NCBI GenBank assembly: GCA_038131935.1
Contig: JAYPQH010000032.1
Coordinates: 1 to 64,000 of the forward strand
Direction: 5' to 3'
DNA: 64,000 bases
From: Alphaproteobacteria bacterium
GTDB taxonomy: Bacteria > Pseudomonadota > Alphaproteobacteria > UBA8317
Under the pieces are notes generated by a model. The model was not told the origin of the DNA, did no database searches, and saw nothing but the letters and a program-made list of their open reading frames with translations. A program made the position numbers and the translations under genes. Position 1 is the stretch's first letter. Every line of letters starts with the position of its first letter. Positions 1-64,000 of this stretch are shown in pieces.

Positions 1-317
1 AAGGCAGTTCGCATCATTTGCTAAACGAATGGCTCGCTGCAACGTCCTTTCAAGATCATTTTGAAAAGCCATACCATTTAAACATTGTGTATTCGCATTT
101 AATCAATCCTGTTTTCGGTGATGGAGAACCTGGTATACCAATACCAATACTAAATGACGAACCCATAGTTGTTTCAGCTTTGTGAACCAAAGATTCAATC
201 ATCAAAAGGATCTCTTGGTAGGTTTTGGGGTATTTTATGTTGGTTATACACACACCCACCGTGACCATCAACACGATTTGATTTGTGTTTTCGTTCCCCA
301 AGATCAATACCACTCAT
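1..317 (-). CDS. ROK family sugar kinase (fructokinase Mak-like), frameshifted, runs off window start
   Basis: Joining frames gives GIDLG(G)TK at the N-terminus, then [17 protein letters not shown] and RLANDANCL, which are ROK motifs; one indel lies in the G-run near 297-300. Confidence 0.8.
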
Positions 318-330
318 AAAGCTGCATGAC

Positions 331-665
331 TTATTCTGAAAATACACGGGCTGGCCATGAGGTGTCTGGGTATAGGCCGCGCGCCATTTTTCCATGGCAT
401 CGTCCCATACCGTTTCCGCAACGATATCTTTGCTCTTAATTAACAATTTTAATGCGTTTTCCCAACAGGCGAAATAATCATCAGAACCATCCAAATCTCT
501 AGCCAATTTTTGCTTTGAGTCAGCCAATTGGGTTGAAAAAACATCGGCCCACTCTTGCCATGAGAAAAAACCAGCTTCATTAAGCGCCACCGTGACCGCA
601 AAAATTTGCGCCTGCCAAGGCTCTGCAAAACCATCTGGCAAATGAGGCATCATTATATCGTTCAT
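331..665 (-). CDS. Nitrile hydratase accessory/activator protein (P14K/NhlE-like)
   Basis: FAEPWQAQIFAVTVAL..GFFSWQEW, YFACWENAL and W..AYTQTPHGQPV motifs; directly downstream of nthB with overlapping stop/start; true stop probably ~331, and the ORF track read-through looks like an indel. Confidence 0.85.
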
Positions 666-1336
666 CTGACAGGCTCCAAATATGACTCCCAAAGGTCTAA
701 CAACATTTGATCATGTTTGTTTTCCGCATGAGCACCCCATAACTGCTCTGCAGAAAATGCAACCGTATAAAGATGTTCGACAACAGGCTTACCATAAGCG
801 TTTTCATCTGGAAGTAGATGACCTTGATGATGGGAAACTATTGTTCCCAAACGCCCCATCGCATACCGCGGCAACCTTGTATGCCCTCCAGGCGAACGCG
901 CTGGGCTATGTGCCATTGTTTTTACCATTTGACCTATCGAATATTTTGGCGCCTTATCAATGGGCCTCTGGGTTGGTGCGCCTCTAGCCAAGACTTCTTC
1001 TACATTTTCACAATGCAAAACACCTGCTTCTAGAGATTGCGGCATGATATCATCAGGATTTTGAAGTTCTTCAGCAGTCACGAGATGTTGTTCAACAAGG
1101 AGATCAGCCACGGCAGAAATCCAGATCATATAATATTCAAAATTTGTATAATCCACCGGTGATAATGATTCTCTAACCCGTCTGGACATGTCGATATTCC
1201 AATGCCCACAAGCACCAGATGCAACCGTCAAGCCAAGCGCCAAACGATGCCAATCCTTTTTATAAATAGGTTCGTCTTGAGAAACTTCGATCATACCATC
1301 ACCGAAGCGTCCGCCCATATCATGTATGCGGGACAT
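662..1336 (-). CDS. nthB: Nitrile hydratase beta subunit
   Basis: [10 protein letters not shown]-terminus, [14 protein letters not shown] and [10 protein letters not shown]-terminus. Confidence 0.95.
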
Positions 1337-1967
1337 CAGGCGCCTCCACGATAGCCGTGCCAATCATACTATTTCGGGTCACAAGTTGTGCCAATTTCTC
1401 TTCAGGCCAGTCTTCGGTACCATCAGGCTGCTGCGGCAAAACCAAGTAACGAATTTCCGCTGTTGAATCCCAAACCTTTACCTTTGTGTCCTTTGGTAGC
1501 GACAAACCAAATTCTTGCAAGACCGCCCTTGGTTCACGGATAGCACGTGATCGATAAGCATCTGACTTATACCATGTAGGTGGCACCCCAAGAACTGGCC
1601 ATGGGTAACAACTACATAGCGTACAAACAACCAAATTATGCGTTTCGGGGGTATTCTCCACGACAACCATATGCTCGCCTTGACGACCAGAAAAGCCCAA
1701 TGATGCGATAGCTGATGTTGCATCATCCATTAGCTGTTGTTTGAATTTATCGTCTTTCCAAGCTTTTGCGACCACCTTCGCCCCATTTTGAGGTCCAATT
1801 TTATGCGCATAGATGTCTATGATTTTGGCAACAGCTTCAGGATCTATTAATCCCTTTTTCACAAGCACTGTTTCCAGCGCTTTAACACGCAATTCTGGTT
1901 CTGGTGGCAAATGGGAATGGCCATGATCCTGATCATGATCGTGATGATGGGTTTCTTTACGGCTCAT
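1320..1967 (-). CDS. nthA: Cobalt-type nitrile hydratase alpha subunit
   Basis: [11 protein letters not shown] metal-binding motif (T/Y pattern indicates Co-type), [23 protein letters not shown]; His-rich N-terminus. Confidence 0.97.
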
Positions 1968-2075
1968 GCTAGATCCTTTTCACAATGGTCCAGTTGATCT
2001 AAAGTGCACAAGGACGTTATGATTTACAAGTACCCGAACGTCTTGCTCTTACTCTCTCACCCTCATCCTAAGGAG

Positions 2076-2743
2076 ATGATGATGCATTATGATACAAACA
2101 CCAATGACCATGGTCTTCCCCATGACCCGTTTAAAGCGATTGTGGCGCCAAGACCTATCGGATGGATTGGTACACAAAGTACAACTGGCGTTATGAATTT
2201 GGCACTTACAGCTACTTCAATGCCGTTGCCGATAAGCCCTATTATTTAACATTTGGGTCAGTGGGTTTGAAAGACAGCATTGTAAATATAGAACAAACAG
2301 GTGTGTTCACAGCATCGCTATGCACAGAAGACTTGTTTGAACATATGAATGGGTCCTCAGTAGCCAGTGGACCAGAGGTTGATGAATTCGCCTTAACAGG
2401 AACCACCCCTCAAATGGGAAAGTTTGTGAATGCTCCATTTGTAGCAGAAGCAGCAGCGGCATTCGAGTGTGAACTTTATCAAGTTATTGACCTTCCAGGC
2501 TGTGACCGTAGCCAGGGAACCGGGCGCTATGTTGTTCTAGGTCGTGTTGTTGGTACATATATCAACGATAAATATATCGTTGACGGGCGGTTTGATACAC
2601 GGTCCGCTCGCCCCTTAGGACGATGCGGATACATGGATTATACCGTCGTTCAAGATTCAAGTATGTTCGAAGCCAACAGACCCCAGCTCGATGAAAATGG
2701 GAAACTTAAACCTGTTGAAGCCTGGGACGGTGTATATCGATAA
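2076..2743 (+). CDS. Flavin reductase family protein (DIM6/NTAB, RutF-like), one frameshift near 2205
   Basis: PFKAIVAPRPIGWI, then YSYFN and RPLGRCGYMDY in the second frame; AGGAG RBS at ~2071. Confidence 0.85.
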
Positions 2744-2767
2744 CAGGACTAGCAATAATTAACGTTG

Positions 2768-3529
2768 TTAATGATTGAGAATTTGATCCAAAAACAGTTT
2801 TGTTCTGTCATTCTGTGGATTTGAAAAAAAGGTGGCTGGATCATTCTGCTCAATGATCTTCCACCATCCATGAAAATAACGCTGATCTGCTACCTTTTGC
2901 GCAAAGCCCATCTCATGGGTTACCACCAACATGGTCATGCCGGTCTCTGCAAGTTCAATCATTGTATCAAGAACTTCTTTAATCATTTCAGGATCAAGTG
3001 CTGATGTTGGCTCATCAAACAACATAATTTTTGGTGTCATACATAAAGATCTAGCAATAGCAACACGCTGCTGTTGGCCACCTGACAATTGACCAGGGTA
3101 TTTTTTGCCTGCTCAGGAATTTTTACACGTGCGAGATATTCCATGGCCAATTCTTCAGCCTCAAGACGCGGCATTTTCTTAACCCATATTGGTGCAAGGT
3201 GCAATTTTCAAAACAGTAAGGTGCGGAAATAAATTGAAAGACTGAATACCATACCAACATCACGACGCACCATTTCAAGATTTTTCAAATTGATGTAAGC
3301 GACATCGTTGACGATAATATCGCCCCTTCTGATGAGCTCCAAAACGGTTAATACATCTGATCAAAGTTGATTTCCCTGAGCCAGATGGTCCACATATAAC
3401 AATTCGCTCACCAGCTTTCACATTCAAATTTATATTTTTTAGAACATGAAATTCACCATACCATTTATGCATTTGATTGATGGTGATCACGATATTGTCG
3501 GATGAATCTATTTTGGTTTGCGTGTTCAT
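2768..3529 (-). CDS. aapP: General L-amino-acid ABC transporter ATP-binding subunit (frameshifted)
   Basis: GPSGSGKST Walker A, LSGGQQQRVAIAR signature, MLFDEPTSALDPEM; last gene of aapJQMP. Confidence 0.9.
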
Positions 3530-3539
3530 CAGGAAACTC

Positions 3540-4652
3540 CTATTGATAGCCTCGCGCAAGCCTGCGCTCCAACCATAGTGAGTAGCGAGACATAGCAAAA
3601 CAACTCACGAAAAAAAACAAAGCAACGAACATGTATGTTTCTGTAGACAGTCCATTCCAGTTGCTGTCAGCCAGTGCAGCACGACCGATACCCAATGGAT
3701 CAAGTAGACCAATAACAACAACCAATGTTGTGTCTTTATACAATCCGATAAATGTATTCATGATACCAGGTATCGAAATTCTGAGCGCTTGTGGCAGCGT
3801 AATCAAACGGGTTGTTTGCCAATATGTCAGCGCCATAGCATGTGCAGCCTCATATTGCCCCCTTGGTATAGCTTGAATACCTCCGCGAATGACCTCAGCA
3901 ATGTAGGCTGCAGCAAAAAACGTCACCATAATAAGAACACGAACCAACAAATTAAAGTTTGTTCCTGGCGGCAAGAAATAGTTGAGCATGGTAGACGCAA
4001 CAAACAATAACGTGATGAGTGGAACACCGCGCATGAATTCAATGAATGTGACGCAAATAACCCGCACAGATAGAAGGTTCGATTGCCTTCCCAAGGCCAG
4101 AAGGATGCCCAACGGCAGGGAAGCAGAAATCCCTGTAATACCAACGATCATGGTAAGCATGAAGCCGCCAAAAACTGAGGTCTCAACTTCCACCAAGCCA
4201 AAATAACCACCGCAAATCAGAATGAAGGCCACGACAGGATAAAATAGAGAGAACCAAATCAAATAACGACGTAAAGGGAGCTCTGGGTATAGAAGGGGTG
4301 CGGCAGCAACAAACATAAGGATAAAGGCAAGATCTGCACGCCAACGCTCTGCATCTGGATAAAACCCATAGACAAACTGACCAATCCTACGGGTAATAAC
4401 AGCCCAACATGCACCATCATCTATCGCCTTGCATGCCACCCTATTATCGGCATCAAATACAGCATCCCAAACCACCCATCCACCTGCATGAACAACAAGA
4501 AAATAGATAAAGTAGCCAAACAGGAAGGTTAACAAACTATTTGAAACAGATGAAAAAAGATTGCTGCGTATCCATCCTAAAACACCTGAAGTTCCAGGTG
4601 GAGGTGGAAGATCAGGGTGCTTTCCTGGTTGATATTGTATAGTATCTGTCAT
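3540..4652 (-). CDS. aapM: Amino-acid ABC transporter permease
   Basis: GACW, FIEFMRGVPLI, AEVIRGGIQAIPRGQYEAA (EAA loop), KDTTLV. Confidence 0.9.
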   Translation of the reverse strand: MTDTIQYQPGKHPDLPPPPGTSGVLGWIRSNLFSSVSNSLLTFLFGYFIYFLVVHAGGWVVWDAVFDADNRVACKAIDDGACWAVITRRIGQFVYGFYPDAERWRADLAFILMFVAAAPLLYPELPLRRYLIWFSLFYPVVAFILICGGYFGLVEVETSVFGGFMLTMIVGITGISASLPLGILLALGRQSNLLSVRVICVTFIEFMRGVPLITLLFVASTMLNYFLPPGTNFNLLVRVLIMVTFFAAAYIAEVIRGGIQAIPRGQYEAAHAMALTYWQTTRLITLPQALRISIPGIMNTFIGLYKDTTLVVVIGLLDPLGIGRAALADSNWNGLSTETYMFVALFFFVSCFAMSRYSLWLERRLARGYQ

Positions 4653-4654
4653 GA

Positions 4655-5820
4655 TTATCGCTCCACCAAACGTGCACGATGATTATACCAATTCATCAGT
4701 AAAGAAATGGATAACGATATCGATAAATAAACAGCCATCACCAAAATCATTGCCTCGATTTCACGCCCTGTTTGATTCAACGTAATCCCACCTAAAGTCG
4801 CGACAAGGTCCATGTAACCAATGGCAATCGCCAAAGAAGAATTCTTAGTAAGGTTAAGATATTGAGAGGTAAGTGGTGGTATAATGACCCTTCTTGCTTG
4901 AGGAAGAATGACCATATTCATTACAAAATTAGGTTTTAGCCCCAAAGCTTCAGCAGCCTCACGTTGTCCTTTATGAACAGACAAAATTCCAGCGCGAACA
5001 ATTTCAGCAATAAAAGCGGCCGTGTACACCGATAATGCGAAGGTAAGTGCGACCAACTCTGGGAGAACATGTATTCCACCTTGAAAATTAAACCCTCGAA
5101 GTACGGGAAAAGAAAAATGCAAGGGTGAATCCATAAATATGAACACAACAACCGGAAGGCCCAACACAAGAATAGCGCAGGGTAAGAGCCTTGGTAAAAT
5201 TTTACCCGTTCGCTCTTGGGTGATAATTGCATATCGCCGCCACATAAATGCGCCCACCAAGCCAACAATTATCGCCAAATACACCCAAGAAAACCCCGAC
5301 AAAGCTTGTGGCTCTGGAATATAGAGACCACGATTGGCCACAAACATGCTGTCAGAGAAAAAATTATGTGCCTGCCTTGGCGCAGGCATCGTGTTGATTA
5401 AAATGCCGTGCCACAACAGAATCTGCAACAAGACAGGCACATTTCTGGAAAATTCCACATACCAATAGGTAACATTACGTGCCAGCCAATTTTGAGACAG
5501 CCTTAAGACCCCCAGAATCACACCGAGTATCGTCGCAAAGACAATTCCAATAGCCGCCACCAACAATGTATTCAAAAGACCAACCAACGATGCCCGAAAA
5601 TGGCTGTCACGGTTGTTATAGTCGATCAATGACTGATTGATATCATAACCAGCGGGAAGACTTAAAAAACTCAAAGCCAAAATTTTATTCAATGCAGCGA
5701 AATTTCCAACTACATTTCCGACAAGCCACAAATCGCTGAGAAAACGGCCAAGATGACCATGATTTGAATGATGACATGGCGTATACGCTCATCATTCCAA
5801 GCATTGGTAATGAACGACAT
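4655..5820 (-). CDS. aapQ: Amino-acid ABC transporter permease (frameshift near N-terminus)
   Basis: YVEFSRNVPVLLQ, AEIVRAGILSVHKGQREAA, LTKNSSLAIAIGY; ATG at 5820 (MSFITNAW...). Confidence 0.9.
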
Positions 5821-5892
5821 GATCCATCCTTTCCCTACGAAACGCTCTCAAAGCACAAGTCTTAGAAGCGTAAGGCCAAGAAGCCTACACCC

Positions 5893-5916
5893 CTCCACCA
5901 AAAACACCTGGTGGAG
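5893..5916 (-). terminator. Stem-loop between aapJ and aapQ (attenuator or mRNA stabiliser)
   Basis: ctccacca-N8-tggtggag inverted repeat immediately after the aapJ stop. Confidence 0.5.
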
Positions 5917-5943
5917 AGGAAAAATTAACCAACCAGTTCTAGA

Positions 5944-6971
5944 TTAGCGAACTGGCGGGGCGTACTGAAGTCCACCATCTGTGTAAAGAGCATTCAGGCC
6001 ACGTGAAATATTGAGAGGTGTACCAGCACCTAGATTGCGTTCAAAAATTTCACCATAGTTCCCTACTGCTGCAATGGCGTTTACAGCCCAATCAGGGTTC
6101 AAACCAAGAGCTTCAATACCTTGAAGTTTGTCCTTACCCAATAAGCGGTTTACCTCAGGGTTTTTGGATCCGCTTGCAGCGATTTCACGCACATTTCCAG
6201 ATGTGAGACCGAGTTCTTCAGCAGCCACAAGCGCCTTCAATGTCCAGCTAACAATGTCCGCCCACTGGTCGTCGCCATGGCGCACAACTGGTCCCAAAGG
6301 CTCTTTGGAGATGATTTCAGGTAAAATCATATGTGCTGCTGGATCATCAAAAGTAGAACGTGTTGCATAAAGACCTGATGCATCCGTGGTGTACGCGTCG
6401 CAGCGGCCTGCAAGATAGTTTTCACGCGCTTCAGCGTTGGTCTCGATAGGCACTGGGTTGTACTGCATGTTGTTACGCGTAAAATACTCAGCGAGGTTAA
6501 GTTCTGTGGTGGTTCCTGTCTGGATACAGATTGATGCACCATTCAGTTCTTTGCAGACTTTACACCCAAAGCAGTAGGTACAATAAAGCCCTGACCATCA
6601 TAGTAGTTCACACCAACAAAGGTCTGCTGAAGGTCAGCATCTCTTGAAAATGTCCAAGTGGTATTCCGAGAAAGCACTTCACCTTCACCCGAACGCAATT
6701 TGGTAAAACGGGTTTTACCTGTTGCTGTAACGTAGCCGACCGCATTTGCGTCACCAAGCGTAGCGGCTGCAACTGCACGACAAAAATCAACATCAAATCC
6801 TGTCCAATTTCCCTTATCATCAGGAGCTGCAAAACCTGCAAGGCCCGTATTGATGATACAGTTTAATTTTCCACGGGAACGGACGTCATCTAATGTAGCT
6901 GCTGATGCCACAGCTCCTATCGACAAACTCGCGAGAGTTGCCATCATCATTGTCTTCATTTTCATAACCAT
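5944..6971 (-). CDS. aapJ: Amino-acid ABC transporter substrate-binding protein (frameshift ~6545)
   Basis: Signal peptide, TLDDVRSRGKLNC, GFDVDFCRAVAAA, RNTTWTFSRD, ISKEPLGPVVRHGDDQW, VGNYGEIFERN. Confidence 0.93.
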
Positions 6972-7075
6972 TCTCCCAATCAGTACTGCAGAACCACATG
7001 GTTCTAACGTAGAATTACGGTTCTTTTAAATTTTTTCAAGAAAACATCTTGAATATCCAACAAAAGAACCTCGTT

Positions 7076-8059
7076 TTATGCTTTGTCATCCTCCAGAAAC
7101 CAACGAATATTATCATCGAAGCTTCGATCTTGCGCGAAACCAAGCCTTATTGCCTTCTCTGGTAGAACTTTGCAGGCTACCCCTCTTACCAAATTCTCCA
7201 CAAAAGGATCGACTTTATAAGTAATTCTATTGACGGGCTCCTCCCCTGCAACCCGCTTCATGGAAGAAATCATTTCTTCGATCGAAACAGAAATGCCAGG
7301 AAGAGCAATGGCACGCTGCATTCCCCCAATCATCGGCGGAAACTTTCCTGCATGGATTAAATTTGTTATGATGGTTCTGGCACTAACCCACATGGCCAAA
7401 TGGGTGGAGACTGACAGATTGTTTCAACCCTGCAGCGGTTCCCCTGAAAAGCCCTGATGCAAAACCTGATGCAGCTGCATTTGGTTTACCTGGCCGAATG
7501 GTAACGGTAGGTAATCTCAAACTGCAACCATCAAAGTACCCTTTCCTACTGTAATCATTGATGAGCAATTCCAAATCGCTTTGGCTACCATAACTATCGG
7601 GTTTGGATTATTGATAGATGATCGAGTGAGATAGGTCCGTCACAGTACTTCACCGCCAAAAACAGCCAATGATGATAAAAAATCAACTTTGTGTCAGTTG
7701 CTTGTGCGCGAATGGCATCAAGAATTTTGATCCCCCCATATAAATTTGTTCTGTATCCAACATCAAATTCCAATTCAGCTTGTCCAGAAACCACAGACGC
7801 AAGAAGATAGATACAACATCATAATAATTTTGAAAGACGTTTGAGATAAAGTCTTCATCAGCAAACATTCCCAACATGTTGAATAATCTCGGCAACATTG
7901 GGGAAATCAATGGGAACAGCAGTCATATCTGCACTGGTAACGGATGCGATAGGATGCCCACAATTCATGCCCCATCAGCAAATAGTTGGCGCAATAATTT
8001 TGCCCCAAAGCCGGCACTACTAAGAATAAGAATGTTTTCCAACTTTGCTCAGCAACCAT
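7076..8059 (-). CDS. NAD-dependent epimerase/dehydratase family protein, D-erythronate dehydrogenase (DenD)-like; several frameshifts
   Basis: Fragments VSGQAELEFDVGYRTNL, ELLINDYSRKGYFDG.SLRLPTVTIRPGKPNAAASGF, LPGISVSIEEM. Confidence 0.75.
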
Positions 8060-8137
8060 TATTCTCCTGATATGCTTCGCTTGTGTCTTCGTGGCTGACT
8101 GTCCGCGTGCCACAAGTTTCTGTCAATTGGTTGCTTC

Positions 8138-9491
8138 ATGACAAATAAAGAAAAGACAGCAGGTGGCCGTCGCGCACAAATGCTCTCTGGTCCTATAGGT
8201 ATTACGCTTCTGCGATTTGCATCGCCAACATTGCTTGGCGCTATTATCCAATCTTCCGTCGGTATTGTGGAAGGTATAGCTATTGGAGGACTAGGCATTG
8301 AAGCACTTGCGGGATCAGCACTCATCTATCCCTTGGTCATTCTTACCCAGATGTTTTCATCAGGGGCCATTGGCGGCACCACCTCAGGAGCCATGGCGCG
8401 CGCCATAGGTGCCAATGACCCCAAACAAATGAGCCAAGTTATTCATGCAACACTCGTCATTGCAATCTCTAATGCCATACTGATGGGATCTATTCTTTTG
8501 TTTATAGGTCCTTCATTATTTAGCTTGTTGGGGAGAAATGGCACCGTTCTGGAGAGCAAGCCTCGCCTACGGTGACATCTTCTTTGTCGGTATGATCAGT
8601 ATGTGGCTGTTCAATATGATTGCAGGTTTGTTTCGCGGTTCAGGTCAAATGTTTATACCTCTGCTTTGCCCTTGGAACAGTCAGTGTTTTACACGCCCTC
8701 ATCTGCTTTCCCCTTGTTGAGGAATACGGCATTCGTGGAGCTGCGATGGCATTGGTTTTTGCTTACAGCATAGGCTCCATCTTGCTTATAACCCGCTTGT
8801 TTCAATCGTCATCTGGCATCAAGCCAGATCGACACCACGGCTTGCCTATCAACTTTCTTTTAACCCTTTATAAAAAAGGACTCATGGCAGCGTCTAACCC
8901 AGTTCTGACCATTTCCACATCTCTTCTTATCACCTCATTTGCCAGCCAGCTTGGGTTACATGTATTGGCGGGTATGGGATTGTTGTGCGCTTGGAACTTG
9001 TTGTCATGCCCATCACCTATGGAATAGGCGCCTCACTCATCGCGATGGTTGGGGCGAATTTAGGTGCTGACAACCGAAACCGTGCAATATCCATTGCATG
9101 GACGGGTTCATTCATTGCAGCTGGAATTGCAGCGAGTATAGGAATATTTGTGGGCATATACCCGGATGTTTGGCTTCCCCTATTTTCACCAAATGATGAC
9201 GTTGCTGAGATGGCCCGTTTAGGCCTAGCGATCATCGCGCCTTGCTATGGTTTCATGGGTCTTGGGCTTGGCTTGTATTTCTCAAGCCATGGTATGGGAA
9301 CAATCGAGTGGGCCGTAGCAGGTGCAGTTTTGCGTTTAATTATTATCATCCTGGGGACCCTCACCCTGATGATGACAGATATGTTTGTGCCAGCCAGCCT
9401 CTTTGCTGTTGTTGCTCTGGCTATTACTATCTATGGCGTTATGGTCGCTTTGGCTTTGCACTTAGGTCCATGGCAGCGAAAACCATTATAA
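8138..9491 (+). CDS. MATE family efflux transporter (frameshifted into several ORFs)
   Basis: GLGIEALAG..LIYP...QMFSSGAIGG, RLELVVMPITYGIGASLIAMVGANLGA; multi-TM. Confidence 0.85.
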
Positions 9492-9561
9492 AAATACATT
9501 AAAACAAATATTTATAGAATATATTTTAATGGATACCAAACAACAAGATCATTTTCAAAGC

Positions 9562-11100
9562 TTATGAATTTTGTCTTTCCTTTAAAACCCATCGATCACC
9601 CAACGTCATGATGGCATCCAACTCGGTAACGGATTTACGATCTAAATTTTTGAGCTGCATGGTCATTCGAGGATTATTTGCAAACCGTTCTTTATGTTTT
9701 GCCAAAAATCTCCAATAAAGTGTTGTCATGGGACATGCTTTGGGTCCAAGTGCCTGACTTGGATCATATTGGCATTGCCTGCAATAATCACTCATCCGAT
9801 TGATGTAAGCACCACTGGCACAATATGGTTTTGAAGCCAGATAACCATTATCAGCATACTGCGACATCCCCATAACATTTGGCATCGAAACCCAATCAAT
9901 CGCATCGGCAAATAAGGCCATGTGCCATATATGCAGTTTTTGGGGATGAACCCCCAATAACATCGCATAAAGACCAAGCACCATGAGCCTCTCAATATGA
10001 TGCGTATACGCATGTTCCATAACGTGATGCATAGACTCATCAATACATTTCATGGTTGAACCTTTCCCCCATAAGGAGGCAGGCACATCTTCTTCTGCAT
10101 CAAGGGCATTAAGCTGTTCATAAGATGGCATCATCTGAAAATAGATACCCCTCACATATTCTCTCCACCCCAATATTTGGCGAATAAAACCTTCAACAGC
10201 ATTTAACGGAGCCCCAGCAATCATCGCTGCTTCAGCTTTTTGTACACATAGGCGTGGGTTCAAAAGATGCAAATTGAGAGAAGATGACAATCTGCCATGG
10301 AACAAAAATGTATGACCTGTTGCCATGGCATCTTGATATCGACCATAATTAACCAATCTGGTGTTTATAAAGTCTTCCAAAGCGATTTCTGCTTGTTGGG
10401 GTGTAACTGGGTAATCAAAACCTTTCACGCTTCCTGGGTGATGTGGAAAGTTAACATCAACTTCTTCCATAACCTGCAACGTAATCTTGTCTGGTTCAAA
10501 ACCTTTGAGTGGTGGTATTTCTGGGGGGCCTTGTTTGCCAAAGCTTTTCCGATTGTCATGATCAAAATTCCATTGCCCACCAATTGGCTGCCCCTCTTCA
10601 TCCATTAAGATCTTATATTTTTTGCGAAGATTACGATAAAAATATTCCATTCGGATTGATTTTCGTCCCTTGGAAAAGGAAGAAAAATCTTCAGGGGTTG
10701 TATAAAAATGAGGGTCTGGGACAATTTCAAGTGTAACACCATGCTTGCAGCACCAAGCACGAAACTCGTTTTCTACAGCAACATCCCCAGGCTGCATCAC
10801 ACGCAATGTCTTAAATGCTTCATCAGTCCAAAATCGATCGAGCGCCTCTGAGAAACTCATACAACGATCATTTTTATTCAATTGAATATATTCTATGTCT
10901 ATTTCTTGTTGAGAACAGGCCTGTTTAAAATGTCTCATGGCTGAAAAAAATAATACAATTTTCTTTTTATGTGCTTTTGGTATGGATGCAGCATCCACCA
11001 CCTCTGCCATAGCCAATCGATGTTGCTCAGGATCAAAGTCAACCAAGAAGGGATGATCTTTCATCAATTGATCGCCAAACAAAAAATGTAACGAACGCAA
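9562..11100 (-). CDS. phrB: FeS-BCP (6-4) photolyase / cryptochrome (PhrB/CryB family)
   Basis: GDQL, HKKKIVLFFSAMRHF, RMEYFYR, GGQWNFDHDNR, EGFIRQILGWREY, HHIERLMV, and four Fe-S Cys (MKC, YCRQC, ACP). Confidence 0.93.
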   Translation of the reverse strand: MRSLHFLFGDQLMKDHPFLVDFDPEQHRLAMAEVVDAASIPKAHKKKIVLFFSAMRHFKQACSQQEIDIEYIQLNKNDRCMSFSEALDRFWTDEAFKTLRVMQPGDVAVENEFRAWCCKHGVTLEIVPDPHFYTTPEDFSSFSKGRKSIRMEYFYRNLRKKYKILMDEEGQPIGGQWNFDHDNRKSFGKQGPPEIPPLKGFEPDKITLQVMEEVDVNFPHHPGSVKGFDYPVTPQQAEIALEDFINTRLVNYGRYQDAMATGHTFLFHGRLSSSLNLHLLNPRLCVQKAEAAMIAGAPLNAVEGFIRQILGWREYVRGIYFQMMPSYEQLNALDAEEDVPASLWGKGSTMKCIDESMHHVMEHAYTHHIERLMVLGLYAMLLGVHPQKLHIWHMALFADAIDWVSMPNVMGMSQYADNGYLASKPYCASGAYINRMSDYCRQCQYDPSQALGPKACPMTTLYWRFLAKHKERFANNPRMTMQLKNLDRKSVTELDAIMTLGDRWVLKERQNS

Positions 11101-11154
11101 ATGCTGAATCCTTAACCTTACTCAAACATCATCATGATGTAGCCTGAAGATAAG

Positions 11155-11183
11155 AAAAAAGGAGACCTAATGAGGTCTCCTTT
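11155..11183 (-). terminator. Intrinsic terminator ending the small-ORF transcript upstream of phrB
   Basis: aaaaaa-ggagacct-aatg-aggtctcc-ttt; perfect stem with a U-tract on the minus strand. Confidence 0.8.
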
Positions 11184-11210
11184 ACGTATTTGTTAGGATG
11201 TGAGGGCTGA

Positions 11211-11294
11211 CTATCTAACGCCACCTGATGCCAAAGCAATTCTATGCACCCAACACCAAAGCTTCTTACAACCCAAATCACTTCCATGAGACAT
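11211..11294 (-). CDS. Unannotated 27-aa small ORF MSHGSDLGCKKLWCWVHRIALASGGVR (or dual-function sRNA)
   Basis: ATG preceded by AGAAAGGAGGTGATCC, followed by its own terminator; below the ORF-track cutoff. Confidence 0.55.
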   Translation of the reverse strand: MSHGSDLGCKKLWCWVHRIALASGGVR

Positions 11295-11309
11295 AGGATC
11301 ACCTCCTTT

Positions 11310-11331
11310 CTGTTGTTGATATCAACAACAG
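11310..11331. promoter_or_regulatory. Perfect 22-bp palindrome (operator or 5' hairpin)
   Basis: CTGTTGTTGAT|ATCAACAACAG; overlaps a candidate minus-strand promoter TTGCTG-N17-TAGGCT. Confidence 0.6.
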
Positions 11332-11371
11332 CCTAAGCCGCCATGTTGCGCGCAGCAACACCAAACAAGAC

Positions 11372-11767
11372 TTATGCCAATGGTGCAACATCTGGCCGCA
11401 TCTCGGCCGTGAATGTTTTTGTGATGACCCACCAACGTCCATCTATTTTAAGCCAGGTCAGATAATCAGTAAATAATTTGTCACCCAAACCAAGTTTTAA
11501 ACGCGCAAAAGCGCAATCTGGACCAGACTGATCAAGAGTTAAAACCTCAAAATAAAATGGGTCACCTCTTTCTGCTGGCTTTATTCGGTGAGCAACACGT
11601 TCATAAACACTTATCATATCATCATCGATCAATTCTCCCTGAGGCGCAGAATAAAGATGACATTGAGGGTGGAAAACCTGCTGCAACTTCTCGATATTTC
11701 CCTCATGAAAACCTTGAGCGTAAATATCAAGAAGGTCTCTGATGGCGATCAAATCTTCACGCATCAC
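11372..11767 (-). CDS. NTF2/SnoaL-like protein (putative lumazine-binding family)
   Basis: IRDLLDIYAQGFHEGNIEKLQQVFHP...FTDYLTWLKIDGRWWVITKTF pattern. Confidence 0.75.
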   Translation of the reverse strand: MMREDLIAIRDLLDIYAQGFHEGNIEKLQQVFHPQCHLYSAPQGELIDDDMISVYERVAHRIKPAERGDPFYFEVLTLDQSGPDCAFARLKLGLGDKLFTDYLTWLKIDGRWWVITKTFTAEMRPDVAPLA

Positions 11768-12150
11768 TTCATTACCGATAATGCTGTGGCAGACATATTA
11801 TACACTTTAATGCTGTTTCTATCTATTAATGTGGCAACAGTTGGGCCAATGTTATTTACCCATTCATCACTCTCATAAACAGCCTTGTACAAAGCGGCTT
11901 TCTGCTCCTCACTTTCAAACCGTCGGATCCATATATAGGTGTTCATATCGGTGTCATGATCCATGACACGTTCTCCTTCAACAACAGAGAACTGATCCAC
12001 ACTATCAACCATAAAGCTCCCATGAATAACCATGCCTTGAGCAACTTGAAATGGAATGATGGTCTCTTGCATGAACTTTTCCCCAAGCATCACGCTGGCC
12101 AGGCAATATTTGGTATATTCTTAATTCAAAAAATGATGACATCTCTTCAT
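11764..12150 (-). CDS. NIPSNAP family protein (frameshifted near N-terminus)
   Basis: FELRIYQILPGQ in the upstream frame, then FMQETIIPFQ..GM, YIWIRRFESEEQK...VYESDEW; AGGAG RBS. Confidence 0.8.
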
Positions 12151-12241
12151 TGTCTCCTATTGTTGTAATTTAAAGGTTGCAAAAAAATGGTTTGTCTCAA
12201 CTGCTACTGTTTCTCAGGATCATCATCATGTCCAGAAGACA

Positions 12242-12856
12242 TTAGAATTCCTCAGCTGTTTGGCGTCGCATTGAAAACACATCACGTAAAGGTGCATAAA
12301 GGTCAGCATATAAGCGCCCCACAGCATCATAGGCGTCTCGATTTAAATAAAAAGTATCGGGATCAATCAAACCCTCTCTTACATGCATATACAGTACTTC
12401 TCCAACAACAATATCCCGTTCTGCACTCAACTGCATGGTCACAGTCCTGCGGCACTCAAAGCTCACAGGGGCTTCTAGAATTCTTGGTGCTTTGATTGTT
12501 TTTGAAGGTGCTGGCGTAAAGCCTGCGAGCGCAATTTCATCATATTCTGGCTCAAACTCAATAGCCGTAATATTCATTCCTTCCGCGATATTCATATCCA
12601 CCATATTGATCACGAATTCACCTTCTTCACGAATAAGATGGGCTGTATCCTTGGGCCGGCCATCCGGTCTTCGTTGAATACCGAGAACACATGTCGCTGG
12701 GTCTTCCGCAAACATGTTGAAAAAACTGTATGGGGCAGCGTTCATTCGGCCATGCTTATCTACCGCAGAAACCAACGCGATGGGCCGAGGGATAACAGTC
12801 GCTGTTAACAATTTGTATTTTTGTTTTCCGTCTAATTGAGAAAAATCAAATTCCAT
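12242..12856 (-). CDS. Flavin reductase family protein
   Basis: YKLLTATVIPRPIALVS, NAAPYSFFN, KDT..LI...EFVINMV, VGRL. Confidence 0.9.
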   Translation of the reverse strand: MEFDFSQLDGKQKYKLLTATVIPRPIALVSAVDKHGRMNAAPYSFFNMFAEDPATCVLGIQRRPDGRPKDTAHLIREEGEFVINMVDMNIAEGMNITAIEFEPEYDEIALAGFTPAPSKTIKAPRILEAPVSFECRRTVTMQLSAERDIVVGEVLYMHVREGLIDPDTFYLNRDAYDAVGRLYADLYAPLRDVFSMRRQTAEEF

Positions 12857-12869
12857 GTTTGAAGCACCT

Positions 12870-14108
12870 TTATTGCTGTGTGATGGATGTATTCGCGCTT
12901 ATCTCAGGAATTTGGAACTCTTCCTGACACAATTGCGCAAGCCTACTGATACCTTCACTTATTGTTTGTTCATCAGGACTTGCAAAACAAAGTCTAATAT
13001 ATTGAGACGCGTCGTCTCCCCAGCTCCAACCTTTACCTGGGTTGACCGCAATGCCATCTGCTTGCGCGATGGCATCTAGCTTAGTGGTATCGACAGCCTT
13101 TGGAAACTTCACCCAAAGAAAAATTCCACCTGGTGGGTAAGAATATTCAATTGCTGTGCCGAAATATTCATCAAGTGTTGCGGTTAAATGATCAAGTTTG
13201 CTTTTAAGTAAACCATTTAATTTAAGAAGATGATCGTCAAAATGCTCCTGACAAAATTCAGCAAGAACCATTTGTTCAAGGGCCCCAGAACCAGCATCCG
13301 TTTTTAATGATAAAATTTGGGCCAGTATTGCAGGGTCTGCTACCATGTAACCAACCCGAAATGCCGGTGCAATGGTCTTTGAAAAGGTTCCTATATAAAC
13401 AACACGCCCTGAATTATCTAAACCCCGCAGTGATGGTGGGCGCTGCTGATCCCAGATGAGATCCGCATAACATTCATCTTCAAAAATAATGGTGTCGAAG
13501 GTCTCAGCAAGCTGCAAAAGATGATGGCGACGGGTAAGTGATAAAATTGAGCCCGTGGGATTGTGTATGGTAGGGATTGTGTAGATATATCTCGGTGTTC
13601 GGCCATCAGCTGAAAGCTTTTCTAAAACTTTTTCCAACTGATCCGTTTGCATGCCTTGATCATCTAAAGGTACTGTAACAACCTCTACCCCTAAGCGCGC
13701 CAAACGTGTCTTTACCCCACCGTAATTTGACTCTTCAGCCACCACAACATCGCCTGGCTTTAGAAATGCCATATTGATCAAGTCCATCGCTTGAAGAGAT
13801 CCACTGGTGATCAAAATATCGTCAGCACTGCAGCTAATTGCGGAATACTTATGAAGTTTTTTAGCCAAAAATTCCCGTAATGGCTTGTATCCTTGAGGTC
13901 CGCTTTCCAAACCATAGAAGGCTAAAGTATGCCCTTCACGCTGCAACACCCTATCCGTTGCTTGCCTCAACAAATCTGTAGGGATAGATTCAGGCGCATT
14001 ATGACCGCCAACGAAATTATATGCGGGGAAACCTTGCCAACGTGCTGATGGCGGGGGCAAATCCGCACTCATATAATTTGCTAATGCTTTATCAGATAAC
14101 CTAGTCAT
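12870..14108 (-). CDS. PLP-dependent aminotransferase class I (LysN / 2-aminoadipate transaminase-like)
   Basis: YIYTIPTIHNPTG, IFEDECY, GTFSKTIAPAFRVG (PLP lysine), GGIFLW, IRLCF. Confidence 0.88.
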   Translation of the reverse strand: MTRLSDKALANYMSADLPPPSARWQGFPAYNFVGGHNAPESIPTDLLRQATDRVLQREGHTLAFYGLESGPQGYKPLREFLAKKLHKYSAISCSADDILITSGSLQAMDLINMAFLKPGDVVVAEESNYGGVKTRLARLGVEVVTVPLDDQGMQTDQLEKVLEKLSADGRTPRYIYTIPTIHNPTGSILSLTRRHHLLQLAETFDTIIFEDECYADLIWDQQRPPSLRGLDNSGRVVYIGTFSKTIAPAFRVGYMVADPAILAQILSLKTDAGSGALEQMVLAEFCQEHFDDHLLKLNGLLKSKLDHLTATLDEYFGTAIEYSYPPGGIFLWVKFPKAVDTTKLDAIAQADGIAVNPGKGWSWGDDASQYIRLCFASPDEQTISEGISRLAQLCQEEFQIPEISANTSITQQ

Positions 14109-14250
14109 GAACACCTCCCCAAGCTTTGCAGCATGTTGGCATTCACACGTCATATTTTAGACCAAATCTTTACCAACACCACCGCATGAAACATCGATAT
14201 AGTTGGCATTGGCAAGAGCAAAGTTTTGGGTACAAAAGTTAAACCCTTAA

Positions 14251-14676
14251 TTAATCGCCAAACCGATCAGTCAAAGATCTCACTGTTCCTTGTACGCGCT
14301 CAGATTGATCGCAATTGGCAACCATGCGCATTTTTTTTCTCGCTTTTTGCGTGTACCCAGCAAATTTCACATCCGGGAAGCGGTTTACCAATTGAACCTC
14401 TAGAGGAGTTCCTTCAAGAACCTGTAGATGTGCCTTATTTTGAGAAATTGTGGCGGTACGACCTGACACAGTGTCCCTTATCACAAAATTGCTGGTTGCA
14501 ATGGAACAATCATTAACGAATTCAATTTCCGCATTAATAAGCCTTGGGTCACCAATATAAAGCAACTCACTCAATTCATCATAAAAGATATAGGACATCG
14601 CCCCAATGAAAGAGAACAAAACCCCAAGAAATACCCAACGACCCATCATATCTACCTTGTTCTCAACAACACTCAA
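14251..14676 (-). CDS. Hypothetical protein with one N-terminal TM helix
   Basis: 141-aa ORF; hydrophobic WVFLGVLFSFIGAMSYIF; two Cys in the soluble part. Confidence 0.6.
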   Translation of the reverse strand: MSVVENKVDMMGRWVFLGVLFSFIGAMSYIFYDELSELLYIGDPRLINAEIEFVNDCSIATSNFVIRDTVSGRTATISQNKAHLQVLEGTPLEVQLVNRFPDVKFAGYTQKARKKMRMVANCDQSERVQGTVRSLTDRFGD

Positions 14677-14807
14677 GAAATGTTATGCACATCCGCTTTT
14701 AACAGAAGGATAACTGGCATCTTCCGTCAATAAATTATTTCAAGACATTTTACATTTAAAAATCTGCAGTTCACATTCGCCCATACGTAAAAACATTACC
14801 TTATGAC

Positions 14808-15554
14808 CTAACGCATATGCAAACCACCATTCACATCCAGTGTTGCACCAGTCATGTATTTTGCGTCATCTGATGCCAAATAAACCGCAGCTGAGGCGAT
14901 ATCATCCACGGTACCATAATCACCCAAAGGGATACTGGCGCGTACAGATGGAGGGTAATTTAATATATCAGTCATGTTTGTTTGTATGGCACCTGGTGCA
15001 ATCGCGTTTACGTTGATCCCAAAGGGGGCAAGTTGTCTTGCCATGGCCTTTGTTAGTGCCAGCACACCGGCCTTGCTTACTGTGTAGGTAACCTCAGCGC
15101 TAACACCTCCAACCTGACCTGCAACGGAAGCAATATAGATAATACGGCCCGACTTTCGATTTTTGGCCAATGGTGCATAAAGGCTTGTGGGATGTACACA
15201 TCCCATAAGATTTACACCAAGAACATTGTCCCAAGTCTCAGGAGTAATGTCTTCTATCGCAGCACCTGGCCTAACAATACCTGCACTGCAGACCATTACA
15301 TCTGGAATGCCGGCAAACTGTTCCGCTTCATCCATGAGCATCTTCATATCATCAAGGGACGAAACATCGGCGCATAGCCCATGAGCACCACCATCATCAT
15401 ACTGGTTAAGCTCATCCAAAGCTTCTTGAATACGCTCTTCATGAAGATCACAGATTGTAATTTTCGCACCCTCACGAACAAACGCATGAGCAATTGCAAG
15501 TCCTATACCACGGCCACCGCCCGTCACGATCGCTGACTTACCCTTCAACTTCAT
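14808..15554 (-). CDS. Short-chain dehydrogenase/reductase (FabG-like)
   Basis: TGGGRGIG, YTVSK catalytic motif, VNAIAPG, TGATLDVNGG. Confidence 0.9.
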   Translation of the reverse strand: MKLKGKSAIVTGGGRGIGLAIAHAFVREGAKITICDLHEERIQEALDELNQYDDGGAHGLCADVSSLDDMKMLMDEAEQFAGIPDVMVCSAGIVRPGAAIEDITPETWDNVLGVNLMGCVHPTSLYAPLAKNRKSGRIIYIASVAGQVGGVSAEVTYTVSKAGVLALTKAMARQLAPFGINVNAIAPGAIQTNMTDILNYPPSVRASIPLGDYGTVDDIASAAVYLASDDAKYMTGATLDVNGGLHMR

Positions 15555-15634
15555 GATAAATTCCTACCCAACTATTTTTATTGATATATCGCTTGCCACA
15601 AAGCCAAAGGTTTCTCGCTCATGCAAACAAAAGA

Positions 15635-15660
15635 GGAGGTAACCATCTCAAGCTACCTCC
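15635..15660 (-). terminator. Putative terminator hairpin after acnB
   Basis: ggaggta-N12-tacctcc just downstream of the acnB stop. Confidence 0.45.
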
Positions 15661-15670
15661 AGTATTTAGC

Positions 15671-18459
15671 TTAGTAATGCGCAGAGAGACCACCAGGCTG
15701 GCTCATGCTGGGTGGTACAAATTTGGTCAATTGAATGCCTTTCACAGCATCTTTGTACTCAGTGAGTGTTGGGGTGCGTCCCAAAATTGCAGAAAGTACC
15801 ACAACTGGTGTTGAAGCGAGCAAAGACTCACCTTTCTTTATCTCTGAATCTGCAACGACTCTACCTTGGAACAAACGCGTTGAGGTAGCGAGCACGGTAT
15901 CTCCCTTTTGCGCCTTTTCCTGATTTCCCATACACAGATTGCAGCCGGGACGCTCGAGATAAAGGATATTTTCATATTCAGTTCGAGCTTTGGTTTTAAC
16001 GTTGTTATCATCAAACTCGAAACCAGAATATTTTTGTAAAATATCCCAATCACCCTCTTCCTTCAATTCGTCAATAATGTTGTAGGTCGGTGCGGCAACC
16101 ACCAGCGGCGCCTTAAATTCAACCTTACCTTCCAAGGCTTCAATGTTACGAAGCATTTGTGCAACGATTTTGATATCACCTTTATGAACCATGCAGGAAC
16201 CAACAAACCCTAAATCAACCTTTTTCTCAGCCATATAATAGGAAATCGGACGTATTGTGTCATGCGTGTAACGCTTTGATACATCAGCATTATTGACATC
16301 TGGATCTGCAATCATGGGTTCGTCTATGGCATCCAAATCCACCACAACCTCGGCATAATATTTTGCGTTGTTATCGGGTTTCAATGCTGGTTTTTCACCT
16401 GTTCTGATTTCTTCAATGCGCTTTTCCGCAAGAGCAATTAATCGTTGAAGCATTCCATTTTCATGCTCCATACCTTTATCAAACATTTTTTGAATACGCT
16501 GAATTGAAAGCTCTAGTGATTTAATCAATGTCTCATCATTAGAAATACAAATAGATGCTTTTGCCTTCATCTCAGCAGTCCAATCGGTAAAGGTAAAAGC
16601 TTGGTCCGCAAGCAACGTCCCTAGATGAACTTCAATAATCCGCCCTTGGAAAACGTTATCCCCATGCTGCTTTAACATCTGTGCCTGTGTTGCATGAACA
16701 ACGTCACGGAAATCCATATGGTCAGCCATGGTTCCTTCAAAGGTCACCTTAACGGACTCCGGAATAGGCATAGAAACTTCACCGGTGGCCAGAGCCAATG
16801 CCACAGTACCTGAGTCTGCGCCAAATGCGATACCCTTTGACATCCGTGTATGGCTATCTCCACCAATAATGATGGCGTAATCATCCACCGTAATGTCATT
16901 TAAAACTTTATGAATCACATCCGTCATTGGATGATAGCTACCTTTTGGATCTCGCCCTGTTACAAGTCCAAAGCGATGCATGAAGGACATAAGCTTAGGC
17001 GTATTCGCCTGCGCCTTCGCATCCCAAACAGACGCTGTATGGCATCCAGATTGGTACGCTCCGTTAAGTACCGGCGACAAAACATTTGCGGCCATGGCTT
17101 CAAGTTCCTGCGCCGTCATAGGGCCTGTGGTGTCCTGGCTCCCAACGATATCAACCCGAACGCGAACATCAGACCCAGCATGCAAAAGCTTTCCTGATGT
17201 ATTACCCAATGCACGGCTGTTGAAAATTTTCTCGACAGCCGTCAACCCTTGACCATCATGGCTCACTTCCTTGGAGGGAGCGAACACCACTGGTGCTTCA
17301 ACACCAAGGATCTCTGCAGCTGACGATTGAAGCTTTTTGCCAAAAACAATCGCATATGAGCTACCAGCCCTCATGAATTCAAGTTTTTGCGGTGTAAAAG
17401 ATGGAGATAAATCCACCAACTCTTCACCTTCTTCATTGAACAATTTCTTTTGCTTGGTGTTAATTTTGAGAACTGTACCTGTCTCAACAGAATAACGCTG
17501 AACCAAGACCGGATTACCATCATTGTTCAAAATTGGCTTTCCATCGTCGTCAAGTTTTTTCACCCAATTTTGCAAATCCACACCGATGCCACCGGTAACC
17601 CCAACTGTTGTTAAGAAAATAGGGGAAATACCATTGGTTCCAGCTACGACGGGCGCATAATTCACAAACGGAACATAAGGAGAAGCTTGTTTACCTGTCC
17701 AAAGAGCAACATTGTTTACCCCTGACATCCTAGAGGAACCCACCCCCATTGTTCCTTTCTCTGCAATCATCATCACGCGTTTGTCAGGATGTTGCAGCTT
17801 CAATTCTTGAATATTTTTTGAGCAGCCTCATCGATCATACACTTACCATGAAGTTCACGATCTGCTCGCGAATGAGCTTGGTTTCCTGGAGAGAGAAGAT
17901 CTGTAGAGATATCACCAATGGCAGCAATATATGTCACCACATCAATTTCTTCTTCCACATCAGGAAGTTTGGTGAAGAATTCTGCTTGTACATAACTTTT
18001 TAGGATATCAAGGGCAACTTCGCTTCCTTGTTTATATGCCTGTTCAAGACGTTCGATATCTGCTTCATACAAGAAAACTTGTGTTTTCAGGACCTCTGCT
18101 GCCTGTGTTGCAATTTGCTTATCATCACCTAATGCAAGGTCAAGAAGGACATGTACGGATGGCCCACCTTTCATATGTGAGAGCAGCTCAAACGCAAACG
18201 CGATCGAAATTTCTTTGACCTCAGATTGCCCTAAAATGATATCTTTCAAAAAATTTGCCTTGACACCCGCAGCACTGGTTGTGCCAGGCAGCGTATTATA
18301 TATCAAATATTGCAGAGAGTCCTTACGGTGAGGATGGTCTTGATCTAATATTTGAGTGATGAGCTCTTTCACCAAAGCACCATCATCAATTGGCTTTGGG
18401 CTTAACCCTTCTTTTTTGCGCGCTTCGATTTCATCTAGGTAATTCGCGTATAAGCTCAT
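15671..18459 (-). CDS. acnB: Aconitate hydratase 2 / 2-methylisocitrate dehydratase, long form (~930 aa); frameshift ~17810
   Basis: STDLLSPG, GVGSSRMSG, VGSQDTTGPMT, QSGCHT, GGDSHTR, GSCM, PGCNLCMGNQ Fe-S ligands, STR.FQGR. Confidence 0.95.
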
Positions 18460-18784
18460 AGTACACCACCACTCTCTATGCTCGTGATTTTTAAGGAAAT
18501 GTTTTAAAACTTCCCGATCATCGCTGTTGTGAAAATTATGTTGCGTTATAATTAAACGTAGCGTGAACGCTCTGCAACCCTACCAAAATTGATTTTTCAA
18601 TCTAACCCATAAGACCTGTGTGGCAGACTGAACCTCTCGCCCCATTTGGCCATCTTATCAACCTACAATATAGTGCGAGAATTCGGTATTTTTGGGCTCA
18701 AAAAACCTATCTTTTTAAAGCTGCCCCTCTATGATCTTGAATAAAATTTTGGAAAACATCACGACGTAAAAATACGCGCGTCGT

Positions 18785-18828
18785 AAAAAAGGAACAAAGC
18801 GCCAAAAATCATACTGACGCTTTGTTCC
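18785..18828 (-). terminator. Intrinsic terminator of the Psip1-like gene
   Basis: ggaacaaagcg...cgctttgttcc 11-bp stem followed by U6 on the minus strand. Confidence 0.75.
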
Positions 18829-18841
18829 CGTAGCCTAAGGA

Positions 18842-20902
18842 TTAATCAGTAGGGTTCATGGTAAACATAAAAATCTGACCACCGGCATCCGCTTTGTTTC
18901 GGGCTACTGCACCAGAAGATTCTGACCGAGCCTGAACAACACCTATAAAAGTTTGCTCATGCGTTGGAATCTGACGTCTCAGATTTCGTCTACCCTCTCC
19001 TTTTAATTCTTCAATCGTGTAAAATGATCCATCATCTTTACGTTGGATAAGGGCTGTGACAGGCCAAGATCCAGAAAATTCACTTGAACCAGGCTTTGTA
19101 AAAGCCCCACCCAAGGCCGAAACTCCAGCCTGATAGCGTGCGCTATGTTTCCCACCAGCTAACGCCAAAAGATGGCCAGATATAACATTCATGGAATCGT
19201 CGATCGTGAGAACATACTTACGCTCACCAAAATCATTCCCAGAATCTTCATCAACGATTAGATATTGCCCTTCCGAACTCTTTACCCAGTACAAGCCATC
19301 TGGCGCCACCATTTTCGCGACTGATTTTTCCATATGGATGGAAGCATCACCATTCACGGTTTTTCCTTGTGCACCAATGTTGAGGGTCAGAGCACCATCT
19401 ACGGCTGGAACAGACCGACGAATTTTTGCAGGAATGTCAGCCGGAAGATCGACACCATCAAATGCAAATTCTCCAAAGTCAATTGCCAGCAACGCACCTT
19501 TATTTGTTAAATTGGCAAAATATCTTGGTGCTCCGTCTGGATCCCCAGCCACATGTTCTACTTTGCTGTCTCCATTAAAATAAACATGCCCCTTTGGTTG
19601 CTCATCGGACTTTTGCCAAAGCATCATCTCTGTATCCTGCACCGCGACAGGCTTATCCCAACCTTGCCATTGAAAAGATGTTGGAAAAAACGTTGCTTGA
19701 AAGTCCTTAGGCGCATTGGCATCTGTAACATAGTCATCCAACATTCTATGTTTCGCATCTGGTTTGGAAACCAGGTTTGATGCTGTTTCAAGGGTAACAG
19801 CCATTCCATACAATTTGCCATACAAAAGACCGTTTCGTGCCAGGAAGCGATCACGTTGATTTGCCTTTTTATAGTCAATAACGGAACCATCTGCATCTCG
19901 ATGCTTCATCCCAACATAAACCTTTAATGGGCTTGGTTCCTGACCATGATTATAACCCGAGGTCGCAATGACAACGTAATCTTTATGCCCAGGGTTCAAA
20001 GGCATGATTTTTTCATAACCCGTTTGTCCTAAAGCTGGTGCGACGTAAGCTGTTTGGCGAGCTACATCAACAACAACGCTGGCAAGCCCCATCGTAGCTG
20101 CCGAATCAGCTGATCCAGCTGGAAACATGCGTCCAATGTCCCACTCCTCAGCTGCAAGCCAAATATCATCAGAAAAACCTATTCCCTCACCATATTGATA
20201 GGCAGGTTCATACCATGCGCCACAAAAACTTTGAAAAAAATAGTCTGCTTCAGAGAGTTGATAGGAAGGTTTGAAAGGAATCAAGGTGCCGTCCGGACGG
20301 GTTTGATTACCCCATTTGCCAGCTAGATTTTTAGGATCAAATGTAGGGACCGTAACTTCCTCACCAAATATGTTATAAATCCTGTCAAAAAGCTTTCCTG
20401 ACCCTTTTACCATTAACGAGGCAGGCTCTTGATGGCTCATGAAGGAGGCAAATCCCTCACGATCAAAATCAATCCAATGAATATGAGATCCTGTAAATGT
20501 AACACCATTTCTCATAACCCATGGGTATGTTTCTGGTTCCGGGGCTTTTCCCATCGTCGCATAGGATTCAGATTGATAGGCCAATCGAATGGTTTTTTCA
20601 TCATGTAGCCAAGCTGCATGGCCATCAGGATAACCGGTCAATGCGAGGCCATTGGCAAGGTCCTTTTCGCCAATCGTTGCCAATGCTTTGAAGCGAGCAT
20701 ACGGAAAATTTGTATTACCGCTGACTCCATCACGCAAAGGCCCATTAGGCAAACCGGCCTCAGCTATCAATGCGGTGGTCTGACCTATGGCTAATGAAGG
20801 TTCGAGGTTGTTCGTCTCCACCGACAACGCAGTGGTATTTGCAGACGCCAAAGAAAGCCCCACAACATACCATAAATTTTGTCTTGTAAAAAAATTAATC
20901 AT
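18842..20902 (-). CDS. Secreted 686-aa protein resembling Psip1/EHAP1-type alkaline phosphatase (distant PhoX-like)
   Basis: Signal peptide; motifs LTGYPDG.AAWL, YQSESY, FTGSHIH, FFQSFCG, PALGQTGYEK, DEDSGNDFGER, recalled from the picocyanobacterial Psip1 family and not confirmed by search. Confidence 0.6.
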   Translation of the reverse strand: MINFFTRQNLWYVVGLSLASANTTALSVETNNLEPSLAIGQTTALIAEAGLPNGPLRDGVSGNTNFPYARFKALATIGEKDLANGLALTGYPDGHAAWLHDEKTIRLAYQSESYATMGKAPEPETYPWVMRNGVTFTGSHIHWIDFDREGFASFMSHQEPASLMVKGSGKLFDRIYNIFGEEVTVPTFDPKNLAGKWGNQTRPDGTLIPFKPSYQLSEADYFFQSFCGAWYEPAYQYGEGIGFSDDIWLAAEEWDIGRMFPAGSADSAATMGLASVVVDVARQTAYVAPALGQTGYEKIMPLNPGHKDYVVIATSGYNHGQEPSPLKVYVGMKHRDADGSVIDYKKANQRDRFLARNGLLYGKLYGMAVTLETASNLVSKPDAKHRMLDDYVTDANAPKDFQATFFPTSFQWQGWDKPVAVQDTEMMLWQKSDEQPKGHVYFNGDSKVEHVAGDPDGAPRYFANLTNKGALLAIDFGEFAFDGVDLPADIPAKIRRSVPAVDGALTLNIGAQGKTVNGDASIHMEKSVAKMVAPDGLYWVKSSEGQYLIVDEDSGNDFGERKYVLTIDDSMNVISGHLLALAGGKHSARYQAGVSALGGAFTKPGSSEFSGSWPVTALIQRKDDGSFYTIEELKGEGRRNLRRQIPTHEQTFIGVVQARSESSGAVARNKADAGGQIFMFTMNPTD

Positions 20903-20970
20903 TGTTCACATAACCCTTCATCAAAATCATAAGAATGTTTTGTGAACATTAATCATTATTTGTGAACATT
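20903..20970. promoter_or_regulatory. Repeated TGTGAACA motif upstream of the Psip1-like gene
   Basis: TTTGTGAACATT at 20939 and 20959 (20-bp period), plus an inverted TGTTCACA at 20903 abutting the start codon. Confidence 0.5.
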
Positions 20971-21219
20971 TTATATCAACAAGAACCAAGTTAAAATATC
21001 TCAATCATTTATTCTTCTAGATATCTCTTAGACCTACTTGATAGAAAAGCAATAAGCCTCTTTAAAATATTTTGAACAATAAAACATAAGCTACTGTTTT
21101 ATATTGTTATTAATAATTTTTATATAGACCTTAAATAGGTAATAACTCCAAAATTTTTCATGACAAAATCACGCACTTGAACATAAATAAAGCAAAGTTG
21201 CTTCTTGTAATGAAAGCGT

Positions 21220-22974
21220 TTATGGCAATTGAAATTTCCGCCAACTTCCCAAATCGGAAATATCATCTGCGTCCCTTACCCCATCACTTTCTACCAAAAA
21301 CACATGTGAATATTGACCATTTTCGAGATAAATTGTTCCAATTGTCAAAGGAGATGGAATATACTCCATAAAACCTCCCACCTCACCCTTTGGCAAAGCC
21401 CAAACTTCGACTTCTATTGCTGATCCATTTTTTACACGTATCAATCCAGGTCTATGAGGTGGCCCTCCTGGAAGTGCATAAAGTCTATAATTCGGAACTG
21501 TGTATGTTGCTTCAAGAAAGCGTGCTCCACGACTTACTAGTTCATGATTAAGAGGCATTCCAGACATATGCGCGCCGCAGACAGCAATTTTGAACTCGTC
21601 TTTGGAGATTTCACTGTCATGATGATCAGCCTGTTTACCCATAAAAGCCTGACCAATGGTTGCAATATATGAATCGCGGCCAGCACTTGCGATGAATGTA
21701 ACAGATCCGGGTTTCCGGTCTGATCGACATGAGGATGGTACAGTTAGAGCACAGAGATCCAACAAGTTCACAAAGTTGGTATATGTCCCCAAATTATTAT
21801 TCGGCGTCATTGGATCATGCTCTAAATCTTTTAACGTATAAAAAGTTGGTATTGATGGTACACATAGTAAAATCAACCATAGCCAATTTTTGATTTGGCT
21901 ATGGATTCCAATTCTTTCAAACGATACATGCCGCGGAAAGCGTCTGCAGCAGAGAATTGATCGGCCGCTCCAATGACTTTTTTTGTAACTTCGTGCAACG
22001 CCTCAGGATGATTGCGTAGCAACTCCTCTATCACCGTGTAACGCTCTGCGACCCAGGCGCCTTTGTAAAGCATATGAGCGACGGCATAGAACGGCGAAAA
22101 GTCTATTTCTTCAATCACCGCACCAAGTGACTTTCATCCGCTCTATATTCTGTTCAAAATTTTCTGCTTGAATACTGTCCCCAAAAAATATCCGAGTAGC
22201 CTTATCGGGTACGCCTACCTTAAATTGACTGGGGCATTTTCCTATTTTTCCAGGTTTAACCTGTTTTGAATAAGCATCATTGCGATCGTATTCACAACAA
22301 TTCTCAAAAATCTCGTAAGCATCTTCCACATTTTGTGCAAAAATTGATAATGTGTCCAATGTTCGACAAGCAGGCACAACACCCGAGGCAGATAGAGAGC
22401 CCAGTGATGGCTTAAGACCAACAATGTTATTCAATGCAGCAGGAACACGACCAGAACCTGCAGTGTCAGTGCCTAATGAAAACACAACCAATTTCTGTGC
22501 GACCGCAACAGCTGATCCACTTGAAGACCCCCCAGGTATAAGTTCAGGGTCGGTAGCATTTCGTGGCACACCATAGGGAGAGCGCACACCAACAAGTCCT
22601 GTTGCAAATTGATCCAAATTGGCTTTGCCAATTAAAAGAGCCCCTGCTTTGCGAAGTTTTTCAACCACAAATGCATCTTTATCTGCAATATAAGAATAAT
22701 CTGGACAGGCTGCAGTCGTTGGAAGTCCCTCTACATTTATATTGTCTTTAACAACAAAAGGTATGCCCCATAATGGCAAACCATGGCTTTCTGCTGGTAA
22801 AAGATTTGCTTCTGCAACAACATCCTCTTTCGGTCTGAGATAGATAAATATCGCAGGATCCTGAAGTTGTTGAATCCGCTGATAAACTTCACCAACAACA
22901 TCAATAGGTTTCACTCCACTGGCATAAGATTTTCTAAGAGACGACAATGTGAAAGGTAGTTTTATTAATGACAT
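21220..22974 (-). CDS. atzF: Allophanate hydrolase (split into 3 ORFs by two indels)
   Basis: PLWGIPFVVKDNI, NLDQFATGLVGVRSPYG, GGSSSGS, GTDTAGSGRVPA amidase signature; C-terminal AVCGAHMSGMPLNHEL domain. Confidence 0.92.
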
Positions 22975-24620
22975 GCTAACATCCTCTCATTTGTAACATG
23001 TTCAATTTTTGGAGGCTGAGGAACAGCATTGATCAGGTCACGCGTGTATTTGTGCACGGGGTTGTCCATCACCGTTTTGATTGATCCATGCTCAACGATT
23101 TCTCCATGCTGCATCACAATCACTTCATCACAAAGTAACCGAACAACGTTTAAGTCATGGCTGACAAAAAGGTATGACATTCCCATTTCCGCACGCAGAT
23201 CAGCAAGCAAATTCAGTATGATTGCTTGAATAGATACATCTAACGCAGCTGTTGGTTCATCAAGAATAAGAAGCTTTGGTTCCAAAGCGATGGCACGAGC
23301 TATACCCACCCTAGCTTTTTGCCCTCCTGATAATTGATGTGGAAACCTTGTAAGTAGCGAACGAGGAAGCCCAACCATGTCTGCCAATTCATTCACCCGA
23401 TTTTGCAAATGTTGACCTTTTAATTTTGCTATTCTCAAAAGTGGCTCAGCAATTGTATCGAAGGCCGCACTGCGAGGATTTAAACTATCATGCGCATCTT
23501 GAAAAACCATCTGAATGTCGCGACGCAGCGGACTGCGCATAAATTTTGATGCTGGCGTGGCAAGTAGATTTTCTCCATCGAAATGGACGCTACCAGATGT
23601 GGGGTCATACAACCGGGCTATAATTTCTGATGTTGTGGATTTTCCACTACCACTTTCTCCAACGATACCAAGAGATTGCCCGCGTTTCAAAACAAAGGAG
23701 ATTCCTTTGATTGCCTGTATTGCCCCTCCCTTCCCTTGATAAGTTTTTACAAGATCCTGTACCTGCAATAAAATATCATCCGTTATTTCGTGATGCGCTG
23801 ACTTTTTTCGTTGTTCCAAAGGCAACAAGCCCCTAATTGTTGATTCAAGTCGGGGTGTGGCAAAAACCAATTTTCGGGTGTATGCGTGTTTTGGGTGCAT
23901 GAACAATTCCAGTGGCTGACCTTTCTCCACAACAACACCATCCTTCATAACCACGACATGGTCACAATAATGAGAAGCAAGGCCAAGATCATGAGTAATG
24001 AGTATCATGCTCATATCTCGTTTTTTGATAATATCCGCTACGAGATCCATAACAATCTTTTGCGTTGTGATATCCAAACCAGTTGTTGGTTCATCAGCGA
24101 TCAGAAGACGTGGATTACATGCAAGAGCTAACGCTATAACAACACGCTGGCACATACCTCCTGACAACTCAAAAGGATACGCATAATATCTCTTTTCCGC
24201 ATCATGAATTCTAACGGCTTTCAAAGCTTCAACAGCCTTCTCTTTCGCATTATGACGTTTTGCTTGCAGGTGGCGGATGAGCACATCCTCAATCTGATGC
24301 CCAACGCGTCTTGTAGGATTTAACGCAGCCCTAGGGTTCTGAAAAATCATAGAAATTTCTCTCCCACGGATATCTCGCATATGCTTTTCAGAAGCTGAAT
24401 GTAGATCAATACCAGCATAGTTTATTTCACCATGATGAATATAACCGCCTACTTCGAGCAAACGTAATATCGCGTAAGAAGTCACAGATTTTCCTGAACC
24501 ACTTTCTCCAACAACGCCAAGTATTTCTCCTCTATCGAGCGCAAAATTGACGCCCCGAACAGCGTCAACAATTCCTTTTCTCGTGGAGAACTTTACAGCG
24601 AGATCTTTTATATTAAGCAT
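22965..24620 (-). CDS. Dpp/Opp-type ABC transporter, fused double ATPase
   Basis: Two GESGSGKS Walker A motifs; LSGGMCQRV and LSGGQKARV signatures. Confidence 0.93.
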
Positions 24621-24623
24621 ACC

Positions 24624-25520
24624 TCATGTCCTTTTCCGAGGATCAAAAATATCCCGTAACCCGTCCCCAAGGAGGTTAAAGGTAAAAACCGCAAGCATGA
24701 GCCATAACCCTGGAAAGACTGCTAGCCACCACTCACCTGAAACAATAAAGTTAGCGCCTTCAGCTACCATAATTCCCCATTCAGGTGTTGGTGGTCGAAC
24801 ACCCAAACCAATAAAACTTAGCCCCGCAGCATTCAAAATTGCCCAGCCTAAATTAAGAGAAATTTGCACCATGATAGGAGGAAGAGCATTGGGAAATATA
24901 TGAAAAGCCAACACCCTTAAATCACTATTACCTGAAATCTTTGCAGCCAATGAAAAACCCGAATGTCTGCGAATATTTACCTCAGCTCTAACCAACCTTG
25001 CATAAAAGGGAATATTAATGATTGCAGTCGCATAAATTATATTTTCCACTGTATTTCCAAGAGCAGCCACAACACCCATCGCCAGAACAAAAAGTGGAAA
25101 CGCCATAATGGTATCCAACATCCTATTAAGGATAGCATCTAACCAGCCACCCCAATATCCGGCCAAAGACCCCAAGATAGACCCAATGACAAAACTAAGC
25201 GCTACCGCAGCCACAGAAATCGTCAGATCAAGCCTTGTGGCCACAACCACCCTGCTAAAAACATCTCGACCAAGATTGTCTGTTCCGAACCAATGCTCCC
25301 AACTAGGCGGTTTTAGCGCCAATGCAGCATTCGTTGCTAATGGATCATAAGGTACAAAAAACTCGCCAAAAACTGCACAAATTAAAAAAAACGCAAGCAA
25401 AACAAAAGAAATGAGTGTTACAGGGTTTTCCCGCAAAACATAAATCACATGTCCCAAAGTTGATTGTTCATCAATCTTCCAAATACTTTTTTTAGGTAGT
25501 TTGAGTATTTCTGTCATCAC
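24624..25520 (-). CDS. Dpp/Opp-type ABC permease (DppC-like)
   Basis: HWFGTDNLGRDVFSR, LSFIGLGVRPPTPEWG, FNLLGDGLRDIFDP. Confidence 0.93.
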   Translation of the reverse strand: MMTEILKLPKKSIWKIDEQSTLGHVIYVLRENPVTLISFVLLAFFLICAVFGEFFVPYDPLATNAALALKPPSWEHWFGTDNLGRDVFSRVVVATRLDLTISVAAVALSFVIGSILGSLAGYWGGWLDAILNRMLDTIMAFPLFVLAMGVVAALGNTVENIIYATAIINIPFYARLVRAEVNIRRHSGFSLAAKISGNSDLRVLAFHIFPNALPPIMVQISLNLGWAILNAAGLSFIGLGVRPPTPEWGIMVAEGANFIVSGEWWLAVFPGLWLMLAVFTFNLLGDGLRDIFDPRKRT

Positions 25521-26539
25521 TGCAACCCCACCCGTGGATCGACAAGGGTGTATAAAATATCAATCATCATGTTAAGAAATACGAACAATAGTGCCATGGC
25601 GAGTACGAAACCTTGAACAGCGGCATAATCCGAGACCACTAGAGCTTCAACAGCGTAAGAACCTACACCTGGCCAGGCAAAAACCTTCTCCACCAATACG
25701 TTCGCACCTAGGGTAAAGGAAAAGACCATCCCAAGTGTTGTTATCACAGGTAAAAGAGCGTTACGAAATGCGTAGACAAAAAGGATCTTAGAACTTGTCA
25801 AACCTGCCGCGCGTGCTGTTCTAATAAAATCAGATGAAAGTGTTGCCAGCATAGCAGCGCGGGTCATGCGCGCCAAAGGTGCGAGGGTGAAAAGCGCCAA
25901 GGTACAAGCAGGTAATATCAACTGACGCAAAGCACCCAAAAACGTCTCTCCGTCGTAAGCAAGAGCGGAATCTATCAAGAAAAACCCTGTAATATGCGGG
26001 GGTGCTATATAAATAAAATCAAGACGGCCGAGCGGTGAAGGCGCAACACCAAGGTGGTAATAAAAAATGTACACCAACAAAATTCCTGTAAAGAACGTAG
26101 GCAACGATACACCAGCGGTCACCAAAATACGGCAAAGATGGTCGATCCATGTACCTGGCCTTGTTGCCGCAAGAACCCCTAAAGGAATAGCCACACCACA
26201 TGACAGGAATAGTGCAAAAAGCGTCAATTCTAAAGATGCGGGCAATCTCGCCAATAAATCACTCAGAACAGATTGCCCTGTACTTAAAGAAACCCCCAGA
26301 TCGCCCCTACTAAGATCAAAAATATAATATAAGAATTGCTCTATTAGAGGCTTATCTAAGCCCATATTCTTGCGTATTTCTTCTATGGATGATGCGTCTG
26401 CAGCAGGACCAGCGAAATAGGCAGCAGGATCTCCTGGTAAGGCACGTGTAAGCAAAAATGAAACAATCACCACACCCATTAGAACAGGAATTGCCTGGGC
26501 CAGACGGCCCAGGATCATGATCATACGCGAGCTCATCAT
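25517..26539 (-). CDS. Dpp/Opp-type ABC permease (DppB-like)
   Basis: LPGDPA, RLPASLEL, DFIRTARAAGL, VEKVFAWPGVG, DILYTLVDPR. Confidence 0.93.
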   Translation of the reverse strand: MMSSRMIMILGRLAQAIPVLMGVVIVSFLLTRALPGDPAAYFAGPAADASSIEEIRKNMGLDKPLIEQFLYYIFDLSRGDLGVSLSTGQSVLSDLLARLPASLELTLFALFLSCGVAIPLGVLAATRPGTWIDHLCRILVTAGVSLPTFFTGILLVYIFYYHLGVAPSPLGRLDFIYIAPPHITGFFLIDSALAYDGETFLGALRQLILPACTLALFTLAPLARMTRAAMLATLSSDFIRTARAAGLTSSKILFVYAFRNALLPVITTLGMVFSFTLGANVLVEKVFAWPGVGSYAVEALVVSDYAAVQGFVLAMALLFVFLNMMIDILYTLVDPRVGLQ

Positions 26540-28157
26540 CAAGCTTTCAGCAGCAATGGACGAACATCTAACTGCCGGTGAAACCAAAATTCATAACCAG
26601 CAGCACCATTCATCGCTACATTCAATGCCGGTTGCCATAGGGGAATACGAGGTAAGTCTTCGATGGCAATCTTAAACATTTTTTTAATGTTTGGAGCATA
26701 TGCAAGATCATCCATAGAGATGTGTAATGTCTCATCAACAAGACGTTCAATTTCAGGATTGAAGTAGTTTGAGGAGTTAAACAAATGACCCTTTTTATAC
26801 GCCCAGAAAAAATAATAGTCAGGCGTATTCAACCAGCCTCCAAAATTTTCAAGATGCAATGGCAACCGTTTTTCAACCAAAGCAGCAGTTCGCCAATTCG
26901 CACCAGGAATTTTCTCAATTTGCGTCTTGATCCCAATTTGCGCAAACGCTTCTTGCAGGAGAAGAGCTGTTGGCTCCATCCAATCAGCAAGTCCAAGACT
27001 TATAGATATGGGAACTTCAAAGCCTGTTGGGTATTTTGACGCCGCCATATATTCCTTTGCTTTCGCCATATCCGTCATATAAGGAAACTTTCTTGGCCAA
27101 GAGATATCATTGATATCTTCCTCACCCCCCCACATCGGAGCGCCACGGCCATATGCAGCTGTTTGAAAAATAGCTTCATAAGGAATAGCATAGGCCAATG
27201 CCTTACGTACATTTGGATCTTGAAAAGGTTCAAAATTGAAGTTTGGACATAAGCAATGAATACAATTTTCTATGGGTGTTGAGTAAACATCTACATTTTC
27301 AAGTGCATCAAGTTCAGCTGCGTCTTTATTTGGGATATTGAACGACATTTGGACATCGCCACGCTCAATGAGAGCACGCCTGGTAGATGGACTGGGCACC
27401 TCACGCACAATAACACGCTCAAAGCCTGGCAATGGACCACCTACCCAAGCATCGTTTCTTTCATACACGAGCTGTTGACCTGGATCCCAACGAACCACTT
27501 TAAATGCGCCTGATCCCGCTGGTGTTTTATGCAAATATGACATAGCCCATGGGTCATCAGCTGTTGCGTTTGCTTTGGCGACTTCAGCATTAATAATAAA
27601 CGGCACAGGCACAGCGAGGTCAGGCAATGTCAACTTTGATGGTTTGGCAAGCTTGATAACAAAAGTTTCATCATCTACAGCAATGAACTGCTCAGGAGAT
27701 GTTAATCCCCTGCCTTCATCTGTACGGTTGGGAATCCACCTGCTGACACGGCGCGATCAAAAGACCATTTTACGTCTGATGCCGTGACTTTGCGTCCATC
27801 CCAAAATGTAGCATTTTTCTTCAATTTGAACGTCATCGTCAAACCGTCCTCAGAAACTGTCCAGCTCTCGGCCAACTCGGGCTCTATCACTGAATAGTCA
27901 TACGATAAGCCACCACCTGGAGCAGTTTTTGTCCCGAAACTGACCAATCGATCGTAACAATTCACCGCAACCTGATAGGAAGCACGGTTTGTTCCAGTCC
28001 TGTGCAGATCAAGACTATTTATTGTTTGACCAGATACAACGACAATAGTTCCATTATTGCTTCGTGCCTGGGCTGGGATGACCTTCAAGAACGGCAACAT
28101 AGCCGCTCCCATAGCTCCACCAGACCACTTCAAAAAAGTTCTACGAGATGATTTCAT
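26539..28157 (-). CDS. Family-5 ABC substrate-binding protein with Tat signal (frameshift ~27705)
   Basis: MKSSRRTFLK twin-arginine motif; PELAESWTVSEDG.T.TFKL..NATFWDG..VTASDVKWSF; GSGAFKVVRW. Confidence 0.9.
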
Positions 28158-28295
28158 GGGTACATTCCTTCTGCATGTCCGTACCCTCATAGATATGTGA
28201 CTTAGAGAGATGCGTACAAATGCTAAGAATGAACAAATTTGCTGCAAAAATGCATCAGTTTAATTTTTACAGCCTACAATTGGGAATTGAATTTC

Positions 28296-29186
28296 ATGCG
28301 CCATCTTTTGATTTATGAAATGATAGAGGCAGTCCATCGCTCGGGCTCCATTAGAAAAGCGGCAGAAGACACAAATATTACAGCATCAGCGCTTAACAGA
28401 CGCATACAAGCTTTTGAGATGGAATTTGGTTGTGAAATTTTTGAGAGACTTCCAAGGGGTATGCGCTTAAACCCTGCTGGGGAATTGCTTCTTCACCATA
28501 TTCGCCAGCAAAAACATGGGCTTGCAAGAGTACATAGCCAAGTAGCAGATCTCTCTGGCATTCGGCGTGGGCATGTTAAAATTGCCTGTTCACAGGCTGT
28601 ATTGCCCTACTTTTTGCCCTCTGAGATTGCTGCCTACAGGGCTCAATTTCCTGATGTTACATTCTCTGTGAATGTTAGAGATCGAATACAAGCGGAACAA
28701 GATCTCACAACGTTTGAAAGTGACTTGGCCCTCGTTTTCGAACCTGCCCATATGGTGGACTTTGAAATTTTGCACATGGTACGGCAACCAGTGATGGCAA
28801 TCATGTCGAAAAAACACCCATTAGCAACACGTTCGTCGTTGCGACTGCGTGAATGCTTGGATTATGATCTTGTGCTACCTGCCAATCAATTTGGTGTTCG
28901 CCTCCTCCTGAATCAAGCTGCAACCAAATTACATCGCAAAATGAGTCCTGTCTTAGAAACCGATAGCTTTGACATGGTCAGGCATTATGCAGGTTTTGGC
29001 AATGCTATTGGCTTCCAGATACCCGTTGGATTGAGTGAAAAGCTTCAACAAGACATGTCATTTGTCCCCTTGTCAGAACATGACGTATCACTAGGGCAAT
29101 TGTATTTGGGGCACCTGCGCGGACGCACCTTACCAGTTGCAGCTCTTAAATTTGCAGAGCAAATCATGAACACCCTCGCATCTTGA
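28296..29186 (+). CDS. LysR family transcriptional regulator, divergent from the atzF/ABC operon
   Basis: GSIRKAAEDTNITASALNRRI..FE...G..IFERLPRGMRLNPAGE helix-turn-helix. Confidence 0.93.
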   Translation: MRHLLIYEMIEAVHRSGSIRKAAEDTNITASALNRRIQAFEMEFGCEIFERLPRGMRLNPAGELLLHHIRQQKHGLARVHSQVADLSGIRRGHVKIACSQAVLPYFLPSEIAAYRAQFPDVTFSVNVRDRIQAEQDLTTFESDLALVFEPAHMVDFEILHMVRQPVMAIMSKKHPLATRSSLRLRECLDYDLVLPANQFGVRLLLNQAATKLHRKMSPVLETDSFDMVRHYAGFGNAIGFQIPVGLSEKLQQDMSFVPLSEHDVSLGQLYLGHLRGRTLPVAALKFAEQIMNTLAS

Positions 29187-29222
29187 GAGAAGCTTAAATT
29201 TTTATACAAGCACAAGCCATTT

Positions 29223-29245
29223 CTTGCATGCATTGGTATGCAAAA
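29223..29245. terminator. Hairpin between convergent LysR and Anbu genes
   Basis: ttgcatgc-attg-gtatgcaa inverted repeat with one G-U pair. Confidence 0.4.
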
Positions 29246-29251
29246 ATTAAT

Positions 29252-29995
29252 TCAAGCGTCATCGTTGAGACTGTAAGTAGGCAGAGCGTATAAGCTTTCC
29301 TTCAACGATGCACCCCATTTTTGACTTATCATTTGAAAATAAGAATTGTCAGATGTTATTCTTCTATTTGTTGTACTGAGAAAACTATCTACCTCGTAGA
29401 TATTAAGGTCTAGCGGTAGACCAACTGAAAGGTTAGCTTTTATCGTTGAGTCAAATGAAACCATCAAAAGCTTCACTGCATCTTCAAAATTCATTTTTTT
29501 CTCAAAGGCCCTTACCAAAATAGGCCTACCATATTTGGTCTCACCTATTTGAAAAAATGGCTGCTCTTCAGATACCTCAATAAAGTTGCCCTCTGGGTAT
29601 ATGAGGTAAAGCCTCATTTCTCCTCCCTTTATCTGACCACCTAGAATAAAGGTTGATGAAAAAGTACTTTCTGCTTGCTGCTGCCCCCTTGAGCTTGATG
29701 TGATTACATCGGCCAATGTTTGACTAACTATTCTTGCCACTTGAAACATTGTCGGCGCTTCCAAAATCGATGGAGCTCGTTTATCTCGAACTTTGGTTTG
29801 CTCGGATAAAATACTCACAACTGCTTGGCTCGTAGCTAAGTTGCCAGCAGTGGTAAGAATAATTTGTCTTTCTCCATCAACACCCCAACAAAAAGTCTTG
29901 GGGTAGCGTGAGATATTATCAACCCCCCCATTTGTCAGAGTATCAGACATAAAAACCAACCCGTGATTTAATTTCAAGGCAACACAGTAGGACAT
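29252..29995 (-). CDS. Proteasome-type Ntn protease (Anbu)
   Basis: M-S-YCVAL...GLVFMSDTLTNGGVDNIS, AGNLATSQ, ILGGQI, YPEGNFIE, QIGETKYGRPIL, SFDSTIKANLSVGLPLD. Confidence 0.93.
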   Translation of the reverse strand: MSYCVALKLNHGLVFMSDTLTNGGVDNISRYPKTFCWGVDGERQIILTTAGNLATSQAVVSILSEQTKVRDKRAPSILEAPTMFQVARIVSQTLADVITSSSRGQQQAESTFSSTFILGGQIKGGEMRLYLIYPEGNFIEVSEEQPFFQIGETKYGRPILVRAFEKKMNFEDAVKLLMVSFDSTIKANLSVGLPLDLNIYEVDSFLSTTNRRITSDNSYFQMISQKWGASLKESLYALPTYSLNDDA

Positions 29996-30010
29996 GTACC
30001 AAAAACCTTT

Positions 30011-30826
30011 TTATTGCTGACTTACACAAATTTCTGTTTTGATTTGTTCTTCCCCACCACCAAACCTAACGCCTGAAAGTGGAATAACATCGGCATAATC
30101 GAACCCTGACGCGAGCCTTACATATCTGTCATCAGGTGAAATGCCATTGGAAACGTCAAATCCTACCCAACCTAGATCATCTATATAAACTTCTGCCCAT
30201 GCGTGGCTCGCTTCTTGCTGGTTTTGCTGTTGTAACATCAAATAACCACTGACGTAACGAGCACCAAATCCCATGAGCCGCACCACTGATATAAACGCGT
30301 GTGCATGATCCTGACACACTCCCTCCCCTATCATCATTGCTTGCTCAGCTGTTGTGCTCACACTTGTCTTACCTTTGGTGTATGAAATAAGTCGCAAAAT
30401 TTTTGCAGATAGTTGATGAAGGCAATCAAGTTCGCTCCAACCCTTCGTTTGCATGAGCCTTTGGGTGTCTTTTGCCAATCGTCGCAATCTTGGTCCAGGC
30501 GTTGTAAGATTGGTGTTATTACGAAAAAGCTCTAATGGCAGCTGATGCGAATGCGCACCGACAATTCCATTCGTATCGCTGACATCAACTGTTCCATGAC
30601 ATATGATTTCCATCGACTTCACGTCCGAATTTTCACGACACAGATGTATGATATTGCCATGATAATCAAAAGTGGTCATCACGATGGATCCACCAGTCAC
30701 CTCGATTTCCCAATTCATTACCTTTTGGTGATCCGTATCAAGAGGTGTTAAACGCAATCGCTGAACAACCGAGGAAGGCATCGTTTCATAGTTAAATGTG
30801 GTTTGGTGTGAAATAAAATGTATCAT
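30011..30826 (-). CDS. Transglutaminase-like protein
   Basis: QRLRLTP, GVCQDHAH (catalytic Cys), ARYVSGY, SHAWAEVY...GWVGFD. Confidence 0.93.
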   Translation of the reverse strand: MIHFISHQTTFNYETMPSSVVQRLRLTPLDTDHQKVMNWEIEVTGGSIVMTTFDYHGNIIHLCRENSDVKSMEIICHGTVDVSDTNGIVGAHSHQLPLELFRNNTNLTTPGPRLRRLAKDTQRLMQTKGWSELDCLHQLSAKILRLISYTKGKTSVSTTAEQAMMIGEGVCQDHAHAFISVVRLMGFGARYVSGYLMLQQQNQQEASHAWAEVYIDDLGWVGFDVSNGISPDDRYVRLASGFDYADVIPLSGVRFGGGEEQIKTEICVSQQ

Positions 30827-31767
30827 AGGCTATTCAAATGAAAATCATGAGCAATCGTCAGGCTTAACTCGTTATTTTTTGCAATATGATCTGTAACAAA
30901 TGACTTTAGATCAAATTTATGGCTATTTCTTACATGCTCTATACTCAAGCTTTCGCAGAACGCTTGCGCCATTTTTCCACTGTCATATTCCTTTTCATAG
31001 AGGATAGATAAATCCATGAGATTAGAATGCACTTGCTTGTAACAAAAATTAACAGAACGAGGCATCCTCGCATCAAAAATTAAGAAATCCGCTACACCCG
31101 TGGGATCTAAACGCCCCTTTTTTAACCAATTAAATGAACGCCAGGCAGCGAGCGATCTCAACATAACTTCCCACTGGCTTTGATCTTCACTTCCTCCAAT
31201 TACCTTCGCGGTTGGCAACAACCGGTGGTATTTTGCATCGATTATTCTTAATGTGTTGTCAGCTCTTTCGATAAAGGTTCCGAGACGTAAAAAATTGAAT
31301 ATATCATTTTGTAACATTGTCCCATAAAGCGCGCCTCTGAAAAGAGAGCTACCCTTGATAATGCCTTCCAAAACAACTGGAACATCATGGATATTAACAG
31401 GTCGTTTTAGTGACGATTCACAAGCAATCCAACTCTCGTTCAAGGACAACCAAACCTCCTGGGTCAAAGATGTTCTGACCGAACGACCATTTTGCCTAGC
31501 TTTCGACATTAGCGATAAAACACTATTTACGTTGTCTTTATCTCGGAGCAAAAAATTAATGGTATGAATTGTAGAAACATCATCAAATTTACTATAGAAA
31601 ATCTCTCTATTGCCACTATTGGATACAACTTGCTCCCATTCTGCTATACCACCATCTTCTCTTGATAAAGCATGATGTAAGACCGCTTGAATTAATCGTG
31701 CTGTATTTTCACTGCGCTCAAGATAACGCGCCATCCAAAACAAATTATTACCATGACGACCCAGCAT
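30823..31767 (-). CDS. Alpha-E domain protein (DUF403)
   Basis: LFWMARYLERSENTAR, ARQNGRSVR, FLRLGTFIERAD.T.R, PRSV; two ER motifs. Confidence 0.92.
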   Translation of the reverse strand: MLGRHGNNLFWMARYLERSENTARLIQAVLHHALSREDGGIAEWEQVVSNSGNREIFYSKFDDVSTIHTINFLLRDKDNVNSVLSLMSKARQNGRSVRTSLTQEVWLSLNESWIACESSLKRPVNIHDVPVVLEGIIKGSSLFRGALYGTMLQNDIFNFLRLGTFIERADNTLRIIDAKYHRLLPTAKVIGGSEDQSQWEVMLRSLAAWRSFNWLKKGRLDPTGVADFLIFDARMPRSVNFCYKQVHSNLMDLSILYEKEYDSGKMAQAFCESLSIEHVRNSHKFDLKSFVTDHIAKNNELSLTIAHDFHLNSL

Positions 31768-33177
31768 TTACGCACCCAATACCCAAGTGTCTTTTGTTCC
31801 ACCACCTTGGCTAGAATTCACCACCAAAGATCCTTTCTTCAACGCAACGCGGGTTAACCCACCTGGCGTAACTGAGATCTTTTGTGGAGCCACAAGAACA
31901 AAAGGCCTCAAGTCAACGTGACGAGGCGTTAAACCAGTTTTCGCAAGAATAGGTACTGTTGATAAAGCAAGGGTTGGCTGCGCAACATATTTTCCAGGAT
32001 TTGCACGAAGTTTTTTAGCAAATGCTGCCAATTCACGTTTGCTCGCGGCAGGGCCTACCAACATGCCATAACCACCAGAGCCATGTACTTCTTTAACAAC
32101 CAATTCGTGTAAATGCTCCAAGACATACTGAAGATTGTTGGCTTCTGCACAACGCCAGGTAGGAATATTTTTTAACAATGGCTCCTGCCCTGTGTAGAAT
32201 TTAATTATGTCCGGAATGTAAGAGTAAATTGCTTTATCATCTGCAATCCCCGCTCCAGGCGCATTTGCAAGTGTTACACTCCCATTTCTATATGCATCGA
32301 ATAAACCGGGGGTCCCAAGCAGGCTTTTGGGGTCGAATGACAAGGGGTCAAGAAATTCATCATCAATCCGTCTGTAAATAACATCAACTGTTTCTGTACC
32401 TGCTGTTGTGCGAATCATAACCTGACCATCACAAATTTCTAAATCTGCCCCCTCTACCAATTCTACACCCATTTCATCCGCAAGAAATGAATGTTCATAA
32501 TATGCTGAGTTAAAGATTCCTGGCGTTAACACTACAACATTTGGATCATCCGAATTATTTACGGCCGATGAACATAAGCAATTGTATAAGTTCTTGGGGT
32601 AATCGCTAACAGGTTTTACTTGGTGGGTTGTGAAAAGCTCCGGAAACATGTGCTGCATCGTGGATCTATTTTCTAACATGTAAGAAACCCCAGAGGGGAC
32701 ACGCGCATTATCCTCTAGTACAAAAAAATCATCTTGCCCTGTTCGAACAATATCAACCCCGACAACATGTGTATAAACTCCACCAGGAGGGGTAAAACCA
32801 CACATGTGAGGAAGATATGCTTTATTATTATAAATCATTTCAGAAGGAATAATTCCTGCTTTGATAATTTGTTGGCCATTATAGATATCACTTAGAAATG
32901 CATTAATAGCAGCGACGCGCTGGATGATGCCACGCTCAAGCATCTGCCACTCTTTCGCGGATAATATCCTAGGTATTAGGTCAAATGGGATAAGGCGCTC
33001 CTCGGCCTCCTTTTCACCATAAACATTAAAAGTTATGCCCAAGCGTCGAAATAACTCCTCCGCGGCACCGGATTTTTTAGACAATCTTTTGAGGTCTTGT
33101 TCCTCAAGCCACGCACATAACTTATCGTAGGGTTGCCTACCAAAGCCTTCCGTATCACCAAACATTTCATCGAACAT
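31768..33177 (-). CDS. Circularly permuted type 2 ATP-grasp protein
   Basis: GITFNVYG, RLIPFDLIPR, VLEDNARVPSGVSYMLENR, NSAYYEHSFLA, VIYRRIDD, RHVDLRP, SLVVNSSQGGGTKDTWV. Confidence 0.95.
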   Translation of the reverse strand: MFDEMFGDTEGFGRQPYDKLCAWLEEQDLKRLSKKSGAAEELFRRLGITFNVYGEKEAEERLIPFDLIPRILSAKEWQMLERGIIQRVAAINAFLSDIYNGQQIIKAGIIPSEMIYNNKAYLPHMCGFTPPGGVYTHVVGVDIVRTGQDDFFVLEDNARVPSGVSYMLENRSTMQHMFPELFTTHQVKPVSDYPKNLYNCLCSSAVNNSDDPNVVVLTPGIFNSAYYEHSFLADEMGVELVEGADLEICDGQVMIRTTAGTETVDVIYRRIDDEFLDPLSFDPKSLLGTPGLFDAYRNGSVTLANAPGAGIADDKAIYSYIPDIIKFYTGQEPLLKNIPTWRCAEANNLQYVLEHLHELVVKEVHGSGGYGMLVGPAASKRELAAFAKKLRANPGKYVAQPTLALSTVPILAKTGLTPRHVDLRPFVLVAPQKISVTPGGLTRVALKKGSLVVNSSQGGGTKDTWVLGA

Positions 33178-33265
33178 TAGACATAACCTATCGAATAAAC
33201 AGTCTAAGCAATGATAGGTAGATAGAAAATGCTGAGAAGTATATCGCTAATTATTGTCCAGGTAT

Positions 33266-33282
33266 GTGCAAAAATTGCACCG
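33266..33282 (-). promoter_or_regulatory. Candidate sigma54-like -24/-12 element / palindrome upstream of the Anbu operon
   Basis: Minus strand cGGtgcaatttTTGCa (GG-N10-GC); also the palindrome GTGCA-N5-TGCAC. Confidence 0.35.
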
Positions 33283-33315
33283 CATCAACTTAACGAAAAG
33301 AGAAGTAGCAACCGT

Positions 33316-33342
33316 AAAAAAACCCTATCCGAATGGATAGGG
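33316..33342 (-). terminator. Intrinsic terminator of the repeat-protein gene
   Basis: ccctatcc-gaat-ggataggg followed by U7 on the minus strand. Confidence 0.8.
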
Positions 33343-33375
33343 CTCTAAATACATGTATTAAAAATAGTTTCAGTT

Positions 33376-34818
33376 CTACATGATGTCTATAGCTTGCCAT
33401 GAGAAGTCAACATCACCTGGAGCGATCACATATAATTCCGCATCGATATTATCTAATGTGAATTCAGTGTTGCCAGTTTTATCAACAATAGTTGCCATAT
33501 TTGTACTTCCCAACCCGACAACAGCCTTTAGATTTAAAACAACATCTGAAATATCTACCTTTCCATCGCAGTCAAGATCAGCCGCCGTTAACTGTACGCC
33601 TCTTAATTCATTAAGGCCTGCAACATGTTTTAACTGACTTATAACGTCAGAAACAGTCACTGAATTCGTCATATCTGCTTCCATGTGCAAACTAAAGCTA
33701 TTGGTCTCTTCCCCCAAGTCAAATAGGGCAGTTTTGAAATCTAATGATTTAGATTTTACAACGTTATTATTTGTTTTAATCTCTAATTCACCAGACTGAA
33801 TAATTTTTTTATCTCCTGAGTAATACTTGAAATGGTGTTCTGAAAGCTCTGCCCCCTCAACCTCAGCATAAAGATCGTCGTCAGCATCATCTGTGTAAAC
33901 AACACCATTCACAACGTAAGATTCATCCGTTTCTAGATGATGGGCATTCTCTGACAGCTCTAAGCCCTCAACCTCAGTATAAAGATCGTCGTCAGCATCA
34001 TCTTTGTAAACAATACCATTCACAACGTAAGATTCATCCGTTTCTAGATGATGGGCATTCTCTGACAGCTCTAAGCCCTCAACCTCAGCATAAAGATCGT
34101 CGTCAGCATCATCTGTGTAAACAATACCATTCACAACGTAAGATTCATCCGTTTCTAGATGATGGGCATTCTCTGACAGCTCTAAGCCCTCAACCTCAGC
34201 ATAAAGATCGTCGTCAGCATCATCTGTGTAAACAACACCATTCACAACGTAAGATTCATCCGTTTCTAGATGATGGGCATTCTCTGACAGCTCTAAGCCC
34301 TCAACCTCAGTATAAAGCTCGTCGTCAGCATCATCTGTGTAAACAACACCATTCACAACGTAAGATTCATCCGTTTCTATAAAGATGATGGGCATTCACA
34401 ACGTAAGATTCATCCGTTTCTAGATCTCTGACAGCTCTAAGCCCTCAACCTCAGTATAAAGATCGTCGTCAGCATCATCTGTGTAAACAACACCATTCAT
34501 AGCAAAGGAAATATCTTCAGTATGAATACCCAAATCTTTGTCGTTCAAGGACAATGCGTCATTGTAGAACATTGGATCAAATGAGCCTACTCCTTTAAGA
34601 GCTTCACGCCAAAAACCGTCTTGATTAACCTGATACACAGACCACTCGACTTGTCCATGTTCAAGTTCCTCTTTTAATATAGTTGAGTGATCCTCCGTTA
34701 TAGAATAAAATCTTTCATCATAATCAGGCTTTTCAACTTTTAACCGACCATCTTCTAATTCCAAAATCCTAGCGATATCTCCAGCCTCATTAAATTCAAA
34801 TTTATAAAAATCTGACAT
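33376..34818 (-). CDS. Acidic tandem-repeat protein with C-terminal dockerin-like domain (one gene, broken at a scrambled repeat junction ~34380-34425)
   Basis: Both ORFs share the 37-aa repeat; C-terminus has VTVSDVISQLKHVAGL...AADLDCDGKVDISDVVLNLKAVVGL and PGDVDFSW; AGGAG RBS before ATG 34818. Confidence 0.75.
33838..34499 (-). repeat. 111-bp tandem repeat (37 aa: ETDESYVVNGVVYTDDADDDLYAEVEGLELSENAHHL), about 6 units
   Basis: ttctagatg recurs at 33931, 34042, 34153 and 34264 (period 111); a further partial unit at 34425-34499. Confidence 0.97.
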
Positions 34819-34928
34819 TAGAAAATCTCCTGTTTTTCTGAAATGTTTTCGTTCGCTAACGTTTCAAAGCTATTCGTAAAAATTGAAGAGCACTATCCAA
34901 TCAAGGTTATAACAAGAGATTTTTCCGC

Positions 34929-34944
34929 ATCTATAACCAAAGTT
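34929..34944 (-). promoter_or_regulatory. Shared operator-like motif, copy 1 (upstream of the repeat-protein gene)
   Basis: ATCTATAACCAAAGTT; 14/16 identical to 36475-36490; 111 bp from the start codon. Confidence 0.6.
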
Positions 34945-35100
34945 ATAATGAAAATCACACGATAAAGTAGCCCAAGACCCAAAAGCACAATGCATCGCAA
35001 ATATGCAAACAACGTATCGAAAAATCCCACGAAAAGGGATTTGGATAAAGATGAAATAACTATGTGAGGTTTTTTTCCACAACGACTTCGTCTTTCGAAT

Positions 35101-35595
35101 TTAAACCTGCCACAATACCAATGTCCAAAAATTCATCCATGAACAGCGACATAAATTCAATACGAGAGTTAACCTAGCCTTTTTCAACAAATTGTGAACT
35201 TGGACTTTTACAGTCCCAATCTGTGTAGCTCGGAATTCAGAAATTGACGCCGTACTGAAGCCTTTCAACAAAAGTAATGCAATATCTCTCTCAGCGGCTG
35301 TAAACTCCCAAAAGTCAAATTTTGAATGCACGTGTCGTTCAAAGTCTTTCTGCAATGCTGATAACTGTTGTGTTGCTAATTCATTATGACTTCTTAATAA
35401 GTTATTGTATTGTAACAAGGAAAACATACCTAGAATGAGAGCAACTACAGCGCCTAATTCAAACAGCAAATGAACCAATTCATCATTAGAGTAAGGTTGA
35501 CTGCGTGAATAATGCTCATACAGGTCAATAAAAACGTCAAACAAAAAAACAATCCCGAGATCATCATGCCCCGGAGCGTTAATTTTACCATCCAA
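35101..35595 (-). CDS. Membrane-anchored LuxR-type helix-turn-helix regulator (probable indels at both ends)
   Basis: Two N-terminal hydrophobic segments, a coiled region, then FDFWEFTAAERDIALLLLKGFS.ASI...R....GTVKVQ LuxR HTH. Confidence 0.8.
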   Translation of the reverse strand: MDGKINAPGHDDLGIVFLFDVFIDLYEHYSRSQPYSNDELVHLLFELGAVVALILGMFSLLQYNNLLRSHNELATQQLSALQKDFERHVHSKFDFWEFTAAERDIALLLLKGFSTASISEFRATQIGTVKVQVHNLLKKARLTLVLNLCRCSWMNFWTLVLWQV

Positions 35596-36047
35596 TTTTT
35601 GAAAATATATCTAATGACATAAAACACCTCAGAGACAAATTTTACGAAGTAAAACCTTACAACAATCAAAACATCACCTTGAAAAAGTAATGCAAAGAAA
35701 CAATGCTGCTTTTCGTAACCCTGTGGGCCAAGCGATAACATACAATTTCAATCTACCCTATTTAATTTTGCATGTTGCTGAAATTCTATATAATCCTTCA
35801 AACAACATCAATTAACGTCAACAGATAGAAGCACTGGTTTGAAAAACATCCAACAAATGACACGATAAACTACATATAGCTCTCTTTACTCATGATTTTC
35901 ACACTCACACCTTGAAAAGTCATACATTTAAAACGTGTTTTAAAATTCATCTTCAGCCAGCACTGAATAGCAATTTTTTCCACCAAAATAAAAAGAGCGA
36001 ATGAAAGACAATTTATTCTCTTTTGATGCGCAAAAATTACATATTCT

Positions 36048-36365
36048 TTATCTAACAATATTTTCGTAAAGATTTAAATTTTCGTATGCATACACTTCAT
36101 AAAAACCATCTTCCATTTTAATCTGGCGAACGGAAAAACCACGTTCATGGAGAGCCTTTTTCACGTTGGATATAATTTTTTCGTCAAGGATGGCATGCCC
36201 GTCATCCATTTCATGGTACCTCGTGTGGTCCTTACCAGTCACCACCAGTTCCTCAATAAAAGACAACAATTTATTTTGATGATCCACTAATCCTTCACTT
36301 GGTAATACTGTCATAGTCATAAATGCAGAACATAAAATTACAACAATGGTTTTCTTGAAAATCAT
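36048..36365 (-). CDS. Secreted PepSY-like small protein
   Basis: Signal peptide; VKKALHERGFSVRQIKMEDGFYEVYAY resembles PepSY_2; strong AAAAGGAGG RBS; C-terminus possibly truncated. Confidence 0.7.
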   Translation of the reverse strand: MIFKKTIVVILCSAFMTMTVLPSEGLVDHQNKLLSFIEELVVTGKDHTRYHEMDDGHAILDEKIISNVKKALHERGFSVRQIKMEDGFYEVYAYENLNLYENIVR

Positions 36366-36474
36366 TTAGACTCCTCCTTTTCAAATATACAACATCCTAT
36401 CGCCATATGGCGTTAGGTTAATTGTTGGGCGACAGAACCGAGGAAAGATATTGCACGTTGGTAAAGTTTTGCTG

Positions 36475-36490
36475 ATCTATGACCTAAGTT
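36475..36490 (-). promoter_or_regulatory. Shared operator-like motif, copy 2 (upstream of the PepSY gene)
   Basis: ATCTATGACCTAAGTT; 110 bp from the start codon. Confidence 0.6.
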
Positions 36491-37056
36491 GTAGATAAAC
36501 CGCTTTTTAAAAAGCATCTATTATCATTCGTGCTGACAGGAATATTTACCAGTCCGTATGAATTATAATGGGTTCAAATCATCAATAACAAGTATCACGA
36601 GCGCGGCTTATTCTAGCTGTAGGATTAGTTCAGGACGCTCTACCATGAAGACTACCTATAGTAGCTTCTACATCTCATCAGCCATTATGCCAATTTGGTA
36701 ATGCTAGAGTCATGCGGGAGCAAGAAATAGAATTCTTACTCAGCCACCTAATTTAAATGAATTAAACGCTTGAGTCACCAGTTACAGGAGAGTTTATGTT
36801 AGCCATTCAGTAGTGAGCATGGATGAAAATTGACGGTTAACCATGACAGAGCATTATGAAAATAAAGTCCTGTCTCTATCTATTGACGAACTCTACTTTA
36901 TTTTGGAGGAAATTAAAGGGCTCAGGTCAAACGTATTATGATTATTTAAATGGGCTGTAAAATGCTCAATACCGCTAGAATGGCGTAAACTATCGCAGTG
37001 AACAAACTGAGTGTAATTTTTGCGTAGAAAATTTATCCAAATATCTAGACTTTTTA

Positions 37057-37516
37057 TCATCCACGGCCACGATAAGATGGCATCTTGGTTGGGAATCAGA
37101 TATCAACTGGGATTGAGCCGGTTTGCCAAAAGACGTCAATAGGAATGCCCCCACGGGGATACCAATAACCACCAATCCTTAGCCATGTTGGCTCAAGAAA
37201 ATTAACAAGACGACGCGCAATGGAGATTGTACAGTCTTCATGGAAAGCTCCATGATTGCGGAAAGAAGTAAGATAGAGCTTTAATGATTTTGACTCAACT
37301 AGCCATTTAGATGGGACATAGTCGATTACTAGGTGGGCAAAGTCAGGTTGCCCTGTCATGGGGCAAAGTGAAGTAAATTCTGGCACAGTGAAGCGTATTT
37401 TAGGCTACATCATCTTGTGGGTTGGCTACCCGTTCAAGTTGAGCCTCTTCGGGGCTCTTAGGGATGCTGGTTTCTCTCCCTAATTGTTTTAAGTTACTGT
37501 ATATGTTCTCAGACAC
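37057..37516 (-). CDS. queF: NADPH-dependent preQ0 reductase (preQ1 synthase), type 1; two indels
   Basis: GTG start ([13 protein letters not shown]), [51 protein letters not shown]-terminal YRGRG*. Confidence 0.93.
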
Positions 37517-38051
37517 TCATTTTTCCTTCTCAAAAGCGACGCCTCTCTACTTTCCAAGATCAAAGTATATAGAGTTGCCGGTACCAGGGGCAAACATCCG
37601 TAAGTTTTCGTTTTCATAAACCCTACAAATTAGCTGTGGGATTTTGCAGGTCGATACTGCTTGCTGCGGAAAGGTTCAAAATATTTGGCTTTGGACAAAA
37701 TTTACAGGACCTCTATCAGAAAGAACTAAGATTCCAGGTTTTGAGAGAGAATGGACTTATGAAGTCATACCCCGTGTAATTTGTGAAAAAATATAGTCGG
37801 CATCATCTTACAATTGTGGACTTGCAGCTCGCTTCAGTATTGTTGGGTACGATAATGGTAAGGGAATTTCTACCAGTTTCGATATTACGGGAGAAGAAAT
37901 AAATCAAACACGACGCCTACGCTTTTTCCGCATCACATAGCAAATCTTTGTTCAACAATGGAGGGGTACCTTTGTGACTACGCTTGGTGGGACGCCAGAT
38001 CGTGGCGTAACCATTGCACAGATCTTAAGTATAAAATTCTAGAATTTGGCC

Positions 38052-38210
38052 TTATAGGAAGTTTGAGTCTATTATCTTACCCCACGAAAAAACGATGCCA
38101 CATCTTAAGCAACTCAGCACGTTGGGTCAGAAGGCGCGTCCGATGATATGCGTGCTCCACGTCTGATCCAAATTTGTGTTCAAGTTGTAGCTCGGCTGCT
38201 TCTCGGGGTG
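38052..38210 (-). pseudogene. C-terminal remnant of a P4-type tyrosine integrase
   Basis: My translation PREAAELQLEHKFGSDVEHAYHRTRLLTQRAELLKMWHRF matches the E..L.H.....V..AY.R..LL..R..L...W pattern; no intact upstream frame; ~220 bp from the tRNA 3' end. Confidence 0.7.
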
Positions 38211-38367
38211 GGCAAAAGTATTCCTAAAAAATATTCGGTATCAAAAGCCATTCGCGTAGATCAGAAATATAATTTTCCGCACTTACTGGCAAATGCACTC
38301 TGCCAATCTATTCAAGCGTTATCTTTTCCACTGTGTCCTGTGTAGTAGCCTGTGTCAAAATACAGTG

Positions 38368-38400
38368 TCAAACTTATGGACACCAATTCCATAAGTTTGA
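38368..38400 (-). terminator. 13-bp inverted repeat downstream of tRNA-Glu
   Basis: tcaaacttatgga-N7-tccataagtttga; adjacent direct repeats gtgtcaaa at 38352 and 38365. Confidence 0.55.
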
Positions 38401-38425
38401 TTTTAAATATTATTTTAGAAAAGTG

Positions 38426-38500
38426 TGGCGCTCCCTAGGGGAATCGAACCCCTCTTTCCAGATTGAAAATCTGGCGTCCTAACCGATAGACGAAGGGAGC
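38426..38500 (-). tRNA. tRNA-Glu (TTC)
   Basis: GCTCCCT acceptor stem, CCAGA-TTTTCAA-TCTGG anticodon arm, GGTTCGATTCC T-loop, encoded CCA; 75 nt. Confidence 0.97.
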
Positions 38501-38533
38501 GTCGTGCAGGAGGCTATATCCATATTTAACCGC

Positions 38534-40342
38534 TCATGCAAGTGCCGTTCTCTCTCGCCTTGCATCAAGTACATGAATATCAGCACTAGAGCGTCCATTC
38601 CAATGATTTTCTTGTAGATGAACGGCCAAATCAATATATTCGCCTATAGAATTGTTGAAGAAGCTCTCTAGCTTTGTGTCTTTTGCATAAAAACATATGG
38701 CTTGAGCCTTGGATCCTCCTCCTAAATTCTCCAACGAAACTTTTACATGTTTCTCTTTCAGCCATTGAACATAAACCAACCGAACTTTTTGTAAGAGAAA
38801 CACGGGTTTTTGATTTCCCATACCAAATGGGCCCAGATCATTTAGCTGTTTCATAAATTCAAGACTGATTCTTCCCAAGTCTATTTTGGCATCTATAAAT
38901 AATTCATCACAAACAGCCTTGGGCATATGTTCAGCAGATTGCTCAAAAAAACACTCAAATTCATGCAGGTTTTGATGTGCTACAGAAAAACCTGCCGCCA
39001 TACTGTGACCACCACCTGATGTTAATATACCCTTTTGAACCGCTTGCATAACAACACGACCAATATCGAAACCTTGAACAGACCGAGTGGATCCTTTCCA
39101 TCCATCTGCAGTGGGCGCGCAAATAGCAGTAGGTTTTTGAAATTTCTCTTTAATACGACCAGCAACAATCCCCATTACCCCTTCATGAAACGATGGATCT
39201 GCAAGCACAAATGTTCGCTTAATCTTGTTCATCTTTTCAACAAGCTCTAATGCTTTCTCAAGCATGTCCGATTCAATTTTACGCCGCGTTTTGTTTAAAT
39301 CATCTAACTTTTGCGCAAAGAGCAATGCCTCTTCAATGTTATCGCACAACAATAATTTTGTAGCCCATGATGACTTTCCCAACCTACCTCCGGCATTAAG
39401 TCGAGGACCAATAATGAAACCAAGGTCCTCAGCATTTTGTACGGCTTGTCGATTTGCAACCTTAAGAAGAGCTTGTACAGGTACCGGTGGAGACTGTAGC
39501 AAAATATGTAACCCAAATTTTACAAGGAGCCGGTTAATACCAACCAGTGGCACCACATCACATACGGCACCCATGGCAACAAGCCAGCTAAATTGCTTTA
39601 AATCTGGCGGTTGTTTTTTGCTGAAAAATCCTCGGTTTATAAGGATTCGCTGCAAGCGCACAAGCACCATAAACACCACACCCGCTGCACAAAGTTGGCC
39701 GCAATTACTTTTATCCTCAGGATGATTAGGATTAACGATTGCCTCACATATGGGATCACTCTCTCCCATTTTATGATGGTCAATAACAATGATTTTTAGA
39801 TCTCTGTTGAAGGCATCTTGTAACGCAGCAAAGGCTGTCGCTCCACAGTCCATCGTAACAATATGTCTAATATCGCTACTTTGAAAAAAGTCCCAAGCCC
39901 CCTCAGAAGGCCCATATCCATCCGTAAAGCGGTCTGGAATGTAAAATTTATGTTCAACATCAAGATATTTGAGATAACGTCCCAACATAGCCGTGGAAGT
40001 AGCCCCATCGACATCATAATCTCCAAGTAACCCTATAACTTTGCCATTACAAATCCAATCTGCAAGATAATGGGCTGCACGTTCCATACCATGTAAGGAA
40101 CGAGGATCGGGAAGACTCCTGCGAAAGGTAGGATAAAAAAAGTCTTCAAAATCAATAGGATTGACGTTTCGTGTTCGTGCAATTTGCAAGACAACAGGGT
40201 TTAAATCCATGGTTCTTGCGTAAACATTTACATCATCTATTGATGTATCAGATAGCCGCCATAACTTACCCAACACGGATGGGGACGTGACATAATCGTC
40301 CCCATTTTCATCCTCATTAATCATGTTAACAGGACCATGCAC
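38534..40342 (-). CDS. recJ: Single-stranded-DNA-specific exonuclease RecJ
   Basis: GDYDVDG, TMDCG, IDHH, DVVPL, GPRLNAGGRL, GGGHSMAAG, PFGMGN. Confidence 0.96.
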   Translation of the reverse strand: MHGPVNMINEDENGDDYVTSPSVLGKLWRLSDTSIDDVNVYARTMDLNPVVLQIARTRNVNPIDFEDFFYPTFRRSLPDPRSLHGMERAAHYLADWICNGKVIGLLGDYDVDGATSTAMLGRYLKYLDVEHKFYIPDRFTDGYGPSEGAWDFFQSSDIRHIVTMDCGATAFAALQDAFNRDLKIIVIDHHKMGESDPICEAIVNPNHPEDKSNCGQLCAAGVVFMVLVRLQRILINRGFFSKKQPPDLKQFSWLVAMGAVCDVVPLVGINRLLVKFGLHILLQSPPVPVQALLKVANRQAVQNAEDLGFIIGPRLNAGGRLGKSSWATKLLLCDNIEEALLFAQKLDDLNKTRRKIESDMLEKALELVEKMNKIKRTFVLADPSFHEGVMGIVAGRIKEKFQKPTAICAPTADGWKGSTRSVQGFDIGRVVMQAVQKGILTSGGGHSMAAGFSVAHQNLHEFECFFEQSAEHMPKAVCDELFIDAKIDLGRISLEFMKQLNDLGPFGMGNQKPVFLLQKVRLVYVQWLKEKHVKVSLENLGGGSKAQAICFYAKDTKLESFFNNSIGEYIDLAVHLQENHWNGRSSADIHVLDARRERTALA

Positions 40343-40359
40343 ACAAAGTCCTTAAATAA

Positions 40360-41337
40360 TCAGAAATGAAATTTTTTGCCGTCAGGATGTGTCCCTCGAA
40401 TCCAACGCACGGTTCCTGTTGATGAGCGCATCACAACCGTATCTGTTTCAAAACCCGCACCTATTTTCCGCACACCACGCAACATGGAACCATTTGTTAC
40501 CCCAGTCGCAGCAAACATAACATCACCGGAAGCCATCTCTTGTATGTTATATTTTTTGGCAAGATCAGTTATGCCAATGCGTGTAGCTCTGGCACGTTCT
40601 TCATCATTTCTGAATACCAAACGCCCTTGCATCTGCCCACCAATACATCTCAGCGCCGCAGCGGCCAGAACGCCTTCTGGTGCGCCCCCAACGCCTAAAT
40701 AAATATCAATACCTGTGGCTGGATCTGTAGTATGAATGACCCCTGCAACGTCTCCATCTGTGATCAATCTAATACTAGCACCAGTCGAACGAACTTTTTC
40801 AATAATTTCTGCATGCCTTGGACGATCTAAAACACAAGCCGTGATATCAGAAGCGGCAACATTTTTCGCTTCAGCAAGTGCTAAGATATTATCCGCTGGA
40901 TCTCGATCAAGATCAACAATCCCTTCTGGGAAGCCAGGCCCTACGGCTATTTTGTCCATATACACATCAGGGGCATGTAATAATGACCCACCCTCTGCCA
41001 TGGCAATGGTCGCGATTGAATTGGGCATGGCCTTTGCGCACAGTGTTGTACCTTCTAACGGGTCAAGTGCTATGTCTACTTTGGGACCATCTCCTGTTCC
41101 AACTTTTTCACCAATAAACAGCATCGGAGCCTCGTCACGCTCCCCTTCACCAATAACAACGGTACCGTCAATAGGAAGATTATTTAACGCTCTACGCATG
41201 GCATCTACTGCAGCCTGGTCAGCCGCTTTTTCGTCACCCCGACCAATCAAACCAAAACAGGCCACTGCGGCTGCTTCTGTCACACGTACAATTTCTAGGG
41301 TTAAAACCCTATTCAACATGGTATCGTCATTTGGCAT
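40360..41337 (-). CDS. glpX: Class II fructose-1,6-bisphosphatase
   Basis: RVTEAAA, VVIGEGERDEAPML, DPLEGT, DRPRH, GGAPEGV. Confidence 0.97.
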   Translation of the reverse strand: MPNDDTMLNRVLTLEIVRVTEAAAVACFGLIGRGDEKAADQAAVDAMRRALNNLPIDGTVVIGEGERDEAPMLFIGEKVGTGDGPKVDIALDPLEGTTLCAKAMPNSIATIAMAEGGSLLHAPDVYMDKIAVGPGFPEGIVDLDRDPADNILALAEAKNVAASDITACVLDRPRHAEIIEKVRSTGASIRLITDGDVAGVIHTTDPATGIDIYLGVGGAPEGVLAAAALRCIGGQMQGRLVFRNDEERARATRIGITDLAKKYNIQEMASGDVMFAATGVTNGSMLRGVRKIGAGFETDTVVMRSSTGTVRWIRGTHPDGKKFHF

Positions 41338-41365
41338 ATATCATTTTCCTCTTCATGTTCCCTAC

Positions 41366-42651
41366 TCAAGGTCGTTGAATTTCCATCACAACAGGTTGTT
41401 CAAGAACAACTGATTGCTCAGCTATTTTGCTGGTCGCTTTGAAAAGTGCTACACGAGAAGCTTCATGGGTCAACAAAACCAACGGAACATACTCTCCCGG
41501 TGCACGGTTTTTTGAATGACGCTATCAATTGAAATATGGTTTTCAGCAAAAATTTTGGTGATCGCCGCCAAAACACCTGGCTCATCTCTGACAAGCAAAC
41601 GCACATAAAATGCTCCTGTACCAATATCTTCGCCAACTTCTAACGCTTCTCTCAAATGCTGCGAAGGCTTCCCAAAAACTGGTAATTTTGCCCCTCTTGC
41701 GACATCAGCAATATCAGCCACAACGGCTGAGCCGGTTGGACCTGCACCTGCACCTCGACCATCAATCATGACATGCCCAACTGGTTGTGCATCAACAAGA
41801 ACAGCATTAAAAACATCATCGACGGAAGCCAGTGGCTCGTCAGCGGGAACCAGAGCAAGTGAGACACGTTGCTGCAATTTTTCATTCACCATTTCAGCAA
41901 CTGCTAATAATTTTACTCGAAATCCAAGTTCACGGGCATAATTAATATCATCGATACAGATATCTCGAATACCAGATACGGAGACCGCTGCAAAATTAGG
42001 TTTTGTTCCAAAAGCCAAAGCCGCGAGTATGGCAATCTTATGGGCTGCATCAATGCCATCTATATCAAAAGATGGATCAGCTTCTGCATAACCTGCATCT
42101 TGGGCTCGTTGAAGCATCACCGAAAATTCCGTACTCTCTTCGCTCATTGCTGAGAGAATGTAATTGCATGTGCCATTGAGAATACCACTTATTTTTCGAA
42201 CTTCATTCCCTATGAGGCCTTCTTGCAAAACCTTTAAAATAGGTATGCCACCAGCAACCGCTGCCTCAAAACGGAGGTTAACACCGTTTTTTTCAGCCAA
42301 GCTTGCCAGTTCAAATCCATGCTCTGCAATCATAGCTTTGTTGGCTGTGACAACATGCTTACCATGAGCCAATGCTAGTTTTGTTGCTTGAAGGGCTATG
42401 CCATCAGCACCCCCTATTAGTTCGACAAATATGTCTACATCTTCTCTTGTCGCAAGGCTTAAAGCATCTTCAACATAATCGTATCCAGATAAATCAATGC
42501 CTCTATCTCTCTTTGAACGGGCACTAACGGCTACTATTTGCAAAGAAACGCCTAATTTATCCTGAATTTTGTTATATTGGCGCTGCAAAATATCAATTGT
42601 TCCAACACCAACAGTACCCAAACCTGCAATGGCAACATTTACATGATTCAT
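41366..42651 (-). CDS. hom: Homoserine dehydrogenase with ACT domain (indel near C-terminus)
   Basis: GLGTVG, VVTANK, EAAVAGGIP, GILNGTCNYIL, GYAEADP, GAGAGPTGSAV, DEPGVLA. Confidence 0.95.
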
Positions 42652-43868
42652 GCTGGCACCTCCCATTCCTCATAGATATCTTTAACGCCATGGCGCTGGA
42701 ACATCTTTCGTACTGATCGTGCGGCTTGACGAATACGTTGTTCATTTTCAACCAACCCAATACGCACAAAACCTTCGCCATGCTCCCCAAAACCAATCCC
42801 TGGCGCCACTGCAACACCAGCTTCCTGCAAGAGAAGTTTCGAGAATTCAAGAGATCCCAAGTCCGAAAATGCTGATGGTATTGGCGCCCAAGCAAACATT
42901 GTTGCTTGAGGTGAGGGAATTTGCCAGCCAGATCGATGCATAGAATCAATTAAAACGTCACGACGATGTTGGTATGTTTGCCTTATTTGCTCCACACATT
43001 CTTGAGGGCCATTGAGAGCAGCAGCAGAAGCAACCTGCACAGGTGTGAATGCACCATAGTCAAGGTAGGACTTAATGCGTGTTAATGCGGCAATGAGATG
43101 TCGGTTTCCAACAGCGAACCCTATGCGCCAACCTGGCATAGCATAAGTTTTGGACATTGTTGTAAACTCCACAGCAACATCCCTTGCGCCTTCCACCTCA
43201 AGAATGGAGGGAGGTGCTTTTCCATCAAAATAAATCTCAGAATATGCCAAATCAGAGAGAATAAAGATGTTGTGTTTTTTAGCAAATTTAACGATTTCCC
43301 GATAAAAATTTAGATCCACCACTTGAGCTGTTGGATTAGAGGGATAATTAATGACAATCATCGTGGGAGCTGGCACAGAATGCCGAACCGCATGATTGAT
43401 ACCCTCCAAAAACAAATCTGGAGAACGTGCAGGAATTTGGCGAACACTTGCACCTGCTATAATGAATCCAAAAGCGTGTATTGGATAAGCTGGCGATGGT
43501 ACCAGAATGACATCACCAGGTGCGGTGATGGCCTGCGCCAAATTGGCAAGTCCTTCTTTTGACCCCAAAGTAACGATGACTTCGTCTTCTGGATCAAGTG
43601 TTACGCCAAAGCGTCGCTGGTAATAAGCTGCCTGTGCTCGCCGCAACCCAGGAATACCGCGCGAACTTGAGTAGCGATGCGTTTTGGGATTTGCCACCGC
43701 TTCGTTCAATTTATCCACAATATGCTGAGGGGTTGGCATATCTGGATTCCCCATACCGAAGTCAATGATATCTTCACCACGACCCCGCGCTTGGGCTTTT
43801 AACTTATTCACGGCCTCGAATACATATGGCGGCAATCTTTTGATACGATAAAAATCACTATGTAGCAT
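42648..43868 (-). CDS. Class I aminotransferase (LL-diaminopimelate aminotransferase / AlaC-like)
   Basis: RIKRLPPYVF, DFGMGNPD, TLGSKEG, NYPSNPT, SDLAY, MSKTY.MPGWRIG. Confidence 0.9.
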   Translation of the reverse strand: MLHSDFYRIKRLPPYVFEAVNKLKAQARGRGEDIIDFGMGNPDMPTPQHIVDKLNEAVANPKTHRYSSSRGIPGLRRAQAAYYQRRFGVTLDPEDEVIVTLGSKEGLANLAQAITAPGDVILVPSPAYPIHAFGFIIAGASVRQIPARSPDLFLEGINHAVRHSVPAPTMIVINYPSNPTAQVVDLNFYREIVKFAKKHNIFILSDLAYSEIYFDGKAPPSILEVEGARDVAVEFTTMSKTYAMPGWRIGFAVGNRHLIAALTRIKSYLDYGAFTPVQVASAAALNGPQECVEQIRQTYQHRRDVLIDSMHRSGWQIPSPQATMFAWAPIPSAFSDLGSLEFSKLLLQEAGVAVAPGIGFGEHGEGFVRIGLVENEQRIRQAARSVRKMFQRHGVKDIYEEWEVPA

Positions 43869-43915
43869 TTTACTGTCTTGGTCCTGGTTCGCACATTTTA
43901 CATTCTTCTCTATAA

Positions 43916-44170
43916 TCACTCGGATGCAAACGCACCATCCCCCCTCTGTGAGAAACGTTTGTCCTCTGACTCTTTTGCAAGGCCTTTTTCTATATTCTCA
44001 AAATCTTTTTGATTCATGCTTGGTCGGGTGGGGTAAACATGTGATTGCAAACTTGGCGCATTTGATGTCTTTTCAAAATGACAAGCACAAAGAATTGCAC
44101 TGGTTGCCAACATTAACACCCACCGACATGTCTTTTTGCTAATCACTCTGCTTATGTTATGTGATATCAT
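43916..44170 (-). CDS. Small hypothetical lipoprotein
   Basis: Basic N-terminus, hydrophobic stretch and LCAC lipobox-like motif. Confidence 0.5.
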   Translation of the reverse strand: MISHNISRVISKKTCRWVLMLATSAILCACHFEKTSNAPSLQSHVYPTRPSMNQKDFENIEKGLAKESEDKRFSQRGDGAFASE

Positions 44171-44215
44171 TGCTGAAAATACCTATTTGACCGTCTTTAT
44201 CAGGAGCTCATAATC

Positions 44216-46045
44216 ATGTCTGATAGCAAGCACACAAGCCAATTTGATGCAGCAGCCCAAATGAATGCCGTTGAGCTTGCCCAAAACATGGCTCAAGCCG
44301 CGGCACATCTTCAAAAAATCCAAACAGAGCTGGCTACATTTCATTATGAAAACAAGGGGCCCATACAATTAGATCCTCTTAATCTCACAGCGACGTTTAA
44401 AACGTTTATGCAATTGGTGACAGACCACCCACAAGAGATTGCCAATGCTCAATTCAGACTCATGGAGCAATACTCCCAACTCTGCCAAAATATGATGGCT
44501 CGGATGAGTGGTAACGATGTCGCTCCCCTCGTGCAACCACCCAAAGGCGATAAGAGATTCAAAGATGATGGTTGGAATTTAGAAATTTTTGACTTTATCA
44601 AACAAGCCTACTTACTCACATCCAACTGGGCTGAAGAGACCTTAAAATCTATCGATTCGGACTTACCGGTTCGTGATAAGCGCAAAGTTGAATTTTATGC
44701 CAAGCAGTTTCTTGATGCACTTGCACCCTCCAATTTTACACTGACCAATCCAGAAGTTTTGCGAGAGTTTATGCTGTCCAATGGAGGTAATATTGCCAAA
44801 GGTTTGGAACATCTTGCCCACGACATAGAAAAAGGCCGTGGCCGTGTTATGATTACACAAACAGATGCGTCTCAATTCGAAGTGGGTCGAAATCTCGCAG
44901 CTACCCCGGGATCTGTTATTTACAAAAATGATTTGTGCGAACTCATTCAATACAACCCAACAACGAAGGAAGTTCGAGAAATCCCCATTTTGATCATACC
45001 CCCATGGATCAACAAATATTACATCTTAGACCTTCAAGAAAAAAACTCCCTGGTAAAATGGTTAACGGATGAAGGCTACACCGTGTTCATGGTGTCATGG
45101 GTAAACCCTGATGAGACACACAACCAAAAAACTTTTGCTGATTACATGGTGGAAGGAGCTATGGCGACAGTATCCGCAGTTGAGGCTGCTACCGGTGTAA
45201 AAAAACCTAACATCGTAGGGTATTGCATTGGTGGCACCATGCTCTCATGTGCACTTGCTTGGTGGGCGGCAAAAGGAAACACAGAACCTGTTAATTCAGC
45301 AACATTTTTTACGACCACACTTGATTTTTCAGACCCAGGAGATCTGAGCGTATTCATTGATGAGACACAAATCAGCAATATGGAAGAAACCATGCAGGCT
45401 CATGGTGGATTTCTTGAGGGCAGTGAAATGGCTACTGCGTTTTCGATGCTACGTGCCAACGATATGATTTGGTCATTTGTTGTCAATAACTATCTCTTGG
45501 GTAAAGACCCAATGCCCTTTGATTTACTTTATTGGAATAGTGACTCAACCCGTATGCCATTAAACATGCACGGATTTTACCTGAAACATTGCTACCTCAG
45601 AAATGATTTGGCGAATAAGCGGATGGTTTTGGGTGAAGAAATAATGGATCTTTCCAAAGTTCAGGTGCCTATTTTCATGCAGGCGGCAAAAGAAGACCAT
45701 ATTGCGACCTTTGATGCGGTATATCGTTCTGTGAAGCTATTAGGCTCACCATCCAAAAAATTTGTTTTGGCCGCTTCAGGTCATGTTGCTGGTGTTGTCA
45801 ATCCACCGAGTGCCCAAAAATATGTTCATTGGGTACCCAATTCAGACGCTTTACCCGATACGAAAGAGGAATGGATGGAACAAAGCACAGAAATCAAAGG
45901 ATCTTGGTGGCCAACATGGAAGGATTGGCTCGATGAACGCTCAGGTCCAATGGTCTCAGCACGACATCCGGGGGATGGAAAATTGGCAGTGATTGAACCA
46001 GCACCTGGGAGTTATGTCCGAAGGCAAGCGGTTCCTATTTCGTAA
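44216..46045 (+). CDS. phaC: Class I polyhydroxyalkanoate synthase
   Basis: DKRF, APSNF..TNPE, PPWINKYYILDL, GYCIGG catalytic Cys box, WNSD.TR, DHI, SGHVAG, APGSYV. Confidence 0.97.
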   Translation: MSDSKHTSQFDAAAQMNAVELAQNMAQAAAHLQKIQTELATFHYENKGPIQLDPLNLTATFKTFMQLVTDHPQEIANAQFRLMEQYSQLCQNMMARMSGNDVAPLVQPPKGDKRFKDDGWNLEIFDFIKQAYLLTSNWAEETLKSIDSDLPVRDKRKVEFYAKQFLDALAPSNFTLTNPEVLREFMLSNGGNIAKGLEHLAHDIEKGRGRVMITQTDASQFEVGRNLAATPGSVIYKNDLCELIQYNPTTKEVREIPILIIPPWINKYYILDLQEKNSLVKWLTDEGYTVFMVSWVNPDETHNQKTFADYMVEGAMATVSAVEAATGVKKPNIVGYCIGGTMLSCALAWWAAKGNTEPVNSATFFTTTLDFSDPGDLSVFIDETQISNMEETMQAHGGFLEGSEMATAFSMLRANDMIWSFVVNNYLLGKDPMPFDLLYWNSDSTRMPLNMHGFYLKHCYLRNDLANKRMVLGEEIMDLSKVQVPIFMQAAKEDHIATFDAVYRSVKLLGSPSKKFVLAASGHVAGVVNPPSAQKYVHWVPNSDALPDTKEEWMEQSTEIKGSWWPTWKDWLDERSGPMVSARHPGDGKLAVIEPAPGSYVRRQAVPIS

Positions 46046-46049
46046 TATG

Positions 46050-47078
46050 CTACGGCCTTAAAGGGGTAAGTTTCAGCGCAGTTGTTTCAGGGAAGCCGAA
46101 CATAATATTCATATTTTGTACGGCTTGCCCAGAAGCTCCTTTTACGAGGTTATCAATGGCTGATACAATAACTGCGCGATCTTTTTGCCTCTCTTCATGA
46201 ACAGATATACGAACATTATTTGTACCTCTTACCGCGCCGGTCATTGCAGCTTCCCCTTTTTGCAATATTTGAACAAAAGGTTCGTGCTCATAGGATTGTT
46301 TCAAGCATGAGCGGATTTCATCGGCAGAACCTTGCAGGTGTATGGTACTCAAAATCCCTCTGCCTATGGGTAACAAATGTGGCGTAAAGGAAAAACTACA
46401 GCCCTCGCCTGCCATGCGTAGTCCTTGGTCTATCTCTGGTATATGACGGTGTGCGCCTATCCCATATGCCAAGAAATTTTCATTCACTTCATTAAACAGA
46501 AGATTATCTCGAAGTGATCGCCCCGCACCTGACACACCAGATTTTGAATCCATCACAATATGCTGCGGAGCCAATATATTTTGCCTTATAAGGGGAATTA
46601 AAGGCATCAAAACACTCGTTGGGTAACAGCCAGGATTAGCCAACAATTGGGTGTTTTTAATGTCCTCTCGACACCATTCTGATAACCCGTAAACTGCGTG
46701 TTTTTGAAGGTCAACGGCCTTATGTTGTGCCCCATACCATTGGGCGTATTCATCAACATTCTTCAGTCTAAAGTCTGCTGACAGATCAATGATCCTGATT
46801 TGACCAGCTACAGCTGATACAACTTCTTGGGTTGTCCCATGTGGCAGTGCACAGAACAAGACATCTGCTTGATCTAACGCAATATCTTCCATTTTTTCCA
46901 AACGCAGATGAGGGTAAATGGCGCCTAAACCTGGATGGACATGATCAAGACTTTCTCCAGCTCTTCGATCGGCTGATACGGCAACAACCTCCACCTCTGA
47001 ATGCAAGGCAAGAATGCGCAACAGTTCTGCTCCTGTATACCCACTAGCACCAAACACAACTGCCTTAATTGCTGCCAT
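46050..47078 (-). CDS. argC: N-acetyl-gamma-glutamyl-phosphate reductase
   Basis: GASGYTG, ALPHG, DLSADFR, NPGCY, SGVSGAGR, HRH.PE, DNLVKGASGQA. Confidence 0.97.
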   Translation of the reverse strand: MAAIKAVVFGASGYTGAELLRILALHSEVEVVAVSADRRAGESLDHVHPGLGAIYPHLRLEKMEDIALDQADVLFCALPHGTTQEVVSAVAGQIRIIDLSADFRLKNVDEYAQWYGAQHKAVDLQKHAVYGLSEWCREDIKNTQLLANPGCYPTSVLMPLIPLIRQNILAPQHIVMDSKSGVSGAGRSLRDNLLFNEVNENFLAYGIGAHRHIPEIDQGLRMAGEGCSFSFTPHLLPIGRGILSTIHLQGSADEIRSCLKQSYEHEPFVQILQKGEAAMTGAVRGTNNVRISVHEERQKDRAVIVSAIDNLVKGASGQAVQNMNIMFGFPETTALKLTPLRP

Positions 47079-47176
47079 CCCTTTATTCCTTATGAAAAGA
47101 CCTTACGCATAATGGTCGACAGGTCATCATAAAGCTACATTCTTGGCAACCACCTTGATAATATTGAGAGGACCTC

Positions 47177-48226
47177 ATGAAAACCTTAAGCCTTTTGATC
47201 ATTACATTGATTTACTTATCGGCCCACGCGCACAGCAAAAATTATCAAACAACCATCATGGCAAAAGGCCTAGATCAGCCATGGGCATTAGCATTTTTGC
47301 CCAAAGGTGGCTTTTTGATCACCCAAAGATCAGGAGATCTTTTTTGTTTTGATGTGAATGGAAAAAAAACAAAAATATTAGGCACACCTAAGGTTTGGCA
47401 AAGAGGACAAGGGGGACTTTTGGACGTTATTGTTGATACAAATTTTGCCCAAACACAGCGTATTTTTCTGACATATGCTGACCCTCACGCAGGTGGAGGA
47501 CGCACAGCAGTGGGTGTCGGCAAACTGGATTGTTCGAGGGGACTGCTGAAAGAATTTCGACAAGTATTTTCAGAACCAAATGGACATCCATCAGGTTATC
47601 ATTTTGGCTCGCGAATTCTACAAATGGATCAAGATCACATCTTAATTAGCGTTGGCGATCGGGGAACACGAAACTGGGCACAGATACCCCATCTGGTACA
47701 AGGCAAAATGGTGAAAATTCGCATCGATGGTACAGGGTATGAAATTTGGAGTCTTGGGCACCGAAATCCACAGGGACTTACGAGAGATATAGATGGCCAT
47801 CCCATCATCGTTGAACATGGTCCCCAAGGTGGTGATGAAATTAACAAACCCAAATATAGAAAAAACTATGGCTGGCCATTATACACCTTCGGCGAAGAAT
47901 ATGGGGGTGGTCTCATAGGACCAGCTGCCTCACCTGAGGGTTTTGAACCTCCCCTATTCCATTGGACTCCCTCCATCGCACCGTCAGGATTGATGGTCTA
48001 TAAGGGAAACCAATTCCCTTCTTGGTACGGACATATTTTTACGGGTTCATTAAAATTTAATTATATCTCTCGCATCGTTAAAACCCCAGATGGTTATGAG
48101 GAGCAAGAAAGGCTTCTAGAAGACCAATTTGCGCGAATCCGGGATGTTCGCGAAGCGCCTGATGGAAGTATTTGGTTTCTTGCTGAAGCCGATGGAATGG
48201 CCGTCAAGATTGCCGTAGAGCCATAA
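47177..48226 (+). CDS. PQQ-dependent soluble aldose sugar dehydrogenase (YliI/Asd family)
   Basis: Signal peptide; PWALAFLP, GQGGLLD, HFGSRI, GHRNPQG, EHGPQGGDEIN, NYGWP, IAPSG, RIRDV. Confidence 0.9.
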   Translation: MKTLSLLIITLIYLSAHAHSKNYQTTIMAKGLDQPWALAFLPKGGFLITQRSGDLFCFDVNGKKTKILGTPKVWQRGQGGLLDVIVDTNFAQTQRIFLTYADPHAGGGRTAVGVGKLDCSRGLLKEFRQVFSEPNGHPSGYHFGSRILQMDQDHILISVGDRGTRNWAQIPHLVQGKMVKIRIDGTGYEIWSLGHRNPQGLTRDIDGHPIIVEHGPQGGDEINKPKYRKNYGWPLYTFGEEYGGGLIGPAASPEGFEPPLFHWTPSIAPSGLMVYKGNQFPSWYGHIFTGSLKFNYISRIVKTPDGYEEQERLLEDQFARIRDVREAPDGSIWFLAEADGMAVKIAVEP

Positions 48227-48284
48227 ATATACCGACACCTAATTGTTTCTATCATTGTCCATGATACGGACATATTGGGCAATT

Positions 48285-49501
48285 TTATGCTGGCGTCTCT
48301 GTTTTTTTGAAAACGAGCATAAGAAGAGAGCTGCCAGCGATGATCAAAAATGGAATCATTGCATAGTTAACAGCCTGCCAGCCCGCTACAGGGTCGCCAC
48401 CAGAGCAGTTCATTAAGCCACCGGATGCCAAAGAAGCGATGGTGACCATACCAAAAACCGCGAAGTCATTAAAACCTTGAATACGTCCTCTTTCAGATGG
48501 TGAATGTGCCGACGCCAACATGCTGGTGGCCCCAATAAAGCCGAAGTTCCAACCAACCCCTAACAGAGCTAATGCAAGGTAAAAATCCATCAGATCTACC
48601 CCAGACAAACCAACAATACCTGCACCCATCAAAATAGCCAATCCAGCGCCAACAATTTTCTCGGCCCCAAAACGAACAATGAGATGTCCCGTAAAAAAGC
48701 TAGGAAAATACATAGACAGGACATGAATGGACACAACGTTGGCTGCGTCATTGGTTTCAAAACCACATCCTACAACTGCTAAGGGTGTTGAGGTCATGAC
48801 CAGGTTCATCAACGAATACGATACCATTGCACACAATATGGCAACGATAATCTTCGGTGTTTTTAACATTTCCCACAATGAACGACCGTCACCAGAATTG
48901 GCTGTTTTTTGTGGTCTTGGGATATGTAAAAAGAAAAACATCAACCCACCAATAATATTTAAGAAAAAACTGCAAGATATGCACCTGCAAAAGGGATTGG
49001 GGCCAAACTATCCATAAATAACTTAACCATTTGAGGCCCAATGATCGCCGCCAATAACCCACCAGCCATCACAATAGAAATCGCTTTTGGACGGAATTTC
49101 TCCGATGCCATGTCGGTTGCTGCAAATCTATAAAAGCCATGCGCAGACATATAGACACCAGTGAACCCACAGCCACAAAGCATCAATTCAAAGGATCGCT
49201 CATATATAGCAATGCAACAAATCAATCCTCCTAAAGCGCCCGCCATAACACCAATAAAAAAGCCCGTTTTTCGGCCCCATACCTGCATGATGCGTGACAT
49301 AGGTTGTGCAGAGAGCATCGAGCAGAAAACAATCATAGAAAGTGGTAACGTTGCCAAACAGGCGCTGGGCGCCAATGTTTGACCCACCAACCCTCCAAGA
49401 ACAAAGTTTACGGGAAGTTGAGCGCCCAAGATTGCTTGTGCTGATGACAGTATAAACGTGTTCCGAATAGCGATACGGTCACTGGTTTGGGTTTGGGTCA
49501 T
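48285..49501 (-). CDS. MFS transporter (frameshift ~48955)
   Basis: WGRKTGF, FYRFAATD, AISIVMAGG, MTSTPLA, LLGVGWNFGFIGAT. Confidence 0.88.
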
Positions 49502-49564
49502 ATAAAACTCATTGATACGAGGAATTTTCTGTCTGTATTGTCCCCTTAAGAACGAACGGAGAGT

Positions 49565-50347
49565 TTATTGAAGAAAAGTTGAGATGCCTGAATTTATGAT
49601 CCCGATACCTGCAAAAAACAAGAGTCCATAACAAATTTTATAAAAAAGCTCTGGATTGATACGGTCTACCAATCTCCACCCCACCCAAACACCTAAAGGA
49701 ATAGCAGGTAGCAAAATAAAACTGCTTACAACAGATTGAGGTGTGAATTGGCCTAACCAAAAATAAGGCCAAATCTTCAACTGATTGATTACAAAAAAGA
49801 AATATACACTGGTACCCATAAAATTTCTCACCGATAGCCTTTTGGGCAGAAGGTACATTTTTACAGGACCACCGCCGGCATGAGCAATGAAACTTGTAAA
49901 GCCTGCAAGGCCACCACAAAACACACCCCAGATTGTCTCGTACCCTTGGGAGAGCTTTACTTGGCGCGTTGGAATAAAAAACGTTCCTGCAAAAACAACC
50001 ATGAGTGAGCCAAGAATAATTTTTAGGATATTTTCATCTACGGCATGGAAGGTAAGTGCTCCCAAACCAATACCAAGAAGTGCACCGGGAATGAGGATGG
50101 CAAGATGGGCCCAAGACCAATCACGTCGATAGTTCCATAAATTTGCCAGATCAATGATGCAAAGAATGGGCAGTAAAATGGCCACAGCCTCAAATGGTGA
50201 GACCCAAAATACCAAAATGGGGACCGATAATTGACCCAAGCCCCCACCTAATCCACTTTTTGAAACACCAGTGATGAATACCGACACAAGCCCCACCAAT
50301 ATAAATCCCCAATCTAATTGTGTTAAAATGAGGAATGCATCGTTCAT
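49565..50347 (-). CDS. TauE/SafE family (sulfite exporter) membrane protein
   Basis: GVSKSGLGGG, GFTSFIAHAGG, N.LKI.PY; multi-TM. Confidence 0.85.
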   Translation of the reverse strand: MNDAFLILTQLDWGFILVGLVSVFITGVSKSGLGGGLGQLSVPILVFWVSPFEAVAILLPILCIIDLANLWNYRRDWSWAHLAILIPGALLGIGLGALTFHAVDENILKIILGSLMVVFAGTFFIPTRQVKLSQGYETIWGVFCGGLAGFTSFIAHAGGGPVKMYLLPKRLSVRNFMGTSVYFFFVINQLKIWPYFWLGQFTPQSVVSSFILLPAIPLGVWVGWRLVDRINPELFYKICYGLLFFAGIGIINSGISTFLQ

Positions 50348-50458
50348 GAGATGGCCAAGGGAAATAGGGGTTGAAGAAAATAACTCAGATGCTGTTAATA
50401 AACCATGCATCTTCCTATTGTCCATAAACCAAGACTCGTATTCAAAAAGGACCAGGCT

Positions 50459-51529
50459 ATGACCCAAAATAATCCATCATCACCAAGGTATCATGTGGAA
50501 GACATGCTTACATTTGGATCTGCAATTCTCAATGCTTCAGGCCTTCCTAAAGACCGTGCCAAAGTTGTGGCTGAAATCTTGTTAGAAGGGGATTTAATGG
50601 GCCATACAACTCATGGATTCCAACTCTTGGGGCCTTATGCTGATGCTGCTGCAAATGGGAGTATGAACACAGATGGGCAAATAAGTATTTTGCGTGATAA
50701 TCCCGCCCTTATGCTTTGGGACGGTTGTTGGTTACCAGGTCCATGGCTGGTTCAAGAAGCGATAAAAGAAGCTCAAAAACGTGCAAAAATTTATGGCCAA
50801 GCAAGTATAGTCATTCGAAGGAGCCATCATATTGCCAGCCTTGCGTCATACTTAAGAGCACCTGCTGAAAATGGTTTTTATATCACCATTGCAACCTCCG
50901 ACCCTGCCGTAGCTTCTGTCGCACCTTATGGAGGAATAAATCCTGTTTACACCCCCAACCCTATAGCCATTGGCTATCCCACACAAAAAGATCCTGTCAT
51001 TATAGATGTGAGTATGTCCATAACAACAAATGGTATGAGCAAAAGAAATTTTGACAATGGCAACTTATTTTCCCATGAATGGATGCTTGATGCCTCTGGA
51101 CAACCAACCCGAGATCCCGCGGTTCTTTTTCAACAGCCATCAGGTAGTATTCTACCTATGGGAGGGATGGACCATGGACATAAAGGTTTTGGCCTAGGTT
51201 TGCATGTTGAAGCTTACACCTCAGCATTATCAGGCTATGGGCGTGCTGACCAACCATCGAGATGGGGGGCAAGTTTACATATCCAAGTGATAGACGTTGA
51301 AGCAGCTGGCGGTCTTGAATCATTTACAAGAGAAACACAGTTTTTGATGGACGCTTGTTTAAAAAGTGAGCCCGCTAAAGGCCAAAAAGGCGTGCGTATA
51401 CCTGGAAGCAGAGGATTGGCATTAAGACGTGAACAACTTCAAAAAGGCATTCAGTTTTATGACGGTATCATTGAAGGACTAACCGAAAAAGCGACGAAAT
51501 ACGGAATTTTAATTCCCTCTGCATTGTAG
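50459..51529 (+). CDS. Ldh_2 family NAD(P)-dependent oxidoreductase (malate/lactate/ureidoglycolate/sulfolactate DH family)
   Basis: DLMGHTTHG, SHH, VAPYGG...TPNPIA, GGMDHGHKGFGL, VRIPG. Confidence 0.9.
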   Translation: MTQNNPSSPRYHVEDMLTFGSAILNASGLPKDRAKVVAEILLEGDLMGHTTHGFQLLGPYADAAANGSMNTDGQISILRDNPALMLWDGCWLPGPWLVQEAIKEAQKRAKIYGQASIVIRRSHHIASLASYLRAPAENGFYITIATSDPAVASVAPYGGINPVYTPNPIAIGYPTQKDPVIIDVSMSITTNGMSKRNFDNGNLFSHEWMLDASGQPTRDPAVLFQQPSGSILPMGGMDHGHKGFGLGLHVEAYTSALSGYGRADQPSRWGASLHIQVIDVEAAGGLESFTRETQFLMDACLKSEPAKGQKGVRIPGSRGLALRREQLQKGIQFYDGIIEGLTEKATKYGILIPSAL

Positions 51530-51596
51530 CATGTATGTTTAGGTACGAACTTCAATTTCATGATAGAATTAAAAGCACATAATCATAAAATTTACG

Positions 51597-52400
51597 TCAA
51601 AATATGGGAAATTCTTCAGAAGGAAGTGGATCACCAGTTACCAATTGTAAATGTTCGAGAGGGGGAGAACCTTTACCCCCTTGATCTACAAAATGTGCGT
51701 TATCCCCAAGCCACCTTGTAGAAAATGCTCGTCGTCTGGTGTTAAATTTATGGTTTCCGGGAGCCGCATGAATTGTCCGAAAATCAAACGCAACCAAATC
51801 TCCTGGTTCCAATGCATAAGAACGGATGTCATAACGGTCAATCTGTGCGTCTATATCAGGAATTTTCTCTCGGGTATCACCAACATACAAATCTGTTCCG
51901 TCAAACCGCTGTGGTTTGTGGGTCTCTCCCAATAGATGAGAGCCAGCAACAAGACGCAGAGATTGGTCCTGTTCAACATGATCTAAAACCATCCAGAAAC
52001 TTACTGTTTGGTCTGCTGAAGCACAATAATATGGAGCATCTTGATGCCAAGGTGTTGGGATAGAAGAACCAGGCTCCTTAACCAATACATGGTCGTGAAA
52101 AAACTGAACCTTTTTTGCACCCATCAATTCACGTGCTAGGTTTGCAGCACCCGATGATAATACAAATGCTTTAAAGCCATCAAACCTTTGCCAATTGCAA
52201 AGATCTTGAAAAAATAAGGCACTGCCATCTTCTGGTTGATAGCTGCGCTCATATGAACTTGGCTTTTCCATCAACGCATCGATGGCATCGCGCAATGGGT
52301 CTACCCAAGACCTAAAACCACCACGTATCACCGCCACACCATCGCGTTGAAAATCTTGAACACAGGAGGCATCAATAGATATTTCACTCATTTTGCTCAT
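51597..52400 (-). CDS. Phytanoyl-CoA dioxygenase (PhyH) family Fe/2OG oxygenase
   Basis: FQRDG, TPWHQD, GSH, PGD..AF...TIH.APGN, RRRAFSTRW. Confidence 0.9.
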   Translation of the reverse strand: MSKMSEISIDASCVQDFQRDGVAVIRGGFRSWVDPLRDAIDALMEKPSSYERSYQPEDGSALFFQDLCNWQRFDGFKAFVLSSGAANLARELMGAKKVQFFHDHVLVKEPGSSIPTPWHQDAPYYCASADQTVSFWMVLDHVEQDQSLRLVAGSHLLGETHKPQRFDGTDLYVGDTREKIPDIDAQIDRYDIRSYALEPGDLVAFDFRTIHAAPGNHKFNTRRRAFSTRWLGDNAHFVDQGGKGSPPLEHLQLVTGDPLPSEEFPIF

Positions 52401-52414
52401 CCATTCATACCTAG

Positions 52415-53491
52415 TCAGTCCGTATTCATAGCCAAATTGGCAACAATTTCACCAATTGCTAGTGAAGAGGTTAAACCTGGAGATTCAATTCCTAACAGAT
52501 TAATGATGGGGCCATCCCTGCGAATAACAAAATCATCACCTGCAATTTTGGGCCGAATACCAGAATAATCAGGAGATAAGGTTCTATCCTCCACCCCCGG
52601 CCAATACCGCCGAACAGCCTCTCGAAATACAACTTCATCATCAAGTTCAACGTCATAGGTTTCCTGCTCAACCCAACGAACGTTGGGGCCAAGTCGACCG
52701 CGACCACCAAGATCTGCCGTGTAATGTATGCCTAAGCCGCCAGGTACAGGCGTTGGATAAATCAATGTATCAAAAGGGCCTTTACCTGAAATTGAAAAAT
52801 AATTTCCTTTGGCAAATTTTTGTGGTGGTTTAGGGGCATCAGACCAATGTTGCGCAGCCAAATCATAGGCACGAAGCCCAGCGGCATTAACAACCAAATC
52901 TACGGCCATTGAGAAATCTTCCCCAGAAGATAGTCCCTCCACTACAACTTGCGACCCCTGCAACATAGTCCCCTGAATGGAGGTATGTGGAACAAAAATG
53001 GCACCACAACTTTCCGCATCACCTAAATAGGCAAACATCAACTCATGGCAGTCAACAATACCTGTTGTTGAAGACCACAAGGCAGAGGTAACAGATAGTG
53101 CGGGCTCTTGCTCCATGGCTTGCGCACCGGGAACCAACTCTAAAACGACACCATTTTTTGCGGCTGTATCACGAATTTTTAAAAGGATTTCATCCTCTTG
53201 CTCGTTTGTTCCAACTATAAACTTTCCTAAATTTCGATGAGGAATGCCTTTTTCCGCACAATAGTCATATAAAAGCTGTTTACCTCGAACACAGCAACGG
53301 GCTTTCAACGATTTTTGAGGATAGTAAATGCCGGCATGAATAACACCAGAGTTTCGCGCACTCACTTCAGAACCCAAATGTTCATGTTGTTCGGTGATCA
53401 CAACATCCCATCCCGTCTGTGCAAGCATTTTTGCACAAGCAAGCCCGACGACCCCAGCTCCTACAACCATAGCTTGCCCTCTACCACTCAT
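52415..53491 (-). CDS. FAD-dependent oxidoreductase, L-2-hydroxyglutarate dehydrogenase (LhgO) family
   Basis: VVGAGVVG, SARNSGVIHAGIYY, KGNYF, GLGIH, YSGIRPK, GIESPGLTSS. Confidence 0.88.
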   Translation of the reverse strand: MSGRGQAMVVGAGVVGLACAKMLAQTGWDVVITEQHEHLGSEVSARNSGVIHAGIYYPQKSLKARCCVRGKQLLYDYCAEKGIPHRNLGKFIVGTNEQEDEILLKIRDTAAKNGVVLELVPGAQAMEQEPALSVTSALWSSTTGIVDCHELMFAYLGDAESCGAIFVPHTSIQGTMLQGSQVVVEGLSSGEDFSMAVDLVVNAAGLRAYDLAAQHWSDAPKPPQKFAKGNYFSISGKGPFDTLIYPTPVPGGLGIHYTADLGGRGRLGPNVRWVEQETYDVELDDEVVFREAVRRYWPGVEDRTLSPDYSGIRPKIAGDDFVIRRDGPIINLLGIESPGLTSSLAIGEIVANLAMNTD

Positions 53492-53696
53492 ACCAAAACC
53501 TCACTGCGTAATTTTTCTGATAACATAGACCATCGCCGAGGCGGAAAACAAGCAATCAATCCCTTACATTATACAGCGAAAATCAAGGAATACTTAGTTG
53601 TCAACATTCTAAAACAAACCAATGCTTGCCAAACACAGCTTCCCAATTGCAATCTTCATAAAACAAATAATTTTATCAACGTAAAAAGGAAATTTT

Positions 53697-54458
53697 ATGT
53701 CTGAAAATACGATTAAGGTAGCACTTATAACGGGGGCTGGTTCAGGTATTGGGCGCTCTGCAGCTCTCGCTCTTGCAAAAACAGGGCACCATGTTGTTTT
53801 AGCTGGAAGAAGACGTGAGCCTCTAGAACATACAGCTGAACTGGCCTCTGCCCATGGCGTAGACGCCTTGGTTATGCCAACCGACATTGGCAATCCTGAA
53901 GCGGTAAAAGAGCTTTTTTCTCAAGCTTTCAACAAGTTTGGACGACTCGATGTTTTGTTCAACAATGCAGGACTGGGTACCCCTGTTATGCCGATGGAAG
54001 ACATTCCTTATGAAATGTGGAAAACCGTTGTTGACACCAATCTGACGGGAGCTTTCCTTTGCACGCAAGAAGCATTTAGAATCATGCGTGATCAAACTCC
54101 TCAAGGTGGTCGCATTATCAATAATGGCTCTATATCTGCTCATGCACCAAGACCTTTCTCTTCACCTTATACAGCAACAAAACACGCAATTACTGGCCTT
54201 ACGAAATCAACATCTTTAGATGGTCGTGCCTATAACATTGCATGCGGACAGATTGATGTAGGCAACGCTGCCACAGAAATGACGGAACGCATGGCACAGG
54301 GTGTTCCTCAGCCAAATGGGACAATGATGATTGAGGACCGCATGGATGTTGATCATGTGGGCCAAGCGGTAGCCCATATGGCCAGCCTACCACTTGATGC
54401 AAACATTCAATTTATGACCATCATGGCTACCAAAATGCCTTTTGTAGGGAGAGGGTAA
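53697..54458 (+). CDS. Short-chain dehydrogenase/reductase
   Basis: [28 protein letters not shown]...YTATKHA, MPFVGRG. Confidence 0.9.
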
Positions 54459-54460
54459 TC

Positions 54461-55112
54461 ATGCTGCACGAAGTATCCGAAATCATTACTCATGAATGGC
54501 AGCGACCAAGCTTGGATATCATGCAAGGTTTTTCCGGGGCGGCGACAGGACATATTGCCGATGCTTTTGATGGGTATGCAGCTCTTAACTTTAAATTAAA
54601 AGCCATCATACCAGAACAAGCAAATTTCTTAGGCATCGCACTAACCTGTCAAACAGGACCAGCAGATAATTTGGCATTGCTGCATGCCTTAACCCACGCT
54701 CAGCCGTGGGACATCTTGGTTGTAGATACCCAAGGTTACACCAATTGTGCTGTGGCGGGTGACTTGGTTTTAGGAATGGCGAAAAATTCCGGTGTGAAGG
54801 GTTTTGTCACAGATGGATGTGTGCGTGATATCGCTGGTATAAGAAAATTAGAAATGCCTGTTTGGGCCATGGGTGTTACCCCTAATTCGCCACACCGAAG
54901 GGGTCCTGGTCATGTAGGCGGACACGTTGTTGGGTTCGACCATTAGAAGCGGCGATATTTTGCTGGCTGATGAAGATGGTGTTGTTGTAATCCCTGCCAA
55001 CCGTGCCGCCGAAATCGTGAAAAAAGTCCATGAAATTGCGCAGGCAGAACAAATTGTCGAGGCAAAAGTACATGCGGGCATGTCACAGCCTGAATTTTTA
55101 CAAAAGCCATGA
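54461..55112 (+). CDS. RraA-family / HMG-CHA aldolase-like protein (frameshift ~54925)
   Basis: GHIADA, PADNLA, AVAGDL, VTDGCVRD, GDILLADEDGVVVIP. Confidence 0.85.
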
Positions 55113-55290
55113 AAAACGCAATAAAATTTCAAAATTTTTAATCTTTTGAAAATTTTTTTGACCAATGGGGTGGTCAAGACCTTGACGGCCTGCCCCTTTG
55201 AGTTGTTAGCTCGAATAAGCTGCACTAACGTAGCTGCATAATCAATTGCACCAAATGGTGCGCATTCCGTAGATACTTGGGAGGTATCAC

Positions 55291-56343
55291 ATGAAGAATA
55301 TGTTTACCAAAACAACAGCTATTGCTGCCATGTTGGTCGCTGGTTTTGCTGTTGGTACACCCGACGCAGAAGCCAAGAAGGTTCGCTGGAAAATGCACAG
55401 TGCGTTCGGTAAGAACGTTGCTGTGATTGGTCCACCACCGCACCGCATTGCCGACATGGTCAATCGTATGTCTGGTGGTGACTTTGATATTAAAGTCTTT
55501 GAACCAGGTGCCCTTGCTGGTGGTTATGCTTATTATGACCCCGTAAGCCAAGGTGGTTTTGAAGCTGCTTGGGGTACACCAGGTGCAAACCAGGGTAAGA
55601 ACTCTGCATTTGCTTTTGCGTCAACATGGCCGTTTGGACCTGGCGCGCTCGAATTCAACGCATGGATGATGGATGCCGGTGGTGAAGCAATGGTTCGTGA
55701 TTTTTATGCGCGTGATGGCATTCACTACATGTATTGCGGTATGATTCCACCAGAAACATCAGGTTGGTTCCGTACTGAAATCACAAGCCTAGACCAGTTA
55801 AAAGGCCTTAAGATGCGCTTCTTTGGTATGGGTGCTATGGTGATGCAGAAATTTGGTGTATCAACACAGCAGCTTGCAGGTGGCGACATTTATCCAGCCC
55901 TGGAACTGGGAACTATTGATGCGACTGAGTTCTCAATGCCAGCAATCGACCGCACACTTGGCTTCCACCAAATTGCGAAATTCAACTACTTCCCTGGTTG
56001 GCACCAACAGTCTACCACCAACGAAATATTGGTGAACAAAGCAAAGTTCGATGCTTTACCTGATGATAAGCGCGCCATGCTAGAAGTGGCTTGTAAGGCA
56101 AACATTCCTTATATGCTTGCAAATGGTGAATCTATGCAGGCTAAAGCTATGCTCGCAAATGAAAAAGACGGTGTGAAAAATGTCCGTTGGTCACAAGAAG
56201 TACTCGATACCATTGAAGGTAAGTGGAAAGAAGTGTTGGCAGATGAGCGTGCAAAAAATGCTGATGTTGCTGCAATGATGGACTCTTTTGAGGCTTTCTC
56301 AAAAGAATACCGTGTATGGGCTGACATGGGTTATTTGAAATAA
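55291..56343 (+). CDS. dctP: TRAP transporter substrate-binding protein (TakP-like, keto/monocarboxylate type)
   Basis: Signal peptide; RWKMHSAF, PFG, GWFR.EI, GLKMRFFG, IYPALELGTIDATEF, YFPGWHQ. Confidence 0.9.
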   Translation: MKNMFTKTTAIAAMLVAGFAVGTPDAEAKKVRWKMHSAFGKNVAVIGPPPHRIADMVNRMSGGDFDIKVFEPGALAGGYAYYDPVSQGGFEAAWGTPGANQGKNSAFAFASTWPFGPGALEFNAWMMDAGGEAMVRDFYARDGIHYMYCGMIPPETSGWFRTEITSLDQLKGLKMRFFGMGAMVMQKFGVSTQQLAGGDIYPALELGTIDATEFSMPAIDRTLGFHQIAKFNYFPGWHQQSTTNEILVNKAKFDALPDDKRAMLEVACKANIPYMLANGESMQAKAMLANEKDGVKNVRWSQEVLDTIEGKWKEVLADERAKNADVAAMMDSFEAFSKEYRVWADMGYLK

Positions 56344-56366
56344 TCCACGACAAGCTTTGCAAACGT

Positions 56367-56395
56367 ACTGCGGCCCCCTTAGGGCCGCAGTTTTT
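56367..56395 (+). terminator. Terminator/stabiliser hairpin between dctP and dctQ
   Basis: actgcggccc-N5-gggccgcagt followed by a T-tract. Confidence 0.8.
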
Positions 56396-56468
56396 GTACC
56401 TTACGTGAACACATAAAATGACTTGTTGCGTGGATTTTTCAAATCATAATAAAAATTGAGGGGAAGGC

Positions 56469-57158
56469 ATGGAAGCGTTATTAAAACTTGCAGATGGTTT
56501 CGACCGTTTTAGTTCTTGGATAGGTAGAATGGTTGGTTGGTTAATGCTGCCACTAATTTTTACCATCATGTTCGATGTGATTACTCGCAAAATTGATGCC
56601 ACTAGGCTTTATTTTGCTGAATGGACAGCTCAGGGATTTTATTCTGTCTCAACCATTCTCCAAGATTTACAATGGCACTACCATGCGATCATTCTTATGC
56701 TTACCTTCGGTTTTGGGTATATGGCAAACGCTCATGTCCGCGTTGACATTTTTCGTGAACAAATGGGTAGAAGAACACAAGGTTGGATGGAATTTTGGAT
56801 GCTCATCATCATGGGTATTCCCTTTCTTTTTGTCTTGTTGTCGTTCTCGTGGGATTTGATGTCGCTGGCTTATCATCAAGGTGAAGGGTCTGAGTCTATG
56901 ACAGGCATCAACCAACGCTGGATAATAAAGAATGTGATGTGGGTAGGCTTTGCAATTTTATTTATCGCTGTCTTGGCTACAATCTCTCGTTTATGGGTCA
57001 TGCTCAAGGGATCTGGTGAAATTTCTGAGAGAGCTGCACGCAGCTTATCAATCTTCCCCAACGATGAAGAACTTGCTGAAGCACGCCGTGTAGCTGAAGA
57101 ACTTATCCGTAAGGAAGCAGAGGCCGCAAAGAATAAAAATACGAGCATGGGAGCCTAA
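56469..57158 (+). CDS. dctQ: TRAP transporter small permease
   Basis: Four TM segments; LQW, HVRVDIF, GEGS. Confidence 0.88.
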   Translation: MEALLKLADGFDRFSSWIGRMVGWLMLPLIFTIMFDVITRKIDATRLYFAEWTAQGFYSVSTILQDLQWHYHAIILMLTFGFGYMANAHVRVDIFREQMGRRTQGWMEFWMLIIMGIPFLFVLLSFSWDLMSLAYHQGEGSESMTGINQRWIIKNVMWVGFAILFIAVLATISRLWVMLKGSGEISERAARSLSIFPNDEELAEARRVAEELIRKEAEAAKNKNTSMGA

Positions 57159-57160
57159 AA

Positions 57161-58768
57161 ATGGAAGCTTTTTACGATCATATGTATGATTATGTTGGGG
57201 CTTATATGTTCCTAACATTAGCTTTGATGTTGTTTACGGGTATGCCCGTTGGCTTCGCATTAGGTGGTGTTTCCACATTATTTGCGTTCTTTTCTGTGTA
57301 TTACCTTGAAGCACTTGATTTTGCCGTATTCTTCCAAGTTATACAAAGAGTTTGGGGGGGTGATGGAGCCTCAGGTGCCGTCCAAAACCCAATTCTGGTT
57401 GCAATCCCTTGCTTTGTATTCATGGGCACCATGTTGGAAAAATCAAAAGTTGCCGATGAACTTCTCTATATCTTGCAGGTTATGTTGCGACGTGTCCCTG
57501 GTGGCCTTGCTCTATCAGTTACCGTTATGGGAACCATCATGGCTGCTACCACTGGAATTATTGGTGCGTCCGTTGTGATGATTACCCTCCTCGCGCTTCC
57601 AACAATGTTGGCAAGGGGATATCATCCTTCTTTGGCAACGGGGACAATTGCAGCATCAGCAACACTTGGTATCCTTATTCCACCGTCCATCATGTTGGTG
57701 ATCATGGCCAACCTTTTGGCTGTGTCTGTTGGAAATCTTTTCATTGGTGCAATTATACCTGGCTTGCTGCTATCAGGCCTTTATTTTGTGTATATCTTAT
57801 GTGTGGCATCAATTAACCCGAAAATGGCGCCAGCGCTTTCTGAAGATTCCATTCAATTGGAGCCTACCAGCAAAGGACACACGCTCGCATTTGCAGGTAT
57901 GGTTCTTGTTGCCATCATCATTGCTTGGGGTGGCCCAAAGTTGGGTATGTCTGACAATATAAACTGGCCATTGTTGGCATTCTTGGTTGTTTTTGTATCC
58001 GCTATGGTCATTGGAAAGTCCGAGGGCAACACTCTTTTGGGTGGTATCCTAAAAGGTTTTGTACCGCCTATCTTCCTGATAGTGATGGTTCTTGGATCTA
58101 TCTTTGCTGGCTGGGCAACCCCAACAGAAGCGGCGGGTGTGGGCGCATTTGGCTCTTTGGTTTTGGCGTGGGTGAACGGCACCCTAAACAAGGATGTTTT
58201 ATCAGCAGTATGCCATAGAACCTCCTTAACGGTGGCGATGATCTTCTTCATTTTTGTCGGCGCAACCGCCTTCTCAACCATTTTTAGAAACGTGTATGGT
58301 GAAGATCTCATTATTGAATTCATTGAGTACCTAGAACTCGGACCATGGCCTTTGTTGATCATGCTGATGGTTACAATTTTCTTACTTGGGTTTTTCTTTG
58401 ATTTCCTTGAAATCACCCTGATCATTTTGCCTGTTTTTGATCCTATCATCAGAACCATGGCCGTTGAATTCGCTCCGCATTTGGGGTTGGAGGATCCAAC
58501 AAACCAAGCGATGCGAGAATATGTTGAGGCACAGGTGATATATTGGTTTGCAATTTTGGTTGCTGTGAACCTGCAGACATCTTTCCTCACGCCACCATTC
58601 GGCTTCGCCCTCTTTTACATGAAGGGTGTGGCTCCCTCTGGTGTCAAAATGCAAGATATCTATAAAGGCATCATTCCTTTTGTTTGCCTTCAAGTTGTCG
58701 GCATTATACTGGTCCTTCTGTTCCCAGATTTGGCGTTATGGTTGCCTGAACAAGTATTTGGACGATAA
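57161..58768 (+). CDS. dctM: TRAP transporter large permease
   Basis: AIPCFVFMG, AATTGIIGASV, ATLGILIPPSI, ATPTEAA, NLQTSFLTPPFG. Confidence 0.92.
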   Translation: MEAFYDHMYDYVGAYMFLTLALMLFTGMPVGFALGGVSTLFAFFSVYYLEALDFAVFFQVIQRVWGGDGASGAVQNPILVAIPCFVFMGTMLEKSKVADELLYILQVMLRRVPGGLALSVTVMGTIMAATTGIIGASVVMITLLALPTMLARGYHPSLATGTIAASATLGILIPPSIMLVIMANLLAVSVGNLFIGAIIPGLLLSGLYFVYILCVASINPKMAPALSEDSIQLEPTSKGHTLAFAGMVLVAIIIAWGGPKLGMSDNINWPLLAFLVVFVSAMVIGKSEGNTLLGGILKGFVPPIFLIVMVLGSIFAGWATPTEAAGVGAFGSLVLAWVNGTLNKDVLSAVCHRTSLTVAMIFFIFVGATAFSTIFRNVYGEDLIIEFIEYLELGPWPLLIMLMVTIFLLGFFFDFLEITLIILPVFDPIIRTMAVEFAPHLGLEDPTNQAMREYVEAQVIYWFAILVAVNLQTSFLTPPFGFALFYMKGVAPSGVKMQDIYKGIIPFVCLQVVGIILVLLFPDLALWLPEQVFGR

Positions 58769-58772
58769 ACAT

Positions 58773-58810
58773 AGGGGCCTCTTGGTTTAAATTTAACCAA
58801 GGGGCCCTCT
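58773..58810 (+). terminator. Terminator hairpin after dctM
   Basis: gggcctcttggtt...aaccaaggggccc stem. Confidence 0.65.
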
Positions 58811-58891
58811 TCACGACATGGTTCACAAACAAATACTGCTTATCTTTGCAGTCTCCACCTAAACACATTCAACGCTACATGGAGAAAAATT

Positions 58892-59224
58892 ATGCTTCTT
58901 GATATAAGAACTTATGAATGCCATCCAGGAACTATCAACGAACACCTCGCTTTGTACGAGCAAATTGGTAAAACCCCGCAGATGCGTCATTTAGGTATTC
59001 CTCTTCTTTATGCGAAGACAGAAACAGGTAACCCAAACGTGTATGTTCATATTTGGGTTTATGAAAGTGCAGGCGATCGTGAGGCAAAGCGAGCTGCAAT
59101 GTGGAAAGATCCAGAATGGATTGCCTACACAAAGGCTTCTAAAGAACTGGGTGCCTTGAAATCACAAAAGAATGAATTGGTCACTCCTGTGGATTTTATG
59201 CCAATGCCGGTACAAAACCACTGA
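58892..59224 (+). CDS. NIPSNAP family protein
   Basis: DIRTY...PG, YVHIWVYES..DRE.KRAAMWKDPEW. Confidence 0.9.
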   Translation: MLLDIRTYECHPGTINEHLALYEQIGKTPQMRHLGIPLLYAKTETGNPNVYVHIWVYESAGDREAKRAAMWKDPEWIAYTKASKELGALKSQKNELVTPVDFMPMPVQNH

Positions 59225-59256
59225 TAAAATCAAATTAAAATAGTGAGTTACAATTT

Positions 59257-60174
59257 TTGTTGATCCATAACGCTCACATTTTGTTAATTCTTGCCACCCT
59301 TGGTTGGGGTGGCAATGCTATAGCCGGTCGTTTGGCAGAGGGACATATATCACCAATGGTATTGGTGTTTGTCCGATGGTCAGTGGTGCTCATCATTGCA
59401 TTGATTGTACGTCACAGACAGATGAGAGAGGCTTGGCCTATTATCAAACAACACGCAAAATGGGTCATACCCATGGCGTTAATTGGATTCACCGGCTTTA
59501 ATTCTCTTTTTTACTTCGCGGCACAAAAGACAACTGCTATTAACCTTGGTCTTATTCAATGTGCCATGCCAATTTATATCATGATTGGTTCAGCATTAGC
59601 CTTCAAAGAACATGTCACCCTCCTCCAAGCCTTTGGGGTTTTTCTTTCTCTTCTTGGTGTTGGATTGGTGCTGAGTGAAGGTGACTTGGAAACCCTTCAA
59701 GACATCCAGTTCAACCCTGGAGACCTTATCATGTTGGCGGCATGCATGTTTTATGCAGCCTATGCAGTTGGCTTACGCACCAGGCCAAAAAAAATAGATG
59801 ATATCACATTGATGGGTTATTTCGCAGCGGTTGCTTGGGTAGGTTCAATTCCCTTCATGCTGCTTGAACCTCTTTGGCAAACGCCACAATTGTGGCCCTC
59901 TGGTCTCATGGGGTTTGCATTGATTGCTTATGTCGCAATTGTTCCCTCTTTTATGTCGCAAATTTTGTTCATGCGGGGTGTGTCGATTATTGGATCAAAC
60001 AAAGCTGGCATATATGGTAACTTGGTTCCTATATACGCGGCTATCCTTGGCGTCATGCTGTTATCAGAAACATTTCAATTGTATCATTTTTGGGCAACCA
60101 TTCTTGCAGCAGTTGGTATTTATCTTGTTACAATCAAAAATATAACCTTTTATTTTCCGCCACGTGCAAAATAG
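59257..60174 (+). CDS. DMT/EamA family transporter
   Basis: WGGN..AGR, ~10 TM segments, GDLIML, NLVPIY. Confidence 0.88.
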   Translation: MLIHNAHILLILATLGWGGNAIAGRLAEGHISPMVLVFVRWSVVLIIALIVRHRQMREAWPIIKQHAKWVIPMALIGFTGFNSLFYFAAQKTTAINLGLIQCAMPIYIMIGSALAFKEHVTLLQAFGVFLSLLGVGLVLSEGDLETLQDIQFNPGDLIMLAACMFYAAYAVGLRTRPKKIDDITLMGYFAAVAWVGSIPFMLLEPLWQTPQLWPSGLMGFALIAYVAIVPSFMSQILFMRGVSIIGSNKAGIYGNLVPIYAAILGVMLLSETFQLYHFWATILAAVGIYLVTIKNITFYFPPRAK

Positions 60175-60398
60175 ATTTTTAAACCCCTAACAAGCGAACC
60201 TAAAAATATAGCACCGTAAAAGAAGACCGCAAAAGTAAACATTGTTCTTGCCCACTGCGCGAAACTATCCGTGATGAATATAAAGGCCACACCAGATGCT
60301 ACCAACATAAGCGTCGCAATGATGAGAGCTGTGATCGTTTTTCCAACCAATTTCTCCCAATCCCAGTCTTGTCCACCAGTCAACATCGTTACATCCAT
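60150..60398 (-). CDS. Small two-TM hypothetical membrane protein
   Basis: 82-aa ORF with two hydrophobic segments; convergent overlap with the DMT gene. Confidence 0.5.
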   Translation of the reverse strand: MDVTMLTGGQDWDWEKLVGKTITALIIATLMLVASGVAFIFITDSFAQWARTMFTFAVFFYGAIFLGSLVRGLKIYFARGGK

Positions 60399-60482
60399 TT
60401 TTTTATTGCGAATGAATCAGAAATCCCACAACATTTACAACGATTTGTTGTCAAAGCAATTCCTGTCTGATGAGGGGTTATC

Positions 60483-61286
60483 ATGTATCACACCAAACTA
60501 TCCAGTGACGAAATTGAGCATTACCATGAATACGGTTATGTTGTACCGTCTTTCACCCTTGCACCTGAGGTACTTAACCGTATGAGGGAAGCATTTGTTC
60601 AGATGCAAGAACAGAATCCTCATTTATCATCAAACAATATGCTATGCCCACATCTTGAGCATGCGGGTGTCCAAAATTTAAAAGGGGATAAAGTTTGGCT
60701 TGAGTTTGCATCATTACCAGAAATTTGTGATATGGTGGCACAACTCATCGGACCAGATTTTTTATTATGGGGGACAACCTTATTTGGAAAACCAGCGCGT
60801 ACTGGTAAGGAAGTTCCCATGCATCAAGATGGTGAATATTGGCCTATTCGTCCTCTAGCAACATGTTCTGCATGGATCGCATTGGATGATACTGATGAGG
60901 AAAATGGTTGTTTGGAAGTTATCCCTGGCTCTCATAAAAACAAGCAACTGCTGAAACACAAACAAGACGATGGCGATCATTTGGTGCTCAATCAGGTCCT
61001 ACTTGACCATGAATACAATGAAGAAGATCGCAAACCAATACGACTGAAGGCAGGACAAGTTTCATTTCACGATGTCTACCTTGCACATGGTTCTAAACCA
61101 AACCATTCCGATCGCCGTCGCGCCGGTTTTGTTTGTCGCTATATGCCCATGACGTCCCATTTTGACCATGAGCTTGGTAAAAGTTTTCAAAAGAAAACCG
61201 GCGTTGTTGACTTTGCCACAAGACGGGTAATTAAGATGCGTGGGGAAGATATATGTGGTAAAAACAACTTTTTAATAGGAACATAG
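60483..61286 (+). CDS. PhyH family Fe/2OG dioxygenase
   Basis: YHEYGY, PMHQDGEYW, WIALDD...ENGCL.VIPGSH, HGS.PN...RR. Confidence 0.9.
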   Translation: MYHTKLSSDEIEHYHEYGYVVPSFTLAPEVLNRMREAFVQMQEQNPHLSSNNMLCPHLEHAGVQNLKGDKVWLEFASLPEICDMVAQLIGPDFLLWGTTLFGKPARTGKEVPMHQDGEYWPIRPLATCSAWIALDDTDEENGCLEVIPGSHKNKQLLKHKQDDGDHLVLNQVLLDHEYNEEDRKPIRLKAGQVSFHDVYLAHGSKPNHSDRRRAGFVCRYMPMTSHFDHELGKSFQKKTGVVDFATRRVIKMRGEDICGKNNFLIGT

Positions 61287-61289
61287 TAT

Positions 61290-61775
61290 CTACATAAGTG
61301 TGATAGGATCACCCACATGAACCTCACCGCCTTCAATGATGCGGCAATTCAATCCTGATCTATTGTATAGAGGCAAATGAACGGGTTTTCCTAATAACTC
61401 TTGAAGGTAGGCGCATGGGAAATTGAGTCTGCCACCCTCTATAACAGCTTTACCCATACGAAACCTTTTGCCGACTAGGTAATTCAAAGGGACATTTTTC
61501 GTGGTGATATTCCTTCTATGTTCATGCGGTTCCAATGTTATGGGGCCGCGCTGAAGCGGTGGTTGGTTTTCATTCAAGGCGTCAAGGACCTCTTGTTCAA
61601 TCAACGTTAGCTCCCTGATGTCAGGTTTATCAGAATAGGTTCCTGTTCCCAAAAAGTAGCGATCGCCTTCGATGCCACGCCCTGCAACAAGGTTGGCTTG
61701 GCTGAGGCCAATCATGTCTTCTGAGCCTTTAGGGCAAATATGAATATGGGTCACCAAACCATTTTCAAAAATCAT
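61290..61775 (-). CDS. MOSC domain protein
   Basis: GIEGDRY, RELTLI, RRNITT, PC, SGL.CRIIEGG.V..GD. Confidence 0.88.
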   Translation of the reverse strand: MIFENGLVTHIHICPKGSEDMIGLSQANLVAGRGIEGDRYFLGTGTYSDKPDIRELTLIEQEVLDALNENQPPLQRGPITLEPHEHRRNITTKNVPLNYLVGKRFRMGKAVIEGGRLNFPCAYLQELLGKPVHLPLYNRSGLNCRIIEGGEVHVGDPITLM

Positions 61776-61881
61776 CAGCTCTTCTCCCAAGACATAACAA
61801 AATAAATATGACGCATAGATAAAGGCTTGGCTAGCTGAAGAATTCTGCATAATCTGACATAAAATATTGAGAAGGTTTCTA

Positions 61882-62571
61882 ATGCTGACATTTACCATTC
61901 CTCAAAACGAAGAATTTATAGAAATTCAAGAACAACCTATTCGTTTGATCATAGCAGGCTGGACAGGTCGCGATGCAGACAAAGTCCAAGAGCATATCGA
62001 AGAGTTAGCTGCTATTGGTGTCCCTAAACCTTCCACAGTTCCTGTTTTTTATCAGGTTTCCGCATCTCGGTTAACACAATCTGAGAATATTCAGGTGGTT
62101 GGTAACGGCGAAAGTGGCGAAGTAGAATTCGTTTTGGCAAACATTGGCGGGGATATCTATGTTGGATTGGGATCTGATCATACAGACAGAGATGCTGAAG
62201 TTCATGGCATTACGCTTGCAAAACAAATGTGTGACAAACCCATATCTCACGAACTTTGGGCGCTAAATGATGTTTTAGCGCATTGGGATCATATTGAGTT
62301 GGAAGCACGAATTCGCATTCATCAAGAACAGCATATTTATCAAAAAGGATCAGTGGCGGATATGCTTCACCCTGTTGATTTGTTAAACAAACTCGCGGCA
62401 AGTCGACATGGAGAACCACTTCAACCCGGTGAATGGATGATGTGTGGAACCTTACCAGCTATAGGCGGAATCAAGCCTGCCCATCATTTTTCTATGCGCT
62501 TACACGACCCTGTACGCAACAGGAGTATTTTCAAAGAATATAGCATCACCAATCTAGATATTAATGGATAA
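61882..62571 (+). CDS. DUF2848 family protein (FAH-fold)
   Basis: IAGWTGRD...VQEHIEELA..GV..PS.VP.FY, SGEVE, GSDHTDR, KQMCDKP. Confidence 0.85.
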   Translation: MLTFTIPQNEEFIEIQEQPIRLIIAGWTGRDADKVQEHIEELAAIGVPKPSTVPVFYQVSASRLTQSENIQVVGNGESGEVEFVLANIGGDIYVGLGSDHTDRDAEVHGITLAKQMCDKPISHELWALNDVLAHWDHIELEARIRIHQEQHIYQKGSVADMLHPVDLLNKLAASRHGEPLQPGEWMMCGTLPAIGGIKPAHHFSMRLHDPVRNRSIFKEYSITNLDING

Positions 62572-62585
62572 TAAGGGAACGCTTT

Positions 62586-63395
62586 ATGAAATATTTTTCA
62601 CTCGCTGATAGAGGAAAACTTGCCTACGAGCTAACGGTACCTTCTCATGAGGACGGTATGACCTTTGTGTTTATCAATGCACTAACAGGTCATATGAGCG
62701 CATGGCACAATGAGACCATTACAGGGCAGTTACAAGCTGCTGGACATGGCACGTTATGTTACAACTTTCGAGGTCAGGAATTCAGCAGTTACTCTGGTCC
62801 CGAAGATGTTACCCCCCAAACCATTACCAATGATGTCATTGAATTGCTTCAAGGTTTGCAGCCTCCAAAGCCTATTCTTGTTGGCTTATCAATTGGTGGC
62901 TTATTCGCCGCTCAGGCTCATTTGTCGGGTATAAATTGTGAAGCCTTGGTATTCATCAACACCTTACGCAAACCTGGTGTTCGTTTGGACTGGATTAACA
63001 AAGCCATGGTCGCTGCCGCAACTATTGGCGGTAGCCAGCTTGTCATGGAGATGAACCTACCCCACTTGGTCAACCCAGATTTTGTTGAAGCTGCATGGCC
63101 TAATGCTCAATTTGAGAATTATACCCCTGGCAATCCTGAAGATGGCTTATATCAATTACTTGCACAATCACCACAGGCAGATTGGAATGTGATGTATGAG
63201 GATATTACGGCACCAGTTTTATCCATTACAGGGGTGCATGATCATGTTTTTCGTCGAGAAGATGACGTTGCGCAATTGGCATCACGTATTGCAAACCATA
63301 AAGAAATTCAAATGAACAATGCTGGGCATTTGGTTCCTATGGAACGCCCTGAAGAATTTAGCTCAATCTTATTGGATTATGCACAAATGCTTTGA
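62586..63395 (+). CDS. Alpha/beta hydrolase
   Basis: FINAL, NFRGQ, GLSIGG nucleophile elbow, G.HD, AGHL. Confidence 0.85.
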   Translation: MKYFSLADRGKLAYELTVPSHEDGMTFVFINALTGHMSAWHNETITGQLQAAGHGTLCYNFRGQEFSSYSGPEDVTPQTITNDVIELLQGLQPPKPILVGLSIGGLFAAQAHLSGINCEALVFINTLRKPGVRLDWINKAMVAAATIGGSQLVMEMNLPHLVNPDFVEAAWPNAQFENYTPGNPEDGLYQLLAQSPQADWNVMYEDITAPVLSITGVHDHVFRREDDVAQLASRIANHKEIQMNNAGHLVPMERPEEFSSILLDYAQML

Positions 63396-63592
63396 ATATT
63401 TTACGATAAGATGGCATCTTATGGGTCCACTAGTATCATAATGTTTCTGCAGTAGACTGTACCCAAGCCTATCAAGTTATGCATTATTTACATAGCAGTG
63501 ATGTATTTTTTTCTATGGGCAATCTATTTAATAACCCTCTACGGTGATAATGTTGCGAATGTAGCGGCTAAATAAAGAGAGTTTTTGCTTGT

Positions 63593-64000
63593 ATGGTTGA
63601 GGATTCCCAAGGGCAGGTTGTTGATAACAACGCCTCAAAAAAATTTGTACGTCTCATTTTTTTACTTATCATTCCTCTTATTGTGATCTGGTTAGCACTT
63701 TCCTTTTATTTTTCCGGAGGAAGATTTGTTTCAACACAAAATGCTTATGTTAAAGTTCCTATTATAAATATACGTGCACAAATTGACGGTCGCATATCAC
63801 AAACACATGTAAAAGATCATGTCGCAGTGGAAAAAAATCAATTTCTTATTACGCAAGATTCACAGCTCTTAGAAGCGCAGCAGAGAGCGAAGCAAGCGCA
63901 ATTGGATAAGATTAGGGTAAATATAAGAACACAAATAGCTCAGTTACGTGAAGCTGAAGTAAATATTTTACGCGCACAGGAAGAATTGAAAATGGCGCGA
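63593..64000 (+). CDS. HlyD/EmrA family membrane-fusion protein (truncated by window end)
   Basis: My translation MVEDSQ...RLIFLLIIPLIVIWLALSFYFSGGRFVSTQNAYVK.....I.A.IDGRI...V.D, then a coiled coil. Confidence 0.85.
   Translation, partial: MVEDSQGQVVDNNASKKFVRLIFLLIIPLIVIWLALSFYFSGGRFVSTQNAYVKVPIINIRAQIDGRISQTHVKDHVAVEKNQFLITQDSQLLEAQQRAKQAQLDKIRVNIRTQIAQLREAEVNILRAQEELKMAR

Follow-up and report, generated by a model that had tools for sequence, protein, structure and literature searches.

The element on the minus strand at 11155-11335 is very probably this organism's copy of the rre / CC2171 small mRNA, a free-standing RNA which, by analogy with its studied relatives, would capture 30S subunits and be translated weakly or conditionally, and which is no dedicated regulator of the neighbouring photolyase-related gene. 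Coordinates refer to the window, the whole 64,000-nt stretch of alphaproteobacterial DNA that was analysed. The original prediction described the element from its letters and could not name a described family for it; we found that it matches both the Rfam family RF01867 (CC2171) and the rre small mRNAs. The element is a divergent member of a class already described in 2008-2016 and present in Rfam, and is not itself new.

Direct reading of the minus strand at 11155-11360 recovered every letter-level feature that had been proposed, including the perfect 22-bp palindrome at 11310-11331, the order of one T, ATG and a 27-codon ORF, and a terminator placed about 55 bp ahead of the phrB start (an 11-bp stem and T-run, with 54 nt to the TTG). 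The features of the region are as follows.

11353..11358, minus strand: candidate -35 hexamer TTGCTG, 3 of 6 consensus positions, absent from the list of the sigma-70 scan.
11330..11335, minus strand: candidate -10 hexamer TAGGCT, after a 17-nt spacer from the -35 hexamer, 3 of 6 consensus positions.
11310..11331, no strand assigned: perfect 22-bp palindrome CTGTTGTTGATATCAACAACAG, overlapping the -10 hexamer and the predicted start site.
11311-11296, minus strand: 16-nt tract AGAAAGGAGGTGATCC, exact, with a single occurrence in the window.
11296..11310, minus strand: extended Shine-Dalgarno (SD) sequence GAAAGGAGGTGATCC, a 15-nt perfect complement of the organism's own 16S 3' tail, invariant in alignment A1.
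11295, minus strand: spacer T, followed by the ATG start at 11294-11292 (direct reading).
11211..11294, minus strand: 27-codon sORF MSHGSDLGCKKLWCWVHRIALASGGVR, beginning ATG TCT CAT and closed by TAG at 11213-11211 (direct reading and translation).
11232..11246, minus strand: AU-rich internal segment CATAGAATTGCTTTG, a candidate fold-back on the SD core, spacer and ATG (hand count).
11155..11183, minus strand: intrinsic terminator with an 11-bp stem (11183-11158), a 4-nt loop and a T-run (terminator scan).
9562..11100, minus strand: photolyase-related gene, PF04244, E 4.9e-73 (domain search), a neighbour outside the element.
11372..11767, minus strand: gene for a putative lumazine-binding fold, PF12893, E 8e-22 (domain search), the upstream neighbour.

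The sORF stop codon lies 30 nt ahead of the terminator stem, and the first in-frame start of the downstream ORF is the TTG at 11100, 54 nt past the T-run. The GC content of the sORF is 44%, against a family median of 62%.

The 16S rRNA gene of the same organism is located on another contig (G000:C18:139067-140551), and its end reads ...GGCTGGATCACCTCCTTTC followed by AAGG. Because of this ending the contiguous complement is 15 nt, GAAAGGAGGTGATCC, as counted on the letters of the 16S gene and not on the mature rRNA end; the A at 11311 and the T at 11295 that flank it both face mismatches. The perfect complementarity that had been predicted was thus borne out, but its length is 15 nt and not the 16 nt proposed. 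By arithmetic, 64 kb of DNA, with both strands counted, should contain an exact 16-mer about 3e-5 times. In the 2.48-Mb assembly the 14-mer AAAGGAGGTGATCC has just two perfect occurrences, one in the element and one at the 16S gene end, and the reversed-pattern control gave 0 matches there. The match to the 16S tail is not due to chance. At 15 nt it is one base short of the 16-17 nt search criterion of Hahn et al., which is an operational cut-off; the ATG one base after GATCC and the 27-codon frame fit the criterion of a very short ORF at this place.

The Rfam search that the original prediction had suggested as a check led to an already characterised family. In a 1-kb scan RF01867 (CC2171 sRNA) was the one clear match, covering model positions 1-159 in full at 33.7 bits (E 3.3e-5; E 5.9e-4 genome-wide). 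The aligned part extends from the CAACAA leader across the SD and the start codon as far as UCUCAU, and alignment is taken up again at the terminator. The conserved 5' block of the model (CAACAA leader, GAAAGGAGGUGAUCC, start codon, UCU CAU) is present in the window, where it reads TCAACAACAGAAAGGAGGTGATCCTATGTCTCAT and departs from the family consensus solely at the spacer and at base 1 of the start codon. Invariant columns of the alignment cover the whole SD plus TG-TC of the start region. The 3' terminator hairpin of the model is also present, as indicated by both the alignment and the terminator scan.

The score of 33.7 bits is far under the RF01867 gathering threshold of 75 bits. We compared it with 20 loci drawn from five peptide subgroups of the family, all of which matched the model at E <= 0.0068; only 2/20 were above the cut-off, with rreB-like loci scoring 41.7-49.4 bits and rreR-like loci 37-39.8 bits. 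Since clear family loci also score under the cut-off, the score of the window lies within the range of accepted members, and the threshold is simply strict rather than the window a non-member. The same cut-off misses 18/20 clear loci, so genome annotations will seldom show the element and it is likely to go on being rediscovered at first reading. From their sequences, the "sRNA" CC2171 of Rfam and the "small mRNAs" rreB and rreR appear to be one superfamily. A term search of the text of Hahn et al. (2016, PMC5711450) returned no mention of Rfam or Landt, and in the literature searched we found no functional role for CC2171, rre or CCNA_R0051.

The original prediction also mentioned similar elements in other Alphaproteobacteria, and these were found by model search, by exact pattern and with one mismatch allowed. 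RF01867 was searched in the genome of the window and in 150 others, each standing for a further family of the class, and was found in 26/151 genomes at E <= 0.01, with 5 above the cut-off; 23/28 of the loci returned (including that of the window) showed the SD block, one base, ATG, GTG or TTG, and a frame of 18-32 codons. An exact-pattern scan of a species-representative genome collection gave at least 120 loci, and among the matches listed nearly all were labelled Alphaproteobacteria (Sphingomonadales, Rhodobacterales, Hyphomicrobiales/Rhizobiales, Acetobacteraceae and others). With one mismatch allowed, the motif was present in 85/401 genomes of the class (74/337 of good quality), usually as a single copy per genome, and the reversed pattern gave 0 matches in this survey.

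We collected 141 unique loci, window included, and translated the frame behind the SD. The frame had 14-33 codons in 135/141 loci, as against 38/132 for the +1 frame and 38/124 for the +2 frame. Start codons were ATG (70), GTG (67) and TTG (4). Codon 2 encoded Ser in 131/141 loci, through TCT (103), TCG (19), TCC (6) and TCA (3). When searched from the stop codon onward, 125/136 short-frame loci had a terminator, and the distance from SD start to T-run had a family median of 168 nt (IQR 155-180), with 156 nt in the window. Five peptide groups could be recognised among the 141 loci.

Group 1: 14 aa, MS.xKRCHLAGIAR, with an adjoining tRNA; rreB-like, in agreement with the figure legend of Hahn et al.
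Group 2: 18 aa, MSRxxLExGVGT; rreR-like.
Group 3: 18 aa, MSHGSAxRS...
Group 4: 20-27 aa, MSHC..PRS..TWI.AS..VR; CC2171-like.
Group 5: 18-32 aa, MSS...

The window peptide starts like group 3 (MSHGS) and ends like group 4 (ASGGVR), and the closest peptides to it are those of loci L159 and L018. Across the family, what selection maintains is the SD, the start codon, a Ser as second residue, the RNA helices and an sORF of set length and frame, whereas the peptide itself can vary over much of its sequence. The family is common (85/401 genomes), and lineage-specific clues to its function are worth recording; those offered here are the 22-bp palindrome and probable co-transcription with the upstream gene.

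The best-studied relative is rreB of Bradyrhizobium japonicum, an mRNA of 165 nt in which 17 nt are perfectly complementary to the 16S 3' end and a GTG opens a frame of 14 codons (PMC5711450). According to that paper, rreB and rreR are built of an extended SD, an sORF and a terminator and measure about 160 nt overall (PMC5711450). The element in the window resembles rreB in its two-sided extended SD, its short ORF beginning Met-Ser and its intrinsic terminator, and would likewise be a free-standing RNA of about 165 nt; both match RF01867 under the cut-off. It differs in that the complement of rreB includes the G of the GTG start, the frame has 14 codons and a tRNA is a conserved neighbour, whereas the window combines 15 nt, an ATG and 27 codons with a promoter palindrome of 22 bp and a peptide unrelated past residue 3. 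The second published relative, rreR, has 18 codons and occurs in the Rhodobacterales; the function of rre is stated to be unknown in the same paper (PMC5711450). In the Rhodobacter/Roseobacter clade rreR shares the design of leader, SD and sORF, and an unconserved genomic context, with the window, but has 18 codons, a GTG start and another peptide (MSRxxLExGVGT), and its SD core is predicted to be nearly fully paired, with an unpaired probability of 0.00 where the window has about 0.5.

CC2171 (RF01867) corresponds to CCNA_R0051 of Caulobacter crescentus, reported as an RNA at 2404309-2404501 with a triphosphate 5' end that overlaps a new ribosome-profiled ORF, CCNA_03965 (PMC4117421). CCNA_R0051/CC2171 is listed as an ncRNA (PMC5988900), and CC2171 was listed in a Mesorhizobium survey and confirmed by Northern blot in a Methylorubrum preprint, which states its regulating condition to be unknown. 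The window is like CC2171 in its full-length model match and in the 5' block through TCTCAT, and the CC2171-type peptides (MSHC...TWI.AS..VR) include its nearest relatives L159 and L018. It is unlike CC2171 in scoring 33.7 bits against the 75-bit cut-off, in lacking the letters of a CAUUGUC/GACAAUG helix, and in belonging to a much AT-richer genome.

We examined RNA structure in alignment A1, a MAFFT alignment of 32 sequences made up of the closest group plus the window. The terminator showed compensatory changes in 11/12 pairs, and that of the window aligned with the family terminator. RNAalifold on A1 recovered only this terminator and a 3-bp SD hairpin. Two further helices, P1 and P2, were named by us from the same sequences and then counted. 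In P1, CAUUGUC (codons 3-5) pairs with GACAAUG just ahead of the terminator, with 80.8% of cells paired over the 32 sequences. In P2, an internal CCUGGAUC segment, which copies part of the 16S tail, pairs with a stretch made up of the SD's 3' portion, the spacer and base 1 of the start codon; 90.2% of cells are paired. The spacer covaries with its P2 partner (A-U 24, G-C 3, U-A 2, unpaired 3). P1 and P2 cross and would therefore be alternatives or form a pseudoknot. In 500 shuffles neither P1 nor P2 came up to its observed value, a control that flatters both helices because they were derived from those very sequences. Counted from the start, the internal 16S-tail mimic of the closest subgroup is found at +35, +38 or +41, and 21/23 loci have it in one and the same frame.

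The window does not carry the CAUUGUC/GACAAUG letters, and at the equivalent place folding predicts another helix, between GGAAGUGA and UCACAUCC. Its internal segment at 11246-11232 gave, by hand count, 13/15 pairs, 5 of them G-U, with the SD, spacer and ATG; these pairs are absent from the minimum-energy fold. The covarying P2 of relatives suggests, by analogy, that this segment may bend back onto the SD core, the spacer and the ATG. The 15-nt tract of the window is predicted to be about half accessible (unpaired probability about 0.5). In most groups the 5' GAAAG is predicted to be more open than the SD core, in agreement with the picture of Hahn et al.

Transcription was considered both from a promoter of the element's own and from upstream. 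The letters of the predicted promoter, TTGCTG-N17-TAGGCT, are present, but they hold only 3+3 of 12 consensus positions and were not listed by the sigma-70 scan. The distance from TAGGCT to the SD is that of the -10-like hexamers of relatives (CATAAT, CATATT, TATAGT and others). The lumazine-binding-like gene ends 13 nt ahead of the -35 hexamer, and a better promoter-like site than TTGCTG/TAGGCT was found at 11825-11797. In a scan of 10900-12300 on the minus strand the sole terminator was the element's own, and no terminator belonging to the upstream gene was found before the sORF. Transcription from upstream is thus plausible. The length fits an rre-type transcript of about 165 nt ending at a terminator (156 nt from SD to T-run), with a weak promoter and an upstream gene that has no terminator. 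From its sequence the element looks like a self-contained small transcription unit.

Six of the 24 listed runs were RNA runs, and 20 of the 24 hold part of the stretch. We compared four RNA-library runs, all of them assembled contigs and hence silent on transcript ends, strand and expression level. The sole contig over the whole sORF is X16, which extends from 11180 to beyond 12000 and joins the upstream gene without a break; three others stop at 11303, 11277 and 11300, and the other runs cover the sORF in part. X16 fits co-transcription or contaminating DNA as well as a separate small RNA. Contig X15 (10907-11185) covers the terminator and the 5' part of the photolyase-related gene. As evidence, the RNA-library contigs are too weak to establish either a separate small RNA or read-through.

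The palindrome is specific to this lineage as judged by comparison of loci: its arm is 11 nt, and the next-longest arm in the same region among 140 family loci is 7 nt. Its 3' half is the conserved CAACAAC leader of the family, so the 5' half is an addition of this lineage. Since the palindrome shares bases with the -10 hexamer and lies over the expected start site, it could be an operator. In a read-through RNA it is predicted to fold as a 9-bp hairpin directly 5' of the SD. No second perfect copy was found in the genome. As a candidate for a repeated operator, the sole other near-match (3 mismatches) was rejected as coincidence because it lies inside a flagellin-like coding sequence.

For the mode of action we relied on published experiments with relatives. 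The rreB RNA is found mainly in the ribosome fraction, co-sediments with 30S and is weakly translated (PMC5711450); experiments there also show tight 30S binding and start-codon-dependent decay (PMC5711450). The idea of a 30S-binding RNA, one of those in the original prediction, agrees with these data, that is with 30S co-sedimentation and weak translation (PMC5711450). By analogy, an RNA of roughly 150-170 nt with a short CA-rich leader would end at the intrinsic terminator, and its 15-nt SD/anti-SD duplex would capture 30S very efficiently, so that few ribosomes move on, as reported for rreB. Translation would be weak or conditional, and ribosome engagement would set the lifetime of the RNA. 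High-affinity 30S capture is most likely the mode of action. Judging from the mutants of Hahn et al., an ATG start and a duplex that ends one base ahead of it may leave translation less restrained here than in rreB.

A broader idea, which we consider rather improbable, is that rre RNAs are translation-coupled gauges of free ribosome capacity. The internal copy of the 16S tail would compete with the real tail for the super-SD, and the act and length of translation would be selected more than the peptide; in this organism the unit would form the 3' end of an operon, within a same-strand run of flavin reductase-like, lumazine-binding-like and photolyase-related genes, and the palindrome would serve as an operator or processing hairpin tied to light or redox stress. 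If this were true, the light- or redox-linked palindrome would be the first physiological handle on the rre family.

We considered it unlikely, on balance, that the element exists for a functional 27-residue microprotein whose synthesis the strong SD simply ensures. Frame and length are maintained (135/141 loci, with the mimic in frame in 21/23), and the Ser at codon 2 is retained while all four TCN codons are in use for it. The AT-rich ORF of the window and the GC-rich one of L159 share 13 residues, 9 of them through different codons (all six codons of ASGGVR differ), and their nucleotide identity by codon position is 11, 16 and 8 of 23, highest at position 2 and lowest at position 3, in an alignment made by hand with a partner that is the best of 46. 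The in-frame similarity of the window to its subgroup reached a maximum of 30, against 6 and 5 in the shifted frames, a value reached by 8/500 shuffles. Against a peptide function, the peptides are wholly different between subgroups, third codon positions are no more variable than the first two, and six family peptides had no Pfam or NCBIfam match. The synonymous share of single-base codon differences, counted within groups of equal length, was 0.257 in frame against 0.354/0.416 in the +1/+2 frames (n=27), 0.31 against 0.337/0.387 (n=18), 0.34 against 0.335/0.309 (n=8) and 0.317 against 0.351/0.335 (n=10); an excess was seen solely in the rreR-like group (0.417 against 0.287/0.302, n=8). The T-W-I-L-A-S part of the conserved peptide is encoded by the RNA segment that copies the 16S tail and shows covariation with the SD spacer. 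RreB and RreR peptides made synthetically are reported to be unstructured, and overproduction had no effect on growth (PMC5711450). The suggestion of a highly translated microprotein also fits poorly with the weak translation of rreB (PMC5711450) and with the Caulobacter footprints, which were seen in minimal medium only (CCNA_03965 footprint RPKM 0 in PYE against 2048.6 in M2G, at similar RNA-seq RPKM, 1334 and 1696; PMC4117421). Since the frame is kept and the mimic stays in one frame in 21/23 loci, translation of a frame of set length is under selection; as to whether selection acts on the peptide or on its translation, the sequence evidence is mixed. A mainly non-coding regulator, either a global 30S-titrating sponge or an SD tract that captures anti-SD-like (CCUCC-type) sRNAs or mRNA segments, would be in keeping with a 15-nt tract about half accessible in the predicted ensemble, with the presence of most rreB in the ribosome fraction (PMC5711450) and with the classing of the RNA as an sRNA by Rfam and several papers. 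We think it quite unlikely: a sponge needs no start codon, Ser codon or fixed-length frame, all of which are conserved, and overexpression of rreB left growth unchanged, its authors noting that ribosomes far outnumber the RNA (PMC5711450).

The remaining possibility was a ribosome-dependent leader or attenuator, in which translation of the 27 codons decides read-through past the terminator into the photolyase-related gene 54 nt downstream. Element and gene share a strand, with the terminator immediately ahead of the gene, contig X15 spans the terminator and the 5' part of the gene (10907-11185), and the GUCUC after the ATG has the same letters as part of the terminator 3' arm and could compete for the 5' arm (5 bp, by eye). 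The stop codon, on the other hand, is 30 nt before the terminator stem, and a terminating ribosome, given the size of its footprint, would probably fall short of a stem at that distance. The motif was found upstream in 0/80 photolyase-homologue loci, with 5 matches inside coding sequence, and PF04244 was present in 0/44 flanking ORFs at 22 other family loci, where the neighbours are diverse. In a genome of the same genus the orthologue (59% identity) lies behind a divergent gene, with a spacer of about 230 nt that does not contain the element. Hahn et al. also report that rre genomic context is unconserved outside the Bradyrhizobiaceae (PMC5711450). With neighbours unconserved, 0/80 homologue loci and a same-genus locus that does not have the element, the leader reading is unsupported and we regard it as very improbable; the original proposal of a leader or attenuator controlling phrB found no counterpart at the 80 homologue loci or the 22 family loci, nor any linkage in the same-genus genome.

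We conclude in favour of the free-standing rre / CC2171 small mRNA, which happens to adjoin the lumazine-binding-like and photolyase-related genes. No copy of the element was found in the same-genus genome (G001; 84% complete, 180 contigs) by DNA search, by RF01867 or with a 12-mer allowing 1 mismatch, an absence that is uninformative because this assembly lacks even a perfect match to the 16S end. The upstream lumazine-binding-like protein was not found in G001 either, and a metagenome scan with it gave one locus, at 44% identity, that did not have the element. The best photolyase homologues in the genome collection had at most 49% identity. Among the 44 flanking ORFs of the 22 family loci, FGGY kinases occurred twice.

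The rre element, a small mRNA of the rre/CC2171 family (RF01867), lies within a run of same-strand genes on the minus strand of the window (9562-14153), which share a flavin/photoreceptor theme:

12870-14153, minus strand, aminotransferase
12242-12856, minus strand, flavin reductase-like protein (PF01613)
11764-12093, minus strand, ORF of 109 aa with unknown function
11372-11767, minus strand, putative lumazine-binding protein (PF12893)
between the PF12893 and PF04244 genes, minus strand, rre element
9562-11100, minus strand, photolyase-related protein (PF04244)

A lumazine antenna is used by FeS-type photolyases/cryptochromes of the PF04244 photolyase-related family. On the plus strand at 8138-9491 we also observed three ORFs in a row (145, 135 and 168 aa). 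The MatE efflux family (PF01554) was matched by the 145-aa and 168-aa ORFs, each in a different region. The three look like one MatE gene broken by frameshifts or assembly errors.

In an alignment of 32 sequences comprising the CC2171-like subgroup and the window element, two conserved helices were found to cross (columns 32-38/79-85 and 44-51/208-215). One helix (P2) pairs the 3' part of the extended Shine-Dalgarno (SD) sequence with an internal mimic of the 16S tail, and the other (P1) pairs codons 3-5 with the segment preceding the terminator. As these helices cross, they must form either alternative folds or a pseudoknot.

Comparison of the RNA-library contigs identified a single difference within the short ORF (sORF) behind the SD, C>A on the plus strand at 11251, in one assembled contig (X16). 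By our own reading of the frame, this would give a related strain Leu in place of Trp15. The same contig carried seven more differences, from 11513 to 11851.

For the Caulobacter CC2171 sORF, the data of PMC4117421 show ribosome footprints in minimal medium only, with similar RNA levels in both media. The corresponding entry in supplement file 2, CCNA_03965 within the sRNA CCNA_R0051, lists a footprint RPKM of 0 in PYE and 2048.6 in M2G, and an annotated CTG start 14 nt past the 5' end of the RNA. This CTG seems too near the 5' end to follow a 15-nt SD. The passages of the paper that we consulted pass over the condition-dependence of the footprints without comment.

In published accounts, rre small mRNAs are confined to Alphaproteobacteria. 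Our pattern scan also collected three rre-like loci, of which L090 and L109 are labelled outside this class (positions within each locus sequence):

L090, 283-455, labelled Burkholderiales
L109, 283-453, labelled Bordetella
L143, 283-458

All three have the leader, SD, GTG, frame of 24-27 codons (MRDxQG...) and terminator design in common, and their RF01867 scores are weak (22-32 bits). The assemblies that contain them may have been mis-binned.
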